A DNA stretch of 61,668 nt, filler included, from Candidatus Omnitrophota bacterium (GTDB lineage Bacteria > Omnitrophota > Gorgyraeia > Zapsychrales > JBDRMG01): the NCBI GenBank assembly GCA_043812495.1. It is 9 parts of 9 records of this genome, joined end to end, with 100 filler letters (N's around TTAATTAATTAA, not from the genome) between each part and the next. Parts side by side here need not be neighbours in the genome. Positions count along the whole stretch, not along the records: positions 11,685 to 16,874 come from JBDRMG010000036.1; 8 more parts are not named here. One strand, 5' to 3'. Positions 1 through 61,668 of this stretch are shown here, one piece after another. The notes below the pieces were generated by a model. The model did not search any database, was not told the origin of the DNA, and was given only the letters and a program-made list of their open reading frames with translations. The translations under genes were made by a program, and so were the position numbers. The stretch's first letter is position 1. Every line of letters begins with the position of its first letter.

Positions 1-164
1 ATAAATCAAGGGGAAATGAAGAAAATTTGACGCAACGCATTGAAATGACGTAAGTTATGATTCCGCAAATTTTACGTAAAGACAGTTTTTCAAAATAAAC
101 GTAAAAAAATTATTTTAAAATATTTTTTAACAAAGTACTGATAATATTTCGACCCCTCTGAACC

Positions 165-1418
165 ATGTCTTTGTCAAAAAATAAAATACAAATTGTTTTC
201 ATTATCATATGCTGGGCTCTTTACGATCTGGCCAATCAGTTTTTTGCCCTCAACGTGATCTCGGTCTATTTTCCGCGATGGCTGACTTTGGAAAAAGGCT
301 CGCCGGAAATCTTCTATAGCATATCCTTCGGGGTTTCGATGTTTTTGATCGCTTTGTTGGGTCCCCTTTTGGGGACGCTTGCGGATTTGCGCGGCCGTCA
401 AAAACCGTTTTTGATTTTCTTTACACTGCTATCCATTGTTTTCACCTGCTTGATTGGCTTGACCTCGAGCGTTGTTTGGGGACTGCTCTTTTTTATACTG
501 GCCAACCTGGGATGCCAGTTGGCCGTGATCTTTTATAATGCGTTATTGGTGGATGTGGCTCCGGAGAATAAAGTCGGCATTGTATCCGGCTTGGGACGGA
601 TGTTTGCCTATAGCGGCGCGGTGCTGGCGATGGCTCTCACGAAGCCCATTATTCAAAAATGGGGTTATGAAGGGACCTTTCTTGTGACCGGAGGGTGCTT
701 CTTGATATTTTCGCTGCCGGCATTGATTTTTATCAAAGAGAAAAGACCCCTGAAGGATTTTCCTCTGCGTTCCTTCTTGACCAAGGACAGGATCACACAG
801 GTCTTTCAGAAAATCAGGATGACATTATCGGCCGGCTATGAATTTGCGGAACTTCGTGATTTTTTGAAAGTCGTTTTCTTCGGATTATCCGCAATCAATG
901 TCATGATTCTTTTTATGTCGATTTACGCGAGCAAGGCCTTTGGACTCAATGAAACGCAAATCATCGACTTGATTGTCTTCTCGACATTGTTTGCCATGAT
1001 CGGGAGTCTGGTATCAGGGTGGATCAGTGATCGTGCGGGTTATAAGAATGCTCTGGTCGGCGTCTTTGGCTTGTGGCTATTCGTGTTTGTCGGGGGCGCC
1101 TTTGCGGCCGCACCGTTTCGGTGGGTGATTGGAGCGGTGGCGGGTTATGCCCTTGGCTCGACATGGGTGATCACACGCGCCTGGGTTGTGCGCATGGCCC
1201 CCAGGGAGAATATCGGGGAGATATTCGGGCTTTTTAATTTTGTTTCGTATTGCGCGGGAATTGTCGGGCCGCTTGCCTGGGGCTTGATGCTGATTTTATT
1301 AAGAAGATGCGGCCCCTGGCAATACCGTTTGAGCCTGCTGAGTTTGTCGGTTTTTATCGGGATCGCTTTTGTATATTTGCTGAAAATTCCGAGCGTAAGA
1401 GAAAAAGCGAAAACGTAG
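165..1418 (+). CDS. MFS transporter (UMF1/Atg22-like)
   Basis: 417 aa with about 12 hydrophobic helices; N-terminal WALYDLANQFF and MFS loop motifs GTLADLRG and GWISDRAG. Confidence 0.9.
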   Translation: MSLSKNKIQIVFIIICWALYDLANQFFALNVISVYFPRWLTLEKGSPEIFYSISFGVSMFLIALLGPLLGTLADLRGRQKPFLIFFTLLSIVFTCLIGLTSSVVWGLLFFILANLGCQLAVIFYNALLVDVAPENKVGIVSGLGRMFAYSGAVLAMALTKPIIQKWGYEGTFLVTGGCFLIFSLPALIFIKEKRPLKDFPLRSFLTKDRITQVFQKIRMTLSAGYEFAELRDFLKVVFFGLSAINVMILFMSIYASKAFGLNETQIIDLIVFSTLFAMIGSLVSGWISDRAGYKNALVGVFGLWLFVFVGGAFAAAPFRWVIGAVAGYALGSTWVITRAWVVRMAPRENIGEIFGLFNFVSYCAGIVGPLAWGLMLILLRRCGPWQYRLSLLSLSVFIGIAFVYLLKIPSVREKAKT

Positions 1419-1452
1419 AAGAATTTAAAGAAGAAGAAAGAATAAGAAAGAA

Positions 1453-1487
1453 AAGGGCCCCCCGCCATAAATGGTGGGGGGGCCCTT
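1453..1487. terminator. GC hairpin between convergent genes (bidirectional terminator or REP-like variant)
   Basis: aagggccccccgcca-taaa-tggtggggggccctt lies between the stops at 1418 and 1518. Confidence 0.55.
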
Positions 1488-1517
1488 CATTATATTCCCC
1501 TCAATTTCAAATCTAAC

Positions 1518-1934
1518 TTATTCTCCCTGAAGATTATTGTGGCTCGCGATGACCTTCCATCGGCCGTCGAATTTTTTCCAGGTCATGGTATAGCGGCGGA
1601 TGGCCTGGCTGCCTGCGCTTGTGTCCGATTTGGTGATGGTAAAAAGATAGTATTGGACGATCGCGATGTCCCCGTGCATAACGATATGCTGGGGTTTGAG
1701 ATAATGCTTGAGGAATTTCGTATTTTTTGACCAAAATCCCACCCAATCCTGAAGCCAGTCGTGATCGACCGGATAGGGGCTTTCGTGGCCGAATCCCACA
1801 AAATCCGGGTGGATATATTCGATGAATTTATCCACCTTGCCTTCCACCAGGCATTGCCAGTGGTCTTCGAGCGTTTTCCAGATTTCTTTCTGATTGTCGG
1901 TCCATTTTTTGGATATTGAGATATAGGATCCCAT
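1518..1934 (-). CDS. NTF2-like / DUF4440 (SnoaL-like) protein
   Basis: 138 aa; YIHPDF, GDIAIV and the C-terminal RYTMTWKKFDGRWKVIASH pattern. Confidence 0.8.
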   Translation of the reverse strand: MGSYISISKKWTDNQKEIWKTLEDHWQCLVEGKVDKFIEYIHPDFVGFGHESPYPVDHDWLQDWVGFWSKNTKFLKHYLKPQHIVMHGDIAIVQYYLFTITKSDTSAGSQAIRRYTMTWKKFDGRWKVIASHNNLQGE

Positions 1935-2054
1935 GGTCGTTCCCCCTTTGAAAAGTTAAAGTATCGATTTCAAACGCGGGTATTATAACACAAGCCGACA
2001 AAAAAGCCGAAGTCTAATTTATGTTGGGCCTTCGCTATAAGCGGAGGCCCGAAG

Positions 2055-2260
2055 TAAATTCCGGCATTTGAGTTACGTTCCGTCAATTCGATAAAATCGA
2101 ATTGACGAGACCTCGCGAAAATATTAAGAAAAAGGCGTGCGTTTCACTCCGTAATTCAAGCCGTCATTTATCGCCCGCCGCTAAATCGTTGGCGGGCTCG
2201 AAGTTAATTCGGCCAGCGACTTACGTTGCTAAAGCTGCCGTAAGTCGCGGCCTCGTTCAA
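2055..2260. repeat. Cluster of nested palindromic elements (two GA/GA-family hairpins plus inserts)
   Basis: 2055-2170 shares its flanks with 38652-38706; 2204-2260 is a second family member; 2173-2197 is a CCGCC/GGCGG hairpin. Confidence 0.8.
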
Positions 2261-2266
2261 AAGAAC

Positions 2267-2294
2267 TTGACAAAATAACGAAGTGAAGTACAAT
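2267..2294 (+). promoter_or_regulatory. Putative sigma70 promoter for hflKC
   Basis: TTGACA-16 nt-TACAAT upstream of hflK. Confidence 0.5.
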
Positions 2295-2516
2295 CAGATA
2301 TCGTTTGTAAAGGTTTTACTAAGTTTTTGATAGATCTTTTTATTTTTTATAATTATCCAACGGGACCCACGGACCCGCTTCGCCGATGCGAAGCGAGGCG
2401 AGCAAATCCGCAGTAACATTGTAAGCGCCTTTTAAAGGCGGAAGCCTTAAGTGACTCCGCTTATTGCCCCGCAGAATGCGGGGCAGCGGTGCGAATCGAA
2501 AGGTCAACGAGCGAAT

Positions 2517-3512
2517 ATGGATTTTAAAATACCCGATACACCGGAAGAATTATTTCGACAAGGGAAAAAACATATGTCCCGGGCCAATAGGCAGATACCT
2601 TATATTGTCTTTGTGATGTTTTTTGCAGGTCTGGCCTTGTCGAGCTTCTATTCTGTCGGGCCTGACGAAGTCGGTGTTATCCGCCGTTTTGGCAAATATA
2701 CCAAGACAACCCAGCCGGGCTTACACTGGAAACTCCCTTTCAATATCGAGAAACTCAATAAGGTCAAGGTCAAAAGGATTTACAAAGAAGAATTTGGTTT
2801 TAAAACCGTTCAAGCGGGCGTTAAAACCCAATATTCCAATAAGTTATATGCTGAAGAGTCCCTGATGCTGACCGGTGATTTGAATGTCGTGGATGTCAAC
2901 TGGATTGTGCAGTTTAAACTCGAAGATCCGGTTAAAGCCTTATTTAATATCCGCAACATAGGCGTGACCGTCAGAGATATTTCGGAAGCTGTTATGCGTC
3001 AGGTCATAGGAGACAGCTCTGTCGAGGAAGTCCTAACGACACGCCGTATTGAGATTAATCAAGACGTGCAAGATAAAATGCAAGAGATCTTAGACAGCTA
3101 CAATATCGGTATTCGAATGGTTACGGTCAAGCTGCAGGATGTGAATCCTCCCGAAGAGGTCAAGGCCTCCTTTAATGAGGTCAACGAAGCCAAGCAGGAA
3201 AAAGAAAAGGTCGTTAATCAGTCCTGGGAGGCCTATAACAAAGTTATTCCCAAGGCCCGCGGAGAAGCAGAAAAAACCATACGGGAAGCCGAAGGTTATT
3301 CCTTGGAGCGTGTTAATCGGGCTAAAGGCGATGCCGTTAAATTCATTGCCACATGGAATGCCTACAAAGAAGCCAAGGATGTCACCTTAAAGCGTATGTA
3401 TCTTGAAACGCTCTCCGAGGTGTTGCCTCAAGCAGGACGGATTTATGTCATGGGGCCGGAAGGGAATAAGCTTTTACCGTTACTTAATCTATCGCAAGAA
3501 GGTCAAAAATAA
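2517..3512 (+). CDS. hflK: FtsH protease modulator HflK
   Basis: SPFH domain (MLTGDLNVVDV, LQDVNPPEEVKASFNEVNEAKQE, IPKARGEA); ATG at 2517 preferred because the GTG extension runs through a hairpin repeat. Confidence 0.93.
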   Translation: MDFKIPDTPEELFRQGKKHMSRANRQIPYIVFVMFFAGLALSSFYSVGPDEVGVIRRFGKYTKTTQPGLHWKLPFNIEKLNKVKVKRIYKEEFGFKTVQAGVKTQYSNKLYAEESLMLTGDLNVVDVNWIVQFKLEDPVKALFNIRNIGVTVRDISEAVMRQVIGDSSVEEVLTTRRIEINQDVQDKMQEILDSYNIGIRMVTVKLQDVNPPEEVKASFNEVNEAKQEKEKVVNQSWEAYNKVIPKARGEAEKTIREAEGYSLERVNRAKGDAVKFIATWNAYKEAKDVTLKRMYLETLSEVLPQAGRIYVMGPEGNKLLPLLNLSQEGQK

Positions 3513-4471
3513 TGGCGAAATTAGGAAGTATCCTCCTGGGTCTTATTGTGATGGTCGTGATTCTTTCTGCCAGCGGGGTTGTTTATACCGTTGATGAAAC
3601 CCAGCAAGTCGTCGTCACGCAATTTGGCGAGCCGATCGGCCGGCCTATTACAGAGGCGGGCCTGTATTTTAAATTGCCGGTTATCCAGATCGCTAATTAT
3701 TTTGATAAAAGAATCTTACAATGGGACGGTGATCCGAATCAGATTCCTACGCTTGATAAAAGGTATATCTGGGTCGATACGACAGCGCGTTGGCGCATCG
3801 TAGATGCATTAAAATTTATGCAATCCGTCGGAACAGAGACGGGCGCCTATGCTCGATTGGATGACGTTGTTGATGCAGCGGCTCGGGATGCCATTTCCAA
3901 CTTAAAACTGGTCGAGACGGTACGCAATTCCAATCGTCTGCATGAGCAATCTATTAGCACGAAACTGACAGATGAGATAGCGGCCGAGGATACCAACATT
4001 GAACGCATCAATGTGGGACGCGGGGCATTGACCCGGGATATTTTAAAACGCGCCTCTAGCATTGTACCGCAATATGGCATTGAACTCGTTGACTTAAGAA
4101 TCAAGCGGATCAATTATGTCAAGGAAGTTAGTCGAAAGGTTTTTGATCGCATGATCTCAGAGCGTAAGCGTGCGGCTGAACAATATCGCTCTGAAGGGCA
4201 GGGTAAAAAGGCTGAAATAGAAGGGCAAATGGTCAAGGAGCTTCAGGAGATCAGATCCGAAGCCTACCGCAAGGCCCAAGAAGTAAAAGGAAAGGCCGAT
4301 GCCGAAGCGATCAAAATCTATGCCGATGCCTACAATAAAGACCCTGAATTTTATTCCTTCTTGAGGACCCTCGAAACATATAAACAGACCATTGGTTCAG
4401 ACACAACACTTATCTTGGATACCGATAGCGATTATTATAAATATCTAAGAAGTATTCAGGTTGATAAGTAA
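3512..4471 (+). CDS. hflC: FtsH protease modulator HflC
   Basis: SPFH domain; RMISER and IYADAYNKDPEFYSFLRTLETY; translationally coupled to hflK. Confidence 0.93.
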   Translation: MAKLGSILLGLIVMVVILSASGVVYTVDETQQVVVTQFGEPIGRPITEAGLYFKLPVIQIANYFDKRILQWDGDPNQIPTLDKRYIWVDTTARWRIVDALKFMQSVGTETGAYARLDDVVDAAARDAISNLKLVETVRNSNRLHEQSISTKLTDEIAAEDTNIERINVGRGALTRDILKRASSIVPQYGIELVDLRIKRINYVKEVSRKVFDRMISERKRAAEQYRSEGQGKKAEIEGQMVKELQEIRSEAYRKAQEVKGKADAEAIKIYADAYNKDPEFYSFLRTLETYKQTIGSDTTLILDTDSDYYKYLRSIQVDK

Positions 4472-4581
4472 TTGTTTGCAAAAAGGTCTTCTCTCCTGAT
4501 TCAATCCGGCTAACATTGCGCCGACAAAACACCCGAGAATTCGTGTCCCCGGGAATTCTGAATAATGATATACTGTTGGCG

Positions 4582-5274
4582 ATGAAAGGTCCCGGAATAA
4601 AAACGATACGATTGTACTTAACGATTGCCGTCCTGCTTTTTGTCTTGGGCGGCTGCTCCACGGTTAATTTTTCCGCGAACTACTATACTCCGCCGAAGAA
4701 CTATCAACAGGAAGTTCAGGGGCTCTTTAATAAATTGATTCGCCGGTTTGCGCCGGATCATGCCTATGCGCTGCGCGTTGTGAGCGAGAACGAGTCCAAA
4801 GGATTAAAAGGCATCCCCGCCATTTCAAACCAAACGGTGATTCTTCCGGATAATTTCATCAAATATGTGTATCAAAATTATTATGATGACCGCAATATCA
4901 TATTCACCTGCGTGATCGTGCACGAGCTCTGCCACGATGTCTATAACCTGCCGAGTTCACCGGCCGAAATTCACTTCAAGACAGACGCGCAAGCCATCTC
5001 TTTGCTGGGGACCCAGGATCAGGACACCGCAAAATATTACTATCAGTCCCTGCGGGTCATGAAAAATTATTGGTTTGCCCGCAAGGGCGTAGCGGGGCAT
5101 ACTCTCAATGCCGGATGGAATGTTCTCAGCGCCGCTTCCATGGCATTCGGGGGACCCGGCGTATTTATAGACTGGTTTTCGACGGATCTGGAAAAACGTT
5201 TGCAAATGATTGCCCGGCACTATGGGATTAAAAGAAGCAGCGCTTTTGAGCGTTCCCCCGGCCTCGGCAAATGA
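4582..5274 (+). CDS. Lipoprotein with HExxH motif (M48-like metallopeptidase)
   Basis: Lipobox LGGC; VIVHELCH followed by a downstream TDAQA motif; start codon uncertain. Confidence 0.6.
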   Translation: MKGPGIKTIRLYLTIAVLLFVLGGCSTVNFSANYYTPPKNYQQEVQGLFNKLIRRFAPDHAYALRVVSENESKGLKGIPAISNQTVILPDNFIKYVYQNYYDDRNIIFTCVIVHELCHDVYNLPSSPAEIHFKTDAQAISLLGTQDQDTAKYYYQSLRVMKNYWFARKGVAGHTLNAGWNVLSAASMAFGGPGVFIDWFSTDLEKRLQMIARHYGIKRSSAFERSPGLGK

Positions 5275-5346
5275 CAAAAGCCGGTTGGAAAATAAACGGG
5301 ATTAGACCTCGCGATCATACGAATTGGTGACTGCTCCAGGGATTGA

Positions 5347-5485
5347 ATTGCGCAGACGTCTGCGCAATTGCCTTCTTAGAGCTAAGTTACGAGATTGCAA
5401 CGAGTTATTTTCGGATTCACCAGGCGTCTGACCGATTGCCCTAAACTCGCTATTTTCTAATTCATCAGACGTCTGATGAATTGCC
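5347..5485. repeat. Three related palindromes with a CAGACGTCTG core
   Basis: aattgcgcagacgtctgcgcaatt and aattcatcagacgtctgatgaatt are perfect palindromes; a degenerate copy lies near 5415. Confidence 0.7.
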
Positions 5486-5533
5486 GGGAGAGATAGTACC
5501 GGTAGAGCGTGAGGGGGGGGGGGGGGGGGGGGG

Positions 5534-5633
5534 NNNNNNNNNNNNNNNNNNNNNNNNNNNNNNNNNNNNNNNNNNNNTTAATTAATTAANNNNNNNNNNN
5601 NNNNNNNNNNNNNNNNNNNNNNNNNNNNNNNNN
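5534..5633. other. Artificial contig linker (first of eight)
   Basis: N run with a central TTAATTAATTAA; repeated at 11585, 16875, 21516, 42726, 52944, 57179 and 59518. Confidence 0.99.
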
Positions 5634-5634
5634 A

Positions 5635-8600
5635 TTTTTTCTGGATGTTCCTCTTGAAAAAATCAAACAGATAAAAGACATTCTAAGCCAAAACGAATAC
5701 CGTGCTGTCAAAACTTCTCAAGGTTATCTATTAAATACAGATTTGATAGAGCTTGCTCGTATTCTTCGCATCAGTTTGCCGACGGCCTATACATTAATTT
5801 ATGTGTATGCGTTTGAGTGCATACAAAGAGTTCTTCAAAACGCAAGCGAAGAAGACAAAAATAAAGCTCTTGATAAGATCTTTGATCTGCTGCCACGATT
5901 CTTGCGATTCATTTTTAAAGAATACGCGCCTGCAACCCTTGTTGAAAATCAAGGATATAGTCTCCGGAAAGAATATTTAATACAGGCTTTCGGACAAGAT
6001 GCTCTCATTGCCATGTTTGGCGCGATTATTATTACTCAAATTTTTGAATTCGAGAATACACAGACAAATAATCCAACCACGTTGATGGCTGGTTATAAGG
6101 CTGAGCGCAATACCCTTATGGGCATCCTTAGTGGGCTCTTCAAAACAACAGATCAACCGAATGTGCTGGAAGATCTGATGGGATTCTGTCGTGCGCTTTG
6201 GCAGAACGGCTTTGCGATTTCTTCGTTTGAAAAACGGCTCGAAAGTCTTAAAGATGCATTGAGAGCCGAGTTAGAAAAACTAGGGTTTGTGCTGGTTTGC
6301 GGATCACCAGTGACCTCAGCGCTCGAACCTCTGTTGGCCGATATCCAAGCTGCGCAGTCCCCGCTATCCTCGTTGGGACTTTTCGAAGAGCCATTCATCA
6401 CTTATTTTAGACAATCGAAGAGATCACGACCTCAAGCCGGAACACCTGCTTATTTTACCGAACTTTCCCATGCTGTTTCGAATACCTCAGCGGAAGTTGT
6501 CGCTACACTGGCGGTCAATCATGCCTTGCCATTGGCCAACATGGGGGATGCCGAGATCATTGCGCATTACAGAGAGTATTATGATGGACGCATGGCCGCG
6601 GCCATTAAAGAAAAAGGGTCGGGAGGATCTGTTTCCCAAGAAGAACAGCTGCGAATTTTCATGAAATACGTTGATCGATATTTTGAGTTTTGCATGTTTC
6701 CGGATGATGTTTCCATGGATACGTGGGGCTTTGAGAAATTGGAAGAAATGATGGAGCGTCTGGGATTAAACAAAAAGCTTTTCACTCTGGAAGAAGATGT
6801 AGGTTATTACACAGAATACCTTCTTTCGATTGAGCACTTATTTGAGAAAATCGATCCGCGTATAAAAAATGAACTTCTCGCAGCCATTTTTGCATGGTGG
6901 CGTCAGGCCAAATCCAGAAAGAAAAAGGGCAAGACAAAATGTGTCGGCTTCAGCCAGGCCTACGCCGCGCTTTTACCGATGTTAAAAATCGTTGATCCGA
7001 AAGATATTTATATCATCGGCAATCTTAGCCACATGTATATTTATCTTGATATCGGTCAAGGGTACATCCTTTCAAATAAAATGCTTTTATCATTCGAAGA
7101 AATCAGAGGTTTTGGCCTTGAATTCCCTCCGTATCTGCGTTCACGCGAAACCCGCTGGACCTGTTTATGCACGCCACTGAATCTGATTGTTACGAGCCGG
7201 GGATATTACGACGGCATGTCTAATGCCTCAAGCCTTCCTCAAGAAGAAATCGGGAGGATCATGGACAAGCTCAACCAGTTCTTCGGCTGTCCCATAAGAA
7301 CCATTGACAGGAAAGGTGTGAGTTATGTTCATGATCCTATCTGCTATCCTCAAACGATGGATGATTGTGGTGCTCCGCGAGATATTCAGAATAAGTACTT
7401 TGATCAAAAAGAGACGGGTCCGCATTCCATCGGAACTTATGCCAAATACGCTTATCGTTCTTTGGATGTTAAGTATCTTCAAGTCTATGCGATAGCAGCT
7501 TTAAGGGACTATCTGGTTTTGATTCTGGCTAAGAAGATGAAAACAATGGATGACATACTCCGTTACGCGTCAGATTTTAAATTCCAAGAATCATTTCTGC
7601 AGCCGGAAAATGACCGCATTGCCCTTCCCGATGAAGTTATTAAATTCAAAGGCGGCAGCGCGAGAGATCTGGCTTTGTTGATCTTCGCTTTGATCAAACA
7701 AAACCCGCATTTCTCTGAGGCCGATAAGGAAAATACATACATTCTGTTCTCAGAAAAAGAAAGTTATGTTTTCACCCAAGGGACATATATTGATACACGG
7801 ACTCTAGCAGCGGTTTCTCCCATTGCTGATGATAAATACCGTATTTTCAATGAAAAGGGAGGTGACTTTGATATCGGTGTTTTACAAGAAACAAGACCAC
7901 CTCAAGAGGACACCAAAAAAGAAGAATGCATTGTCCCCGAACATCTTTTAGAGAGAGCCAAGGTCGTTGCCCTTCATCTTGCTCGTCATAATTATGAAGT
8001 GAAAGATATTAGAAAACCGTATCATGGCGAATTTGTGCGATTGAAGGCCAAAGATTTGAATGCCGCTGATTCTTTTGTTGATATTGTTATTTATCGCGAA
8101 AATTCTATTGAAGCAAAAAGGATCCTTCAGATAAAAGAAATGCTTGGAGGAGCGTTTCATCCGCATCTTTTGAATATTACTTCCGTCATTCCCATGCCCA
8201 ATACCGGATTAGTGGCTGTTGTCAATGAATCGCATGATTCCATGATGTCCCTCTGGGAGTTCTTGAAAGACAAAACAGACTGTCGCTTTGATAATCTGCT
8301 TAAAATCCAGAGCCAAATTCTAAATGCTTTGAGCTTCTTGGGCGCACGTGGTTTATATTATTCTTCATTTTCACCGGCTCCGCTCTTTGTTGATCAGAAG
8401 GGTGATTTGAAGATGAGTTTGGAATGGGCGTTTGTGCTGGATAACGCCATTGACCATCGTCAAGGAGAAGTGGTTAAGAAAATTTTGACCAACTTTATGA
8501 TGGTCAGTGATTTTAGCCGGCTTGGGCAATTGATGCTGAATCGTGACGGTATCGAACGGCTTGAAAGAAGGGAGATAGAAACAAAACTGAAAGAGGATTG

Positions 8601-11584
8601 GTTGCAAGGGGCAAAATCGGCGAAAGGAATAGAAGAATTCTCCGCCGATTTTGCCCGATACCTCAAGCGCCTCTTTACGCATAGATTAACAAGCGAAAAA
8701 TGGCTCTTTAAAGACGTCATTACCGAATTCCGGGGGCTCAAAGACCGATATGATCGGCTCCAACCGTCCTCAAATTCCGAATCAAACAACATTTATCTTT
8801 TGGCGCCCTTCGACCTTTCTTCTTTGCCCTTCGGTCAGAATGACTTATTTTTGATGCTGCTTTTTGTGCTTTCGCTGGCGGCGGTATTGGCGGCCATTAT
8901 CGATCAAAATAAAAATGCGGATGAAGACAAAGGTCTAATCGAGAGAGCCAAACAGGAATGGAGGACGCGCGGCCGATATGTCGCGTTCGCGTCCTATCTG
9001 GACCAAAAATATTTTGAGGACTCATTCGGAAAGCAAGCGATGAAGGCCGTTTTTCGAGTCCTGAATCAACTTTATGGTAAAGGTTGTCTTGGAGAAACAA
9101 CAAAAGTTAGCCTTTTAAGAATATTTCGCTATACGCGCATGTTCACGGATCAATATGAGGCAAATTATGCGCGGGTCATCGAGGCGCTGATCAAAGGCGA
9201 AGATCGTTTGCTTCTTGCAATGTTCCAAATCGCTATTGACGTGTTTGAGCACAGAATGAATAACTCGCTTAGCTATTTCTTAAGATATCCTAGCCAGGTT
9301 GAGGAATTTTGTCGGCACATTCGGAGGATACTTCTTGAAAAACGTCTTTTGGACGATCGAATGATCCAGATTCTCGTTCCCGGATGCGCTTTTGGCGAGG
9401 AAATGATTAGCTGGATGGAAATTCTCGAAAAGGAAATCAGTCCGCTTGAGCCTGATCTTGAACAATTTAAAATTCAGTGGGTCGGCGTGGAGGTGGAAGA
9501 GGCCGTCGTGGCGCAGGCCCAAGAATATTTAGCCCAAGGATATAACATTCTCGCGGCTATGGATAGTGACTTTGATGCAGAATGGTCAATCGTTGAGGAA
9601 AAGCTTAATCTCATGGATAAGGTCAACGGCAATCTGGCGTATTATAGGGAAAGAATCTCGCTTATTCGCGGGGACATTGTTGACCCGGCTCTTCATCATC
9701 TCCTTAGAGAATCCGATTTAATCATTATAAACAATCTTTGGACCTATTTGAATAATCGACAGGAAAAGCAATTAGCCGGGGCGCTGGCTTCGTCATTTGA
9801 TTCTCCTTACAAGCCAGTGCTCATGGGCCGCGATCATAAAAACATAAAAAATTTTCATCTCATGTCTCTTCGTGGATTTAAGCCAAGAGACATTGATTAT
9901 ATGGGCGGGATTTGGCCGGCTCTGCCATTCGATCATTTGACGTTCGCGGGCCAGGACGGATTCACGCTTTTCCTTTTATCCCTCGCGTTGACCTTTCTTG
10001 TCTTCGGCCTGACCGCGGTCTTTAGTCAGGACCACGAAAACAATAAAGTCAACCCCAACACCGCCTCGCGCGAAGAATTACAAAGGGCATTTCCGTTCCT
10101 TTCCAAGGGAGCCATCAAATCCATTCTTACCCAGCGGCCTTTTAGAGACGCAGAAGATCTTTTGAACCGCACCAAAGGCATCGGCCGGAGTACGTTGCAA
10201 CGAATGAAATCCAGATTACAGTTTCCGCAGGTTGAAAGAACAGAAGAAGAAATCAAATTATTTGGAGCGAGCCCTGATGATCCGCTTCCCAGTTTGAGCG
10301 ACGCGCTCAGAAGCGAAATAGAAACAGCTAAATCTGCGAGACTTGGACCCGACCAGCTTCTCGCTTTAAGGAAGAGGAAGCCGACAGAAGAATATGTGTA
10401 TGTATTTGCCATGCAATCCATTTGCATTGATGTTCAAAGGGCTATGGAAAAAGTGATGACACTGATTGACTTTTATGACTCCCAAGCTTTCCGGGATTTG
10501 CAGTCTTTGATAAAAGGAAGCGCAAATTTAACGGAAGCCCTTGCCAATCGCATTCGAAAGCACACAGACCAGTTTAGAGAAATCTTTTCTCTTGTCGATA
10601 AAGCTCTCGGCACACCTGCCGGCCATTGGCCGACCGTGCTAGGCAAGTTGGCAGAAGAATATTTTCTTATTAAAAAAGAGTTTCCCGGGCTGAATATGGT
10701 TCCTGCAGAAATAGTGAAATCTTTATTCGTATTGAATTATGAGATCTATCCGGATGGATTCATTACGCAGGACGTCCTTGATATCCAAAGAAAGCTCCAA
10801 GACAATGGCGTTCCAATCCTCATTATCGACATTCGAAGTAAACAATTTTTATGGCCTCAGGATATCCTCGTTTGGGTGGATGACCAAAATTACATTATAT
10901 GTAAAGAAACCAATCTCAATCTTTCTCTTGGCACAGGAGGAACCTTTATTATAGAGCAAGGAGGGCAAAATCCTTTTGCCTTAGTCAGTAACCTTGTTCC
11001 CCGAGACCAGATTGATTGGCTCAAAAGAAAATATCCCCACATGGACATCGTCACGGTCCGATCAGGATTTGTGACAAGCGAATACCTGAACCGACATGTT
11101 CAGATGCACACACCCGGGCATATCGATAATGTGATCAATGTTATTCCGGCCGGATTGACAAGTGATAACCGCACCAAAATTCTCATCGATCCTCAATACT
11201 TGCCTTTTGAGGAGAAAAACATAAGAGAGCTTGCCAAAAGACAAAATCTGGACATTGTTTTGGTTGATGAAGCTGAGCTAGATCTTCAGATGTGCAATTG
11301 CTTTGTTATCGACGGCCACCTCATCATTAATAAAGGGCCAGAAACAATTGAGGCGTTGAACCTTAGAGATGGTGTCGCGATTTATCCGGATATTCCCAAT
11401 ACCGAATCGTCTTTGATGGGCGGATTCTATCGATGTCGGGCCAATTTGATGCCCGCTTATATGGCTCGGAAATTTAAACTTGATTATTCCCTGTGGTCTT
11501 GCCACAGGGATACCATATGGAGGGAAAGTTTGAAAACCGTAGGTTTTCAAGGTAATATGGTAACCCATGGGACAAGTACACAAA
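5635..11584 (+). CDS. Fragment of a giant multidomain protein (transglutaminase-like, kinase-like, CheR-like methyltransferase, HhH, amidinotransferase-like); partial at both ends
   Basis: Frame is open across the whole contig; motifs KCVGFSQAY/HMYIYLD, HPHLLNI, VPGCAFGEE, VNPNTASREEL/KGIG, HIDN/GGFYRC. Confidence 0.8.
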
Positions 11585-11684
11585 NNNNNNNNNNNNNNNN
11601 NNNNNNNNNNNNNNNNNNNNNNNNNNNNTTAATTAATTAANNNNNNNNNNNNNNNNNNNNNNNNNNNNNNNNNNNNNNNNNNNN

Positions 11685-12047
11685 ATCGATAAGCTCCAAA
11701 TACAGAAAAAACTCGCTAAAATGAATGCTCATTCCGGCGAGTTTCTGCAAGGCAATATCCGCTTTGCCATGCAATACATCGACAAAGCCCCGCCTGAGGC
11801 TCAAAGAAGCCTTTTGCGGGCACTGATAAAAGACATCATTATTTATGAGAACAAAATAGCCATTAATATGTTTATTGACCAGCCAATTGAAGAAGTCTTG
11901 CCAAGCACAATTCCCCAAATCAACCCTAAAAATGGAAAAAGCCTTATCCCGATATCAAATCGAGATAAGGCTTCTGTCCCGAACAAAGCCGAAGGTGTGG
12001 CCAATAAGGCCAGCGTTTCGACTCCGTGTCCAGTTTGGGGTGGGTGA
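11685..12047 (+). CDS. C-terminal fragment of a probable large serine recombinase
   Basis: Open from the contig edge; coiled coil followed by QRSLLRALIKDIIIYENKIAINM; the stop lies within the tRNA-His 3' end. Confidence 0.6.
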   Translation: MDKLQIQKKLAKMNAHSGEFLQGNIRFAMQYIDKAPPEAQRSLLRALIKDIIIYENKIAINMFIDQPIEEVLPSTIPQINPKNGKSLIPISNRDKASVPNKAEGVANKASVSTPCPVWGG

Positions 12048-12114
12048 GGGGATTTGAACCCCCGACCCCAAGATCCACAATCTTGTGCTCTAACCAAGCT
12101 GAGCTACACCCACC
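12036..12114 (-). tRNA. tRNA-His (GUG)
   Basis: G-1 plus GTGGGTG/CACCCAC acceptor stem; anticodon arm CAAGA-TTGTGGA-TCTTG; T loop TTCAAAT; encoded CCA. Confidence 0.96.
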
Positions 12115-12205
12115 ATCCCGACGCTTCAACTTCGTTGAAGGTCGGGATGCTCCGACCCCCGACGTTTTCTATTTAATAAATTATTGAAGTCGGGGCGTCG
12201 GAGCA
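12114..12205. repeat. Two tandem CCCGAC/GTCGGG hairpins
   Basis: catcccgac...gtcgggatg and gctccgaccccgac...gtcggggcgtcggagc. Confidence 0.65.
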
Positions 12206-12230
12206 CCTTTAAACCTCCAACGAAGAATAT

Positions 12231-12497
12231 TTAATCTTTTCTTATCTTAATAAATCCCTCACGAATTATTGTCTCAATGTAATCTTTCCTTTTAAGCTTT
12301 TTTAAGTGTAATTCTACTTTTTGAGCAGCACTTATATTATCATATTCCTGTTTAAATGCCAGCTTTAAGGGTCGCCATCCTTTGGTTGAAATTACCTTTC
12401 CAAAATTATGTTCTTTGATCCTTTTATCAAGATTTTCCGTGCTTCCGATATAATATCTTTTGTTTTTTTCGCTTACTAATATATAAACATAAGCCAT
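12231..12497 (-). CDS. Small GIY-YIG nuclease family protein
   Basis: YVYIL...YYIGSTENLDKRIKEHN, with the conserved Glu in AQKVE. Confidence 0.92.
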   Translation of the reverse strand: MAYVYILVSEKNKRYYIGSTENLDKRIKEHNFGKVISTKGWRPLKLAFKQEYDNISAAQKVELHLKKLKRKDYIETIIREGFIKIRKD

Positions 12498-12575
12498 TTC
12501 AATTCACTTTCAACAGAAAAGCCGAAGACCCACCATAGCCAATACATTTTTCATTTTCTGCCCCTCTAAAGAAAT

Positions 12576-12830
12576 CTATTTTACCAAGTTAATAACTTCT
12601 AGAATCTCTTCTCTTTTTTCTTTGGAATAATCAAGGCCGTAAAACCTCAAAAATATTTCTTTCTTTATGTCCTGGGGTGTCGCCCACGGCTTTTGATTAA
12701 GGATAGAGCTTCGGACAATTTCCCTCGCGGCGTCAAACATCGAACATCCCATGAGCAGTCTTTCTTCCCCGCTCTTTTTCATTAGAAGCGCATGATAGCG
12801 TGAAATCATTTTCTTTGGCGTATCATTCAT
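12576..12830 (-). CDS. Small protein coupled to the nucleotidyltransferase (putative antitoxin or partner)
   Basis: 84 aa; overlaps the stop of the upstream gene; SGEERL and IFLRFYG. Confidence 0.7.
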   Translation of the reverse strand: MNDTPKKMISRYHALLMKKSGEERLLMGCSMFDAAREIVRSSILNQKPWATPQDIKKEIFLRFYGLDYSKEKREEILEVINLVK

Positions 12831-13371
12831 GGGTAGCTTTATGAAACATGTCTTTTAATTGAAGTTTATTTAACCATTCTTCAATATAGGAACGATCAAG
12901 ATTTTGTCCTGTGTTCAACAAGTTTTTTACGTCTTTTAACTGCATTTCCGACCGGCTATCCTTGGCCCAAAGCAACTTGGCTAAAATGAGATCTTCCGCT
13001 GAAATCAACCAGAGTTCGTGGCCCTGGAAAGAGGCTCTGATTTTTCTATTGAAAACGGAAGTCTGAAACGCCGATTCTTTTCGAATGATAAAATCGATCT
13101 TCACGACATATTCCTTGTGAATGAGGTTGAATATTCCTTTGTTGAAGACTTCCCGGCGAACCATTTCATCATCGACGTAAAAATCGTCCTTAAAAATAGC
13201 GATGAACGGATCGACGGCGTTTTCTTTGAGCTCAATCACGATATCGATATCCCTTGTCATACGCGGCAACGTATAATAATTGGCCGCGATCGAGCCGGAA
13301 ACCATATAAGGAATATTCGCTTTTTCCAGGCACTGCGCAACTATTTTTAGTGTTTTAAGTTCTTCGTTCAT
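12823..13371 (-). CDS. Nucleotidyltransferase (Pol-beta superfamily, DUF6036/AbiEii-like)
   Basis: YMVSGSIA, PRMTRDIDIV and EDLILAKL motifs. Confidence 0.85.
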   Translation of the reverse strand: MNEELKTLKIVAQCLEKANIPYMVSGSIAANYYTLPRMTRDIDIVIELKENAVDPFIAIFKDDFYVDDEMVRREVFNKGIFNLIHKEYVVKIDFIIRKESAFQTSVFNRKIRASFQGHELWLISAEDLILAKLLWAKDSRSEMQLKDVKNLLNTGQNLDRSYIEEWLNKLQLKDMFHKATHE

Positions 13372-13427
13372 ATTCTGCAATCGGGTCAAAAGATCATCGG
13401 CCGTGGATATGAATACCTAAGCCTTGT

Positions 13428-14477
13428 TCAATCGCCCTGCACAATCGCGCCTTGAAACGACATCTTCTCGATTTTAAAATCGTCCATCTTGGTCTTGAAA
13501 TGAAAATCGCTGGCGATTTCGGCGCCGATCGACCGCAAGCCCTGCACGATGTAATCTTCGATGGAAAAAGAGTCTTGAGCGTTCTCTTCTTTTTCCGCGG
13601 CCGGAGCGGTCTTGAGCCTCAGCTGGCCTTGCACCGTCATGTCATTGTTTTTGGAAACCAAATTCGCGGACAAATTGACCATCATACCCTTGAAACCTGA
13701 ATCATTCTCGCCACTATAATATCTTGAGAAAAGCTCGCTGTCCAAATCTTTAATGGCAACGGTTGTTTGCATGTCCTTTTTGCCGAGATTGACCCATCCG
13801 TGACTCTCAATGACCCCTTGCGTCTTTTTCTGATCGGAGCTGACAACTTTTGCGTCCACATCGAATTCCGTGACAAACGCGCGAAAAGGATAAGAAAACC
13901 GCCTGACGCGGACATTGATTTCTTTGGCCGTATAACTGAGATTTTTCTCGCCGGAACGATCGATGAAATCAACCTGCCCGTCGCGGATAATCAATTTCCG
14001 GACATAAATATTAATAGCGCTCCTGCTTTTAGACTCGCTTGTTTTGACCGGCGCAGTTTCCTTTGCCGTGGGAAGTGGCTGAACCGGGCTTTGCTGAGGT
14101 TCCGTGGTGGATCCTTCGGTTGTGGGTTCGGCCGGCGAAGATTCTTCGGTTTTTATTTGCGTCCTTTGAATTATAACCGTTGGCTCGCTCAGATACACAT
14201 AGGGAAAATACAGCTCTTTCTTAAAAAGGTATAAGGGGCCCAGGCCGATATTGGCTTCTTTGGCCTTGCCGTACCCTTCGATACTGATATCCCTGACGCG
14301 TAAATTAAACGGCAAAGAGAAACGGACATCCCCGAGGCTCACAGGCACATTGAGGGCTTTATTCAATTGATCCGTTAAGATCTCTTTTCCGTTTGCGCCG
14401 ACGTAATACGCAAGGCCGACGAAAAGACCAAACAATAGAATAAGGATTAGAGCGGCAACTCTTTTGATTCTTTTCAT
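13428..14477 (-). CDS. AsmA/DUF748-like protein
   Basis: N-terminal membrane anchor, beta-rich body and IRDGQVDFID. Confidence 0.7.
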   Translation of the reverse strand: MKRIKRVAALILILLFGLFVGLAYYVGANGKEILTDQLNKALNVPVSLGDVRFSLPFNLRVRDISIEGYGKAKEANIGLGPLYLFKKELYFPYVYLSEPTVIIQRTQIKTEESSPAEPTTEGSTTEPQQSPVQPLPTAKETAPVKTSESKSRSAINIYVRKLIIRDGQVDFIDRSGEKNLSYTAKEINVRVRRFSYPFRAFVTEFDVDAKVVSSDQKKTQGVIESHGWVNLGKKDMQTTVAIKDLDSELFSRYYSGENDSGFKGMMVNLSANLVSKNNDMTVQGQLRLKTAPAAEKEENAQDSFSIEDYIVQGLRSIGAEIASDFHFKTKMDDFKIEKMSFQGAIVQGD

Positions 14478-14517
14478 AGAAAACGTCTTTCTGTTGTATT
14501 AATTTCTGGCCTATCTT

Positions 14518-14556
14518 GCGCCCCGCCCGCCATTGATTCAGTGGCGGGCGGGGCGC
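14518..14556. repeat. REP-like hairpin, CCGCCATTGATTCAGTGGCGG family (representative copy)
   Basis: Other copies near 15050, 15203, 21799, 33226, 33582, 35295, 38504, 42167 and 53044. Confidence 0.9.
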
Positions 14557-14569
14557 CCTTGTAATTATG

Positions 14570-14914
14570 CGACCCCGGGCCGATTCTTCATGACGACGTG
14601 ATTTGTGGAGCGGAAGCGAACACAAATCACTGTCGGAATGAACCCCGCCGTCTTTTGGCGGGGAACAACAATTGCTACTCTGCTCCGTACCAAGAATTTG
14701 TAATCAAAAGCGTCCCTGGCACGATTCGAACGTGCGACCCTTTGCTTAGAAGGCAAATGCTCTATCCACCTGAGCTACAGGGACAATTCAAAGTATTTGC
14801 CAAATAACAAATTCTTGGTACGGAGTTAATTCGCCCTTATGATTTACGTTCATTCGCTTTTGCTCATTCCGTAAATCATGGGCTCATTAATCTATCCACC
14901 TGAGCTACGGGGTC
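14570..14914 (-). pseudogene. Split tRNA relic (probably Arg) interrupted by hairpin inserts
   Basis: 5' piece GACCCCGTAGCTCAGGTGGATAGA (14914-14891) and 3' piece GAATCGGCCCGGGGTCG (14586-14570) form a perfect 7-bp acceptor stem; the anticodon arm is lost. Confidence 0.7.
14711..14784 (-). tRNA. tRNA-Arg (UCU)
   Basis: GTCCCTG/CAGGGAC acceptor stem; anticodon arm TTTGC-CTTCTAA-GCAAA; T loop TTCGAAT; CCA not encoded. Confidence 0.95.
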
Positions 14915-15291
14915 AAATATCCTTAATTTTTTATCAGAGAAATTTGACCCTGCTTCGCATTCTTTAATTTCATTTCTAGAAAATGCGAAGTGGGGTCAAT
15001 ATCAAATATCTAATTAACCCGTACCAAATTTTTGTGCGGGGTTAAATCTGCCCGCCATTGATCCATTGGCGGGCTTATTTAAATGATAAGTATTTATATC
15101 AGAATTACTAATAAAAGTAAAGTTGAAGTTAAAAGGATGATGAGAAACTAATCAACCTGGTGGGCAATTAGCATAAGACAAAATGAAGGGGCAAAAAATG
15201 ATGGGTCGGCCCGTCATTGATTCAATGGCGGGCCGACCCTGATCCGTCTTCTCAAAAATTAAAGACCAATGAAGCGCGCACGCACCGCACG

Positions 15292-16452
15292 CTAAAAAGC
15301 AGGAATGAAGGACTTGATCTTCTTGATAAGCAGGCTCATGCAAAAAGGTTTGACGACATAATCGTCGGCGCCCAGAGAAAGCCCTCGCCGGACCTCATCG
15401 TCCTTGCCCTTGATCGTCACCATGATCACGGGGATTTCGCGTAGGCTCGGATCGTGCCTGATCATATCGAGCACTTCATAACCTTCAATGCCCGGCATCA
15501 CTACGTCCAAGAGGACCAAGCTGGGATTGAGTTTCCTTACCAGCTCAAGCCCTGATAGGCCGTCTTTGGCGGCAAAGACTTTGTATCCAGACGATTCGAC
15601 CTTGGATTTGATCAAACGCGTGATGCCCTCATCGTCATCAATAAGGACAACGGAGCCCAGTGAAATATACCGGCTGATTTTCTCAGTAAATAACTTTTCG
15701 TCGTAATTTCCCAGATACGCCGTCGCCCCTTTTTCCAGGCACCGTTCGGCCGAGACCATGACCTTTATGGCCTCGTCCTCTTTTTGCTTGAAGACATGGT
15801 GTTCCTTAGGCCGACTATAAATCACAATGGGTACTTTCTTGAACTGCGGCATTTGCCTGAGAATAGAAACAAGTTCGGACGAACTGAGATCATAAATCTC
15901 CGTTTCTAAAAGAATGACCTCCGGAAGAAACATCACGGCCTTGGAGATTACCTGGTTTCCTGAGGTCACAAAATCCGTATGGCAGCCTTCCTTTTTCAGA
16001 TGCTCCACGATTTTCTCTAAGCACGCGTTATGGCTGCCGGCCACGAGAACGCGCCGCGCGGTCTTTTGATGATCGCGTACGTCGGAAGGCTGGTGAACGA
16101 TCTTCTCGATGGCTTCGAGAATTTGTTCTGGCCGGAAAGGCTTGATGATAAAACAGTCCACCCCCATCATTTCAAAGTAATCGTGCAGATTCTTGCGAAC
16201 GGTAACGACGATAATACGAATTTTCTTTCCGAAATGCGTTTCCTGAATTTTTTTAATAAGCTGCGTTCCGTCCACATTAGGCATGATGATATCGGTGATG
16301 ATTATATCGGGAATAACTTCATTGGCGATACGAAAGGCCTCTTCGCCGTCTTTGGCCAGAAAAACCTGAAAACCATTTTTTTCGAGAAAATGGCCGATGG
16401 CTTCACGGCTGTCAATTTCGTCTTCAACGACTAAAATTTTCTTTTCGCTCAT
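15292..16452 (-). CDS. Protein of three tandem receiver domains
   Basis: REC1 IITDIIMP, degenerate REC2 ILLETEIY, REC3 VLLDVVMP; no output domain. Confidence 0.88.
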   Translation of the reverse strand: MSEKKILVVEDEIDSREAIGHFLEKNGFQVFLAKDGEEAFRIANEVIPDIIITDIIMPNVDGTQLIKKIQETHFGKKIRIIVVTVRKNLHDYFEMMGVDCFIIKPFRPEQILEAIEKIVHQPSDVRDHQKTARRVLVAGSHNACLEKIVEHLKKEGCHTDFVTSGNQVISKAVMFLPEVILLETEIYDLSSSELVSILRQMPQFKKVPIVIYSRPKEHHVFKQKEDEAIKVMVSAERCLEKGATAYLGNYDEKLFTEKISRYISLGSVVLIDDDEGITRLIKSKVESSGYKVFAAKDGLSGLELVRKLNPSLVLLDVVMPGIEGYEVLDMIRHDPSLREIPVIMVTIKGKDDEVRRGLSLGADDYVVKPFCMSLLIKKIKSFIPAF

Positions 16453-16975
16453 TATTCTTCTCCGTACGGCGCCCCCTTGATAATTTCCCAGCGTTTTTTA
16501 TGATTCTTTATCAGCCGAAAAAGATTTAAGGAGAAGTCGCAAAAGTCAGGTTTAAACAGCAGCGGCACTCTAAATCACTTCTTAAGGGCCTCTTCAGGAC
16601 CCTTAGTTAGAGTATAGACTACGGATGATGCCAGGACAAACAGTGTTTGCGAAAAAAGTTGGATTGAGGAAACGTTTTCCGGCGTCAGAATAGTGATATA
16701 ACCTTCTCATCCGCAGAGTGTTACAAGTTGAATAAAATCCGGCGACGAAAAAACAGAAAAATGTTACCTTTTAAAGAGGGAAGTTGTTCTTTGTTGTCTT
16801 TCTTGCTTGAGAGAAGAAGGCGCTTGTCAAGGTTTGAGTCTTCGCGGGAAATTATATGAAGGGGGGCCGATTTTNNNNNNNNNNNNNNNNNNNNNNNNNN
16901 NNNNNNNNNNNNNNNNNNTTAATTAATTAANNNNNNNNNNNNNNNNNNNNNNNNNNNNNNNNNNNNNNNNNNNNA

Positions 16976-19900
16976 GGCACACCCCAATATCAACCGGAAG
17001 AAGATGAAGAGTTGAGGAGACAAAAAAAGGAAGCCATTAAGAACGAAATCATTGCTTTCTACAGACGAACCGATTTTTCGCGAACGAAAACCTTCAACAT
17101 CACGGACTTTCTTGGCCCAAATGCTCTTGAGCGCGGTGTAGTTCTGAAATCCTTCCCTCTTCCCAATGAAAAGATATGGGGCGCATATCAGAGTATGCAG
17201 GTTGGCACAAGTTTAGCTCAAGTCCAATACCAGATTGACATGCAAAGCGCGGAAGATATCACCATGACCATCACCGGTTACAAGGAAGACGCCGAAGGCA
17301 ACGAATACGAAAACGCCCGCAGCACCTGGCAGTGGCTTAAAAAAGAAGGAAAATTCCGGTATGTCTCTGAAGCAGATCAGCTTTCTGAACTTATCCAAAA
17401 GCATGACCTTGTTGAATCCATTGCCTCGATTGAGGATCCTAACGTATTATTAAGCTATATCATGCTAAGCAGTCCGAATCTTCCCTTGGAAATAGCCCAA
17501 AGCCTTGTCACGCGTTCTTTCCGCGGCCTTCGAAGCGGCATTGAAACCCCGGATAAGCTCAAAGAGTATCATCTCTACCGGGAAACTGATCACGATATCC
17601 TCCTTTCGGATACCGTTGACCATACCGGCAACAACCTTATTGAAGTCAAAGGAAAGGTCCAGGGAGGATATTCTGCCGTCCAGGTCACGGGTGACAGGAC
17701 GCAGGTGGTCCAAACAGACAAAGACGGGAATTTCCACGCCCGCTTTATTCTCCGTCCGGCCTCTAAAACGACATTGATCTTTGTCGGCTTTGACAGCGAG
17801 AAGCACACCCGCACAAGGCCGAAAGAATTAACCATTCATCAGACAAGCCCGGCCCAGGACACCGAAGACATGTTTCTGGCCCTGCTAACCGCCAAAAAAG
17901 ACGTCCGCGAAAGAATCCAGCAGAAACCCGAACAACTCCGTTATATGGTCAGAAAGATCGAGCGAAGCGTCCTGAAATACTTCACGGAAGATGAAGCCAT
18001 TGGCTTTGCCCACTTACAAAAAAGAATCCAATCAGCGCCCGATGAACTTATCAAAGGTATCTATGAATCTATTGATGGAAAATTCAAACGCGTAGCCGAG
18101 TTGACCATCCCCGGTTTTCGCTCAACAGAGCGTCAGTTCTTCTTCCAGAAATACGCTCATGACTGGATGCGGCAAAAGAAAAAAGATTCCCAATGCCCGG
18201 GTGTCATTCTCGCTTTAGAGCAGGGCTTGGGCAAGACCCTGATATTACTGTCGTTTTCACGCGGGAATGAAGATGGTGCTATGATCATTGCCCCCAATGC
18301 GGTCGTGAGTATATGGGGTGAGCAGGAAGGCAAATTCTTTGAGGATAATCTGCTTGCCATTATCCGCGGAACTTCTTTGGAAAAGACACAGGCCATTGAA
18401 GCCGCTGGAAATGATCCCAAGGTTGCGAATCTCGAATTCCTGAGAAACACTTCGCATAATCGTTTTGTTGCGATGAACGTTAATGATGGACAAGACGTCA
18501 TCATTGACGAAAGCCAGTTTATCGGCCGCACAGGCACCCTGCAGACGCAAGGCGCCCACAGGCTCAGAGGCGCCTTTACAGTTCTCTCCAGCGCCACGCC
18601 TTATGCCAGGCCTGAACAGATGCGCGCTGTCTTTGATTTTCTCATTAAAGTCAAAGGAATGCTCAAAAGCAGGGCCGCTTTTGAGAGAGCCTTTGATAAA
18701 GCAGACCCTGAGGCCCTGCGAATGCTTCATTTTCTCTTTGATGAGTATGTTCTCAGGATAAAAAAAGACGATGTCTTTCGTCTGCAGGAAGATCCTCAAT
18801 CTCTTCAGCGAAACCGTCTGCCCAATAAGCACTATGTGGATTCGCAAGAACTAGGAGAGTTCACTCTTACGGAAAGCCAGTGTCATTCCATTGTGCAGAT
18901 GTTTGTTTTTTGGGATGAATGGAGAGAAAAACACCTGTCAACAGGAAGAAGGACACGTGATGATGAACTCCTTCAAAGGGGACGCGGAGGAGACTCCTTC
19001 TCTAAAAAGCACTCCTTAAGGCAAGCCATGAACAGTCCTGGCTATACCGGCGGAGCTGAGGAATCACCCAAACACGCGGCCATGGACAAAATCATCGAAA
19101 AAGAAGTCAAAGGCAATAAGGCCAAGGTCATTATCTTCACCCAGTACATGCAGCAGGTCAGAGACTATTACGAGCGCTACAAACAACAGGGCTTGGGTGT
19201 CCTGACATTATATAGTGAGACCGCTTTAACCGAAGGCCTTCATGTCAAAAGAGGATATCTGACGGATCATGAAGGCCATATCCGATACTTCCGAATGAAA
19301 AGCAAAAATGAATACGCCATAGGAAAAGACGGTCGGCCCGTGGAAGTCAAAGGTAAAGAGAAGGGGTCTCCCATCACTCCTTTGGACTATAACCGCCTTG
19401 CCTCCCAGAATGACCCGACAATAAATATCGTCATCACCACCTATGAAACAGGCGCTTTTGGCCTGACCCTCACCGCAAGAGACGTGGCTGTCTTTGATGA
19501 CCTGGCCAGAGACTATTCCCAGCAATACCAGGCTGAGGAACGCATCAACCGCATTGATAATGACAGGCTTAAATTCGCAAACAGATATTACTTCCTCAGG
19601 GCGAAATATCCAGAATCCTTCCTTGAGCAAACAAAGAGATTCTCTGTCATTGTTCATAAACGCTCGGGTCATAGAGAGATTATTCCCACCGAAAGCATTA
19701 CACAACAGCAGCGCCGGAATAAAGATCTTGAAATCCGGTCTTTATATCGCTACTACCTTGCTCAAGGAACCTACGATGAAGTGCATGGAAAGAATCTTAG
19801 AGCGCAAGAAGCCGCATTTAATATCATGATGGAAGGCTTTTCGGATGCGGAAGACACGCGACTTTTTGGCGGGCAAAGAGAGAAAGAGGCCATGCCGTTC

Positions 19901-21515
19901 CTTTTTGAGGACAATGGCCAAAACAATACAGGGATGACCTTAGCATCCAAAGATGCTGAAGTCGACCAAACCCTCTCAGCCAACATCTTCACGCCTGAGG
20001 CTGTCGCGGCCATCGGGCTTGTCCTCACGCTCGCGGGGATCATGATCGCGCACAGCTTCTTTAAAAATCGAAGGAATTCGGCATTTGAGCAGAGCAGCGC
20101 AGGGAAAAGCAATGTTTTTGCCGCCAACCTGCCGATACTAGATGCGCTTGGGCTCACGGTGATTATGTCTGTGATCATAGGCATGATTGCATGGGAAGTT
20201 ATGAAACAATATGAAAAAGATTCGAAGGATAATCAATCGGATCATGTCGCCGCTTCAAACGCAGAAAAACACCTTCCAGAAGATAGTAATGCTTCCGATG
20301 AAACAATACAGCCTTTCTGGTCAATCAGCAGAATTAGCGAATTCCTCAAGAGACACCAGCTCCTTAAAGCCGCTGGCTTGGCAGCTACAGCTGCTTTTGT
20401 CGTAGGTTTGCCGGTTGTCGTTGATGCCCAAACCAGCACATCGAACTTAAGCGCTTATGGGGAAAAGATCAACCCTGATGCGCTTAAGAATACTCAGGTC
20501 GTGGATGATAATGCAATGCCGTATACGAGCGAAGAGATAGCAGATATAGCATTTGCTGCTGCCAATCCGGCTGATAACACCTTTATTTATCCTAAAATTA
20601 TAAATGATGATCTGAGATTATATATTAATTTATCTATTGCTTCTCAGATAAGGGAGTACAACTTTTATAACAATTCTAAGCCGGTTATTGTAGTTATTGA
20701 TGAGCAGTACCATAGTACTGAGTTGGCAATCGCAGCTTTTAAACGCGGATTTAATTTGACCGAAAAACTTCTTGAGATTTATGATACCTTACTATTTTCG
20801 GAAGAAGGGGCGCCTTATGGTGAGATTTTCCCAGATTTTCTTCAGGATAGCACACCTTCAAATCCAAGAGTATTTAGGAACTTTTCTGAAGAGCAACTTT
20901 TAGTACTAATTATTGAGGGACTCTCAATACCACAATCATTGAAGCTTGCGCATCCTGATAGAACAATTATTGATTTTGGCATTGATGATACGACTTTGCT
21001 AGCTGAGATGGATGATAAAATAGCATCTAGAACGGTAAATACTTTACTCTTAGAGTTGATGCGTCAAGATAATATAGAAGATTACTTTGTAAAAGAAGTA
21101 GAAGAATCGCTTGCAAGAACAATTGAAGAAGGAAATGAATTAATAAAAAGACGTAGCGAAATAGGTATTAGTAATTTCTATAAGGTTGCTGATTCTCTAA
21201 AATTACCCGTCAATATCTTTATCATGGGCGATTTACATACGCAGGATGTTGTAGATTACTTGCGCAAAGAAGAAATTCCTTATTATCTTGTCCTTCCTGA
21301 TATTCATCCGAAATTTGATTGGAAATTAGAAGATATTGAGAGATTGAATAAGCAAGCAGAATCGTTATTCCCGTCACAAGTATCCGATCCAATTTCATCC
21401 CGGCAGCCAACTGATGACCAATTCCTGGCAACGGCTATTGCCGGAAAGGATGCTGCGGCGCCTATGCTTGCTTTAACTAAGGCGCCTGTAGATACTAATC
21501 CTCAACGCTTGGAGG
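16976..21515 (+). CDS. Fragment of a giant multidomain protein (Ig-like, SNF2-like helicase, hydrophobic linkers, TraB/ChaN-like domain); partial at both ends
   Basis: Open across the whole contig; EQGLGKT, IIDESQ, SATP, KVIIFTQY, GLTLT, QAEERINRI. Confidence 0.82.
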
Positions 21516-21615
21516 NNNNNNNNNNNNNNNNNNNNNNNNNNNNNNNNNNNNNNNNNNNNTTAATTAATTAANNNNNNNNNNNNNNNNNNNNNNNNNNNNN
21601 NNNNNNNNNNNNNNN

Positions 21616-21777
21616 ATCCAGTAGAATAAGATCAATGTCGCTTTTCTTGCGCATAAGTATATTAGCTACTTCTAACGCATTGGGCGCATCCAGAACCTTG
21701 AAACCTTGTTCCTTCAGCAGTTTCTTGTATTTCTTTCGGAAATCTTTTTCATCATCCACAATAAGTACTGTTCTCAT
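21616..21777 (-). CDS. Response regulator, N-terminal part (cut by contig end)
   Basis: MRTVLIVDDE...IDLILLD. Confidence 0.85.
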
Positions 21778-21791
21778 GGGTCAACCTCTTT

Positions 21792-21885
21792 TCAATGAGC
21801 CCGCCATTGATTCAGTGGCGGGCGAATTGACCTCGCCTCTTGCCCCGCAAAATGCGGGGCGGCAGGGTCAAGCAAATACAAAATA
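21792..21885. repeat. Composite hairpin element (TCAATGA..GAATTGAC..CAAATACAA scaffold)
   Basis: Same scaffold at 33108-33278, 35272-35405 and, in part, 53044-53099. Confidence 0.75.
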
Positions 21886-22066
21886 CTATTTTTTCTTGAT
21901 CTTCTTATAACTTAAGAATCATTGTATCCAATAATTCTTATTTGTCAACACGTTCGTATACCCTCATAACACTTCGTAAGGAACATCCTTGAGAGATAGA
22001 TGCTTAGCACAACGTAAACATCGGAGGTTTTTTAAATATTTTCTATTCGAGCGGGTATACTCAGTG

Positions 22067-22117
22067 TTGACACATTCGGCCCTTGACATCAAAGATGTCA
22101 AGGGCCGAATGTGTCAA
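22067..22117. repeat. Perfect 24-bp inverted repeat with AAA loop
   Basis: ttgacacattcggcccttgacatc-aaa-gatgtcaagggccgaatgtgtcaa. Confidence 0.9.
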
Positions 22118-22201
22118 TTTTATAATATCAAGACGCCTTTTCTGAGAAAAATGGTTCTGGGCACAAGTGGCCTTTCGACAGCTCTTTTTCGGAACTCATC
22201 A

Positions 22202-24394
22202 TCAACTTCTTTCCTTCAGCAGTGCCTTGAGGGCCTTTAGATTGAGAAAATACGGTATGATATTGGAGTAGGCGTCACTCCAGGGTCTTTGCAATCCATG
22301 TTGTTCCACCGAAACAGTATTCCACTGATATTTGGACAAAAGTTTTTCGTAGGTATCCTTGTCCCACGTCAAGGCGACCCAATCCGAATTATACCGTTTG
22401 CTGATGTAATCATTGTCTTGCTTAAAAGCCATGTAAGCGTCGGTACTCGATGCTGTCATCATAAAAGCAAGGGGAAGATTCATATAGCGATTAGTAAGAT
22501 GAAGAATAACAATTCCGTCTTTTGTCAAATGGCGCTGATAAATCTTTATGGCTTCTACCGTCAGCAAATGAACAGGCACGGAATCTCCGCTAAAGGCATC
22601 CACGACTAGAATCTGATAATTTTGCGGATCCATTTTCTCTAAAGACAACCTCGCATCGCCGACGATGAATTTCTTCTCGCCTTGGGATATATCCAAATAC
22701 GTAAAATATTCTTGGGCGATCGAAACAATATCGGGATCCAATTCGAAAAGATCAACCTGCTGCCCTTTCTTGAGATACGTGGCGAGCGCCCCTGTTCCCA
22801 GACCGATCATCCCGACGCGCCGGATATTCGACTCATGAATCAGCCATTCGGCAACCGGTGATTTCGGGTTGTAATACGTGAGCGGAACATAGCTGATTTT
22901 CGGGTCAATAAACTGAGCCCCATGAACAGTATTTCCGTTTGTCAAAAGGCGGACACCATGCTCCTCAAAAACCCTCTTGATGCCGTAATAATTGCGCCGA
23001 CTAAAAACATACTTTGACTTAAACCACAAAGGCTCGATGGTCTGAAGCAAAATCGTGCTGGCTAATAATCCGACGACAAGGGCCAGTCTATCTTTTCTTA
23101 TAAGAAAAATAAAGAATCCTGCGCAGAACGCCCATCCCAAAAGTCCTGCCTGCCCGAATTGTTCGGAAAATTTCGGTCCGAAATATAAAGCCGCAATAAA
23201 TCCGACGACGCTCAAAAGATTCATCCAAGAAAATGATATCTTGGGACTCTCGAGCAGCCAAGCCAGGCAGACAAAGAACAAGGCAAGAAAATATTCCAAA
23301 TGGGACGAAGATATCAGCGGAGCAATCCACGTAGCGATCAGCCCGCCGCAAAATCCACCCAGAGAAACGACAAAATAATAAAATGTTAATTGTCGCGCAT
23401 CCGGCCGCAGGGCATAGAGCCGGCTCTGACAAAATAGGCAAATGATCAACAACAGAAATAGCAAAACTATCAGACTAACCAGCATGGGTATGACTTCCCT
23501 GGCCATCGCGAAATAAAACAGGATGCTAAAGGCTATCACGGCAAACATGGCGCGGTTAATCCATCGGGGACACCAGGGATTCTTTTTGAAATTCAAAACA
23601 TAGGACAGTAGATAAATCACCAAAGGAATCATCCAGAATAAAGGCACAGGCGCGATTTCTTCGGTTACCAAATTGGTCACAGACAGAAACATCATGACCC
23701 CTGCAACGCCATAGAAAAACCATATCCAGACTTTGGTTGTTGTCCATACTAGGCCCCCCAATAGGGCCTTCTCCCTTGTTTGTTGTTGCACCCAGACAAA
23801 TTTCAGACACAACAGATAGAGGAGAACAACAAAACAATAACCCGCGCGCCAAATATGCTGCTGAACATTCAAATCGAAAACCATCTCAAAGATAAAAGGA
23901 TAGCTGACTAAGGCCAGAAAGGATCCGAAATTTGAAACAGAAAACAGCACATAAGGATTGTTTCTTTCACTGAGAGTGGATTGTGAGATCCAGGACTGGC
24001 AGATGATGCTCATCGTTGAGAGAACAAAGAAAACCGGACCGATGGAGAGCGCAAGCCGCCAAAAGACTTCGATGACCATCGGCCATTCGAGCGATGCATA
24101 TTTCAAGGCCAACGCTTTTCCGGGAAAAAATAGCGCGGGGAGAATCAAAAGCAATAAATGAAATTTACGATAGCGCGCAATCCCCAGCCATTGGATGACA
24201 TAATGCGCATACATGTATCCCAAGAGAAGTGCCGCCTGAAAAAAAACAATGCATGCGCCCCAGACCATGAAGCTTCCGCCAAAATTCGGCAATAATATTT
24301 TCCCGATGATAAACTCTATCTGGAACAAAAGAAAGGCGGAGAGAAAGACGAGGAAACGGATGATCCAAATACTATTCAATGAAATTCCTTTCAA
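22202..24394 (-). CDS. Fused membrane domain / spermidine-synthase-like methyltransferase
   Basis: Multi-TM N terminus (SAFLLFQIE, VWGACIVFFQ); C-terminal IGLGTG, FELDP, VDAFSGDSVPVHLLT. Confidence 0.9.
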   Translation of the reverse strand: MKGISLNSIWIIRFLVFLSAFLLFQIEFIIGKILLPNFGGSFMVWGACIVFFQAALLLGYMYAHYVIQWLGIARYRKFHLLLLILPALFFPGKALALKYASLEWPMVIEVFWRLALSIGPVFFVLSTMSIICQSWISQSTLSERNNPYVLFSVSNFGSFLALVSYPFIFEMVFDLNVQQHIWRAGYCFVVLLYLLCLKFVWVQQQTREKALLGGLVWTTTKVWIWFFYGVAGVMMFLSVTNLVTEEIAPVPLFWMIPLVIYLLSYVLNFKKNPWCPRWINRAMFAVIAFSILFYFAMAREVIPMLVSLIVLLFLLLIICLFCQSRLYALRPDARQLTFYYFVVSLGGFCGGLIATWIAPLISSSHLEYFLALFFVCLAWLLESPKISFSWMNLLSVVGFIAALYFGPKFSEQFGQAGLLGWAFCAGFFIFLIRKDRLALVVGLLASTILLQTIEPLWFKSKYVFSRRNYYGIKRVFEEHGVRLLTNGNTVHGAQFIDPKISYVPLTYYNPKSPVAEWLIHESNIRRVGMIGLGTGALATYLKKGQQVDLFELDPDIVSIAQEYFTYLDISQGEKKFIVGDARLSLEKMDPQNYQILVVDAFSGDSVPVHLLTVEAIKIYQRHLTKDGIVILHLTNRYMNLPLAFMMTASSTDAYMAFKQDNDYISKRYNSDWVALTWDKDTYEKLLSKYQWNTVSVEQHGLQRPWSDAYSNIIPYFLNLKALKALLKERS

Positions 24395-24417
24395 TAAGAT
24401 CTGCGCTTAGGGAATTA

Positions 24418-24520
24418 TTGACTTTCTCTTTATTAAAGGAACGGTGGAAGTCAATATTAGGTCTTCTTTCTCGTATAGAGAGAATATTATTGACTGTTCC
24501 ATTAATAAGGAAAAGACCAA
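24418..24520 (+). mobile_element. 103-bp MITE, copy 1, TA target duplication
   Basis: TA at 24416-17 and 24521-22; imperfect terminal inverted repeats; identical to the reverse complement of 32767-32869. Confidence 0.88.
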
Positions 24521-24568
24521 TAAGAAAATTAAATAATAATATTCTCTTTATTTGCTCAAAGACAATTC

Positions 24569-25069
24569 TCATATAAGTGACTGGATGAACTCTCTGACTT
24601 TCTCTTCAATTGCGTTTCTGACTTCTCGAAAATACTCGAGATCATGATCCTTGGGATCTTTGATGTCCCATTCGATATGTTTCTTTGCTGAAACAAAAGG
24701 ACATACATCTTTGCATCCGAGCGAAATGACATAGTCTATATCTTTTACATAAAGATCCTCAAAACCCTTTGATTTGACTTTTGAGATATCGATTTCGCTC
24801 TCAGCCATGACCTTATTGGCCTTTTCCTTATTAAGGACTTAGCGGTAGGCCAATTTTGACCTTTTTCCTCTAGAAAAAAGGCCAAATATTGACTTCCACT
24901 AATTCTTTGAATGAGAAAGGTCAATAACGGCATCCGGATGAACCTGGCCGGATGGTCTGGAACCGGCGCTATAAGCGCTGATCTTCCCCTCGCCAAAAGC
25001 TCTAGCAAAACCTTCGGCCATCTGGCTCCGGCAAGAGTTTTCTATGCAAACAAATAAGATTTTTGTCAT
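24569..25069 (-). pseudogene. arsC: Arsenate reductase (LMW-PTP fold) interrupted by a MITE
   Basis: MTKILFVCIENSCRSQMAEG...HPDAV, then a 111-nt insertion with TAG and TAA in frame, then KVMAE...LGCKDVCP...WDIKDP; removing it gives a 129-aa ArsC. Confidence 0.88.
24816..24924 (-). mobile_element. 109-bp MITE variant inside arsC, TA target duplication
   Basis: TA at 24814-15 and 24925-26; shares TTGAC, GTGGAAGTCAATATT and TTAATAAGGAAAAG with the 103-bp element. Confidence 0.85.
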
Positions 25070-25121
25070 CTATTTGATGTGAACTTAGAAATTCTCATTT
25101 TCTTAAGAAAGCATCTTGTGA

Positions 25122-27527
25122 TTAGCCTAGCCGCTTCCTTCTAGCAAGACTGAGTAAGAAAATGATGATTGCCATGGATGTAAAACTTATGGCAAGTCCC
25201 CAATAAAACGATAGGGGGCGAAAAACAAACCGGACTTTATGTTCGCCCGCCGGAAGGTAAACCGCGCGTACCAAAGAATCGGCGAGATAAATCTTTTCCG
25301 GTTTTCCGTTAACAAAGACTTTCCAGTCCGAATGATAGGCATCACCCAAAACAAGAAAACCAGGATTTTCAAGATGGGCCTGAACAACGACCTCATTGGG
25401 CGTATATTGAGTAATGGTCGCTTTTGAGTTGTCGGACATCGGCACCGTGCTTAATTGCTGGACAATCGGGGCAATCGGTTCGTGCAAAATCATGATGCCC
25501 TGATCAAGCATACGGCGCATCAATTTAACCGCGTCATAGAGTTCCTGTTCGGTGGGCGTAAAGAATACTCGATGCACGATAAAGGCCCTGGGCAAGGCAT
25601 TTGTTCTTTCATAAACACTCACTTCTTTGTTGTAAATCAACCAGGTCGGTTTATCCAAATTCACTTTGATCTTCAGTAGTTTTTCCGGCTCCTTACTTGG
25701 AATCAGCAGATCCGGAAGACCATCCCCATCGGTATCCGGCGGTCCTATGAGGTAGCGGACATTGAGCACGTTTAATAATTCATTGGTATCCGGTAAGCTG
25801 ATCGTGCGCAAGGCCGGCGAATGCATATCTAAATTCTGTTTGAAATTATTTCTTAAAACGAGGTTGTTGACGGTTTTCACAAAACGAATAGGCAGGAAAT
25901 CCTGAAAAATTCCAAAGTCATCGACTTGATAGGATGTGGCGGTATTCGGATAAAATGCCCACAACACACCGTAGGCCCTTTGTCGTTCGGGCTGATTTCT
26001 CAAGAATTCAATGTAGGGCACTTCGGGAAAGGAATCGAAGCGCTTGACGTGTTCGCGGTGAATATAGCAAAATAATTCGAATAAAATGATAAAAACAATC
26101 AGAACGGAAATTTTGCCGCGCGAGAGCCACCGTTTGTCTCTAATGAGTAAAATCAACTGGAAAATCATCAATAAAGCCAAAGCAAAAATACTGGCATTAA
26201 TGGAAAGGGACCGGTAAGCGGCACCCCGAAAAATATAAAGATGGATCGCTACGATGACGGTCAATAAACCGCTGTAGACCAAACCCTTTTTAAAAACATG
26301 CTTGCCGGCACAGATCATCCGTATGCCCATACCGCCCAAAACAGCCACGCAAAGCGAGGACAAATGCAACGTATGAATCGCAAAGCGGCACAAATTGAAT
26401 AAAGGCAAATAACCGATGAGGTTAATCACCGGGACGTTATAGCTTTTTCCGATAATGACCACGGTTGAGATGCCAAAGAAATAATTCAAGCCTCTCTTCT
26501 GTCTTTTGAATAAACTTAAAAAACCTAAAGCGAGCGGTATGGTGCCCAAATACCCACCCCACCATCCGGCGAATTGAAAATTAAAATCGAGCGATTCTTT
26601 CTGAAAAAAATGAGGAAGGGCTAAAGTCAGGGCGCGTTCTCTAACCTCCTCCAAAAGAAGGCCAACTCCCGGCGGATGGGCATGCCAGAATTCGCTGACA
26701 AAGTTTCGTAAAAACGGGAAAAGAACCATAGCGGAAAGGCCGAGGCCAAGGGTATACGCGCAAAGAAGATAAACGAGGCATTTTCTAATCTGAATACTTC
26801 GTCGCAGAGCCATCATGCGATAACAAAGAAAAGCAAAGGCAAAGGCATTGACCAAAAAGATATGCTCTGGATGGCCTCCAAAGAAAGTTAAGGCAACTGC
26901 CACAGCCATAAAAATAAGGTTGCGCTTTGTTGTCGTTCTCAACAGGCGCTCCATGCTCAAGATCAATAAAGGCGCAATGATGTCGACGTTCACAAACCAA
27001 TAATGCATCAGGACCATAGGCCCTGTGAACATGTAGATGACGGCGGAACCCACGGACGGAATCGGCTTGAACCGAAACGTACGCATCATCCAGTAAACAA
27101 AGAGGCCTCCGCAGAGCATGCGCGCGAAAATAAAAACATCCCAACCAAAGAAATTAGGCAAAAGATAAAGAATAAAATGCAAAGGAAAAAACATGCCGAC
27201 CTGAATCATGCCGATCAGGGCATATCCGGCGGCCTGATGAGGATTCCATAAGGGCACGATTCCCTGTTTTAAACTCTGTTTGATAAATTCATAAATAGGC
27301 TCTTCCAAGACAGACGGATCTGTTCCGTTGGTAGGGATAAAACGGGGTTTGTTGTTTTGCTGACCATAGACACCGTAGGGAAGAGCTTGTGAATTAACGG
27401 TTGTGGCTTTAAAGGTCTTGCCGAGAAAAACAACATCATAATAGAAAATAGCGAGCAGGGCACACAGAAGGCCAATCACAATTAGGTTTTCTTTGGATTT
27501 ATTAAAAGGCAATAGCTTGCAGCTCAT
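25122..27527 (-). CDS. YfhO-family membrane protein (GT-C-like)
   Basis: PLWNP, GGHPE, LPRAF, YHSDWKVFVNG and RAVYLPAGEHKVRF. Confidence 0.88.
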   Translation of the reverse strand: MSCKLLPFNKSKENLIVIGLLCALLAIFYYDVVFLGKTFKATTVNSQALPYGVYGQQNNKPRFIPTNGTDPSVLEEPIYEFIKQSLKQGIVPLWNPHQAAGYALIGMIQVGMFFPLHFILYLLPNFFGWDVFIFARMLCGGLFVYWMMRTFRFKPIPSVGSAVIYMFTGPMVLMHYWFVNVDIIAPLLILSMERLLRTTTKRNLIFMAVAVALTFFGGHPEHIFLVNAFAFAFLCYRMMALRRSIQIRKCLVYLLCAYTLGLGLSAMVLFPFLRNFVSEFWHAHPPGVGLLLEEVRERALTLALPHFFQKESLDFNFQFAGWWGGYLGTIPLALGFLSLFKRQKRGLNYFFGISTVVIIGKSYNVPVINLIGYLPLFNLCRFAIHTLHLSSLCVAVLGGMGIRMICAGKHVFKKGLVYSGLLTVIVAIHLYIFRGAAYRSLSINASIFALALLMIFQLILLIRDKRWLSRGKISVLIVFIILFELFCYIHREHVKRFDSFPEVPYIEFLRNQPERQRAYGVLWAFYPNTATSYQVDDFGIFQDFLPIRFVKTVNNLVLRNNFKQNLDMHSPALRTISLPDTNELLNVLNVRYLIGPPDTDGDGLPDLLIPSKEPEKLLKIKVNLDKPTWLIYNKEVSVYERTNALPRAFIVHRVFFTPTEQELYDAVKLMRRMLDQGIMILHEPIAPIVQQLSTVPMSDNSKATITQYTPNEVVVQAHLENPGFLVLGDAYHSDWKVFVNGKPEKIYLADSLVRAVYLPAGEHKVRFVFRPLSFYWGLAISFTSMAIIIFLLSLARRKRLG

Positions 27528-27562
27528 AACTAATTATTCTGAAGGTTCTATTCGAGCAAGAC

Positions 27563-28993
27563 TTATTCCCACTCGACATGAATCGTCTGTCCTTGAGGGA
27601 TAACATTCACATACAGTTTTTTGTCACTAATTCTGACAGGAATGGCTTTCATTTCTTCTTCTTGAATGGCTAAGGCTTGATTCGGCTGAATATCTCCCGT
27701 ATCGACGATAACGGTCAGAGGGCAAGATAGCGGATCAATGTTTTCTGTTTTGATTAAACGGAATGTAACGCCCTGATCGCCTGTATTCTTGATTTCGATA
27801 TCCGTTGTTTTTCTCTCCAAAAGATAAAGATACACGTTTCGAAAAGTATCCACCCAGATGTCTTCTTTCTTTTCATCGATATAAGCAAGATGTTTTTCGA
27901 GAAATTCTTGCGTGACAGGCTTATATGTTCTCTTGACGTTGCCCACAATAGAATGGCATTGGGCGATCAACCATATTCTTCCTCGGATCGCCAAATCGAT
28001 GATCTTTTGGGCTGTTTGAACCGAAAAACGCTCTCCGCCATAGGATACGACAAGGACGTTTTCATAAACTCTTGTCAAAAAATCATGAACGCGAATAGCC
28101 CCATGACGCTGTTGCGCTATTTGCATGCTCTCGTTGTTGTATTTATCGTAAGGAAAGACAAAGGAGAAGGGCGGCATCCCTATTTTTTCTTTAATGGCAT
28201 CGTAACCGCCGTTAATTTCTTTTTCGATTGCTGCAGCATCAATACGCGTGAGGTCCGCGTGATTCATGGCATGATTGGCAATTTCATGGCCGCGCTCGCT
28301 GGCATTTTTCCATAGTTCCCAGCCCCCCCAGACACGATGCCCTTCCGTCTCTTGAGGAATATAGCCGGGGTTGATAGGTATCGTGACCATAAATCCATAC
28401 TTTTCAAAAAGCGGCAGGGCTTGTTCATAAACGATACGTGCTCCGTCATCAAAAGAAAAAGTCACAGCACATTTTTTGTCATCTTTAAAAGGAGCAATAG
28501 AAACGACGGATGGTTTTGGAGAAAACAGAGAAAGATTTTTTATAAAGGTGGGGGTATCTAATTGCGCAAAAAGATAATCGTTATTGATTTCCAATCTTCC
28601 GGCCTCTTCAAGTATTTTGAAAGCGTCATCCATTTGCTTGAGATAAATATAGGAATTGGCTAATAAAGAGTAAGACCGATAATCATAAGGAGCTAACTGT
28701 TTGGCGCCTTGAAATAATTGAATAGCTCTCTCAAAGTCGCCCTTATGCAGATAGACCTTTCCTTCTTGATTAAAATCATCGGCTGTCTTTTGTAAATGTT
28801 TAATCGCGTCCTTCTGCTCAGGGGTAAATCGTGCGCTTTTATGACTTCTCTCGCTTAGCTCCGCTGCATTGCTATTGTACGCAGAAACGGTCTCTGCGTT
28901 AACTCTATCCTTCTCGCTATTGATGCCCGACGAAGAGATACAACCGATAAAAGAAAAAAGGATAACAAGAGAAATAAGCTTTTTCGTAAGCAT
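27563..28993 (-). CDS. Polysaccharide deacetylase (NodB) lipoprotein with TPR
   Basis: Lipobox FIGC; TPR helices; TFSFDDG, HEIANHAMNH, FVFPY. Confidence 0.88.
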   Translation of the reverse strand: MLTKKLISLVILFSFIGCISSSGINSEKDRVNAETVSAYNSNAAELSERSHKSARFTPEQKDAIKHLQKTADDFNQEGKVYLHKGDFERAIQLFQGAKQLAPYDYRSYSLLANSYIYLKQMDDAFKILEEAGRLEINNDYLFAQLDTPTFIKNLSLFSPKPSVVSIAPFKDDKKCAVTFSFDDGARIVYEQALPLFEKYGFMVTIPINPGYIPQETEGHRVWGGWELWKNASERGHEIANHAMNHADLTRIDAAAIEKEINGGYDAIKEKIGMPPFSFVFPYDKYNNESMQIAQQRHGAIRVHDFLTRVYENVLVVSYGGERFSVQTAQKIIDLAIRGRIWLIAQCHSIVGNVKRTYKPVTQEFLEKHLAYIDEKKEDIWVDTFRNVYLYLLERKTTDIEIKNTGDQGVTFRLIKTENIDPLSCPLTVIVDTGDIQPNQALAIQEEEMKAIPVRISDKKLYVNVIPQGQTIHVEWE

Positions 28994-29060
28994 TTTTCTA
29001 GCCTTCGCAAGGTGAGAAATGAGACCCTTGCGTATCGTCTTGTCTTGACGTAAGTTTTCT

Positions 29061-29150
29061 TTACTTTTTTTCTTTTTTTCTTAACCGCGTTTTTCCGTGC
29101 GAACCGCGCCAAATTTTTCCGCGTTTTGTCCTTCTGTCACCTTTGCCCAT
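29061..29150 (-). CDS. thx: 30S ribosomal protein Thx (bTHX)
   Basis: Hand translation [29 protein letters not shown], closely matching Thermus Thx; AGGAG RBS upstream. Confidence 0.9.
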
Positions 29151-29524
29151 TAATGTTCTCCTGGTGTAATCATCAGGTATAATCTCACGGCACTTCCTGA
29201 TGATTATACCTGATTTCTTAGATTAATATAAACTGCTTGCTCGCTTCAGCCTAGTCCGTTGAGAAAATCTAGATTTTCTCAACAAAATATCACCAAAGGC
29301 GAACCTTCGGCGAAACCGACCTGCAGGCAGAGATTACAGAGATTAAACCGTTAATCTCTCCTAATTCTTTCTTCCTCAGTATAGAAACCGCCTGCCGGAT
29401 AATCAAGTCCGCTAATGATTTTTTTGATCACCGTGGTTTTGCCCGATGACGGTGCCCCGTTCAAAAAAACATTCCTAATCATATTAAGAATGTCTGAAAA
29501 CTATTTTATTAAATTGAACAACAT

Positions 29525-31027
29525 CTAAGCCCTAATGCGAATCGCCCGGACAGGGCGCGTGGGGCATTTGTTCTGGCAGATACCGCAACCGATACAAAGC
29601 GTTTTATCCACTGTGGGGTAATAAATCGTCCTTCCGCTGATGATAACTTCTTTCGTTTTAATGGCCTTCTCAGCCACAGGACAATGTTCCTCGCACACAA
29701 TACATTGTTCGTCATCAGCCCAAGCGATACAGATCGAGCGGTCAATCTCGGCCAAGCCAAGTTTGGCTTTATGTTTTAAGTCAACCGGCAAAGCGGGAAT
29801 CGCCTGGGTCGGGCATACCTCGCCGCAGAGCGTACAGTTATATTCGCAATAACCAATTTCCGGAACAAGCTGCGGAGTCCACATACCTTCAAGGCCGGAT
29901 TCCAGAATCACGGGTTGAAGGCCGTTGGTGATACAAACTTTCATGCAGTTTCCGCAGCGCACGCAGGCATTCAGGAATTTGTCCTCATTTTGCGCGCCCG
30001 GTGGACGGATCACCAGATTTTTTGCCTGTGTGAGAAATGATTTTGGCTTCTTAAATCCGAGAAAAAACAACGACGAAATCATGAGAAATAAAAATTCTCT
30101 GCGCGATAACCCGCCGGATTTCTTATCGTTTTGTGTCGAATTCCCGAGAGATCCTTTTGGCCAGCCAAAACGCGTAAATCCGCCCGGACAATTGTAAATA
30201 CAATCCATGCATAAAACGCATTCGCCCTTTTGATAGCTCATGTCTTCCCGAATAGCCCCCATGCGGCAAGCCACTTCGCATTTTCCGCAATCCACACATC
30301 CTTCGACTTTTCGCTCAAGAAAAGAAAATCGTCCCGCCAACGCGTATAATGCGCCTAGGGGACAAAACATCCGGCACCAGATCCTTGTGAGAAATAAAGA
30401 CGCACTCGCGACAAGAAGAAAAAAACCGAGAATTGCCAGCGAATTAGCAAAATAATGAATGCTCACACCCAAAAACGACGCTTTCAGTTCACGGTAAAAA
30501 TCATAAACCGGACCGTACAAGTCAAAGGTTTTGATCAGCCAAATAAAGAAATTGTCCACGGCCCACGTAACCGCCGGAATGACGTTCATCGAAATGACGC
30601 GCGCCACTAAAACAATCGGGTCAAAGACCCAAGCCGCCTGAATGCCTAAGAGCGCAAAAAAGACGACGATTCCAAGAATCATGTATTTTGCTTTCCGTCC
30701 TTTTGCATTTTGAGAATCGCTCAGTACTTTTTGTTTTCTTTTGAGAATCCCGACGGCATCAATCACCGTCCCCAAAGGACATAACCATCCGCAGAAAAAC
30801 CGTCCCAAAATAAGCGCTAACAGAATCATGATGATAGAAAAAATAAATCCTGAAAGAAGGACGCGTCCGCTCACGGATGTGATAAGCATAATTAACGGAT
30901 CAATCTTGAAAAGAACCTGCGGTGAGATCATTCCTTTTAAGGGATACGTGGTAGACCATAGAATATAAACGAAAATGCCAAGGAAAAGAATCTGCGACAA
31001 ACGTCTGATAATAATGAGTTTTCTCAT
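29525..31027 (-). CDS. Membrane polyferredoxin (NapH/MauN-like fused to NapG/MauM-like)
   Basis: GRFFCGWLCPLG, WCRMFCPLG, IRPPGA and several CxxCxxCxxxCP motifs. Confidence 0.9.
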   Translation of the reverse strand: MRKLIIIRRLSQILFLGIFVYILWSTTYPLKGMISPQVLFKIDPLIMLITSVSGRVLLSGFIFSIIMILLALILGRFFCGWLCPLGTVIDAVGILKRKQKVLSDSQNAKGRKAKYMILGIVVFFALLGIQAAWVFDPIVLVARVISMNVIPAVTWAVDNFFIWLIKTFDLYGPVYDFYRELKASFLGVSIHYFANSLAILGFFLLVASASLFLTRIWCRMFCPLGALYALAGRFSFLERKVEGCVDCGKCEVACRMGAIREDMSYQKGECVLCMDCIYNCPGGFTRFGWPKGSLGNSTQNDKKSGGLSRREFLFLMISSLFFLGFKKPKSFLTQAKNLVIRPPGAQNEDKFLNACVRCGNCMKVCITNGLQPVILESGLEGMWTPQLVPEIGYCEYNCTLCGEVCPTQAIPALPVDLKHKAKLGLAEIDRSICIAWADDEQCIVCEEHCPVAEKAIKTKEVIISGRTIYYPTVDKTLCIGCGICQNKCPTRPVRAIRIRA

Positions 31028-31038
31028 GACTTCAATAG

Positions 31039-32019
31039 TTATGCCTGGATGTTCGCGATATCAGCGTGATCAATATCAACACTGCCAAAACCCCGGTCCC
31101 TCGCAACCCGGATATACGGAACACTCATCGGATCGCGTTCTACCAAACGGCAGGCGTACGTGTCGGCCAATGTCGGGTCGGTCGCCACAATGATTTTATT
31201 CATCGCAACGATGTCGTTTAAATTGCCGCCGCTCGGGCCGTTACGTACGAGAACCCTTGTGGCATCGATCACCGTTAAATCAGGGGAAATAAAATCGGTC
31301 AAATCAACCAATTTTGGCCCGATGCGCGCATGGATACGGCCGCGCGTTCCACTGCAGACCCCCATCAGATCCTTCATAGATAATGTCAGGCGGGTCAAGC
31401 CGTGATGCTTTAAGACAGGGACATTGATAAAGGTATCGCACATCACCGCATCGCGCAAAATCGGCCAGCCTTCCATTTCGCTTGGGTAGGAAAAGTGGAC
31501 TTTGACCACATTCCGATGGTCCGCAAAATACACGTGGGCCTTCTTCCCTTCGGCTGCCTTTTGGATGCCGCTATTTTCATAGACACGGCGATCATCATTG
31601 CAGGGCACATTAAAGACATTGACTCTTTTGGCGCCGGCCTTGTAGCAGAGCTCGACCAATGCCGCGACCACCGCGGGATCGGTATTGGCGGCTTGCGCCG
31701 GCGTGCGGTCCCAGCCCATATTGGGCTTAACGACAACAATGCTGCCTTTTTTGACAAAACGTTTCATGCCGCCCATAGCCTCAACGGCCGCTATGGTATT
31801 CTTGTAAGAATCGTTACCTTGCGCCACAACAAAATCATGCGCGTCTTTGATATTCTTCTTCGGCCGGCCCGTAGATTCTTCTTCTTTGGCAAAGACCATT
31901 TTGATCCATTGGTTTTGCGAAAGAAAAAGGGCCAGCCCTCCAAAGCAAATCTTCATGAATTTCCGTCGGGAAATCTGTTTTTTGATGAAAGATTCTAGGG
32001 CGTAGAGGTATTTATTCAT
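31039..32019 (-). CDS. DUF362 family protein with Tat-like signal
   Basis: SRRKFMK, VVVKPNMGWD, INVPVLKHH, IDATR. Confidence 0.88.
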   Translation of the reverse strand: MNKYLYALESFIKKQISRRKFMKICFGGLALFLSQNQWIKMVFAKEEESTGRPKKNIKDAHDFVVAQGNDSYKNTIAAVEAMGGMKRFVKKGSIVVVKPNMGWDRTPAQAANTDPAVVAALVELCYKAGAKRVNVFNVPCNDDRRVYENSGIQKAAEGKKAHVYFADHRNVVKVHFSYPSEMEGWPILRDAVMCDTFINVPVLKHHGLTRLTLSMKDLMGVCSGTRGRIHARIGPKLVDLTDFISPDLTVIDATRVLVRNGPSGGNLNDIVAMNKIIVATDPTLADTYACRLVERDPMSVPYIRVARDRGFGSVDIDHADIANIQA

Positions 32020-32033
32020 GCGCCCGCCATCTC

Positions 32034-32444
32034 TTAAAAGGAATGATCCTGCGTCCACGGCCACCGGACGCACGATGTGATTTCAGGGAAAAGGACAATA
32101 GCGGCCTTTCCGCTTAAGACACATGTTGTCACATCGTGGGCTTGGAGCATTGTCTTGGCTTTTTGCAATGTTTTGCCGGACACGAATACATCGTCTACTA
32201 AAAGAATTCTTTTGTTATTCTCCGGGATATTCAATTCATTTAGACAAACAGGCTCCGGATAAAGTGGAGTGTTGTTTTCATCTCGATAAGAGAGATGAAT
32301 GATAGAAAGCTCACATCCAAGTTTTTGAGCGATGAGAGACGAAGCCACAATGCCTCCCGTGGAGATTCCAATCACAGTGTCCACTTTTGGAAATTCGAAA
32401 GCATCGATACGCGAAGCGATCTCCTTGAAGCTTATCTTTTTCAA
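32034..32444 (-). CDS. Type I phosphoribosyltransferase
   Basis: PRPP-binding loop ILLVDDVFVSGKT. Confidence 0.9.
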   Translation of the reverse strand: MKKISFKEIASRIDAFEFPKVDTVIGISTGGIVASSLIAQKLGCELSIIHLSYRDENNTPLYPEPVCLNELNIPENNKRILLVDDVFVSGKTLQKAKTMLQAHDVTTCVLSGKAAIVLFPEITSCVRWPWTQDHSF

Positions 32445-33088
32445 AGGCGGAATCCTTCTCGAGCATATTTGATGGCCCCGAAATGAATCAGAAGCAAAAT
32501 GATTAATCCGGGAGCCGCGAGAATCAGCTTTGATCCGAAACTGAGAAGCGTCTCAGAAAAGAGAGTTACCGATCCCGCCGCAAAAATAATGTTTGAGAAT
32601 AATTTGGCGATCACGTAAGAAAGAACACCCGCGCCCCAGAAATCTTTTAGCTTTTTATTAAAAAACAGACACAAAGCAACAAAGAGCGCCAGCTCAAACG
32701 TTAATGCGCGAGCCATCAACAAATCCGGCCGGCCGGTTAACATTCTGTTGAGCGTCGGAGCGATTATTGGTCTTTTCCTTATTAATGGAACAGTCAATAA
32801 TATTCTCTCTATACGAGAAAGAAGACCTAATATTGACTTCCACCGTTCCTTTAATAAAGAGAAAGTCAATAAGGCCGAAAGAAGGGCCACATGGGGCCGA
32901 TAAAATATAATAGCGACCAGAGGTGCATAAAAAATCGGAAGAAATATAGCGCCCAAAGGGTTAGCGTCCAACCAAGGAATGAGATGAACGAAAAACGGCA
33001 TGAAAAACATCACGCCCAACACAAGGATCAGCTTATCGACCTGGAAAAGAATCAACCATCGGGAGAGTGTCATTTCACGCGCGTTCAT
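32441..33088 (-). CDS. ECF S-component-like membrane protein carrying an in-frame 35-aa MITE-derived insert
   Basis: LGAIFLPIFYAPL...ALLSAL[insert]IAPTLNRMLTGRP; the ORF stays open. Confidence 0.75.
   Translation of the reverse strand: MNAREMTLSRWLILFQVDKLILVLGVMFFMPFFVHLIPWLDANPLGAIFLPIFYAPLVAIIFYRPHVALLSALLTFSLLKERWKSILGLLSRIERILLTVPLIRKRPIIAPTLNRMLTGRPDLLMARALTFELALFVALCLFFNKKLKDFWGAGVLSYVIAKLFSNIIFAAGSVTLFSETLLSFGSKLILAAPGLIILLLIHFGAIKYAREGFRL
32767..32869 (-). mobile_element. 103-bp MITE, copy 2 (intragenic, in frame)
   Basis: TA at 32765-66 and 32870-71; identical to copy 1. Confidence 0.9.
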
Positions 33089-33107
33089 CTTCGCTCCTCT
33101 TTTCTAT

Positions 33108-33278
33108 TCAATGAGGCCTGCACTTATGGAATGATAATGTCCGCCAATTGCACTCATGCAATTGGCGAGATCTCGCCCAAATCAAAAATTTTGGCGGAAA
33201 CATAAGTGCATGGCCGAATTGACCTCGCCCGCCATTGATTCAGTGGCGGGCGGGGAATTAATCAAATACAATTATAAT
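33108..33278. repeat. Composite hairpin element
   Basis: GA/GA-family hairpin 33108-33222 with a double hairpin in its loop, then a REP-like hairpin and the CAAATACAA tail. Confidence 0.8.
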
Positions 33279-33472
33279 TTCTTAACTGTATCGTCTTTAC
33301 TCATGTTTTTGAGTTCTTCTTCGCTATAAGAGGAAAAGGAATTGATCTCTTTGGATAATTTTCGCAAAGCGCTGCCCAAATCCCTGGCGATCTTGGGTAA
33401 TTTATCCGGCCCAAAAAGGAGAAGGACAACAATCAAAATCAGTAGAATCTCGGAAAACCCCAAACCAAACAT
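33272..33472 (-). CDS. tatA: Twin-arginine translocase TatA/TatB subunit
   Basis: MFGLGFSEILLILIVVLLLFGPDKLP; could be TatB. Confidence 0.85.
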   Translation of the reverse strand: MFGLGFSEILLILIVVLLLFGPDKLPKIARDLGSALRKLSKEINSFSSYSEEELKNMSKDDTVKKL

Positions 33473-33540
33473 TTTATTTTCCTTTAAAAAATTGGACAGG
33501 CCCTATTTTACAGGCGCATTTTTGGGTTGGCAAGATAAAT

Positions 33541-33577
33541 AAAAGCCCCACACCAATAGACATTGGTGTGGGGGAAA
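33541..33577 (-). terminator. Probable intrinsic terminator
   Basis: ccccacaccaat-agac-attggtgtgggg with a T run on the minus strand, downstream of the stop at 33608. Confidence 0.55.
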
Positions 33578-33607
33578 ATGAGCCCGCCATTGATTCAGCG
33601 GCGATAC

Positions 33608-34012
33608 TTACCTGCTGAAATAGTGCACGATCTCCCAGTGACCGCCGTTTTCCACTTGATAGCGGACATAATGACCCCTGATGATCACATAACCCCTATG
33701 ACCGTCATATTCTTTGTGCTTGGGAATATATTTTCTTTTCCATGTATAATGAGGAACCCATACCCGTTCTTTGCACGGATAATAATCTTTAGCGCGATAG
33801 GAAGCGGGCCGGCCGCGATGGACATACCGTGGTTCCCTGTCTATACCGGTGATCTTTCCGATTAAATCCACTTTTCCTCCGGTTAGCACGCGCACGCCTT
33901 CAATAATGGTCAACGCCTTTCCGGCCTTATCCCAGTCGCTGGCTAAAACAGGACTGGCCATTCCTATCAAAAGCATAATCGCAAATACAACAACTGCCAA
34001 TTTCTTCATCAC
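33608..34012 (-). CDS. Secreted hypothetical protein (YXWGXW-like aromatic C terminus)
   Basis: Signal peptide ending VLA; RVWVPHYTW and GGHWE. Confidence 0.7.
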   Translation of the reverse strand: MMKKLAVVVFAIMLLIGMASPVLASDWDKAGKALTIIEGVRVLTGGKVDLIGKITGIDREPRYVHRGRPASYRAKDYYPCKERVWVPHYTWKRKYIPKHKEYDGHRGYVIIRGHYVRYQVENGGHWEIVHYFSR

Positions 34013-34130
34013 GCACCTCCCTTTTGTTTCTTTTGCTTTCTTATATTGGAAACGTTTTCTTATTCCATTGATTTAGACAAACGGGGGGGTCATAAAAGTT
34101 CCGCTGAGAATCTAAAAGGAGAGGCTAATG

Positions 34131-34406
34131 TTATAAATTACCTTTGATCAGGGCGAGTTTTTGTTGACGCGTGAGGCGTTTGACCGTGCGCTCGCGGATA
34201 AAGGCATCACGTTTGGTGGGAAGCTCTTCGGTGTAGAGGATTTTTCCGGCGCCAAAGACGCGTGTATACCACGCGCCTTTGCCGCTTTTGTGCGCCTTGA
34301 GGCGCCGTTTGAGATTGTTGGTGATCCCCGTGTAGAGAGATTTATTCTTACATTTTAAAATGTACAGATACCAAGCAGTGGGTGTTGGGGATTTTGATTT
34401 CGGCAA
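34131..34406 (-). CDS. Small GIY-YIG nuclease (YhbQ/UPF0213-like)
   Basis: WYLYIL...LYTGITNNLKRRLKAH..GKGAWYT. Confidence 0.92.
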   Translation of the reverse strand: MPKSKSPTPTAWYLYILKCKNKSLYTGITNNLKRRLKAHKSGKGAWYTRVFGAGKILYTEELPTKRDAFIRERTVKRLTRQQKLALIKGNL

Positions 34407-34458
34407 GATGAGAATATCCTTAATGCTCCCGGTCCGAGCCCTTGAAAGGGCAAAAGAA

Positions 34459-35160
34459 TCAATCTTTGGCTTTTATCTTCTTGACTTCCGGCGGGAGAAT
34501 AACGATTTCCACGCGCCTATTTTTCTGCCGGCCTTCTGGGGTTTCATTGGATAAAACAGGCTTGTATTCGCCGTATCCGACGGCCGAAAGTCTTTCCGGC
34601 TTGATCTTGCACTGATCAATGAAATAGTGGACAACGGCCAAAGCCCTCGCACTCGACAGTTCCCAATTGGATTTCCAGCCGGAATGCTTGATCGGCACAT
34701 TATCCGTATGCCCTTCGATGGCCACAAGCGAATCCGGAATATTGGCATTTAAGACCTGGGCCACCTCAGCAAGTGCCTTCTCGCCATCGGTACGAATTTG
34801 ATCTTTGCCCGAATCAAAGAAGATCTCGGACAAAAACGTGATCACAAGACCCCGTTCCGTCATCTCCAGCTTAGCCTTATAATTGCCGATTTCCTCTTTA
34901 AGTCTTTGTTCGAGTTCTTTTTTGGCTTTTTCAAGATCGGAGACCTCCCGGCCTTTGGTGTCGGCTAATCGTTGATTCTCCGCGCGCAGCCTTTCCATTT
35001 CGGCATTCTTTTCTTTTTCGAAGCCGGCGAGCTTTCTGTTCAGATGGGAAATTTCCGCTTCCAGCTCATTGATACCTTTTTTCTTCTTAAACGTGCTGCA
35101 ACCGGACAAGCAAACGATCCCCATTACAAAAACCACCAAAAGTATTATTGTCTTCCTCAT
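34459..35160 (-). CDS. OmpA/MotB-family lipoprotein
   Basis: Lipobox LSGC; coiled coil; IEGHTDN, NWELSSARA, NRRVEI. Confidence 0.92.
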   Translation of the reverse strand: MRKTIILLVVFVMGIVCLSGCSTFKKKKGINELEAEISHLNRKLAGFEKEKNAEMERLRAENQRLADTKGREVSDLEKAKKELEQRLKEEIGNYKAKLEMTERGLVITFLSEIFFDSGKDQIRTDGEKALAEVAQVLNANIPDSLVAIEGHTDNVPIKHSGWKSNWELSSARALAVVHYFIDQCKIKPERLSAVGYGEYKPVLSNETPEGRQKNRRVEIVILPPEVKKIKAKD

Positions 35161-35271
35161 CGGTTCCCCCTTTTAAATTATATAATTATATTCTGATTTT
35201 ATTGCATTCATTTTATCACAACATGAATCAAAGACATCTGTAAATCGAAAGATTATGATTTTCTTTTCTTT

Positions 35272-35405
35272 TCAATGAGGCCATGACTTATGGAGTCCGC
35301 CATTGATTCAGTGGCGGACGACATAAGTCATATGGCCGAATTGACACCGATTCCGCCAATGGGACATTGGAGGAATCGGGGGATTAAACAAATACAACTA
35401 TAATA
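35272..35405. repeat. Composite hairpin element
   Basis: GA/GA-family hairpin 35272-35344 with a REP-like hairpin in its loop, then a second hairpin and the CAAATACAA tail. Confidence 0.8.
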
Positions 35406-36149
35406 TTACAACAAGAATTCCTTCCAGTCTCTTTCGATCTGCTCATAAGATTCTAGAAATATTTCCAGCATAAGACTTTTCCAGTTGTCCTTTGTCACCC
35501 TTTTGTAGAATACAGGGAGCTTTTCTTTGCCGTACGCATCGACCAGAAAAGCATTGAAGGAATAAGCCAGGAAATCGCCGAGGCGACCGTAGCGCTGGAA
35601 GTCATCGACCAAAACAGGCAGGGAAAATTGGTCTAAATCGGGATGGATGCGGCGGATCTTTTCATTAAAACCTTCGCCGCCGATTTGGATTTGATAACCG
35701 CAAATCCCTTCATTAAAAAAGTAGGGCGCGTTCGGATTAACCATCCCTTGAATAAAATGGCATAATTCATGCGGGCTTGAGTCTTTCATGGAATCCCTAT
35801 AAACCGAATGCACGCTTACGGAAGTCGCATAACCCCAGATCGGAATACCACGGCGCGCGTGAATAATCTGTTTGTCATGAAAGAAATAATCGATTTTGTT
35901 ATTTAAAGAAATCTCAAAAAGATCCGTTGTTTCCTTGTAATAGCTCTCAAGAAGCCGAGACAATTGTTCAATGTCGCACTGTGCCGGTGAGTCTTTTTTG
36001 TAATAAATATTAAAATGTTGGGTCTGTTTAACTTTTAAGGCAGGATCAAATAATAAAGGATTTTTCGCAAGGACAAGTAAATAAACATTTAATAAAATAA
36101 AGAACGTAAGGATGGAATAAAATAGAACCCGCTTGAGCTTGATAGGCAT
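35406..36149 (-). CDS. Membrane-anchored gluzincin-like (peptidase MA) protein
   Basis: HELCH followed by FFNEGIC. Confidence 0.7.
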   Translation of the reverse strand: MPIKLKRVLFYSILTFFILLNVYLLVLAKNPLLFDPALKVKQTQHFNIYYKKDSPAQCDIEQLSRLLESYYKETTDLFEISLNNKIDYFFHDKQIIHARRGIPIWGYATSVSVHSVYRDSMKDSSPHELCHFIQGMVNPNAPYFFNEGICGYQIQIGGEGFNEKIRRIHPDLDQFSLPVLVDDFQRYGRLGDFLAYSFNAFLVDAYGKEKLPVFYKRVTKDNWKSLMLEIFLESYEQIERDWKEFLL

Positions 36150-36168
36150 CAATGGAGTTTGAAAAAGT

Positions 36169-36561
36169 CTATGTGTTCTTAGACTTGACAAGATTTCGGA
36201 TCGAGCCTTTTAATTTCTCGCCGGTTGTCAATCCTTTAACGAGAAAATCGCCGGCCCCTTCTTTGATCGCGCAAGAGCCTGTGCCAGCATCATCAAAGGC
36301 CGTCAAAACAATCGTGGGTATTTGAGGGTGATGGCTTTTGATCTTTTTGAGGGTTTCCAGACCTTCGCTTTCCTTGAGGCCTAAATCAAGCAAGAGAACA
36401 TCAAAGGGTTCTCGCCCAAGGCATTCCAGTCCCTTCTCAAGCCTGTTGGTATACTGCAGCTCATATTTGGCGGCATCGTCTTCTCTTAGAATTTCCTGCA
36501 CCAAGCTGGCATCGGCATAATTGTCTTCAATGAGAAGGACTTTATATATTTGTTTATCCAT
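36169..36561 (-). CDS. Single-domain response regulator
   Basis: VLLIEDN, LLLDLGL, IVLTA, DFLVK; AGGAG RBS before ATG 36561. Confidence 0.9.
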   Translation of the reverse strand: MDKQIYKVLLIEDNYADASLVQEILREDDAAKYELQYTNRLEKGLECLGREPFDVLLLDLGLKESEGLETLKKIKSHHPQIPTIVLTAFDDAGTGSCAIKEGAGDFLVKGLTTGEKLKGSIRNLVKSKNT

Positions 36562-36751
36562 TTTATCTCTCCTTAAGGAAAGGTCTTCGATCGTCATCGT
36601 TCAAAGCAAGCGCATCACACCGCAAGCATTATAGCTCACAATGTCATCAAAGCAAAGTGTCCGTTTATATTAATCATTCCGAATTTTCTTTTCTCAAAAC
36701 AAATTGATTACACCCAGAAAATCAATCGAATAAGATTGAAAACCTTCTAAC

Positions 36752-38392
36752 CTATTCCGAAAGCCTGACAATGGTGCCTTTGCGCCTGGCTTGGTGAAAG
36801 GCAAAATTCATAACTCTTAAGCCAAGGGCCAAATAAAGGATGATCAGGCCGAAGCCCTTGAATAGCCCATGGGATAAAATCGGCGTAAATCCGAAATGCG
36901 CGCAGAAATATTCAAGAAAATACGTCATCGGTATCGCTTGAGCCACATAAAAGAAAAATTTGGGTAGCGTGCTCACCGGATAATAAATGCCGCTCACAAG
37001 CATAAAAAGATACGCGAACATCCATGCGGTGATTTCCGCTTTCTGTCCGAAGATGAGAATCAAGACGCTCACCAACAACCCTAAAAGAAGCGCTGAGGCG
37101 AAGACGCCCAAAAGGAAAATCAGAAGAACGCCGAACGCCGGAAACTGAAAACCGAAAAACATCATGGCGCAAACGGAAAGAATCCCGAACACAAAACTAC
37201 CGCGCACAATGCCCACGAGCCAGGAACCAAAGAGATTTTCGCTGATTCCCACGGGCGTCAGAAACGTATGCTTCATGCTCTTGGACCAAACTTCATACAA
37301 AAGACTATAAGCCACATCCAGTTGAGTCACCTGTAAAATGCCCGCCGTGATGGCGCCTGTCATGACAAACGCCAAAGCCTGTTCTCTCAACTCAAGAAAA
37401 TCGCCCAACAAACCGATCGAAATGAGGCTCACAATGGGCCAGAACAACAGTTCCATGAACGAGAAAAAATTGCTGACGGCGAATATATAATTGCGGTAAG
37501 TAAAGGCCAGTGTCCGGCGTATCCACAAACCGATGCGTTGTCTATCAAAAAGGGACTCTTGTTCTTCGCTTGTGTCCTCATCAACGGATCCAATCGCGCA
37601 AGGCGCAAAAACGGATACCTGCCCGGAAGCCACCTTTTTTACTTGATGAGCAAGTTTCACAAAAACTTCTTCCAAGTTATCTTTGCCTTCCATGATTTTG
37701 AGCTCACCCGGCTTGGCCAGGCGCAGAAGTGTTCCCGAGTGGATAAAAGCAATGCGTGACGACATCGTGTCGGCTTCTTGCATGTTGTGCGTTGTCAAAA
37801 GAATGGTCAGCTTTTTCTTTTTGTAAATATCCAGAATGCGTTCGCGGATCTTGATCGCGACATCCGGATCAAGCCCAACCGTGGGCTCATCCAGGAAGAT
37901 AATCTTCGGATCATTCAATAGGGCCTTGGCTAAGGACAGTTTTTGTTTGGTTCCGCTGGAGAGTTCGTCAAACCGCTGATGCGTAAAATCTTTCAGATCA
38001 AACATGTCGATTAATTCGCTTACCTTTTGCTCAAGTGCGTACCCCCGCAGGCCGTAGAGAAGGGCATAAAAGGTCAGGTTCTCTTTAACCGTCAAGCTCC
38101 AGGGAAAATTCGGATGTCCCGAGGACATATTGAGAATCCTGCGCAAACGCATGGAGTTTTTAGGCACGGAAACGATATGATTAATTTCTATGCGTCCGCT
38201 ATCAGGTAATAAAAGCGTCGAAAGGATATTGAGGAGTGTGGTTTTGCCGGCGCCGTTGGGGCCCAGGATACCGAGAATCTCGCCTTCAAAAATATCGAGG
38301 TCAATGCCGTCAAGTGCTTTGATGTGCTCGATGCCTCGTGTTTGAGAAATGAATGTCTTCTTTAAATCACGAACTTGAATGATAGGTTTCAT
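36752..38392 (-). CDS. Fused ABC ATPase and ABC-2 permease
   Basis: GPNGAGKT, LSSGT and FLDEPT, followed by six TM helices with SGIYYPVSTLP. Confidence 0.9.
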   Translation of the reverse strand: MKPIIQVRDLKKTFISQTRGIEHIKALDGIDLDIFEGEILGILGPNGAGKTTLLNILSTLLLPDSGRIEINHIVSVPKNSMRLRRILNMSSGHPNFPWSLTVKENLTFYALLYGLRGYALEQKVSELIDMFDLKDFTHQRFDELSSGTKQKLSLAKALLNDPKIIFLDEPTVGLDPDVAIKIRERILDIYKKKKLTILLTTHNMQEADTMSSRIAFIHSGTLLRLAKPGELKIMEGKDNLEEVFVKLAHQVKKVASGQVSVFAPCAIGSVDEDTSEEQESLFDRQRIGLWIRRTLAFTYRNYIFAVSNFFSFMELLFWPIVSLISIGLLGDFLELREQALAFVMTGAITAGILQVTQLDVAYSLLYEVWSKSMKHTFLTPVGISENLFGSWLVGIVRGSFVFGILSVCAMMFFGFQFPAFGVLLIFLLGVFASALLLGLLVSVLILIFGQKAEITAWMFAYLFMLVSGIYYPVSTLPKFFFYVAQAIPMTYFLEYFCAHFGFTPILSHGLFKGFGLIILYLALGLRVMNFAFHQARRKGTIVRLSE

Positions 38393-38651
38393 ATTGATCA
38401 GCTAGTTTTTCTTGAGATTTTCGGAAAAATATATTCTCTATCTCCCATTCAGCAAAAAGATGGGGTCATTATACCTTAAACATGGATCGTAGTGCAGAAA
38501 AAAGCGGCCCGCCCCGCCATCGAATCAGTGGCAGGGCGGGCCGCCCCATCCTCATATAGAAATATTATAACTGTATGTGTTTTGTCCCTGCCCACCAAAA
38601 TCGTTTAATAACTTTGGTGGGGGCCTCTCGCTCATTATCATTCGCTCGAGG

Positions 38652-38753
38652 TAAATTCCGGCATTTGAGTTACGTCATTTCACTCCGTAACTCAAGCCGT
38701 CATTGATCGGCCAGCAACCCCGCCACATTTCGGCGGGGTTGCGGCCTCATTAA
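38652..38753. repeat. Two adjacent GA/GA-family hairpins; the second overlaps the S8 stop codon
   Basis: taaattccggc..gccgtcattga and tcggcc..ggcctcattaa. Confidence 0.78.
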
Positions 38754-41700
38754 AAAGAAAACGACATCTTGGCTTCTTTCCTATTTCCTTTCTTATCAAA
38801 AGCCGTTAGGCGCACAGACCACTGCTTCCCACTTTGAAGTTTACCCGCGTCAATGCGACATAAGAAACCATCTGTCCGAACTGTCCCCGGAGATTCAAGG
38901 ATCTTTTCCCATTTGTCAGATTTTGTTCCTTTGACCAATTCAACCGTGTAGCGTGCCGTATCTCCCCTAATGACACCATACACATCAACATTTGTAACTT
39001 TCTTCTTTTCTTTGTTGATCACGATATCCATAAATCGCGCGGTCAATGGCCTTCCTTTCGCATAGGACAAGGCGCCGTAAGCATTTAAGAATCCTGCGCC
39101 TGTATAGGGATCCCATCCTTTGTCTTCTAAATCCGTCGCCGTATCCAGAAGAATGCCCTCAACATCCTGAGGGGTTAATTTTGGATTCACAGCTAAGAGA
39201 AGCGATGCGGTGCCCGCAACAAACGGAGCCGCAAACGAGGTCCCTTCGGCCTTGTAGCACAAATTTTTCATTTCCGCCGTCGGGCCAGGCCATTTTGAAT
39301 CTCTTGAGTATAGGGAATAAATACTGCGGCCGGGTGCTGCTATCGCAACATTGGCTCCGGTATTTGAGCTCCATACTCTGACTCCCGCTGGATCAATCGA
39401 AGCCACCGAAAGCACATTTCTTGCCGCAGGCGGACCGTAGCTTAAAATATCTTGCGAGTAATTACCTGCCGCAACGACAATGACGCATCCTTTGCTATAG
39501 GCATAATCAATGCCGCGTTGTTCTAATTTCGATCTCCCTAAGCTCCCTAAACTAATATTGATGACTTTCGCTCCATGATCAGCCGCATACACTAAAGCAC
39601 GATAAATATTAACACTGCTGGCCTTTCCTTCTTCATTGCCTACCTTAAGAACCATGATTTGAGCGCCTGGATTCACACCAGAAATAGCAATACCATTGTT
39701 GGCCTGGGCAGCAATAATACCTGTCACAAAGGTTCCGTGTCCTTTGCGATCGGTCAAATCATGATTTTCCTCAAGGAAATTCCACCCATGAATATCGTCG
39801 ATATAACCGTTCTTGTCGTCATCTTTGCCATTATTGGGTTTTTCTTTGGGATTTGTCCAAAAGAATTTTGGCGCATCAGGATGAGTCATATCGAATCCGG
39901 AATCAATGACCGCGACAATCGTATTTTTCTTTTTGGCATCGACTAAGTGCCAGGCTGAATTGGAATCCTCGTACGGAGTAAACCCAATCGCATGCAAACC
40001 CCATTGATCGTCAACTTTATGAGCTGTTTGCCTGGACAAGGAAACAGAATTCCTGTCTGATGGCACATCTGTTTTAATATCATTGGCATTGAAGGAAACC
40101 CATACACCCTTATGACCAACGGCATCAAAATAAAAAGGATCGTTGGGTGTAACGGTTATTTCTTCTTTTTGGTCATCTCTTTTGCGATTCTTCTCCGTAA
40201 AATCTACACCTGGTGCCTGTTTAACGAAATCGCAAAATTTTTCGCAGTCTCTTTTGCGTTCAAAAGAATCTTTAAGACCGTCGGCAATTTCATTGATTTG
40301 TTGATCCGTGACATCAGGCTTCAAAACCATCACATCTCCAAGAGCACTTTGTAAATTGGAAGGGTCAATCGGTATCAAAGGAGAACGCCCGCCCCCTCCG
40401 TTTCTGGCTTGACGAATCGCATCATGCAAGACACGCTCATTGGATTGAAATGATTCTCTATGGATAATATCCACAGGCCGCCCCAAAGGATCATAGACAA
40501 TAATCACAACACCATTTTTGATGCAATCGATCACAATGATCGGCCCCGGAGTACCCGTCGGATCACCAGATTTTGGTGGTTGTGAAACATCATCGGGTTT
40601 AGGCGGCTGTGAAACGTCCTGATCATCGGATGTTTGAACTTGATCTCCTGTCGGTGGGATCGAGACATCCTTCGGACATGGATACAGAGGACATAAAGTC
40701 ACGCCGGCTATATATCTTTCAAACCTTCGATAGCAGCCTTCGATCTCTTCGGTATGTGGTCTTCTGGCGACTGTCGTTGTATTAAGACCCGGGCAGCCTT
40801 GACAGATTTCACATTCACTCGATGGTCGGCAATCGCGCAAGCGCCTTTGAACATCAAATATTTTTTCGCTTAGACTGTTCAAAATTTCATCAACTTTTTG
40901 AGCTACCCGCTCATAGGCGATGATTTGTCGTCTTAAAGCAAAATAATTAACGCTCAAAACATTCCTTTGCCGTTGAACAATCGCTTCCGTTCTTTGATAA
41001 GCAGCTTCAATAACCTTCGTAATATAGTCGACGGCAAATTCGGCTATAAATCCAACAATCGAATCCACCGCTTCTCCCTTGGGATTTTCCATCATGTCTT
41101 TCATGCCGCCCAAAACAAGAATAAGCTTCGTAATGTATTCGATGACTTTTTCGCCCAGCTCATTGACCTTTCCTTTGATATAGCTGTTTTTAATCACGCC
41201 CAGTTCATCAATAATCAGCTGAAGCATATAGGACATTGCCTTTGTCTTTAAATAAACATAGCTTGAGCAGGCCAATTCTTTTTTGCTTGTTTTCTTTTTC
41301 ATCTCTTCCTTAATATCTTTAATGCTTACTTTTCCTTTGGCAAGCTTCTTTAGTTCTTCCTTAAAAGACAAGATGGTTAAGCAAGAGCTGGATATACTGG
41401 CCAAGGCATCAAAGAAAAACTGGAGCTTGATATTTCCGTATTCTCTTTGAAGTGCTTTTTGGTGTTTGTTATAGACGTCGACCAATGTGCGCCTTGCTTT
41501 TGAATGCAAAGACTCAAAACAGTTTTTGAACCGTTGCGTTTCGGACTGGTATTCGCGAAGCTGTCGCTCCCATTGGGCCAGAATGCAGCATTGGGCATCT
41601 GTCAGTTTTGGGCAATCATTTAACTGTTCAATGGTCTCAAAGTCGAATTCAATCGAATCCCAGGCAATATTGATATACCGATAAAGGTCCAAGAGATAAG

Positions 41701-41926
41701 AAACGATTTCATCCGTTGTTTCCTGGACAAGAGTAAAATCCTCTTCTTGGGCAAGAAGCTCATCCAAATCATCTTCACCCAACATTTCCTGCCACTTGGT
41801 CATTTCTGTTTCCAGCTCATCAGGTTCTTCTGCGGCAAAGGCCGTACGGAGAAAACCTTTATTGAGCTCAAGAGGCATGATCGCAAGGATTACGGATAAG
41901 AAGACGGCCATGGATCTTTTTAACAT
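38750..41926 (-). CDS. Secreted S8 (subtilisin-like) protease with a long helical N-terminal region
   Basis: Signal peptide; VAVIDSG, GHGT, AAGN, GTSFAAP. Confidence 0.92.
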   Translation of the reverse strand: MLKRSMAVFLSVILAIMPLELNKGFLRTAFAAEEPDELETEMTKWQEMLGEDDLDELLAQEEDFTLVQETTDEIVSYLLDLYRYINIAWDSIEFDFETIEQLNDCPKLTDAQCCILAQWERQLREYQSETQRFKNCFESLHSKARRTLVDVYNKHQKALQREYGNIKLQFFFDALASISSSCLTILSFKEELKKLAKGKVSIKDIKEEMKKKTSKKELACSSYVYLKTKAMSYMLQLIIDELGVIKNSYIKGKVNELGEKVIEYITKLILVLGGMKDMMENPKGEAVDSIVGFIAEFAVDYITKVIEAAYQRTEAIVQRQRNVLSVNYFALRRQIIAYERVAQKVDEILNSLSEKIFDVQRRLRDCRPSSECEICQGCPGLNTTTVARRPHTEEIEGCYRRFERYIAGVTLCPLYPCPKDVSIPPTGDQVQTSDDQDVSQPPKPDDVSQPPKSGDPTGTPGPIIVIDCIKNGVVIIVYDPLGRPVDIIHRESFQSNERVLHDAIRQARNGGGGRSPLIPIDPSNLQSALGDVMVLKPDVTDQQINEIADGLKDSFERKRDCEKFCDFVKQAPGVDFTEKNRKRDDQKEEITVTPNDPFYFDAVGHKGVWVSFNANDIKTDVPSDRNSVSLSRQTAHKVDDQWGLHAIGFTPYEDSNSAWHLVDAKKKNTIVAVIDSGFDMTHPDAPKFFWTNPKEKPNNGKDDDKNGYIDDIHGWNFLEENHDLTDRKGHGTFVTGIIAAQANNGIAISGVNPGAQIMVLKVGNEEGKASSVNIYRALVYAADHGAKVINISLGSLGRSKLEQRGIDYAYSKGCVIVVAAGNYSQDILSYGPPAARNVLSVASIDPAGVRVWSSNTGANVAIAAPGRSIYSLYSRDSKWPGPTAEMKNLCYKAEGTSFAAPFVAGTASLLLAVNPKLTPQDVEGILLDTATDLEDKGWDPYTGAGFLNAYGALSYAKGRPLTARFMDIVINKEKKKVTNVDVYGVIRGDTARYTVELVKGTKSDKWEKILESPGTVRTDGFLCRIDAGKLQSGKQWSVRLTAFDKKGNRKEAKMSFSF

Positions 41927-42225
41927 ATCATTTCCTTTCTCTTTGATCTTATAGAATTATGATAGGAGCCTCTCGAAAATAGGTCAAGGAAAAAAGAGTA
42001 TTTGATAGGCGTGCAATAGTGAAAGAATGCGGAATGGGGGGGGTGATTACTTAAGAAGGGCGTGCAGGAGAATGGTTGAAAAGGCAATAAGGTGAAGCCA
42101 AGAAAATTTTTGCTTCAACAAATGATGACCGATTTCACTGATTGACCTTAATCAGTATTGAAAGACAGGCCCCCGCCCGCCATTGAATCAATGGCGGGCG
42201 GGGGCCTTTGTGTTCTTTGAATGAC

Positions 42226-42612
42226 TTAGCTCAAGACAAGCTGTTTCTGATTCATCAGCTGCTTGATGGCATCCAGCAATTCTTTCGGGCTAAACGGCTT
42301 GGTAAAGAAAGCATTGGGCCTGACGTTTTCGTCAAATTCCCTGTCATTGTCCTGATGCCGGCCCGTGAGAATGACGATAGGGATGGCTTTATAGGCTTCA
42401 TCACTTTTTAAAACGCTGCAGACAGTGAACCCATTCACTTTGGGCATCATGACGTCCAATATGATCAAGTCTGGCGTCTCTTTTTTGACCTTTTCCAAAG
42501 CCGTTTTCCCATTATAAGAAACGCAGACAAGATAGCCATGGGCTTTGAGTTTGGCCCGCAACAAAGCGACTAACCCGCGATCATCGTCTACAACCAATAT
42601 CTTCTTAGCCAT
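42226..42612 (-). CDS. Single-domain response regulator
   Basis: ILVVDDD, IILDVMMP, ILTG, KPF. Confidence 0.92.
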   Translation of the reverse strand: MAKKILVVDDDRGLVALLRAKLKAHGYLVCVSYNGKTALEKVKKETPDLIILDVMMPKVNGFTVCSVLKSDEAYKAIPIVILTGRHQDNDREFDENVRPNAFFTKPFSPKELLDAIKQLMNQKQLVLS

Positions 42613-42963
42613 TTTTTGCTCCCTAACATAAAGTATAGCATTACCGTCTTAGAGAAGCTTATTTGATGATAATTTTTTATCGCCAAAATATAAAAATAGA
42701 CAGAGAAAACGTTTGCTTTTGAAAGNNNNNNNNNNNNNNNNNNNNNNNNNNNNNNNNNNNNNNNNNNNNTTAATTAATTAANNNNNNNNNNNNNNNNNNN
42801 NNNNNNNNNNNNNNNNNNNNNNNNNGTTTCTTCTTTTTAGTGTTAGAATGCTTTAGCTCCATATGACCTCCTGTTTTTTGTTTGTTTCCACTTACAAATT
42901 AACAGTTTTTTTGGTCTTTGGAGCTTTTTTCTTATTTTGTCTCACTTAATGTTACAATCTTTC

Positions 42964-43036
42964 AAGTCAATATTAGGTCTTCTTTCTCGTATAGAGAGAA
43001 TATTATTGACTGTTCCATTAATAAGGAAAAGACCAA
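42964..43036 (+). mobile_element. 5'-truncated copy of the 103-bp MITE
   Basis: Identical to 24448-24520 and followed by TA. Confidence 0.85.
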
Positions 43037-43090
43037 TAAGAAGGAAACTAAAGAACGATCTTTAGAAAAAAACCATCATCGACAAAGAGC

Positions 43091-43540
43091 TTAGTCATCC
43101 AGGCTTGTTTCGTCGGACCAGTTGACAATATCATCATCTCCCCCCTCAACTCCATCCGGACCGTTAGAAGAGAGGTCAAATTCCTCTTCGTTATGAATAC
43201 CAGGATTCACATAGACATATTCATTGCCCCAGGGATCTTTGGGAATTCTTTTCTTCTTTAAATACGGTCCGCTCCAATTCATGGGAACCGGCGGAGAACT
43301 TGGCTCTTCCAGCATGGCTCTTAACCCCTGCTCGGTAGTAGGATAACGGCCGTTATCTAACTCATATAAATCAAGGGCCGTCGCTAAATTGACCTCAATG
43401 TCGGCCCGGGCTGCGGCCCGTCTGGCCTGCTCGCCGCGTCCGGCTAAATTCGGCACAACCATGGCGACCAGAATTCCGATGATGATCACGACGAGCATGA
43501 TTTCGATTAACGTAAAACCTTTCGTTGCGTTCAGTCTCAT
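43091..43540 (-). CDS. gspG: Type II secretion major pseudopilin GspG
   Basis: GFTLIEIMLV, YPTTEQGL, WSGPYL, DPWG, DDIVNW. Confidence 0.95.
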   Translation of the reverse strand: MRLNATKGFTLIEIMLVVIIIGILVAMVVPNLAGRGEQARRAAARADIEVNLATALDLYELDNGRYPTTEQGLRAMLEEPSSPPVPMNWSGPYLKKKRIPKDPWGNEYVYVNPGIHNEEEFDLSSNGPDGVEGGDDDIVNWSDETSLDD

Positions 43541-43550
43541 ATCTTCCCCC

Positions 43551-44780
43551 TTATCGTATGATGAGATTCATTTTGAAAATAGGCAGCAACATCGCTATGA
43601 CAATAAAACCCACGACAGCGCCGATAGCGACAATCAACAGCGGTTCCAATAAAGACGTTACTGTTTTCACGGATCGATCCGATTGCCGTTCATAGGCATC
43701 CGCTAACTTTTGAAGAGCGTGCTCGAGATGCCCCGATTCTTCACCCACCGCGATAACGCTTCGGCTGGCGTCCGGGAAATGAGGACATTTTCTTAAGGCT
43801 AAACTCAATGAGGCTCCGCCCGCCACCTCTTCGGAGACCTTCCGGATTTCTTTTCTGATCACTTCGTTATCCAAAAGGGCCCATACAGCGTCCAGAGCCG
43901 TCACGATCGTGACCCCGCTCTGAAGTAAAGTCCCGAGCGTACGCGCAAACCGACCGATCTCGACATCTTGAATAAATTTTCCAAGAAAAGGAATCTTTAA
44001 TTTCCATTGGTCCAACCACAACTTTCCTTCAGCACTTTGCGTTAACTTTCTGAAATACCACGCAATCAATAGAGCAACGAAAAGAACCAGCCACCAGAAT
44101 CGTTCCAAAAACTGGCTTAAGGTGATAAGAATAATGGTCGGTAAAGGAAGCGCTTGAGATAAATCATCGAACATCACGGTCAGGCGGGGAATCACAAAGG
44201 TGAGCAAAACAAAAATGGTTGCGGTGCCCACGATCAGCATCAGGGCCGGATAAATGAGACTCGAGCGAACCTTGGCCCGCGTCTCTTCATCCTTGTCGGC
44301 AAATTCGACCAGACGGCCTAGGACCACATCCAGGTTTCCGCTGATCTCGCCGGAATGAATCATATTCACATAGAGTCTGGAAAAAACCTGGGGATATTGC
44401 GCGAGGGCATCCGCCAGACTCCCGCCATCCCGCACAAAGCTCCGTATTCTCTCTATGATTCCCTTGAAAACAGGATTGAGTGTTTGGGCAACAACAACAT
44501 TGAGGGCGCGCAAAAGGGGAACGCCACCTTCGACGAGATCAAAAAGCTGTCGCGTAAACATCGTTCTATCCGTTGACTTAATCCGACGATAGAATAGGGG
44601 ATAAGGGTTTTTTGCTTTTTTGGGGATCCGCCCCTCTTTGGGCGGATGGGTCGAAACATCTAAGGGAGCAAGACCTAAGCGGATGATTTGCGAAATGGCA
44701 CCGTCTAGATTCTCGGCGTCCAGGGATCCGTTGATCGTTTCGCCCGGACCTTTCTTGGCTTTGTAAAAGAATCTCGGCAT
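43551..44780 (-). CDS. gspF: Type II secretion inner-membrane protein GspF/PilC
   Basis: FTRQL, GEISGNL, LIYP, VGEESG, LLEP; start 44780 preferred. Confidence 0.92.
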   Translation of the reverse strand: MPRFFYKAKKGPGETINGSLDAENLDGAISQIIRLGLAPLDVSTHPPKEGRIPKKAKNPYPLFYRRIKSTDRTMFTRQLFDLVEGGVPLLRALNVVVAQTLNPVFKGIIERIRSFVRDGGSLADALAQYPQVFSRLYVNMIHSGEISGNLDVVLGRLVEFADKDEETRAKVRSSLIYPALMLIVGTATIFVLLTFVIPRLTVMFDDLSQALPLPTIILITLSQFLERFWWLVLFVALLIAWYFRKLTQSAEGKLWLDQWKLKIPFLGKFIQDVEIGRFARTLGTLLQSGVTIVTALDAVWALLDNEVIRKEIRKVSEEVAGGASLSLALRKCPHFPDASRSVIAVGEESGHLEHALQKLADAYERQSDRSVKTVTSLLEPLLIVAIGAVVGFIVIAMLLPIFKMNLIIR

Positions 44781-45149
44781 AGTAGTGTTGATTCTAACAT
44801 ACGCCATATTTCATTTCAACCCAGATTTTGCCTGTGTCTATTTAAGGTCACTAGGCAAAATCTGCCTCCCGTGAGATCTGAAAGATCTCACGGGATTAAT
44901 CCCTTACAATCCGAAGGATAGTACGGGGCAAAGGGCCGATTGATTAAATCTCAAAGAGATTTAATCATGCCATCGGGGTTGATCCAAAAATAATTATTGA
45001 GTTTAAAAATTGGATCAAGGCAAATAAAGAAGACAACGAATATGTGGAAGTTTGATAGACCAAGGGAACACGGGGTGGGACAGGAGGGAAAATCAACCCG
45101 TTCGACGCACCCCGCTCTGTTCATGGCGTGGTTTGGCGCCGTCGAAGCA

Positions 45150-45524
45150 TCAATGCGAAACGGGCTCGTCTCTTTTTTCCCTGACGGTTCTTTTCAGAGA
45201 CTGAACAACCTTGAGAACAAAGACTTTGTCGTCGACCACGACGAATTGTTCGCCCACAATTTTATAGATGAATTTGTGAATTCCTTCCTGCGTATCATGT
45301 GTTTTGACGAGATATGTATGAGGGTGTTCTTCTTCTTTTTTCTTTTGTTCGATATAGACCACGAGATCCACGGGATCCGTAAACTCAAGGGTCTCTTTGA
45401 CGCAGTAGACCATCCTTTTCTCAACATCTTGAATAGAGCAACTTTCTTCAAAATGTTCAGATAACAAGAGTTCTGATCTTTTTCTCTCCAACGATGTGAT
45501 ATTCCTGAATAGGAGTTCGCGCAT
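45150..45524 (-). CDS. Hypothetical protein downstream of the c-di-GMP-I riboswitch
   Basis: 124-aa ORF with a GGAGG RBS. Confidence 0.75.
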   Translation of the reverse strand: MRELLFRNITSLERKRSELLLSEHFEESCSIQDVEKRMVYCVKETLEFTDPVDLVVYIEQKKKEEEHPHTYLVKTHDTQEGIHKFIYKIVGEQFVVVDDKVFVLKVVQSLKRTVREKRDEPVSH

Positions 45525-45548
45525 CTCGTCCTCCGTGACCTAAAAAAA

Positions 45549-45627
45549 GAGCCATTCTCAATTAGGGTGATAAATATTTCATAACTTAGATCAAGATAAA
45601 CAGATAAATAAGATTATTAAATGGCCC
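45549..45627. repeat. 79-bp element with GCCATT/AATGGC termini (copy 1)
   Basis: 58/79 ungapped identity (hand count) to 54924-55002. Confidence 0.75.
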
Positions 45628-45789
45628 TGATTCCAGAGATTTTAAGAGACTCCAGAGATTATTCTTTCAATGAGATCATCGCTGTAATCTTCATTAATCA
45701 CCGTAATCAGGTTCTATCATTCAACCTAAATCATAAAGAACCAAAAAAACCTATTCTTTTTCGAAGAATAGGTTGAATCTATGATTAGA

Positions 45790-45988
45790 TTCGGTAGCCA
45801 GACCATCCCAAACTTATTGGGATTCTTGGCTTTGCCCCGGCTTCGCCAAATACTTATCGTGTTTGGCTACGCCGGGCCAGGCGAAGCTAAAGGCGAAAGC
45901 TCTTTAGCGGAGCCTGGGCCCTATTCTTGCGAATTCCGCCAAAATGATTGGCGGATCCGCCACGATTTATGGCGGAAGTTTGCCGTTT
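45790..45988 (-). ncRNA. c-di-GMP-I (GEMM-I) riboswitch interrupted by four hairpin inserts
   Basis: Removing 45836-45917 and 45935-45976 gives AAACGGCAAACTATTCGCAAGAATAGGGCGCAAAGCCAAGAATCCCAATAAGTTTGGGATGGTCTGGCTACCGAA. Confidence 0.8.
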
Positions 45989-46010
45989 CGTCTAACGATC
46001 TCTTGGTATA

Positions 46011-46038
46011 AGTATAATATGATTAAAGGAATGCACAA
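46011..46038 (-). promoter_or_regulatory. Putative sigma70 promoter for the riboswitch leader
   Basis: TTGTGC-16 nt-TATACT on the minus strand, just upstream of the aptamer. Confidence 0.4.
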
Positions 46039-46191
46039 GTGAGGGATGAAAAAGATTGAGGATTCGGGGAAAACGCTTTCTCCGAAGCCAGAATACCGTC
46101 TTCGAAAGACCATGGCTCAACAGCATTTTGCTTCGTCTTTCGGATTGATTCGTTCATTTTAACCTGTCTTACTTTGGGTATGCTTGTCATA

Positions 46192-46220
46192 TTGACAAAA
46201 TTTCTTAGTTATGCTATTAA
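46192..46220 (+). promoter_or_regulatory. Putative sigma70 promoter for the RHS gene
   Basis: TTGACA-17 nt-TATTAA with an extended -10 TG. Confidence 0.55.
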
Positions 46221-46367
46221 AATATATCAAATCTAAATTTGTTTTAATCATTCAATAAAATTTATATGTTTTTCTTCCCTCATCCGTCCATAAAAAGTAA
46301 TCGTCCCGCAAATTTACCAAAACCGAAAAATTACCTATTCAACCCTTTAATAGGGAAAGGACATGCC

Positions 46368-49300
46368 ATGAAAGCAAAACATTTTTCCGGGATCGTTGGT
46401 CTTTTTGTTCTTGGTCTTTTAATGCTTACGCCTAAAATCTCATTGGCCCTTACATCTGGACCGATGACTCCCGAAGTAGCGACATTCGCTACCGTCGGCA
46501 AAACCGGCGAGTCCGTTGATTTTGCAACTGGGGATTTTAACTGGGGCGCCCCCATCATCAACATACCGGGCAGAGGAAACCTGGACTTCCCGCTTTCATT
46601 ACAATATACAGCCGGAGTCAAAACCGATCAGGAAGCGAGCTGGGTCGGGCTGGGATGGAATTTAAATCCCGGGGTCATCTACAGGACAACGCCCTATGTC
46701 CCTGACGATTATAGCGGCGGGAACGTCTGGACCCGTATCAGGGGTTCAGGGTCCAGCCTCAATGTCGGGGCATTCGGGCTCGGTTACAGCTCAAGCCAAT
46801 CGGGAGGAAATAAATCCAGCGGTTTTTCTTTCAGTTCGGCAATGAGTTTTTTCAACATATTCGGGAGTTTCAATATCTGGAAAACAAGATACGACAAGGA
46901 CTGGCCCGTTTACGGATTTTTGCATTACGAAAATCCGGCATCAAAAGGAGGCTGGGACGGAGGCGAGGATGGATGCGGAATAGAATGCTTCAGGAGAGAA
47001 TTAAACCCTGCCAACACAATCGGCATCAATTATATCATCTATTACGTTCCCGCGCCCCCTATGGATACCTATGTTGTTTCCGGCCCTGGCCCGTCAGGGG
47101 AGATGATTCCCTGGCGTCCCAACTATACGCTGGTCGGCAACAGACCTGACGGTAATAATGAGAATGACATCAACGGTTCCGCCAAATTCTTCTTTGCCAA
47201 CCACCAAGGCACAAGCGAAGATTATCAGCCTCTCTCCAATATCGCCAATGACAGTGCCGTAAGAATTGAGCATGAGTTTGATGCGGGCGGTTCGATTTCT
47301 TCTTTTACCATTTATGATATTGACGGTACACGCTATGTATACGGTCAACCGGCTCTCATCAATGGCATCGGATATCATGGCCAAAAAGATGATGACAATT
47401 ATTCCAAGTTCGGCCTTTCAGCCCCCTATGCCTATGCCTGGCATCTGACAGAGATTTTATCTGCCGATTACGTGGATTCCGACGGAACAACAGGCCCCAG
47501 CGAAGACGACCGCGGCAACTGGATCAAATTCACCTATACACGGTCGGTAGCCAACTACGGATTTTCCGACCCCTACGAAGGCTGGAAAGAGGCCCCTTAT
47601 ATTTTTGAGAACAACCAGTTGACCAGAAGCTGGGGAGAAAAAGAGCTTTGGTATCTTGATAAGATTATTACGCCGACCCATGAAGCGCATTTTCTGATAT
47701 CAGATCGTTTGGACGCAAGAGAATCCAATGCTACGTGGAACTCTCTGGGAACGGCGGCCGGCGGAACGGACCATCCGTTGAAACTGGATACCGTCAACCT
47801 CTATGCGCGGGCAAACTCAAATCTCACTCTGGCCGGCATGGTTGATTTCACATACGATTATTCTTTAAGACCCGGTACCGTCAACTCGAATGCGACAGGA
47901 GGCGGGACCCTGACGCTCAAAGAAGTTTCCAAAAACGATTCCACGACCAATCCTGAAATATATCAGTTTCAATACAACGGGACAAATCCCACCTGGGGAA
48001 AAAACAAATGGGACCAATGGGGTTTTTATAAATTTAATGGAGCCTGGACTGTTCACGGCGATCCATCCAATGGGGACGACGCCAAGGCCTGGTCGCTGAC
48101 GGACATCATTTATCCGACGGGCGGCATTCTTCATGCCGAATATGAATCCGACGTCTACCAGTATGTGTCCACCCAGTATCTTGGGGGCGGCTTAAGAATA
48201 TCCTCCTTGACGCTCAATGACGGCCTGGGCAATGAGACGACCACTAAATATGAGTATTCAACGGGAAAAATCGGGAACACGCGCCCTGCTCCCTACGAGA
48301 GCATTATTCCGACCGTTACAAGCCATCCTTTTTCATCTTCGGATGTCCATTATTCTTTGGTGACGGAAATACCCGGATATGATTCAGGTAACGCGCCTTT
48401 TGGGAAAACGATCGTCAATTTTACAACAGCCAGCGACTATCACGCATACGAAGATCTTACTCTTGATCCGGATCCCTACTATGGGCAGGCCGTTCTTGAA
48501 TCGCCCCCGGGAACATGGCACATTCCCGAAGTAGCCGGCCGAGGCCATGTGGCGGCCCTCTACAACCGCAACTATGCCTGGAGGGTTCCTAAGTGGGTCA
48601 AAGTATTCAACTCATCCGATGAGGTGATTGAACAAACGGATTATACATTGGTTGAAGATCTTCCCCGCGAGGCGTTAACATTTTACAATGTCCTCTCGAC
48701 AAAGGATAATCATTATTATTATGTAGACTTCTATCTGTGGGGGAAATTGACGGTTGATTCGAAAACATATAAGAAACTGGATGTCCCTGTGTATTCCATC
48801 TATGAATACGATCCCAGGACCGAACTTGTCACGCTCGAGGAGATCAGTGATTTTTCCGGGAACAAGAAACTCATCGGTGTGGATTACTGCGCCCAGGGTA
48901 ATGCCTGCGGAGATTTAGAAAGCGGCGCTGTCGGCGAGGTCATCGAAGCCAAAAACATTTTGAACCTGCCCTATCAAAGCTGGATCAAAGAGAACAACCT
49001 CGGCAACCCGTACAAAACATACAACTACAACATCTATCACGTGGAAACCGACGGAGAATCGGATTACGCCAAGATGCGGTTATATCCTAGAAAGAATCTC
49101 AGCTGGCTCGATGATGACGCGGACGGACAGCTGGACTGGGGCGGAGAAGATTCATTCATAGGAGAAGAAAATCTGACCTTTGACGCTTACGGAAACGTGT
49201 TGACACAAAAGGATCCACGCGACCAGGTCACAACTTACACTTACGATCCCTTGCGATATAATGCTTTGTTAAAAACTTCCTCAAAAGGCGGTTTGGCAAC

Positions 49301-52300
49301 GGAATTTTTCTACGAGGACAACAGGTTCTACGCGCCCACAAAAATCGTTAACGCGGACGGAACATCCGGTCAATTTGTCTATGATGATTTTGGAAGGCTC
49401 GCGACAAAAATCGCGACCACGGGCGAGCAAACCGATTATACCTATCATTATGTCGGTTCCTCGATAAGCACGTCCAACCTCAACACGATCCAGACAGATG
49501 CGAGTATCGATGGCGTGACAAGAACATCCGTCTCTTCACTTGACGGTCTTGGCCGGAATGTCATGGGCAGGTCTAAAAAAGACGCATTGAACTGGATTAT
49601 CACGATGCAAAATTTTGATGATCTCGGCAGACCTTATCAAAGTTCTTATCCATTTGTATCATCAAGCATAGATTATAATCAAGCGTGGCCTGACGGATAT
49701 TCGCGCGCAACATATTATGATGATCCGCTCGCGCGAATTTATGAAGCTTACCCCAATTATGCCGCTTCGCCTTCTCTGAAAAGCACGACTTCTTATGCCA
49801 AAGACGGACCGTCAAGCTTCCTGACAACAACGATCGATCCTATGGGCAAGTTCACCAAAATCTACAAGCATGCCCTGGGCTTAGAGACTACGTATGTCCG
49901 TCAAAACATGCATAATTATTCGCAAACCGCCTATGCGGATATTTTTGGCCACACCATTGAAATGACCGATACGGACGGCAAAACAACGGAATTCTTTTAT
50001 GACACCCTGGGAAGAAAGATCGCCTCCAAAAATCCTGATATGGACGCGTTTACATCTGTATCTTATCCGTATCTCGGGCAAGTCACTGAGGAGTGGGTCT
50101 ATGATGATGCGGGAAACGTGGTCTGGTACAAGGACGCGAATCTCGGTCATGCCGCAACCCCCACGCATCTCAACCAAACTTATGATTCTCTGGGAAGAAA
50201 CACCGATACCGGCATCTACACAGACCAGATGGAATATCAACTCGAGACGTGGATAGGGACATACTACAATTATGTCTACAATCATCACGGTATGCACCAA
50301 CCGACCAGGACAGATGCCGAGATGTCCAATTGGCAGAACACCAATGATGATAAGATCACTCATATCCAAAATGATCATCAGATTGAAGCATTATTCTATG
50401 ACAATGATGGGTTTTTGGGAGAAAAGCTGGTACTTTCAAACGGAAAAGTATACAGTTTTAAATATTATTACAACGAGGCTGGGGAAATCACAAGTGAGAC
50501 GATCCATCCTAAAATCTATGATGATCCGGGCATCGGCATACACGATCTCGTTGTGGAAGACGCTACAGAGATTGAGACCTATTATACGTACAACCAGCTT
50601 GGCCAGGTAGAAGATGTTTTCCTCAAGAAAGGGACCGACCCTCTTGTCCAGGTCGCCCATTTCACGTATAAGCCAAGCGGACAGATTGATACCCTGACCC
50701 GGTCAGTCAACAATCTGACGACGACATACGGATATGACGACTTAAAAAGGCTTAATCTCATCCAGAACAACAACCTTCAACTATCCACATACGGATTCAA
50801 TCGGTTCTTCACTCATGATGATCTTGGAAGAATCACGGGGATTTACAACGATACCTATGCCAATCCGGAGGAGTTGATCGGCAATTTTAACCTTGGGTAC
50901 CCGGAATCTTATGATAATTTCGGAAGACTTAAAAGCGGGATCATCACATCTGTCGTGAATCCCCAAAAGCAGATCTGGCTTAACTACCAGCATGACAATG
51001 CCGGCAACCGTACAGACAAAAGTGAGTTTGATTACTATCAATTCAGTGGTATCTACGACGATGATTACAGCTACTTTACTGGAACAAGCAGATTACACCA
51101 GGTCGGCAGAGATCTCGACGATGATGATATTAACGACGAGACACGCACCTTCAGTTATGATAAAAACGGAAATATCCTCAGCAAACTCTTTGAGAAAACG
51201 GGTCAGCCTAATCAAACCACGTCTTACGTGTACGACGATTACAATAACATGATCCAGCTGACGTTACCCAATAGTGCCGTAGAAACATACGATTATGCAG
51301 GAAGCGGCAAGCGGATCAAAAAAATCGACAGTCAATCGCGGGAGTTTGTCTATATCTACGATGGGAACTCGGTTGTCTTTGACAGGCAGCTGAATGGATT
51401 TGTAGCTGGCGATACAAACGGAGACAGGTTTGTGGACATTGACGATATGGTCTATCTCATGGCCTATATCTTCACAGGAGGCTCTGCTCCCGAACCGCTG
51501 GCCATCGGAGACTGCGACGGATCCGGAGGAATAGACATCGATGATATTGTCTATCTCCAGGCTTATATCTTTACCGGAGGCCCGGCGCCTATCTTGCCGG
51601 AGAATTTGTCTTTGAATACGGCCTATCTCGATGTGAATGGCATACGATTGCTTTCGGTGTCGGAAGGAAATCTTGGCAATATCAAATATTACCTCAGCGA
51701 CCAGGTTGGAAGCGCGAGCGTCATCGCCAACAGTCAAGGCGCAGAAATAAACCGGAAGGAGTACTATCCGTTCGGAAATGCGTTCTCAAGTTCGGGAGTC
51801 TATTTATCCAAGTATCAATATACCGGCAAAGAGCTTGATGACACGACAGGTTTGCATTACTATGGCGCAAGATTCTATGATTCAGATCTTGGCAGGTTTG
51901 TGGCCAAGGATACTGTTTATGACGGTCCTTCTCCATACGCTTATGCCAACAATAATCCGCTTATTGCCAAGGATCCTACAGGGAACGCGGTCGAAGGCGC
52001 GGCTTTTGACTTTGATAATCGTATGATACACTTTGTAGATATGGATTATCTTTTGGTACCTAGAAGTAGTGTCCTAACTGAATTCAAGGGGCGGTCCTGT
52101 ATATCTCATTCTTTCGTCCTGTTTGGTCGCCCCAAAGGTAGGAAGAGATTTGAGAAAGTCCTTGGGCACCTGATACTCGAAGAAACAGGTAACTCTAAGA
52201 GCATAATGATTAATGCCCTTAATTGCGAAGGCAGGAGTTCATTTAATAAATACCTTGCTCTTTTGCAAGGAACGGCAGAACTAACAAAAGCTGACTATAT

Positions 52301-52781
52301 ACATTTAAATGAGAATGCTTTTGATATAGTACAATACAGAAGATTTGGAATGAAAGGTAAAGGTATTTGGCATACTATGTATTACAAAGTTCTAACAGAT
52401 AAATTGGGTTGGAGTTATAGAAGAGATGGGGGGGTTCTCAAAAAAATCCATACCTGGATAAATCCCGGAAAATCTGGTTTTTCAGGGGGTTCTCCCGGGG
52501 GCATGCTCCCGAAAGGTCCGAGTTATTTAAAAATGATTCCTTTTGTTGGAATAAGCGCGGGGCTATTGTCCTACGGCTCAGAAGTATTTGCCGGAGACTA
52601 CTGGGCGGCTGGCATGGATCTTTTTGGATTAATACCAGGTATGGGCGATGCTATGGATCTCGTAAGATTCGGTACTTCGCTCATCCCAGAAGGTGCGCCT
52701 TTGCCAGCCTATTATGGCCGTGAATCAGGCAGATTCGGAGACCGGTACATCACTCAGCCGGATAATACATCCGTCCGTTAG
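46368..52781 (+). CDS. Secreted RHS/YD-repeat protein with internal dockerin and C-terminal extension
   Basis: Signal peptide after an RBS; SpvB-like ASWVGLGWNL; YD repeats; core YTGKELD..GARFYDSDLGRF..YANNNPL..DPTG. Confidence 0.92.
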   Translation: MKAKHFSGIVGLFVLGLLMLTPKISLALTSGPMTPEVATFATVGKTGESVDFATGDFNWGAPIINIPGRGNLDFPLSLQYTAGVKTDQEASWVGLGWNLNPGVIYRTTPYVPDDYSGGNVWTRIRGSGSSLNVGAFGLGYSSSQSGGNKSSGFSFSSAMSFFNIFGSFNIWKTRYDKDWPVYGFLHYENPASKGGWDGGEDGCGIECFRRELNPANTIGINYIIYYVPAPPMDTYVVSGPGPSGEMIPWRPNYTLVGNRPDGNNENDINGSAKFFFANHQGTSEDYQPLSNIANDSAVRIEHEFDAGGSISSFTIYDIDGTRYVYGQPALINGIGYHGQKDDDNYSKFGLSAPYAYAWHLTEILSADYVDSDGTTGPSEDDRGNWIKFTYTRSVANYGFSDPYEGWKEAPYIFENNQLTRSWGEKELWYLDKIITPTHEAHFLISDRLDARESNATWNSLGTAAGGTDHPLKLDTVNLYARANSNLTLAGMVDFTYDYSLRPGTVNSNATGGGTLTLKEVSKNDSTTNPEIYQFQYNGTNPTWGKNKWDQWGFYKFNGAWTVHGDPSNGDDAKAWSLTDIIYPTGGILHAEYESDVYQYVSTQYLGGGLRISSLTLNDGLGNETTTKYEYSTGKIGNTRPAPYESIIPTVTSHPFSSSDVHYSLVTEIPGYDSGNAPFGKTIVNFTTASDYHAYEDLTLDPDPYYGQAVLESPPGTWHIPEVAGRGHVAALYNRNYAWRVPKWVKVFNSSDEVIEQTDYTLVEDLPREALTFYNVLSTKDNHYYYVDFYLWGKLTVDSKTYKKLDVPVYSIYEYDPRTELVTLEEISDFSGNKKLIGVDYCAQGNACGDLESGAVGEVIEAKNILNLPYQSWIKENNLGNPYKTYNYNIYHVETDGESDYAKMRLYPRKNLSWLDDDADGQLDWGGEDSFIGEENLTFDAYGNVLTQKDPRDQVTTYTYDPLRYNALLKTSSKGGLATEFFYEDNRFYAPTKIVNADGTSGQFVYDDFGRLATKIATTGEQTDYTYHYVGSSISTSNLNTIQTDASIDGVTRTSVSSLDGLGRNVMGRSKKDALNWIITMQNFDDLGRPYQSSYPFVSSSIDYNQAWPDGYSRATYYDDPLARIYEAYPNYAASPSLKSTTSYAKDGPSSFLTTTIDPMGKFTKIYKHALGLETTYVRQNMHNYSQTAYADIFGHTIEMTDTDGKTTEFFYDTLGRKIASKNPDMDAFTSVSYPYLGQVTEEWVYDDAGNVVWYKDANLGHAATPTHLNQTYDSLGRNTDTGIYTDQMEYQLETWIGTYYNYVYNHHGMHQPTRTDAEMSNWQNTNDDKITHIQNDHQIEALFYDNDGFLGEKLVLSNGKVYSFKYYYNEAGEITSETIHPKIYDDPGIGIHDLVVEDATEIETYYTYNQLGQVEDVFLKKGTDPLVQVAHFTYKPSGQIDTLTRSVNNLTTTYGYDDLKRLNLIQNNNLQLSTYGFNRFFTHDDLGRITGIYNDTYANPEELIGNFNLGYPESYDNFGRLKSGIITSVVNPQKQIWLNYQHDNAGNRTDKSEFDYYQFSGIYDDDYSYFTGTSRLHQVGRDLDDDDINDETRTFSYDKNGNILSKLFEKTGQPNQTTSYVYDDYNNMIQLTLPNSAVETYDYAGSGKRIKKIDSQSREFVYIYDGNSVVFDRQLNGFVAGDTNGDRFVDIDDMVYLMAYIFTGGSAPEPLAIGDCDGSGGIDIDDIVYLQAYIFTGGPAPILPENLSLNTAYLDVNGIRLLSVSEGNLGNIKYYLSDQVGSASVIANSQGAEINRKEYYPFGNAFSSSGVYLSKYQYTGKELDDTTGLHYYGARFYDSDLGRFVAKDTVYDGPSPYAYANNNPLIAKDPTGNAVEGAAFDFDNRMIHFVDMDYLLVPRSSVLTEFKGRSCISHSFVLFGRPKGRKRFEKVLGHLILEETGNSKSIMINALNCEGRSSFNKYLALLQGTAELTKADYIHLNENAFDIVQYRRFGMKGKGIWHTMYYKVLTDKLGWSYRRDGGVLKKIHTWINPGKSGFSGGSPGGMLPKGPSYLKMIPFVGISAGLLSYGSEVFAGDYWAAGMDLFGLIPGMGDAMDLVRFGTSLIPEGAPLPAYYGRESGRFGDRYITQPDNTSVR

Positions 52782-52814
52782 GATTATAATGGAGGAGTTT
52801 AAAAGCCGAATACC

Positions 52815-52938
52815 TAACTCTACTACGCTCAAAAATTTCACTTCGTTTCATGTTTGAGCTTCGTAGAGTTCTACTTTCGCCTTTCCGCCCAAAATCTTTG
52901 ATTTTGGGCGAGATCTCGCCCTGCTTTGCAGGGCGGAC
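52815..52938. repeat. Cluster of palindromic elements
   Basis: aactctac-tac-gctcaaa...tttgagc-ttc-gtagagtt, and tccgccc..gggcg-agatct-cgccc..gggcgga. Confidence 0.7.
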
Positions 52939-53190
52939 ATCCCNNNNNNNNNNNNNNNNNNNNNNNNNNNNNNNNNNNNNNNNNNNNTTAATTAATTAAN
53001 NNNNNNNNNNNNNNNNNNNNNNNNNNNNNNNNNNNNNNNNNNNCCCCGCCCGCCATTGATTCAGTGGCGGGCGGGGATCAATCAAATACAAATATAATAT
53101 TTCAACATTATCAGATTTAAGCAACCATATTTCCATTGCCATTTTATTCTGTATTCCATATAATAGACCCACTAATCAAAAGTGATTCAT

Positions 53191-53976
53191 ATGAAAACGA
53201 TACCCTTAATTGTCTTCTTCCTTATATATTGTTCTTCCTTATGTGAAGCAAGCGGAGCCGTCCAAAAACGCAAGGCCCAGCAGCAGCAGATTATTCAGCA
53301 GAAGGTTGTGATGCAAAGAGTCATGGAAGAGCAAAAGAAGGCTATCGCTCAAAGGGCGGTTCAATCCCAGCAAGGGGCCATTAATCAAGCCTTAAAAGAA
53401 CATTACACAAAAATAGCCCGCCAGGTTCTGGCTGTCAAGATGGCCGTCCAAAAGAAAATCATTGGCCATAAGGTTGGGACCGCCCAGAAAGTATCCGCGC
53501 AAACAGAGGCCATATCCAGGCAAGTGATGGGACAGCAAAAGGCCATTATGGATAGAATCGCTCAGCAGGAAAGGCAGAAGCTTTATGCGATTCAAAGGGT
53601 GCCAACGGACGATGAGCCGGTTACGGAAGCGGATGCCATCGATGTTCTTCTGGCTCTTGAGAAGAACGGCGCTGTCTGGTATCAAATCATTGACCCTGAA
53701 TCAAAGGTTTTTATCATCAATCAGTTCATCAAAGCTAATCAGGAGCAGGGCATCGTGATGCGAAAATCCGCCGGTGAATATGTCGAAATGGTTGACGCGA
53801 TGTCCGTGCAGAGCCCGGAGATATTCTCCTATCCCTTTAATGATCTACTGACGATTTTGGCTGTGATGGAGTATGATTACGACAACGGCCATAATGCGGA
53901 TGAGGTCGCCAGGGCCTTTTTAGGCGAAGAAGTTTACAGAGAGAATGTCAACCGCATGGCTTCTCAAAGCAAATGA
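53191..53976 (+). CDS. Secreted hypothetical protein with Gln-rich coiled coil
   Basis: Signal peptide; Q-rich N terminus; C-terminal AVMEYDYDNG. Confidence 0.75.
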   Translation: MKTIPLIVFFLIYCSSLCEASGAVQKRKAQQQQIIQQKVVMQRVMEEQKKAIAQRAVQSQQGAINQALKEHYTKIARQVLAVKMAVQKKIIGHKVGTAQKVSAQTEAISRQVMGQQKAIMDRIAQQERQKLYAIQRVPTDDEPVTEADAIDVLLALEKNGAVWYQIIDPESKVFIINQFIKANQEQGIVMRKSAGEYVEMVDAMSVQSPEIFSYPFNDLLTILAVMEYDYDNGHNADEVARAFLGEEVYRENVNRMASQSK

Positions 53977-54827
53977 AAGCGAGGATAACAATGTATAAAG
54001 CAGGCCGTATTCTAATCATTGTACTTGCTGTCCTACTTGTACTAGGAATAACAAAAAATCTTCTCATGAAAGCCGCCATTCAAGGCGGAGTGAAGACCGT
54101 CACGGGATGTTCGCTCAGCATGCAAAAATTTGGTTTTGGAATCTTGACAACAAAAACCGATATCCGCGGTCTTAAATTATATAATCCGGCAGGGTTTGTC
54201 GATAAAGTCATGTTGAGCATGCCGGAAATCCTTGTGGATTACAATTTAACATCACTATTCAAAGGCAAGGCCCACTTGAGCGATATGAAAATCAATATGG
54301 AAGAGTTTGTGGTTGTCAAAAATAAAGACGGCAAAGTGAATCTAAATGTCTTGAAAGAAAGCTTGGCCAAAGAAGAAGCACCTGGCGAGAAACCCAAAGA
54401 AGCGAAGAAAAAAGCAAAAATGCCTGAAATCCAGATTGACAACATGGAGCTGAAGATCGGAAAGGTTATTTATAAAGACTACTCCAAGGGCGGCGAGCCC
54501 ACCATTAAGGAATATGATATTAATCTTAATGAACAGTATAAGAATATCAATAATGTCCAGTCGCTAGTGGGTTTGATTGTGTTCAAGGCTCTGGCCAAAA
54601 CATCCATTGCCGCGTTGGCCAATATCGATCTTGCAGGATTCAAAGACGCTGCGTCCGATGCTCTTGCAAGCGCAAAAGAGGTTGCGGTCAAAGCCGCGGA
54701 TACCGCCAAAGAAGCGGCCAAGAAAACAGCCGACACCGCCAAAGAAGCGGCCCAAAAGACAGGCGATGCCATGAAAGGCGCAACAGAAAAAATCGGTGGT
54801 TTACTGCCTTTTGGCGAGAAAAAATAG
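53973..54827 (+). CDS. AsmA-like protein with AKEAA-repeat tail
   Basis: N-terminal anchor; LYNPAGF, VKNKDGKVNL, IQIDNMELKIGKV. Confidence 0.7.
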   Translation: MKARITMYKAGRILIIVLAVLLVLGITKNLLMKAAIQGGVKTVTGCSLSMQKFGFGILTTKTDIRGLKLYNPAGFVDKVMLSMPEILVDYNLTSLFKGKAHLSDMKINMEEFVVVKNKDGKVNLNVLKESLAKEEAPGEKPKEAKKKAKMPEIQIDNMELKIGKVIYKDYSKGGEPTIKEYDINLNEQYKNINNVQSLVGLIVFKALAKTSIAALANIDLAGFKDAASDALASAKEVAVKAADTAKEAAKKTADTAKEAAQKTGDAMKGATEKIGGLLPFGEKK

Positions 54828-54848
54828 GAAATAATTCTTAAGAAATAT

Positions 54849-54893
54849 AAGCTTTGCCTTCTTATCTAACCCATAATGAGGGCAAGGCTTTTT
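54849..54893 (+). terminator. Probable intrinsic terminator
   Basis: aagctttgccttc...gagggcaaggctt followed by a T run. Confidence 0.6.
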
Positions 54894-54923
54894 GTTTATG
54901 ATCGAAAAATCTGTGTTATTCTT

Positions 54924-55002
54924 GGGCCATTCTTATTTGGATTGATAAATATCTCTTAACTTAAAGCAAAACAAGTTGATGATGAAAAATATTGAATGGC
55001 CC
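54924..55002. repeat. 79-bp element with GCCATT/AATGGC termini (copy 2)
   Basis: Terminal IR gggccattc/gaatggccc; similar to 45549-45627. Confidence 0.75.
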
Positions 55003-55036
55003 AGGTTCTTTCATTCAACCTGAATAAGAAAGAACC

Positions 55037-56404
55037 TTATTCTTTTCGCAAATGAGAAGCGGGAATTTTGAGGGCATTTCGATATTTTGCTATTGTTCGG
55101 CGGGCGATTCGAACGCCTTTTTCTTTAAAATGATTTTGAATGTCCTGATCGGATAAAGGAGAAACCTTGTCTTCCTCATCAATCATTTGGCGGATTTCTT
55201 CGATAATACCACGCGAACCCACGTGACCGTTGGCCTCAGTCGCAATCGCCGAAGAAAAGAAGAATTTTAGAGGAATGATGCCGTAAGGCGTGTCGATGTA
55301 TTTGTTTCGGATCGTACGCGAAATCGTGGACTCGTCACGCTCAACCACTTTGGCCACGTCTTTGAGGGTGAGAGGCGCTAAGGTTCCATGGCCGTTTTCA
55401 AAGAATTCCGCTTGCTTATTCACAATAAATTGCACAATTGCTCTGAGGGTTTCGGAGCGCTGTTTGATACTTTTTATAAAAAATAAAGCGCTCTGAAGCC
55501 GCTCTTCAATAAACGTTTTTTCTTCCTCTGTAAGATTAGGTTTTCTTAGTAATTCTTTATAAAAAGGACTGATCCGCAAAGTCGGGATATCCTCGTTATT
55601 CACTGTAATTTGAAACTCATTATCAGTTTTACGAATAAATATATCCGGTTTCACATAAATATTCTCCTCAATTGGCCGGTAGGCTCGCGCGGGTTTAGGC
55701 TCAAGAGAATGAATATAGTGCCCTATTTCTTTAACGCGATCAACGGATATATTTATTGACTTAGCTATTTCCTTAAATCTTTTGCGGCCGAGAGCCTCAA
55801 GATGGTTTCCAATCACTTGCTTGATCACCTGTTCATCATGGGGCGCAAGCGTATGGAGTTGAGCCAGAAGACATTCTTTAAGATCCTTCGAAGCAATTCC
55901 TACCGGATCAAAGCTTTTCACGGTTTCTAAGACCTCTTGCATTTGAGCGCTGCCGGAAAGACCGAGGCGTTGGCTTGCCTCATCCAGAGGCAGCTCAAAA
56001 AATCCATCTTCATTAAGATTCCCGATAATGTATTCACCGATGCGTAATTTTTCAGGATTGGAAATTTCGAGTCTGAGCTGGCGCATCAAATAATCTTCAA
56101 GAGTAGCTGATTTGGTAAGAGGTTTTTCGCGAGATTCTTCCTCATCCCCGATCGCCCCTTGATAAACAGGGCCGTCAGAAATTTCCGAAAGACGGCGGAT
56201 TTTCTCCCGTAATTCTTCGTTGTCTCTTGCAGCGGATGCTAAGCGGTTGGCTTCGTCAATCTCCAAGAGAGGATTAGCTTGAAGTTCTTCTTCAATGATT
56301 GAATTAAGCTCGGCCACAGGAAGAATAAGCACAGAAATAGACTTCTGCATGATGGGGGCCAGAATGTGCCTTTGAACTTGCTGGGTAACTAGTTTTGGTC
56401 TCAT
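55037..56404 (-). CDS. rpoN: RNA polymerase sigma-54 factor
   Basis: NPLLE, FDPVGI, ESTISR and the RpoN box ARRTIAKYR; start 56404 preferred. Confidence 0.96.
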   Translation of the reverse strand: MRPKLVTQQVQRHILAPIMQKSISVLILPVAELNSIIEEELQANPLLEIDEANRLASAARDNEELREKIRRLSEISDGPVYQGAIGDEEESREKPLTKSATLEDYLMRQLRLEISNPEKLRIGEYIIGNLNEDGFFELPLDEASQRLGLSGSAQMQEVLETVKSFDPVGIASKDLKECLLAQLHTLAPHDEQVIKQVIGNHLEALGRKRFKEIAKSINISVDRVKEIGHYIHSLEPKPARAYRPIEENIYVKPDIFIRKTDNEFQITVNNEDIPTLRISPFYKELLRKPNLTEEEKTFIEERLQSALFFIKSIKQRSETLRAIVQFIVNKQAEFFENGHGTLAPLTLKDVAKVVERDESTISRTIRNKYIDTPYGIIPLKFFFSSAIATEANGHVGSRGIIEEIRQMIDEEDKVSPLSDQDIQNHFKEKGVRIARRTIAKYRNALKIPASHLRKE

Positions 56405-56620
56405 TTGACAAAAGTATATCATATTTAAGGGCTTAGAACCATTCTTTTGCGCCTTGGAAAATTTGTAGAAAATACCTGATTTTAAGTCATCCACCGGAAC
56501 GTAACTCATTGATTCTAATAAATTTTGGGTGCCTTAGAAGAACTTAAAATAATTTTGCATTTGGCCAAATATGTTCTATGCTTTGACTGGATATTGTGAA
56601 AGTGTTCTTTTAAAATGATA

Positions 56621-56647
56621 AAGGCAAACCCATCGTAAGGTGGGGAC
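56621..56647 (+). ncRNA. Truncated c-di-GMP-I riboswitch (5' half only)
   Basis: AAGGCAAACCCATC-GTAA-GGTGGGGAC; the expected GCAAAGC and P3 are absent. Confidence 0.55.
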
Positions 56648-56658
56648 CCCGACTTCGC

Positions 56659-57075
56659 AATGACGGCTGCTCAAGCGTTTGTCAGTACGAATTCTGTGGT
56701 AACGGCATCATTCAGGCCGGTTTGGATGAAGTCTGTGATTCCCAAACCCGATCTCGTCTTACGACAAGCGGATATATTGGCACGCAGATTCGCAATGGGC
56801 TCTGCGCAGGTTTTGAAACGTGCACCTCTGTTCAATTTTGCGTTAACGGAATCTGTAGCAATCCTCAGGAAACAACAACCAATTGTCCCAGGGATTGCGA
56901 ATCGATTTGAGGTAACGGCATTCTTGAGGATCAGGAAGGATGCGATGACGGAAATGTAACTTCCGGTGACGGATGCTCGCAAAGTTGCCGAATTGAAGCG
57001 ACTGCGAATGCACCTCCGGTTATGCAGTATTTGTATAATTTAGGACTTTCGCGTTTCAAGATAAAAAGGCCATAA
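56659..57075 (+). pseudogene. Decayed Myxococcus-type cysteine-rich repeat (DUF4215-like) gene fragment
   Basis: NDGCSSVC..CGNG..E.CD and *GNGILEDQEGCDDGNVTSGDGCSQSCRIE; no start codon; in-frame TGA at 56908. Confidence 0.75.
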
Positions 57076-57280
57076 TGGCCGAACGAGCGATAGACCATTT
57101 TTGTTGATACCAAGAAAGACCCGTTTTAATGCGTTGCCATTCTAATTTTATGAAGGCCAAAAACGCACACAAAATATGNNNNNNNNNNNNNNNNNNNNNN
57201 NNNNNNNNNNNNNNNNNNNNNNTTAATTAATTAANNNNNNNNNNNNNNNNNNNNNNNNNNNNNNNNNNNNNNNNNNNNGT

Positions 57281-59517
57281 TCTTCAGCTGGAACCTATGG
57301 GTGTCCCCAAGCATATGTTAAAGGGGACACCCTTTATCGGTGGCTGAAGAACGTCCCTATTTTTGCTGCGTCTTTTGGTTTGATTGTCATCATCCTCGGG
57401 CCGCTGGGCCTTACAAACTTGCTGCACTCTATTGGCCCAGCGGCCCTGTTCAACAGTATGCTATTTTTAATTGGCGGCATCAAAGTCACGGATGATGAAT
57501 ATGGACGGATTCATAATAATGCCATTGCTTCTTATGATTATCCCCCGATCCCTTTGAAAGACAGGTTTAGTCTGCATGAAGTAAAACATTTAGAACGATG
57601 GTTGCTTGAGGTTTTCAGGAAAACTGATCCCCAAGCCGAACTGAAACCGCTTAAATTCGGACGGTTTGCCATCATCTATAAGCTTCTCTTGGGAGGTGAA
57701 GATTTCGCGTTATCATTTCCTATGAGTATCGAAGAAAGCCACGTTGCGGCGGTCGCTCATGACGCGCGTCATTTTAAGAGGTGTTGGGAATCAGGCAGAA
57801 GGCGGTTTATTTCAAGACCAAATTGTGAGCGGACTTTCGGGCTCGGGATTACAAAAGGTGACAAATGGATGAGCCTTCCCATTGTTGTCAGCGAATTTCT
57901 TCATCAACACGAGGAGTTGAATTTCGCCAGGGGAGTGCTTCGGCGCTGGGAATCGGACCGCAAAGCCGGTATCAGCCGGTTCATTCCTTTGCCGAAAGAG
58001 GATATCCCCCACGCCTTAGCCGAAATGATTGCCGCTATTGTCTATCATTACGAGCTTGACAAAGACGACGGAACAACGGTTGCCAGTGTTTTTGTCAACA
58101 GCGGAGATTTTGTGCTCAAAAGGAATTCCAAAGACCCGCCTCGCATCCGGATAACTACCATAAGACAGACAAGATCAGGCGTTGATACCTCCGCCTTTAT
58201 CAAATCCCTTATTCAACTTTATACCGCAGAGCCCATTATCCTCGACGGAATGATGACGCGACCCGCCGCATTTGTCAAACCTCGCTGCGCGCAGGTCCCT
58301 GTCTGTATCTCTAATCCAAGCGTGGCCTTTTATGGGTTGGTCCGGGGTCTACGTTATCTGGCTGAAGATTTGAGGAAAGACCCGAAAGAGGGAGAACGAA
58401 TGGCCGAGGAATGGATCCGTCAATTTGCCGAATCACAAAACGGCAAGCCTTACCGGCCGCAGGCAGAAAGATTTTTGAAAGGCGATCTTCCGCTTGAATT
58501 CGGAAATGACCCTCTCGAAGGTCAGCCGTCGCTGAATATTCTGCAGTCAGCCATCGATGAATTATATGAGAAACGCCGCGAAGCGACTTTCCGAGACAGC
58601 GATGAAGTCAGAAGTTATGATCAGGCCATTCAATTAGCAGAGGAGCGGATGGCCGAGCTTAAAAGTTCTCAGGATAAAAACCAGGGGCCTTCCATGACCT
58701 CTGAACCAGGCGATATTTCGTTGGGCGTTTATGTTTTAGCTGATCCGTTAAGTCCTATCCTTCTTCTGGCGGGCTTTCTTGGCCTCGGGCTTCTTGGGGT
58801 GATCGGAAACGGCTCCGGGGATAAAAATGATCCCGATGCCCAGTTCGGTGGCAAAGTCATCCAAAGCACGCGCGAAAAATACGGCCGGTCAACGTTTATT
58901 AGAGAACTGATGAATAGGATGATCTTTCAAAAAAACCTGAAGGTATATCCACGGGATGTGGCGGAAATGGCTGTCAGGGACTTTGAGAAAACAATCAACA
59001 GGAAGGATGGCTTGCCGGTGGGCTCGCGTGAACCGCGGACGGGATTTGGCCGTTTCATTACCCCGGAAGATCTACGCTATCTCAGCCGAAGAATTTATGC
59101 AATTTTGCCGTTTCTTTTTGACGACGGCCTGACCTATGGTTACTATGAAAATCCTCTCACTTTCGAAGACCTGATTGCCCAAAGGAAGGAAGGGCTTTAT
59201 AGGATCAGAGGATTTCCTCTCGCAGCCTATCTTACAGAAGCCGCGCATGAAATACCTTCAAGAGTATATGCCGAAATAACCTATATGGATGTTCCCATGG
59301 AAATATTCATCTATCATTTTCTTGTTAACCTGACCGCTCGCTTTGATATAGATATTCATTCGTCACAGGCGCCTAAAGATGTTATTTCCTGCTTTCAACA
59401 TGGCTTTTACCATGAAATCGGTCATGTTGTCTTTCGCTTGCTTTCTCCCGGTCTCAAAAGAAGGTTCAAAAGTCTTTACGCCCGAGAAGGATATATTAGC
59501 TCTCAAAGAGAGAGAGG
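57281..59517 (+). CDS. Fragment of a giant multidomain protein (kinase-like, hydrophobic linkers, HExxH domain); partial at both ends
   Basis: Open across the whole contig; GRFAIIYKL, VNSGDFVL, FYHEIGH. Confidence 0.7.
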
Positions 59518-59617
59518 NNNNNNNNNNNNNNNNNNNNNNNNNNNNNNNNNNNNNNNNNNNNTTAATTAATTAANNNNNNNNNNNNNNNNNNNNNNNNNNN
59601 NNNNNNNNNNNNNNNNN

Positions 59618-61668
59618 AGAGAATCGGCGAAGAGAACTTTAAATCAGCGTCATTTCGATGTCCAATTAATCGGCGGAATGGTTTTGCACGAAGGCAAGAT
59701 TGCGGAAATGAAAACCGGCGAGGGGAAAACGCTGGCCGCCACCCTGCCTGTTTATTTAAACGCTTTGACGGGAAAGGGAGTGCACGTGGTGACGGTCAAC
59801 GACTATTTGGCCAAAAGAGATGCTGTTTGGATGGGCCAGATTTATCATTTGCTCGGATTATCCATAGGCTGTATCGCGCACGACACTGCTTTTGTTTATG
59901 ATCCAACCGCCAACAAAGATAAAGAAAGAGATATCGTGGGCGGTTTTAAGGTGATGGAAGATTATTTAAGGCCGGTTGCAAGAAAAGAAGCGTACGCAAC
60001 TGATGTCACTTACGGCACCAATAACGAATTCGGTTTTGATTATTTGAAAGATAATATGGTGCAGGATTTAGAGCAACAGGTTCAGCGGGGACATCATTTT
60101 GCCATTGTTGACGAAGTGGACTCTATTTTAATCGATGAAGCCAGAACTCCGCTGATTATTTCGGCGCCAGATACGGAATCTTCCCAGACATACTCCGAAT
60201 TTGCTAAAATAATACCCAAATTGGATCCTGATCTTGATTATGAATTAGATGAGAAAATGAAAGCTGTCAGTATGACAGAAGTCGGTATTAATAAAGTGGA
60301 GAAGATTTTGGGCGTAGATAATATTTATGAAGAAAAAGGCATCAAATACTTGCATCATTTGGAGCAGGCTCTGAAGGCTCAGGCAATTAATCCGGCCGAC
60401 GGCAAACCATTCTTTGCAAGAGACAGAAATTACGTGGTGAAGGACGGCCAGATTATTATAGTTGATGAATTTACTGGCAGAATGATGCCGGGCCGCCGCT
60501 GGTCGGGAGGGCTTCATCAGGCGATTGAAGCGAAAGAAGGCGTTTTTGTTCAGCCCGAATCTTTAACTTTGGCTTCCATTACTTTTCAGAATTATTTCAG
60601 AATGTATAAGAAAATATCCGGCATGACAGGAACCGCTTCGACCTCGGCTGAAGAATTTGACAAGGTTTATAAATTAGATGCGGCGATAGTTCCTACGAAC
60701 AAACCGATGAGAAGAAACGATTTACCTGATGGAGTTTATAAAACTAACAACGGTAAATTGAGCGCTTTAGTGAGAGAGATAAAAGAAAGACATAAAATCG
60801 GCCAGCCGGTCTTGGTGGGGACGACCAGTATTGAAAAAAATGAGTACTTGGGTAAGTTATTAGAAAGAGAAGGAGTGGTTCATCAGATTTTAAACGCTAA
60901 ACATCACGAAAGGGAGGGAGAAATTATTGCTCAAGCCGGCAAGTTTGGCGCAGTTACCATTGCCACTAATATGGCGGGCGGGGAGTTGATATTGTCTTGG
61001 GGGGCAACCCTCCCAATCCCGACGAGGCTCGAAAGGTGTGCGAGGTAGGCGGGTTACATATAATAGGTACCGAACGCCATGAGGCAAGAAGAATCGACAA
61101 TCAGTTGCGGGGCAGGGCCGGCAGGCAAGGCGATCCGGGTTCCTCGCAGTTTTTTCTTTCTTTGGAAGATGATATTATGAGGATTTTTGGCGGAGACAGG
61201 ATCAAGACATTGATGAATCTTCTGAAAATACCGGAAGACGAGAAGATTGAAAATAAAATGATTTCAGGCGCCATTGAATCGGCTCAGTCAAAAATCGAAG
61301 GCATGAATTTTGATTTGAGAAAGCATATTTTGGAATACGACGACGTGATGAATAAACACCGAGATGTGATATATAAGAAAAGAAGAGAGTTTTTGGGGTT
61401 TAAAAATTGTAAATTAGAAATTAAAAATTGGACGAAAAGCGACGATGAGAAAAAGAATCTCGATCAAAAGGAAGTGGAACTCGGGGAAAACTTTGATCAG
61501 GTAGCGAAGGTCGTCGCCTTGAGGACCCTCGATATGCTTTGGATGAATCATTTGGAAGAAATGGAAATTTTAAGAGATTCGGTCAGACTCAGAGCTTACG
61601 GCCAGCAAGACCCGCTTGTTGAATATAAATCAGAAGGGCACAGGATGTTCCAAAGGTTATTGGATACG
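59618..61668 (+). CDS. secA: Preprotein translocase SecA (partial; 1-nt frameshift near 60980)
   Basis: [30 protein letters not shown], then in the shifted frame [32 protein letters not shown]. Confidence 0.97.

Follow-up and report, generated by a model that had tools for sequence, protein, structure and literature searches.

A tRNA-Arg(UCU) gene nested in the relic of an apparent older allele in an Omnitrophota genome, and its candidate link with hairpin-ended GIY-YIG mini-elements

tRNA genes are usually seen as landing pads that are stable and inherited vertically. Insertions leave partial tRNA copies next to an intact gene, one copy being found at the far end of an element of 9-23 kb (van der Gulik et al. 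2023, PMC9897764). In tRNA-dependent lysogeny it is a complete phage that integrates, equipped with a tyrosine integrase and with an attP core of ~10 bp (Guerrero-Bustamante and Hatfull 2024, PMC10865867). SegB of phage T4 is a free-standing GIY-YIG homing endonuclease which cuts tRNA genes at a T-loop motif and spreads with neighbouring tRNA genes by repair (PMC2330249). Small single-domain GIY-YIG genes of the Ssn type are flanked by hairpin repeats that also occur as many gene-less copies; their authors compare the unit NTS-ssnA-NTS to an insertion sequence, its mobility being hypothesised only (Chenal et al. 2025, PMC11893778). REP/BIME repeats, associated with RAYT, are many-copy, lineage-specific and mostly extragenic hairpin repeats arranged in composite units (Di Nocera et al. 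2013, PMC3733652).

The locus considered here belongs to a Candidatus Omnitrophota genome (G000; assembly GCA_043812495.1), lies on a contig of 5190 nt (C36) and is read on the minus strand. Positions refer to the window, which is the whole stretch of 61,668 nt that was analysed, a chain of contigs. An intact tRNA gene was found nested inside the relic of another one, at the places given by an earlier note on this DNA (Table 1). The outer acceptor strands, GACCCCG and CGGGGTC, pair over 7/7 positions and differ from those of the inner gene (GTCCCTG/CAGGGAC), as do the T-stem 3' strands (outer CGGCC vs inner CGTGC). The inner tRNA-Arg(UCU) reached 67.6 bits with Rfam and was also called by ARAGORN. 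The perfect 19-bp inverted repeat around it, the GA hairpin on the 5' side and the two downstream hairpins were all recovered; the placement of the latter in the T loop was backed by the relics of Arg(CCU), G443 and G018. The outer copy lacked not only the anticodon arm, as already reported, but also the T-stem 5' strand and the variable loop. A match to its 3' heptamer was encountered in 1.8% of random 400-nt windows, and in 0 of 200,000 when the T-loop context was included. Folding of the nested region gave z = -8.8; the cloverleaf was not the minimum in folding programs, even for the isolated tRNA.

Table 1. Features of the nested tRNA-Arg(UCU) locus (window positions)
Feature	Position	Strand	Remarks
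Outer (apparently older) tRNA-Arg(UCU), 5' piece	14891-14914	-	acceptor strand, D-stem 5' strand, D loop, first 2 bases of D-stem 3' strand; 92% to inner gene
GA-hairpin head (TTA-ATGAG...CGAATT-AA)	14826-14890; hairpin 14887-14828	-	genome repeat, at least 93 copies; leave-contig-out profile 42.5 bits, E 1.7e-13
19-bp inverted repeat, left arm	14807-14825	-	arm family also around GIY-YIG genes; 16-mer type common to G008
22-nt leader within stem	14785-14806	-	promoter-like sites not above chance
Intact tRNA-Arg(UCU)	14711-14784	-	sole gene with this anticodon found in G000; CCA not encoded
19-bp inverted repeat, right arm	14683-14701	-	perfect match to left arm
Spacer	14667-14682	-	site expected for D-stem end, anticodon arm, variable loop, T-stem 5' strand
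GTTC, likely outer T loop 5' half	14663-14666	-	from sequence; same insertion point in Arg(CCU) relic of G000, in G443 and in G018
Small GC hairpin	14643-14663	+	second hairpin of second composite repeat
Hairpin head, ATGAC...GGAAT subfamily	14587-14642	+	9 genome copies vs 0 in five shuffles
Outer tRNA, 3' piece	14570-14586	-	T-loop 3' half, T-stem 3' strand, acceptor 3' strand, discriminator
DUF748 gene	13428-14477	-	marks synteny on the downstream side of tRNA-Arg(UCU) within the order; lies outside the element

A search of positions 11650-17000 with Rfam returned only two tRNAs above the gathering score and no intron family; as the anticodon arm and the T-stem 5' strand are missing as well, the outer copy was rejected as a tRNA spliced from a group I or II intron. 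The 304-nt insert contains no gene, neither a nuclease gene nor a clear remnant of one was seen at the locus, and no internal promoter site in the stem rose above chance. Palindromes from other repeat families are also present on either side of the locus (14518-14556, 14944-14999, 15019-15082 and 15203-15239), and a short hairpin at 15019-15038 belongs to the same arm family as the 19-bp arms.

The right border was less clear than the left one. The outer gene had been said to resume as GCA at 14683-14681, a claim that was not confirmed: the repeat arm ends with this G, and the fit of the bases after it to the middle of tRNA-Arg(UCU), like their fit to a repeat tail, was reached by ~19% of random stretches. 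Neither candidate identity of 14682-14664, tRNA middle or usual repeat tail, fitted better than random, so that the right border of the 207-nt D-stem insert described previously is tentative. No clean insertion point with a target duplication was visible at the locus, where at most GA is repeated at both junctions.

Read support, proposed earlier as a check for misassembly, was obtained for one side. A contig of the public run X3 (depth 2) covers 14767-14997 without any difference, spanning the left junction; the right-hand junctions were bridged by none of the 32 pieces listed (of 74). An assembly artefact, in which strain reads with different tRNA alleles were joined, would be in keeping with these unbridged right-hand junctions and with a short contig in a fragmented, repeat-rich assembly. 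We give it hardly any credence, the left junction being identical in another run, the same layout being present in other genomes and at other loci (see below), and the outer pieces not being copies of the inner gene.

Two acceptor pairs and one T-stem pair distinguish the outer from the inner copy. The outer-end pattern had four intact matches in 401 genomes of the phylum, all of them Arg(UCU), and in 25 of 29 loci from relatives in the order, tRNA-Arg(UCU) and the DUF748 gene lay at most 1.5 kb apart. Since the outer ends match only Arg(UCU) and synteny is conserved, the outer copy is, judging from sequence, the older Arg(UCU) allele at its usual site and the inner gene its apparent replacement. 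The earlier note had suggested looking for another missing Arg isoacceptor; all five Arg anticodons were present in G000, and a lost sixth isoacceptor was rejected as the origin of the relic. The inner gene is identical to one in family f9. AGA accounted for ~19% of Arg codons in a rough count over long open frames of G000, and its reading requires the UCU anticodon by wobble rules. Alleles of this tRNA may turn over readily, identical stems being displayed by 23% of 95 within-genus pairs (a count for Arg(UCU) only, without a control tRNA).

Nesting was not confined to this gene. A strict test, which demanded paired outer ends, was passed by six of the 40 tRNA loci of G000 (41 ARAGORN calls made with no intron search, minus one doubtful Leu call), four of them with a different acceptor stem. 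Controls gave 0/40 with strands swapped, 32/8000 (0.4%) with random flanks and 41/1478 for cross-locus pairs. The Val(GAC) locus displayed three layers, the Asp and Arg(UCG) loci held a GIY-YIG gene inside the relic, and differences between outer and inner alleles recurred at Phe, Val and Cys.

Additional tRNA debris was observed in the same genome. Hairpin-riddled 5' and 3' relics, with T stems unlike those of the intact genes, occur at Arg(CCU) (C1:11760-12265, L181) and Arg(ACG) (C51:390-820), and four of the five Arg loci (UCU, UCG, CCU, ACG) have a layered look. A tRNA-Asn gene at G000:C51:8274-8867 contains a 518-nt anticodon insert; a GIY-YIG gene and a second copy of the tRNA 5' end come before it. 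The start of another contig (G000:C66:1-172) consists of two exact tandem 85-nt units, each beginning with a tRNA-Arg(CCG) 5' end.

The 16-mer type of the stem arms was found in G000 in these two arms only. In G008, a member of another family, it likewise occurs only as two perfect 19-bp arms, which surround the orthologous tRNA-Arg(UCU); there, a later 5' relic and a GA hairpin lie inside the arms. None of 400 genomes of the class (a sample to which G008 does not belong) displayed the 16-mer around a tRNA, and one of the 400 has it away from any tRNA. A GTDB-wide scan with a stricter pattern, the arm together with a tRNA-Arg 5' end, gave 62 loci, mostly in other phyla; one phylum-level match (L040) was rejected as an arm-wrapped tRNA, the match being the end of a neighbouring tRNA-Leu gene. 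Enclosing inverted repeats with a score of at least 14 were present at five of 97 loci scored vs none in direct orientation, and two of the five look like unrelated palindromes.

The orthologous locus was surveyed in 101 genomes, 99 of which had the intact gene; the nearest relative, G001, belongs to another genus. Among these 99 genomes of the order, six displayed a 5' relic (control 0) and 21 a 3' relic only (control 8). Full paired nesting was found in two, and with a different allele in G000 alone. The second case, G443, has the whole layout, broken within the anticodon stem and accompanied by a short duplication of AGC; the arms are of the CACCAA type and the outer ends pair imperfectly (one mismatch, one wobble). 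In G059, a 5' relic, a GIY-YIG gene and an intact, different allele follow one another, and in G455 a GIY-YIG gene lies upstream of tRNA-Arg(UCU). Downstream copies that are nearly complete and contain a single hairpin insert were found in G425 and G455; a stepwise or a tandem history would fit them. The comparison with relatives, put forward earlier as a means of telling nesting from a simple tandem array, yielded the full layout in one genome and copies compatible with a tandem history in others. Apart from these, the anticodon of tRNA-Arg(UCU) in G029 is interrupted by a 205-nt insert ending in G (L019:1068-1349), which resembled a group I intron by eye and had no Rfam intron match at E 0.01.

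Some of these relatives bear on a stepwise origin, in which separate events left the 5' and 3' relics, through half-gene replacement or through tandem duplication and hairpin-driven decay, and the stem formed around the survivor without any cassette having moved. One-sided relics were indeed commoner than two-sided ones, near-complete tandem copies with a hairpin insert exist in G425, G455 and G410, and the outer ends of G443 are slightly mismatched. Such a history would nevertheless have to account for two outer ends that come from one allele, three compensatory pairs away from the inner gene, a situation repeated at Phe, Val and Cys; it also faces a perfect stem that encloses the whole inner gene and whose arm type is common to G008, around the same tRNA. 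We regard it as unlikely, though the strongest of the alternatives. If it were true, the locus would still represent an unusual, if less surprising, case of tRNA gene turnover.

The hairpins at the locus were each assigned to a repeat family. At least 93 GA-hairpin heads were counted in G000 by pattern and 165 with a profile built without contig C36, compared with none in the reversed genome. Nine of the 93 lay within 600 nt of a tRNA or tmRNA gene (~2.7% expected). The earlier generalisation that hairpin elements attack structured RNA genes holds insofar as tRNA copies are repeatedly interrupted; these nine heads indicate a bias and not a rule. In most cases another hairpin comes after the GA head, and its loop varies from 3 to 285 nt (convincing cases among the 66 listed), and one case with an 801-nt loop is probably due to chance. 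The junction type that joins head to arm occurred in 23 copies in G000 and in one of 150 other genomes of the order. Because the junction is thus nearly private to G000 and the stem is common to another family, a joint arrival of the GA hairpin and of the stem around the tRNA is, on comparison of sequences, not required.

Positions 14587-14663, on the plus strand, correspond to another composite, whose subfamily numbers nine copies vs none in five shuffled genomes. Its head (14587-14642) was assigned by a count combining pattern and folding, having escaped the ATGAG-subfamily profile. In G000, a head of this kind also borders the T loop of the Arg(CCU) relic, and GTTC is followed by double hairpins in the G443 and G018 relics. 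Positions 14890-14587 could also be a single double-headed cassette, an arrangement displayed by 12 of 67 composites; the head at the Arg(CCU) T loop makes this less likely.

Other properties of the GA repeats were recorded. Outward-facing ribosome-binding-like sites with a gene start accompany 20 of the 93 heads (1.3% at random), and the composite repeat tail looks TATAAT-like on the outward strand (by eye); the repeat is often found in 5' leaders and may affect expression. One composite (G000:C16:131860-132002, minus strand) has a 78-nt loop and lies behind a promoter-like sequence and a TAGCTCA motif; it is possibly the relic of a small RNA or tRNA gene.

The abundance of these composites raises the question of local capture, i.e. 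of a repeat of the genome itself (GA head plus variable hairpin) that took a tRNA into its loop and was moved by a transposase of the Y1/RAYT type. The 23 copies of the head-plus-arm junction, the widely varying loops and seven Y1 (HUH) transposase matches in G000 are compatible with it. Of the seven Y1 genes, however, none is bracketed by repeats and one has a single head within 300 nt, whereas a GIY-YIG gene on contig C5 is bracketed on both sides; the different allele and the arm type common to G008 would also be left unexplained. Local capture appears improbable to us, more so than the stepwise history.

This bracketed element (G000:C5:24167-24653, L179) consists of a GA head, an arm, an 84-aa GIY-YIG gene at 24312-24563, another arm and an inverted GA head, and is placed between two housekeeping-like genes. 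Its arms are of the CACCAA type and belong to the same wider family as the 19-bp stem, and a decayed homologue with the same ends was found in G001 (L226). We consider it a candidate autonomous partner. The closest solved relatives of C5-type proteins are UPF0213 proteins, matches to NCBIfam being weak and below the cut-off. Homologous loci were examined in 30 of 62 matches: ten displayed enclosing inverted repeats without a tRNA and 14 lay within 600 nt of a tRNA. Several of their arms read, by eye, like the second hairpins of gene-less repeats of G000. GIY-YIG matches were found within 600 nt of a tRNA or tmRNA in 11 of 16 cases in G000 (2.7% at random), and the corresponding figure for small GIY-YIG genes in five relatives was 15 of 27 (from 33 matches, after leaving out three long frames and three without a locus).

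The simplest reading of these sequences would be that the repeats are empty GIY-YIG mini-elements and that, here, a tRNA fills the slot. A tRNA carried as cargo in the loop of a hairpin element, as suggested earlier, is a fair description, because the loops of the arm family vary from 3 nt to a GIY-YIG gene and arms of the same type hold the orthologous tRNA in G008; the cargo is nonetheless the same isoacceptor as the gene it interrupts, and would be a replacement and not a passenger.

The same contig contains another GIY-YIG gene (88 aa, 12231-12497, minus strand) beside tRNA-His, which is preceded by long hairpins (window 12036-12497); a 7-nt match to the tRNA-His 5' end lies upstream of the gene. 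A pair of nucleotidyltransferase-like genes is located further upstream of tRNA-His (12576-13389), and a 108-aa frame without a Pfam or NCBIfam match directly behind it, at the contig end (11721-12047, plus strand). The latter recalls, as we presume, the C-terminus of a large serine recombinase, and the region 11721-12047 is possibly the end of an island.

A large integrase-driven element, such as a prophage or island, could in principle also have been deleted down to its tRNA after tRNA-dependent integration, which follows the same logic of breaking a gene and supplying a tRNA with matching isotype (PMC10865867). Against this stand the lack of an integrase on C36 (the two PF00589 matches are on C16 and C18), the at least six loci of G000 with the same tiny hairpin-ended layout, and the GIY-YIG genes found at this very site in relatives. 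We judge such a remnant very improbable, less credible than local capture and only slightly more so than an assembly artefact.

The account preferred here, which we hold to be probable, is that a gene-less mobile cassette of 143 bases carrying a tRNA broke the resident gene and took over its site and function; its movement would have been driven by a nuclease. The arm-tRNA-arm unit would derive, as a non-autonomous form, from a GIY-YIG mini-element with hairpin ends, the tRNA having taken the place of the nuclease gene. Following a cut by a putative GIY-YIG nuclease acting in trans, it would have entered between the D arm and the T arm of the resident gene, and repair by recombination would have been aided by the likeness of the two tRNA copies. 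Since the gene is single-copy and AGA is common, only inserts that bring the cognate tRNA would be expected to survive. The dead ends may later have gathered hairpin repeats (the GA head on the left, the composite in the T loop) and the middle may have been lost. Transcription of the working tRNA would presumably start at the old upstream promoter, and ordinary tRNA processing, an established pathway, would release it from the loop of the stem.

An essential single-copy tRNA gene thus appears to have been swapped in place for another allele on a gene-less cassette. More tentatively, and with less conviction than for the locus itself, we propose a class of bacterial mini-transposons in which the space between two hairpin arms can be occupied by a tiny GIY-YIG nuclease gene or, instead, by an entire tRNA gene; the tRNA form would home into a gene of the same isoacceptor, kill and replace it, and essential tRNA genes could in this way have been swapped between lineages repeatedly without an integrase. 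The link through the arm family points to candidates for both enzyme and substrate, and to a possible role for UPF0213-like proteins. If true, it would offer a route for horizontal exchange of tRNA alleles and account for the tRNA debris in such genomes, and a very small tool for site-directed insertion might follow.

No description of nested tRNA cassettes was found in the literature searched, which comprised main texts, mostly of papers accessible without subscription. In common with tRNA-dependent lysogeny, the host tRNA gene was disrupted and not rebuilt at the junction, and the outer ends match only Arg(UCU), which is also the identity of the inner gene (PMC10865867). As compared with that system, the locus differs by the lack of integrase or prophage genes, its size (143-304 nt), its hairpin ends, the many tRNA loci concerned and the tie to GIY-YIG genes (PMC10865867); the core repeated at the junctions amounts to at most GA here and to AGC in G443.

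Integrating elements leave one partial copy at their far end (PMC9897764), whereas here both ends of one older allele are found at most 130 nt on each side of the intact gene. The GA repeats resemble REP/BIME in being many-copy extragenic palindromes; they differ in that no GIY-YIG link or tRNA-gene cargo was found in the accessible description of the latter, and in that the Y1 genes of G000 are unbracketed (PMC3733652).

Ssn-like organisation, a GIY-YIG gene flanked by hairpin repeats, is displayed by the C5 element and not by the tRNA-Arg(UCU) locus (PMC11893778). The SRM motif was absent from 14501-15300 and occurred seven times in G000 compared with seven, three and four times in shuffles; its absence at the locus sets the latter apart from Ssn, as does the accessible text of the Ssn paper, which makes no mention of "tRNA" (PMC11893778). 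SegB offers a likeness in its free-standing GIY-YIG genes near tRNAs, as in 11 of 16 cases in G000 and 15 of 27 in relatives, though at this particular locus only in G059 and G455 (PMC2330249). It acts, however, between phage genomes and converts a region, no nested tRNA or hairpin-ended cassette being described in the accessible part of that source (PMC2330249). What this locus adds is a link from the stem around the tRNA to the termini of GIY-YIG mini-elements, and the arrangement is a variant of a known strategy, which is to break a tRNA gene and bring a spare.

Follow-up and report, generated by a model that had tools for sequence, protein, structure and literature searches.

We find that a class I c-di-GMP riboswitch of a Candidatus Omnitrophota bacterium (assembly GCA_043812495.1, here G000) took two separate insertions, each made of two hairpins standing back to back, with neither duplication nor loss of target bases. 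The RNA is best explained as a class I c-di-GMP riboswitch ahead of an orf124–gspF–gspG secretion/pilus operon. Comparative evidence suggests that such back-to-back pairs may leave the sensor working, and that they often hide it from standard annotation. The feature is a real new variant of a known riboswitch, made by REP/SRM-like elements that leave no target duplication. Taken as a whole, the explanation that we favour, with reasonable but far from complete confidence, is that of a scarless double insertion into an OFF switch that would still be working, by pairs that GIY-YIG nucleases would have spread.

The analysed window is a stretch of 61,668 nt made of nine contigs joined by N spacers, and coordinates refer to this whole stretch unless a contig is named; the locus lies on contig C39, on the minus strand. 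All four hairpins that had been predicted there are confirmed: two of 21 nt (45956-45976 and 45935-45955) and two of 41 nt (45877-45917 and 45836-45876), 124 nt in total. The original prediction counted four insertions, but the hairpins abut with zero spacer as inverted pairs of 42 and 82 nt, and this points to two events. The two 41-mers are in opposite orientation, as had been noted, with the pyrimidine-loop face first and the purine-loop face second. Folding of the native 211-nt strand gives the four hairpins together with the top of P2, P3 and P1 (z = -7.6; 0 of 200 shuffles equally stable), and only the top four P2 pairs form in the lowest-energy fold. The three-stem layout of P1, P2 with its GNRA loop, and P3 is present in the folds of both the native and the hairpin-deleted forms.

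Comparison with an empty allele, which the original prediction had proposed to seek in relatives, defines the junctions. Such an allele is found in G007 (locus L016), a syntenic, uninterrupted riboswitch, and filled and empty alleles were compared by scripted pairwise alignment. Removal of both inserts leaves a c-di-GMP-I aptamer that aligns to this orthologue without a gap across either junction, with no bases extra or missing, and that is identical to it at 48 of the first 53 positions. Relative to the empty allele, 0 bases are duplicated at either insert and no direct repeat is present at the junctions, so that the target duplication by which DDE-type IS elements and MITEs are recognised is absent here. 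The claim of no target duplication thus holds, and the junctions are consistent with the scarless mechanism that had been proposed; far from being a singular event, the double insertion here exemplifies a pattern seen across the phylum. Chance and assembly artefact are ruled out by the fold z-score, by recurrence in 51 genomes and by an independent contig.

Table. Features of the interrupted riboswitch locus and of related layouts elsewhere in G000
Feature	Coordinates	Strand	Basis or remark
Near-palindromic operator-like 12-mer	46069..46080	-	By eye; similar motifs upstream of many such leaders
Probable sigma-70-type promoter (-10 at 46016-46011, weak -35 at 46038-46033)	46011..46038	-	By eye
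Aptamer 5' part: P1 5' strand, G20 (45984), G21-C22, A23-A25, first two P2 bases	45977..45995	-	Matches L016
Insert 1: zero-spacer pair of 21-nt S-family hairpins, P2 5' strand, bond 27/28	45935..45976	-	Fold
P2 top with GNRA loop, P2 3' strand, C44 equivalent (45918)	45918..45934	-	Orthologue alignment
Insert 2: zero-spacer pair of 41-nt L-family hairpins, C44/G45 bond	45836..45917	-	Fold
Aptamer 3' part: G45-C46, A47 (45833), P3 with G83 (about 45803), C92 (45794), P1 3' strand	45785..45835	-	RF01051 partial match, orthologue alignment
Intrinsic terminator: 11-pair stem 45774-45748, U tract	45743..45774	-	Expression platform
First regulated gene, 124 aa (orf124)	45150..45524	-	No family found; homologues in 18/61 genomes searched
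T2SSF/PilC-type platform protein gene (gspF)	43551..44807	-	Pfam PF00482, E 2e-65
GspG-type pseudopilin gene (gspG)	43091..43540	-	Pfam PF08334 + PF07963
Partial-tRNA + GIY-YIG layouts (contig coordinates)	G000:C51:7930-8330, C66:14490-15040, C62:23395-23650, C18:44400-44880

The core elements, together with the RF01051 and orthologue matches, uphold the assignment to GEMM-I, and we regard it as virtually certain that this is a real aptamer of that class. We take the Vc2 numbering and the ligand-contact roles of G20, A47 and C92 to apply to the focal aptamer, where the equivalent residues are a G, an A and a C. On this assumed numbering, insert 1 splits the bond 27/28 within the P2 5' strand, and insert 2 separates C44 from G45. 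Equivalents of both C44 and G83 are present, with insert 2 one bond away. Like other c-di-GMP-I riboswitches (RF01051, RF03167; Vibrio cholerae Vc2), the RNA carries all core elements in order, including G20, the GNRA loop, C44 and G83, and it sits with a terminator in the leader of a pilus/secretion operon. It differs in holding 124 nt at two internal P2 bonds, which doubles the aptamer; unlike the known examples, too, inserted aptamers mostly score below the Rfam cut-off.

The original prediction also held that such RNAs would be missed by standard searches. This fails for the focal locus, which scores 36 bits with RF01051 (cut-off 35), but in a match that covers only 45790-45857 and in which part of the fourth hairpin stands in for the true 5' half. 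It holds for 31 of the 40 other inserted loci run against Rfam, the remaining nine reaching the cut-off. Since about a tenth of canonical aptamers are interrupted (see below) and most of those tested fall below the cut-off, the c-di-GMP regulon of these uncultured bacteria is probably undercounted.

Downstream of the aptamer, the 3' strand of P2 (45928-45920) can form 9/9 pairs with the terminator 5' arm (-10.1 kcal/mol), and the G007 orthologue keeps this pairing by a compensatory change, which together suggest an OFF switch for orf124-gspF-gspG. With ligand bound, P2 would retain its 3' strand and the terminator would form; without ligand, the P2 3' strand would instead pair with the terminator arm. 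Most likely the focal RNA is such a transcriptional OFF switch and is predicted to be still working. A promoter scan of the focal leader gave no candidate above threshold. The operator-like 12-mer, which in our judgement resembles LacI/CcpA-type sites, recurs upstream of the promoters of many such leaders (L098-L117) and is possibly a shared transcription-factor site.

The surroundings of orf124 vary among relatives. In G007 the orf124 homologue has the same gspF neighbour and the uninterrupted riboswitch scores 60.5 bits with RF03167; in G008 the homologue is preceded by a different, intact aptamer; and no riboswitch was found at the orf124 orthologues of G011 and G001. No new orthologue of the focal locus appeared among 168 genomes of the order, viral contigs gave 0 matches, and a metagenome search for focal-locus alleles returned six matches, one being a copy of the G007 allele and five unrelated stretches. 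None of the sequencing-run contigs spans the whole focal locus. A relative yields one contig, of depth 3, that runs across both inserts; 10 of its 12 listed substitutions and all six indels fall within hairpins, a weak pattern since hairpins make up 64% of the span and the contig is single and of low depth.

Pairs of this kind recur at other aptamers. Four more aptamers of G000 (on C1, C6, C16 and C66) have pairs at or beside the C44/G45 bond, that on C66 being nested and shifted by one base; another has an insert before G20, and one on C40 breaks off in the start of a hairpin. A second doubly interrupted aptamer, on C57, carries pairs at both focal bonds, and aptamers with two pairs occur elsewhere in G007 (L117) and G470 (L358). 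The P2 bond of insert 1 is also struck in G000 (C57), G001, G004, G005, G015 and G086. A search pattern for this P2 site, run on 151 genomes, gave matches about equal in number to its reversed control, with four real cases among 49 places inspected. We also note tandem c-di-GMP-I riboswitches with inserts at different bonds (G000:C16:89716-90028), a similar tandem in G001 (L106) with an insert in P2, and that no TPP riboswitch was found in G000.

Across the phylum, the C44/G45 bond is a recurrent site. An element-specific pattern gave 32 matches among 185,579 species genomes; 13 have a fully paired P2, and all 13 of these (10 labelled Omnitrophota, three planctomycete bins) carry two abutting hairpins at C44/G45. 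A looser pattern was applied to 401 genomes of the phylum, 80 of which had matches, 128 in all. After 13 matches lacking P2 pairing by eye had been set aside, 102 distinct matches had at least four of five P2 pairs and 12 were weaker. The 102 comprise 91 aptamers with an insert, ten with a one-base variant and one without the 3' half. The inserts of the 91 are 35-250 nt long, lie at C44/G45, have largely unrelated sequences and are spread over 51 genomes. In 74 of them we find two hairpins with no spacer and at least four terminal pairs each, an arrangement reached by 3.4% of dinucleotide shuffles; the other 17 resemble imperfect pairs by eye or were mis-parsed (two), and no single hairpin was recognised at this bond among the 91. 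Across these 401 genomes the intact pattern is matched about 744 times, which puts the interrupted share at about 11%, a lower bound because inserts starting with a purine fall outside the search pattern; the counts are drawn from related genomes and are thus not independent. In several genomes with 0 intact pattern matches, interrupted ones are nevertheless present (six in G018, five in G009, three each in G161 and G282, two in G033). Of 52 lower-scoring Rfam matches in five relatives, 20 were inspected: by eye, pairs are present in 13, spread over five positions, and L100 has a single-hairpin insert, at the P3 site. The ten one-base variants, each with a single extra pyrimidine at C44/G45 (L142, L143, L146, L147, L155-L158 and L161 among the loci), imply that this bond tolerates a one-base bulge too.

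Is the interrupted aptamer still functional? Mutational data on Vc2 give reason for caution: in the accessible part of PMC11705072 the C44-G83 pair is needed for binding, and even swapping it abolished binding. An insert one bond from this essential pair could therefore do damage. At core positions outside the search pattern, inserted aptamers score as intact ones do (medians 35.7 for 89 inserted, the two mis-parsed being left out of 91, and 36.8 for 99 intact; p = 0.91; shuffled median 11.6), although the pattern itself fixed the 5' half and the RCAAA motif and so favours undecayed cases. All 74 aptamers with perfect abutting pairs retain base pair 22-45, which bridges the insert (52 C-G, 20 U-A, 2 U-G), and a terminator-like hairpin follows 65 of 88 inserted against 53 of 97 intact aptamers. 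Complementarity between P2 and the terminator gave no signal as a general test of function in either the inserted or the intact set (median ranks 0.38 and 0.46, p = 0.71). At a locus after valS in G000, G007 and G011 (G008 has the same downstream gene type), the pair is kept at C44/G45 in four families with unrelated hairpin sequences, which suggests selection on shape. The focal core, once its hairpins are deleted, ranks at the 35th percentile of the 99 intact aptamers and bears out the predicted lack of evident decay, but this says little on the focal copy itself since its inserts look young. From this comparative evidence, retention of function, which had been offered as a possibility, now appears probable: we are rather confident that the one-pair variants function, and hold it likely, with more reserve, that the focal two-pair copy does so as well.

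The geometry of the inserts offers a possible reason for such tolerance. Abutting hairpins would stack end to end like one nicked helix, so that the strand would enter and leave at nearly one point. Insert 1, within P2, would then form a perfect four-way junction that keeps the length of the helix, and insert 2 would project as a side arm beside the C44-G83 pair.

Three other accounts of the RNA were weighed. The focal copy might be dead or crippled by two recent insertions, its core having had no time to decay. Its hairpins are indeed near free genomic copies (the first two within one mismatch, the last two within 4-5), only the top four P2 pairs form in its lowest-energy fold, the C44-G83 pair is fragile in the accessible Vc2 data, and the orthologues without a riboswitch in G011 and G001 suggest that it is dispensable at orf124. 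We nevertheless consider a dead copy unlikely, given that old, fully diverged pairs occur at both bonds within intact cores, that other two-pair aptamers exist (G000 C57, G007 L117, G470 L358) and, weakly, that the changes in the relative's single contig lie mostly in hairpins. Alternatively, the pair at C44/G45 may be domesticated and positively selected, tuning affinity, folding time or pausing, or binding a protein. The interrupted share of canonical aptamers, the genomes in which every canonical match is interrupted, and persistence at one locus across four families speak for such a role. Yet the pairs share neither sequence nor length, orthologues free of a pair control the same gene, and persistence may reflect no more than the rarity of precise loss; domestication seems to us decidedly improbable. 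Excision of the pairs from the RNA in the manner of introns, giving an ordinary aptamer, would fit their exact boundaries and the inserts in the genome's sole RNase P RNA match. It is very improbable all the same, as the boundaries show no conservation of sequence, a riboswitch that works by termination has to do so while transcription proceeds, and similar pairs stand in frame within long ORFs, mostly as multiples of three among the cases seen. A working OFF switch with both pairs retained is the reading that we prefer.

The inserts almost surely derive from dispersed repeat families. Both families are dispersed in G000; counting both strands and the hairpins themselves, the genome has 52 and 48 copies related to the two S-family hairpins of insert 1. 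Zero-spacer pairs number 187 raw matches genome-wide, against 28 in a shuffled genome, and most copies found by the family patterns are unpaired (176 of 193 chains single). Polarity is constant among the ten full-length 41+41 pairs, in which the pyrimidine face always precedes the purine face, and the two loop types occur in both orders; together these indicate that each pair is a single polar unit that has been inserted, or flipped, in either direction. The C44/G45 bond is used by no fewer than three unrelated hairpin families, and by eye the insert flanks share no common target sequence.

Small GIY-YIG nucleases are linked to these families. A motif scan of G000 gives 14 small GIY-YIG ORFs, and PF01541 is present in 5/5 proteins scanned; the hairpin-linked genes include those at C4:17629 and C51:8027. 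The three proteins beside L hairpins form a supported clade (98/96), the three beside CCGAC pairs group weakly (82/74), and the two beside S pairs are not firmly placed in the tree. In other genomes, 15 of 15 homologues of the L-linked protein are preceded, at 230 nt or less, by an L hairpin (control windows: 7 and 2 of 373), usually directly after the end of a tRNA or tmRNA, and once as a zero-spacer pair. For the S-linked protein, an S hairpin is nearby in four of seven homologues, including the three closest; the pattern used finds none at the other three. Hairpin families and GIY-YIG groups are thus linked.

We propose that small, single-strand-specific (Ssn-like) GIY-YIG nucleases would spread the pairs, each hairpin family having its own nuclease group; we rate the chance that they are the movers as about even. 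The linkage matches the Ssn/NTS arrangement of Neisseria. According to PMC11893778, SsnA binds one strand of the hairpin and cuts nearby, a few bases from the hairpin and not at its foot, and what is demonstrated there is cutting, not DNA joining; its discussion notes a similarity to HUH transposases. Within our own data, a competing account has the pairs moved by an HUH transposase (RAYT or IS200/IS605-type), or spread and flipped by recombination among paralogous riboswitches, with the GIY-YIG genes as passengers. HUH transposases insert single-stranded DNA without target duplication, and G000 has two HUH-motif ORFs of RAYT/Y1 type, at C5:29921(-) and C31:3934(-). Paralogous aptamers, for their part, are alike in sequence near the bond, and flipping in place might be made possible by imperfect inverted ends. 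We know of no joining activity for Ssn nucleases, which leaves room for either route. The family-specific linkage of hairpins to GIY-YIG genes weighs against an HUH mover, and duplication of one ancestral insert would leave at least three unrelated families at one bond unexplained; we rate this account as possible, if clearly less probable than not. More tentative still, and rather unlikely as a whole, is that Omnitrophota would harbour minimal mobile elements, hairpin pairs moved as single-stranded DNA (perhaps as a closed dumbbell) by cognate Ssn-like GIY-YIG nucleases, which would enter structured-RNA genes scarlessly and cancel their own damage through the four-way junction.

We note several arrangements around GIY-YIG, tRNA and tmRNA genes in G000. 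At tRNA genes, a partial tRNA copy split by a hairpin pair is followed by a GIY-YIG gene and then, in three of four cases, by an intact tRNA (Table), a layout that looks like an element integrating at tRNA genes. Interrupted tRNAs as sole copies are ruled out: the genome has 41 intact tRNAs, and the inserts seen are in partial duplicates. On C4 (L360:141-534), the end of a tRNA-Ser is followed by a pyrimidine-face hairpin, a GIY-YIG gene and a purine-face hairpin, the polarity of the 82-nt pair with a gene inside; L367 of G007 is similar. A tmRNA 5' stub with L hairpins precedes the intact tmRNA (G000:C8:10705-10870), beyond whose 3' end lie L hairpins and a GIY-YIG gene. A tRNA-Asn at G000:C51:8274-8867 has a 518-nt intron by ARAGORN, which we take to be probably group I.

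Among known systems, several are similar in part. REPINs are spaced inverted pairs that fold as one long hairpin and are extragenic, and REP/BIME repeats go with RAYT transposases; as we know these repeats, they are likewise small palindromes in inverted pairs, with many clustered copies. The Omnitrophota pairs, unlike REPINs, have no spacer, form two hairpins and are found inside structured RNAs and reading frames. Rickettsia palindromic elements, single units of about 150 nt, are tolerated in frame in proteins and in RNA genes; the Omnitrophota pairs differ in recurring at one bond of a ligand-binding RNA. Similar too is the Neisseria Ssn/NTS/SRM system (SsnA), where, in the accessible text of PMC11893778, single-domain GIY-YIG proteins of about 80-100 aa stand beside strand-asymmetric dispersed hairpin repeats, and here too small GIY-YIG genes with a flanking hairpin are found. 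In contrast to the SRM described there, the Omnitrophota repeats are zero-spacer inverted pairs, several nuclease-hairpin sets coexist, and repeats lie at tRNA, tmRNA and riboswitch genes (the main text of that paper has no mention of tRNA). By their description in the accessible part of PMC10085805, the DHEs of fungal mitochondria are the nearest structural analogue, being short, GC-rich two-hairpin units, presumed mobile and in some cases within rRNA genes; they differ in being organellar, with no nuclease partner and no riboswitch targets described in that part. We found no description of hairpin pairs in c-di-GMP riboswitches in the literature within reach of our search, which took in few subscription papers. 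The main text of an Omnitrophota genome preprint (10.64898/2026.06.07.730766) does not mention riboswitch, hairpin or palindrome, and the available part of a genome-language-model survey (10.64898/2026.10.21.760802) does not mention Omnitrophota. What the present analysis tests directly is the presence of two pairs within a single aptamer whose orthologue is empty, how often such inserts occur, the null model, conservation of the core and the link of hairpin families to their own nucleases.

These results indicate that a well-studied riboswitch apparently tolerates large inserts at a distance of one bond from a tertiary pair that is essential, and they suggest a simple structural rule, two abutting hairpins with no spacer. 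Through the family-specific link between hairpins and GIY-YIG genes it becomes possible to ask directly if repeats are spread by their own Ssn-like nucleases, which PMC11893778 leaves open. Were the mobile-element reading true, the pair would be an 'intron that need not be spliced', Ssn nucleases would gain a transposase-like role, and RNA engineering would gain a rule by which modules of 40-250 nt could be built into the core of ligand-binding RNAs.

Hairpin inserts also occur in other genes of G000. The sole RNase P RNA match of the genome (L348:1470-2040; G000:C29, about 14680-15250; 74.7 bits, under the cut-off) is interrupted close to its 5' end by inserts of the hairpin families, and a nested insert of L type directly precedes its conserved 3' end. 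Two open frames, one of 25,094 aa and one of 11,238 aa (G000:C65:10537-25853; C53:3366, 20928), contain hairpin pairs in frame, as do a 358-aa frame (C47) and a 627-aa frame (C66). At the focal locus, three more perfect hairpins lie between orf124 and gspF (44820-44970). Divergent from the operon, 46266-52781 encodes an RHS-repeat protein of 2171 aa that, towards its end, matches dockerin weakly. Several relatives instead have, upstream of orf124, what is by eye a secretion ATPase gene.
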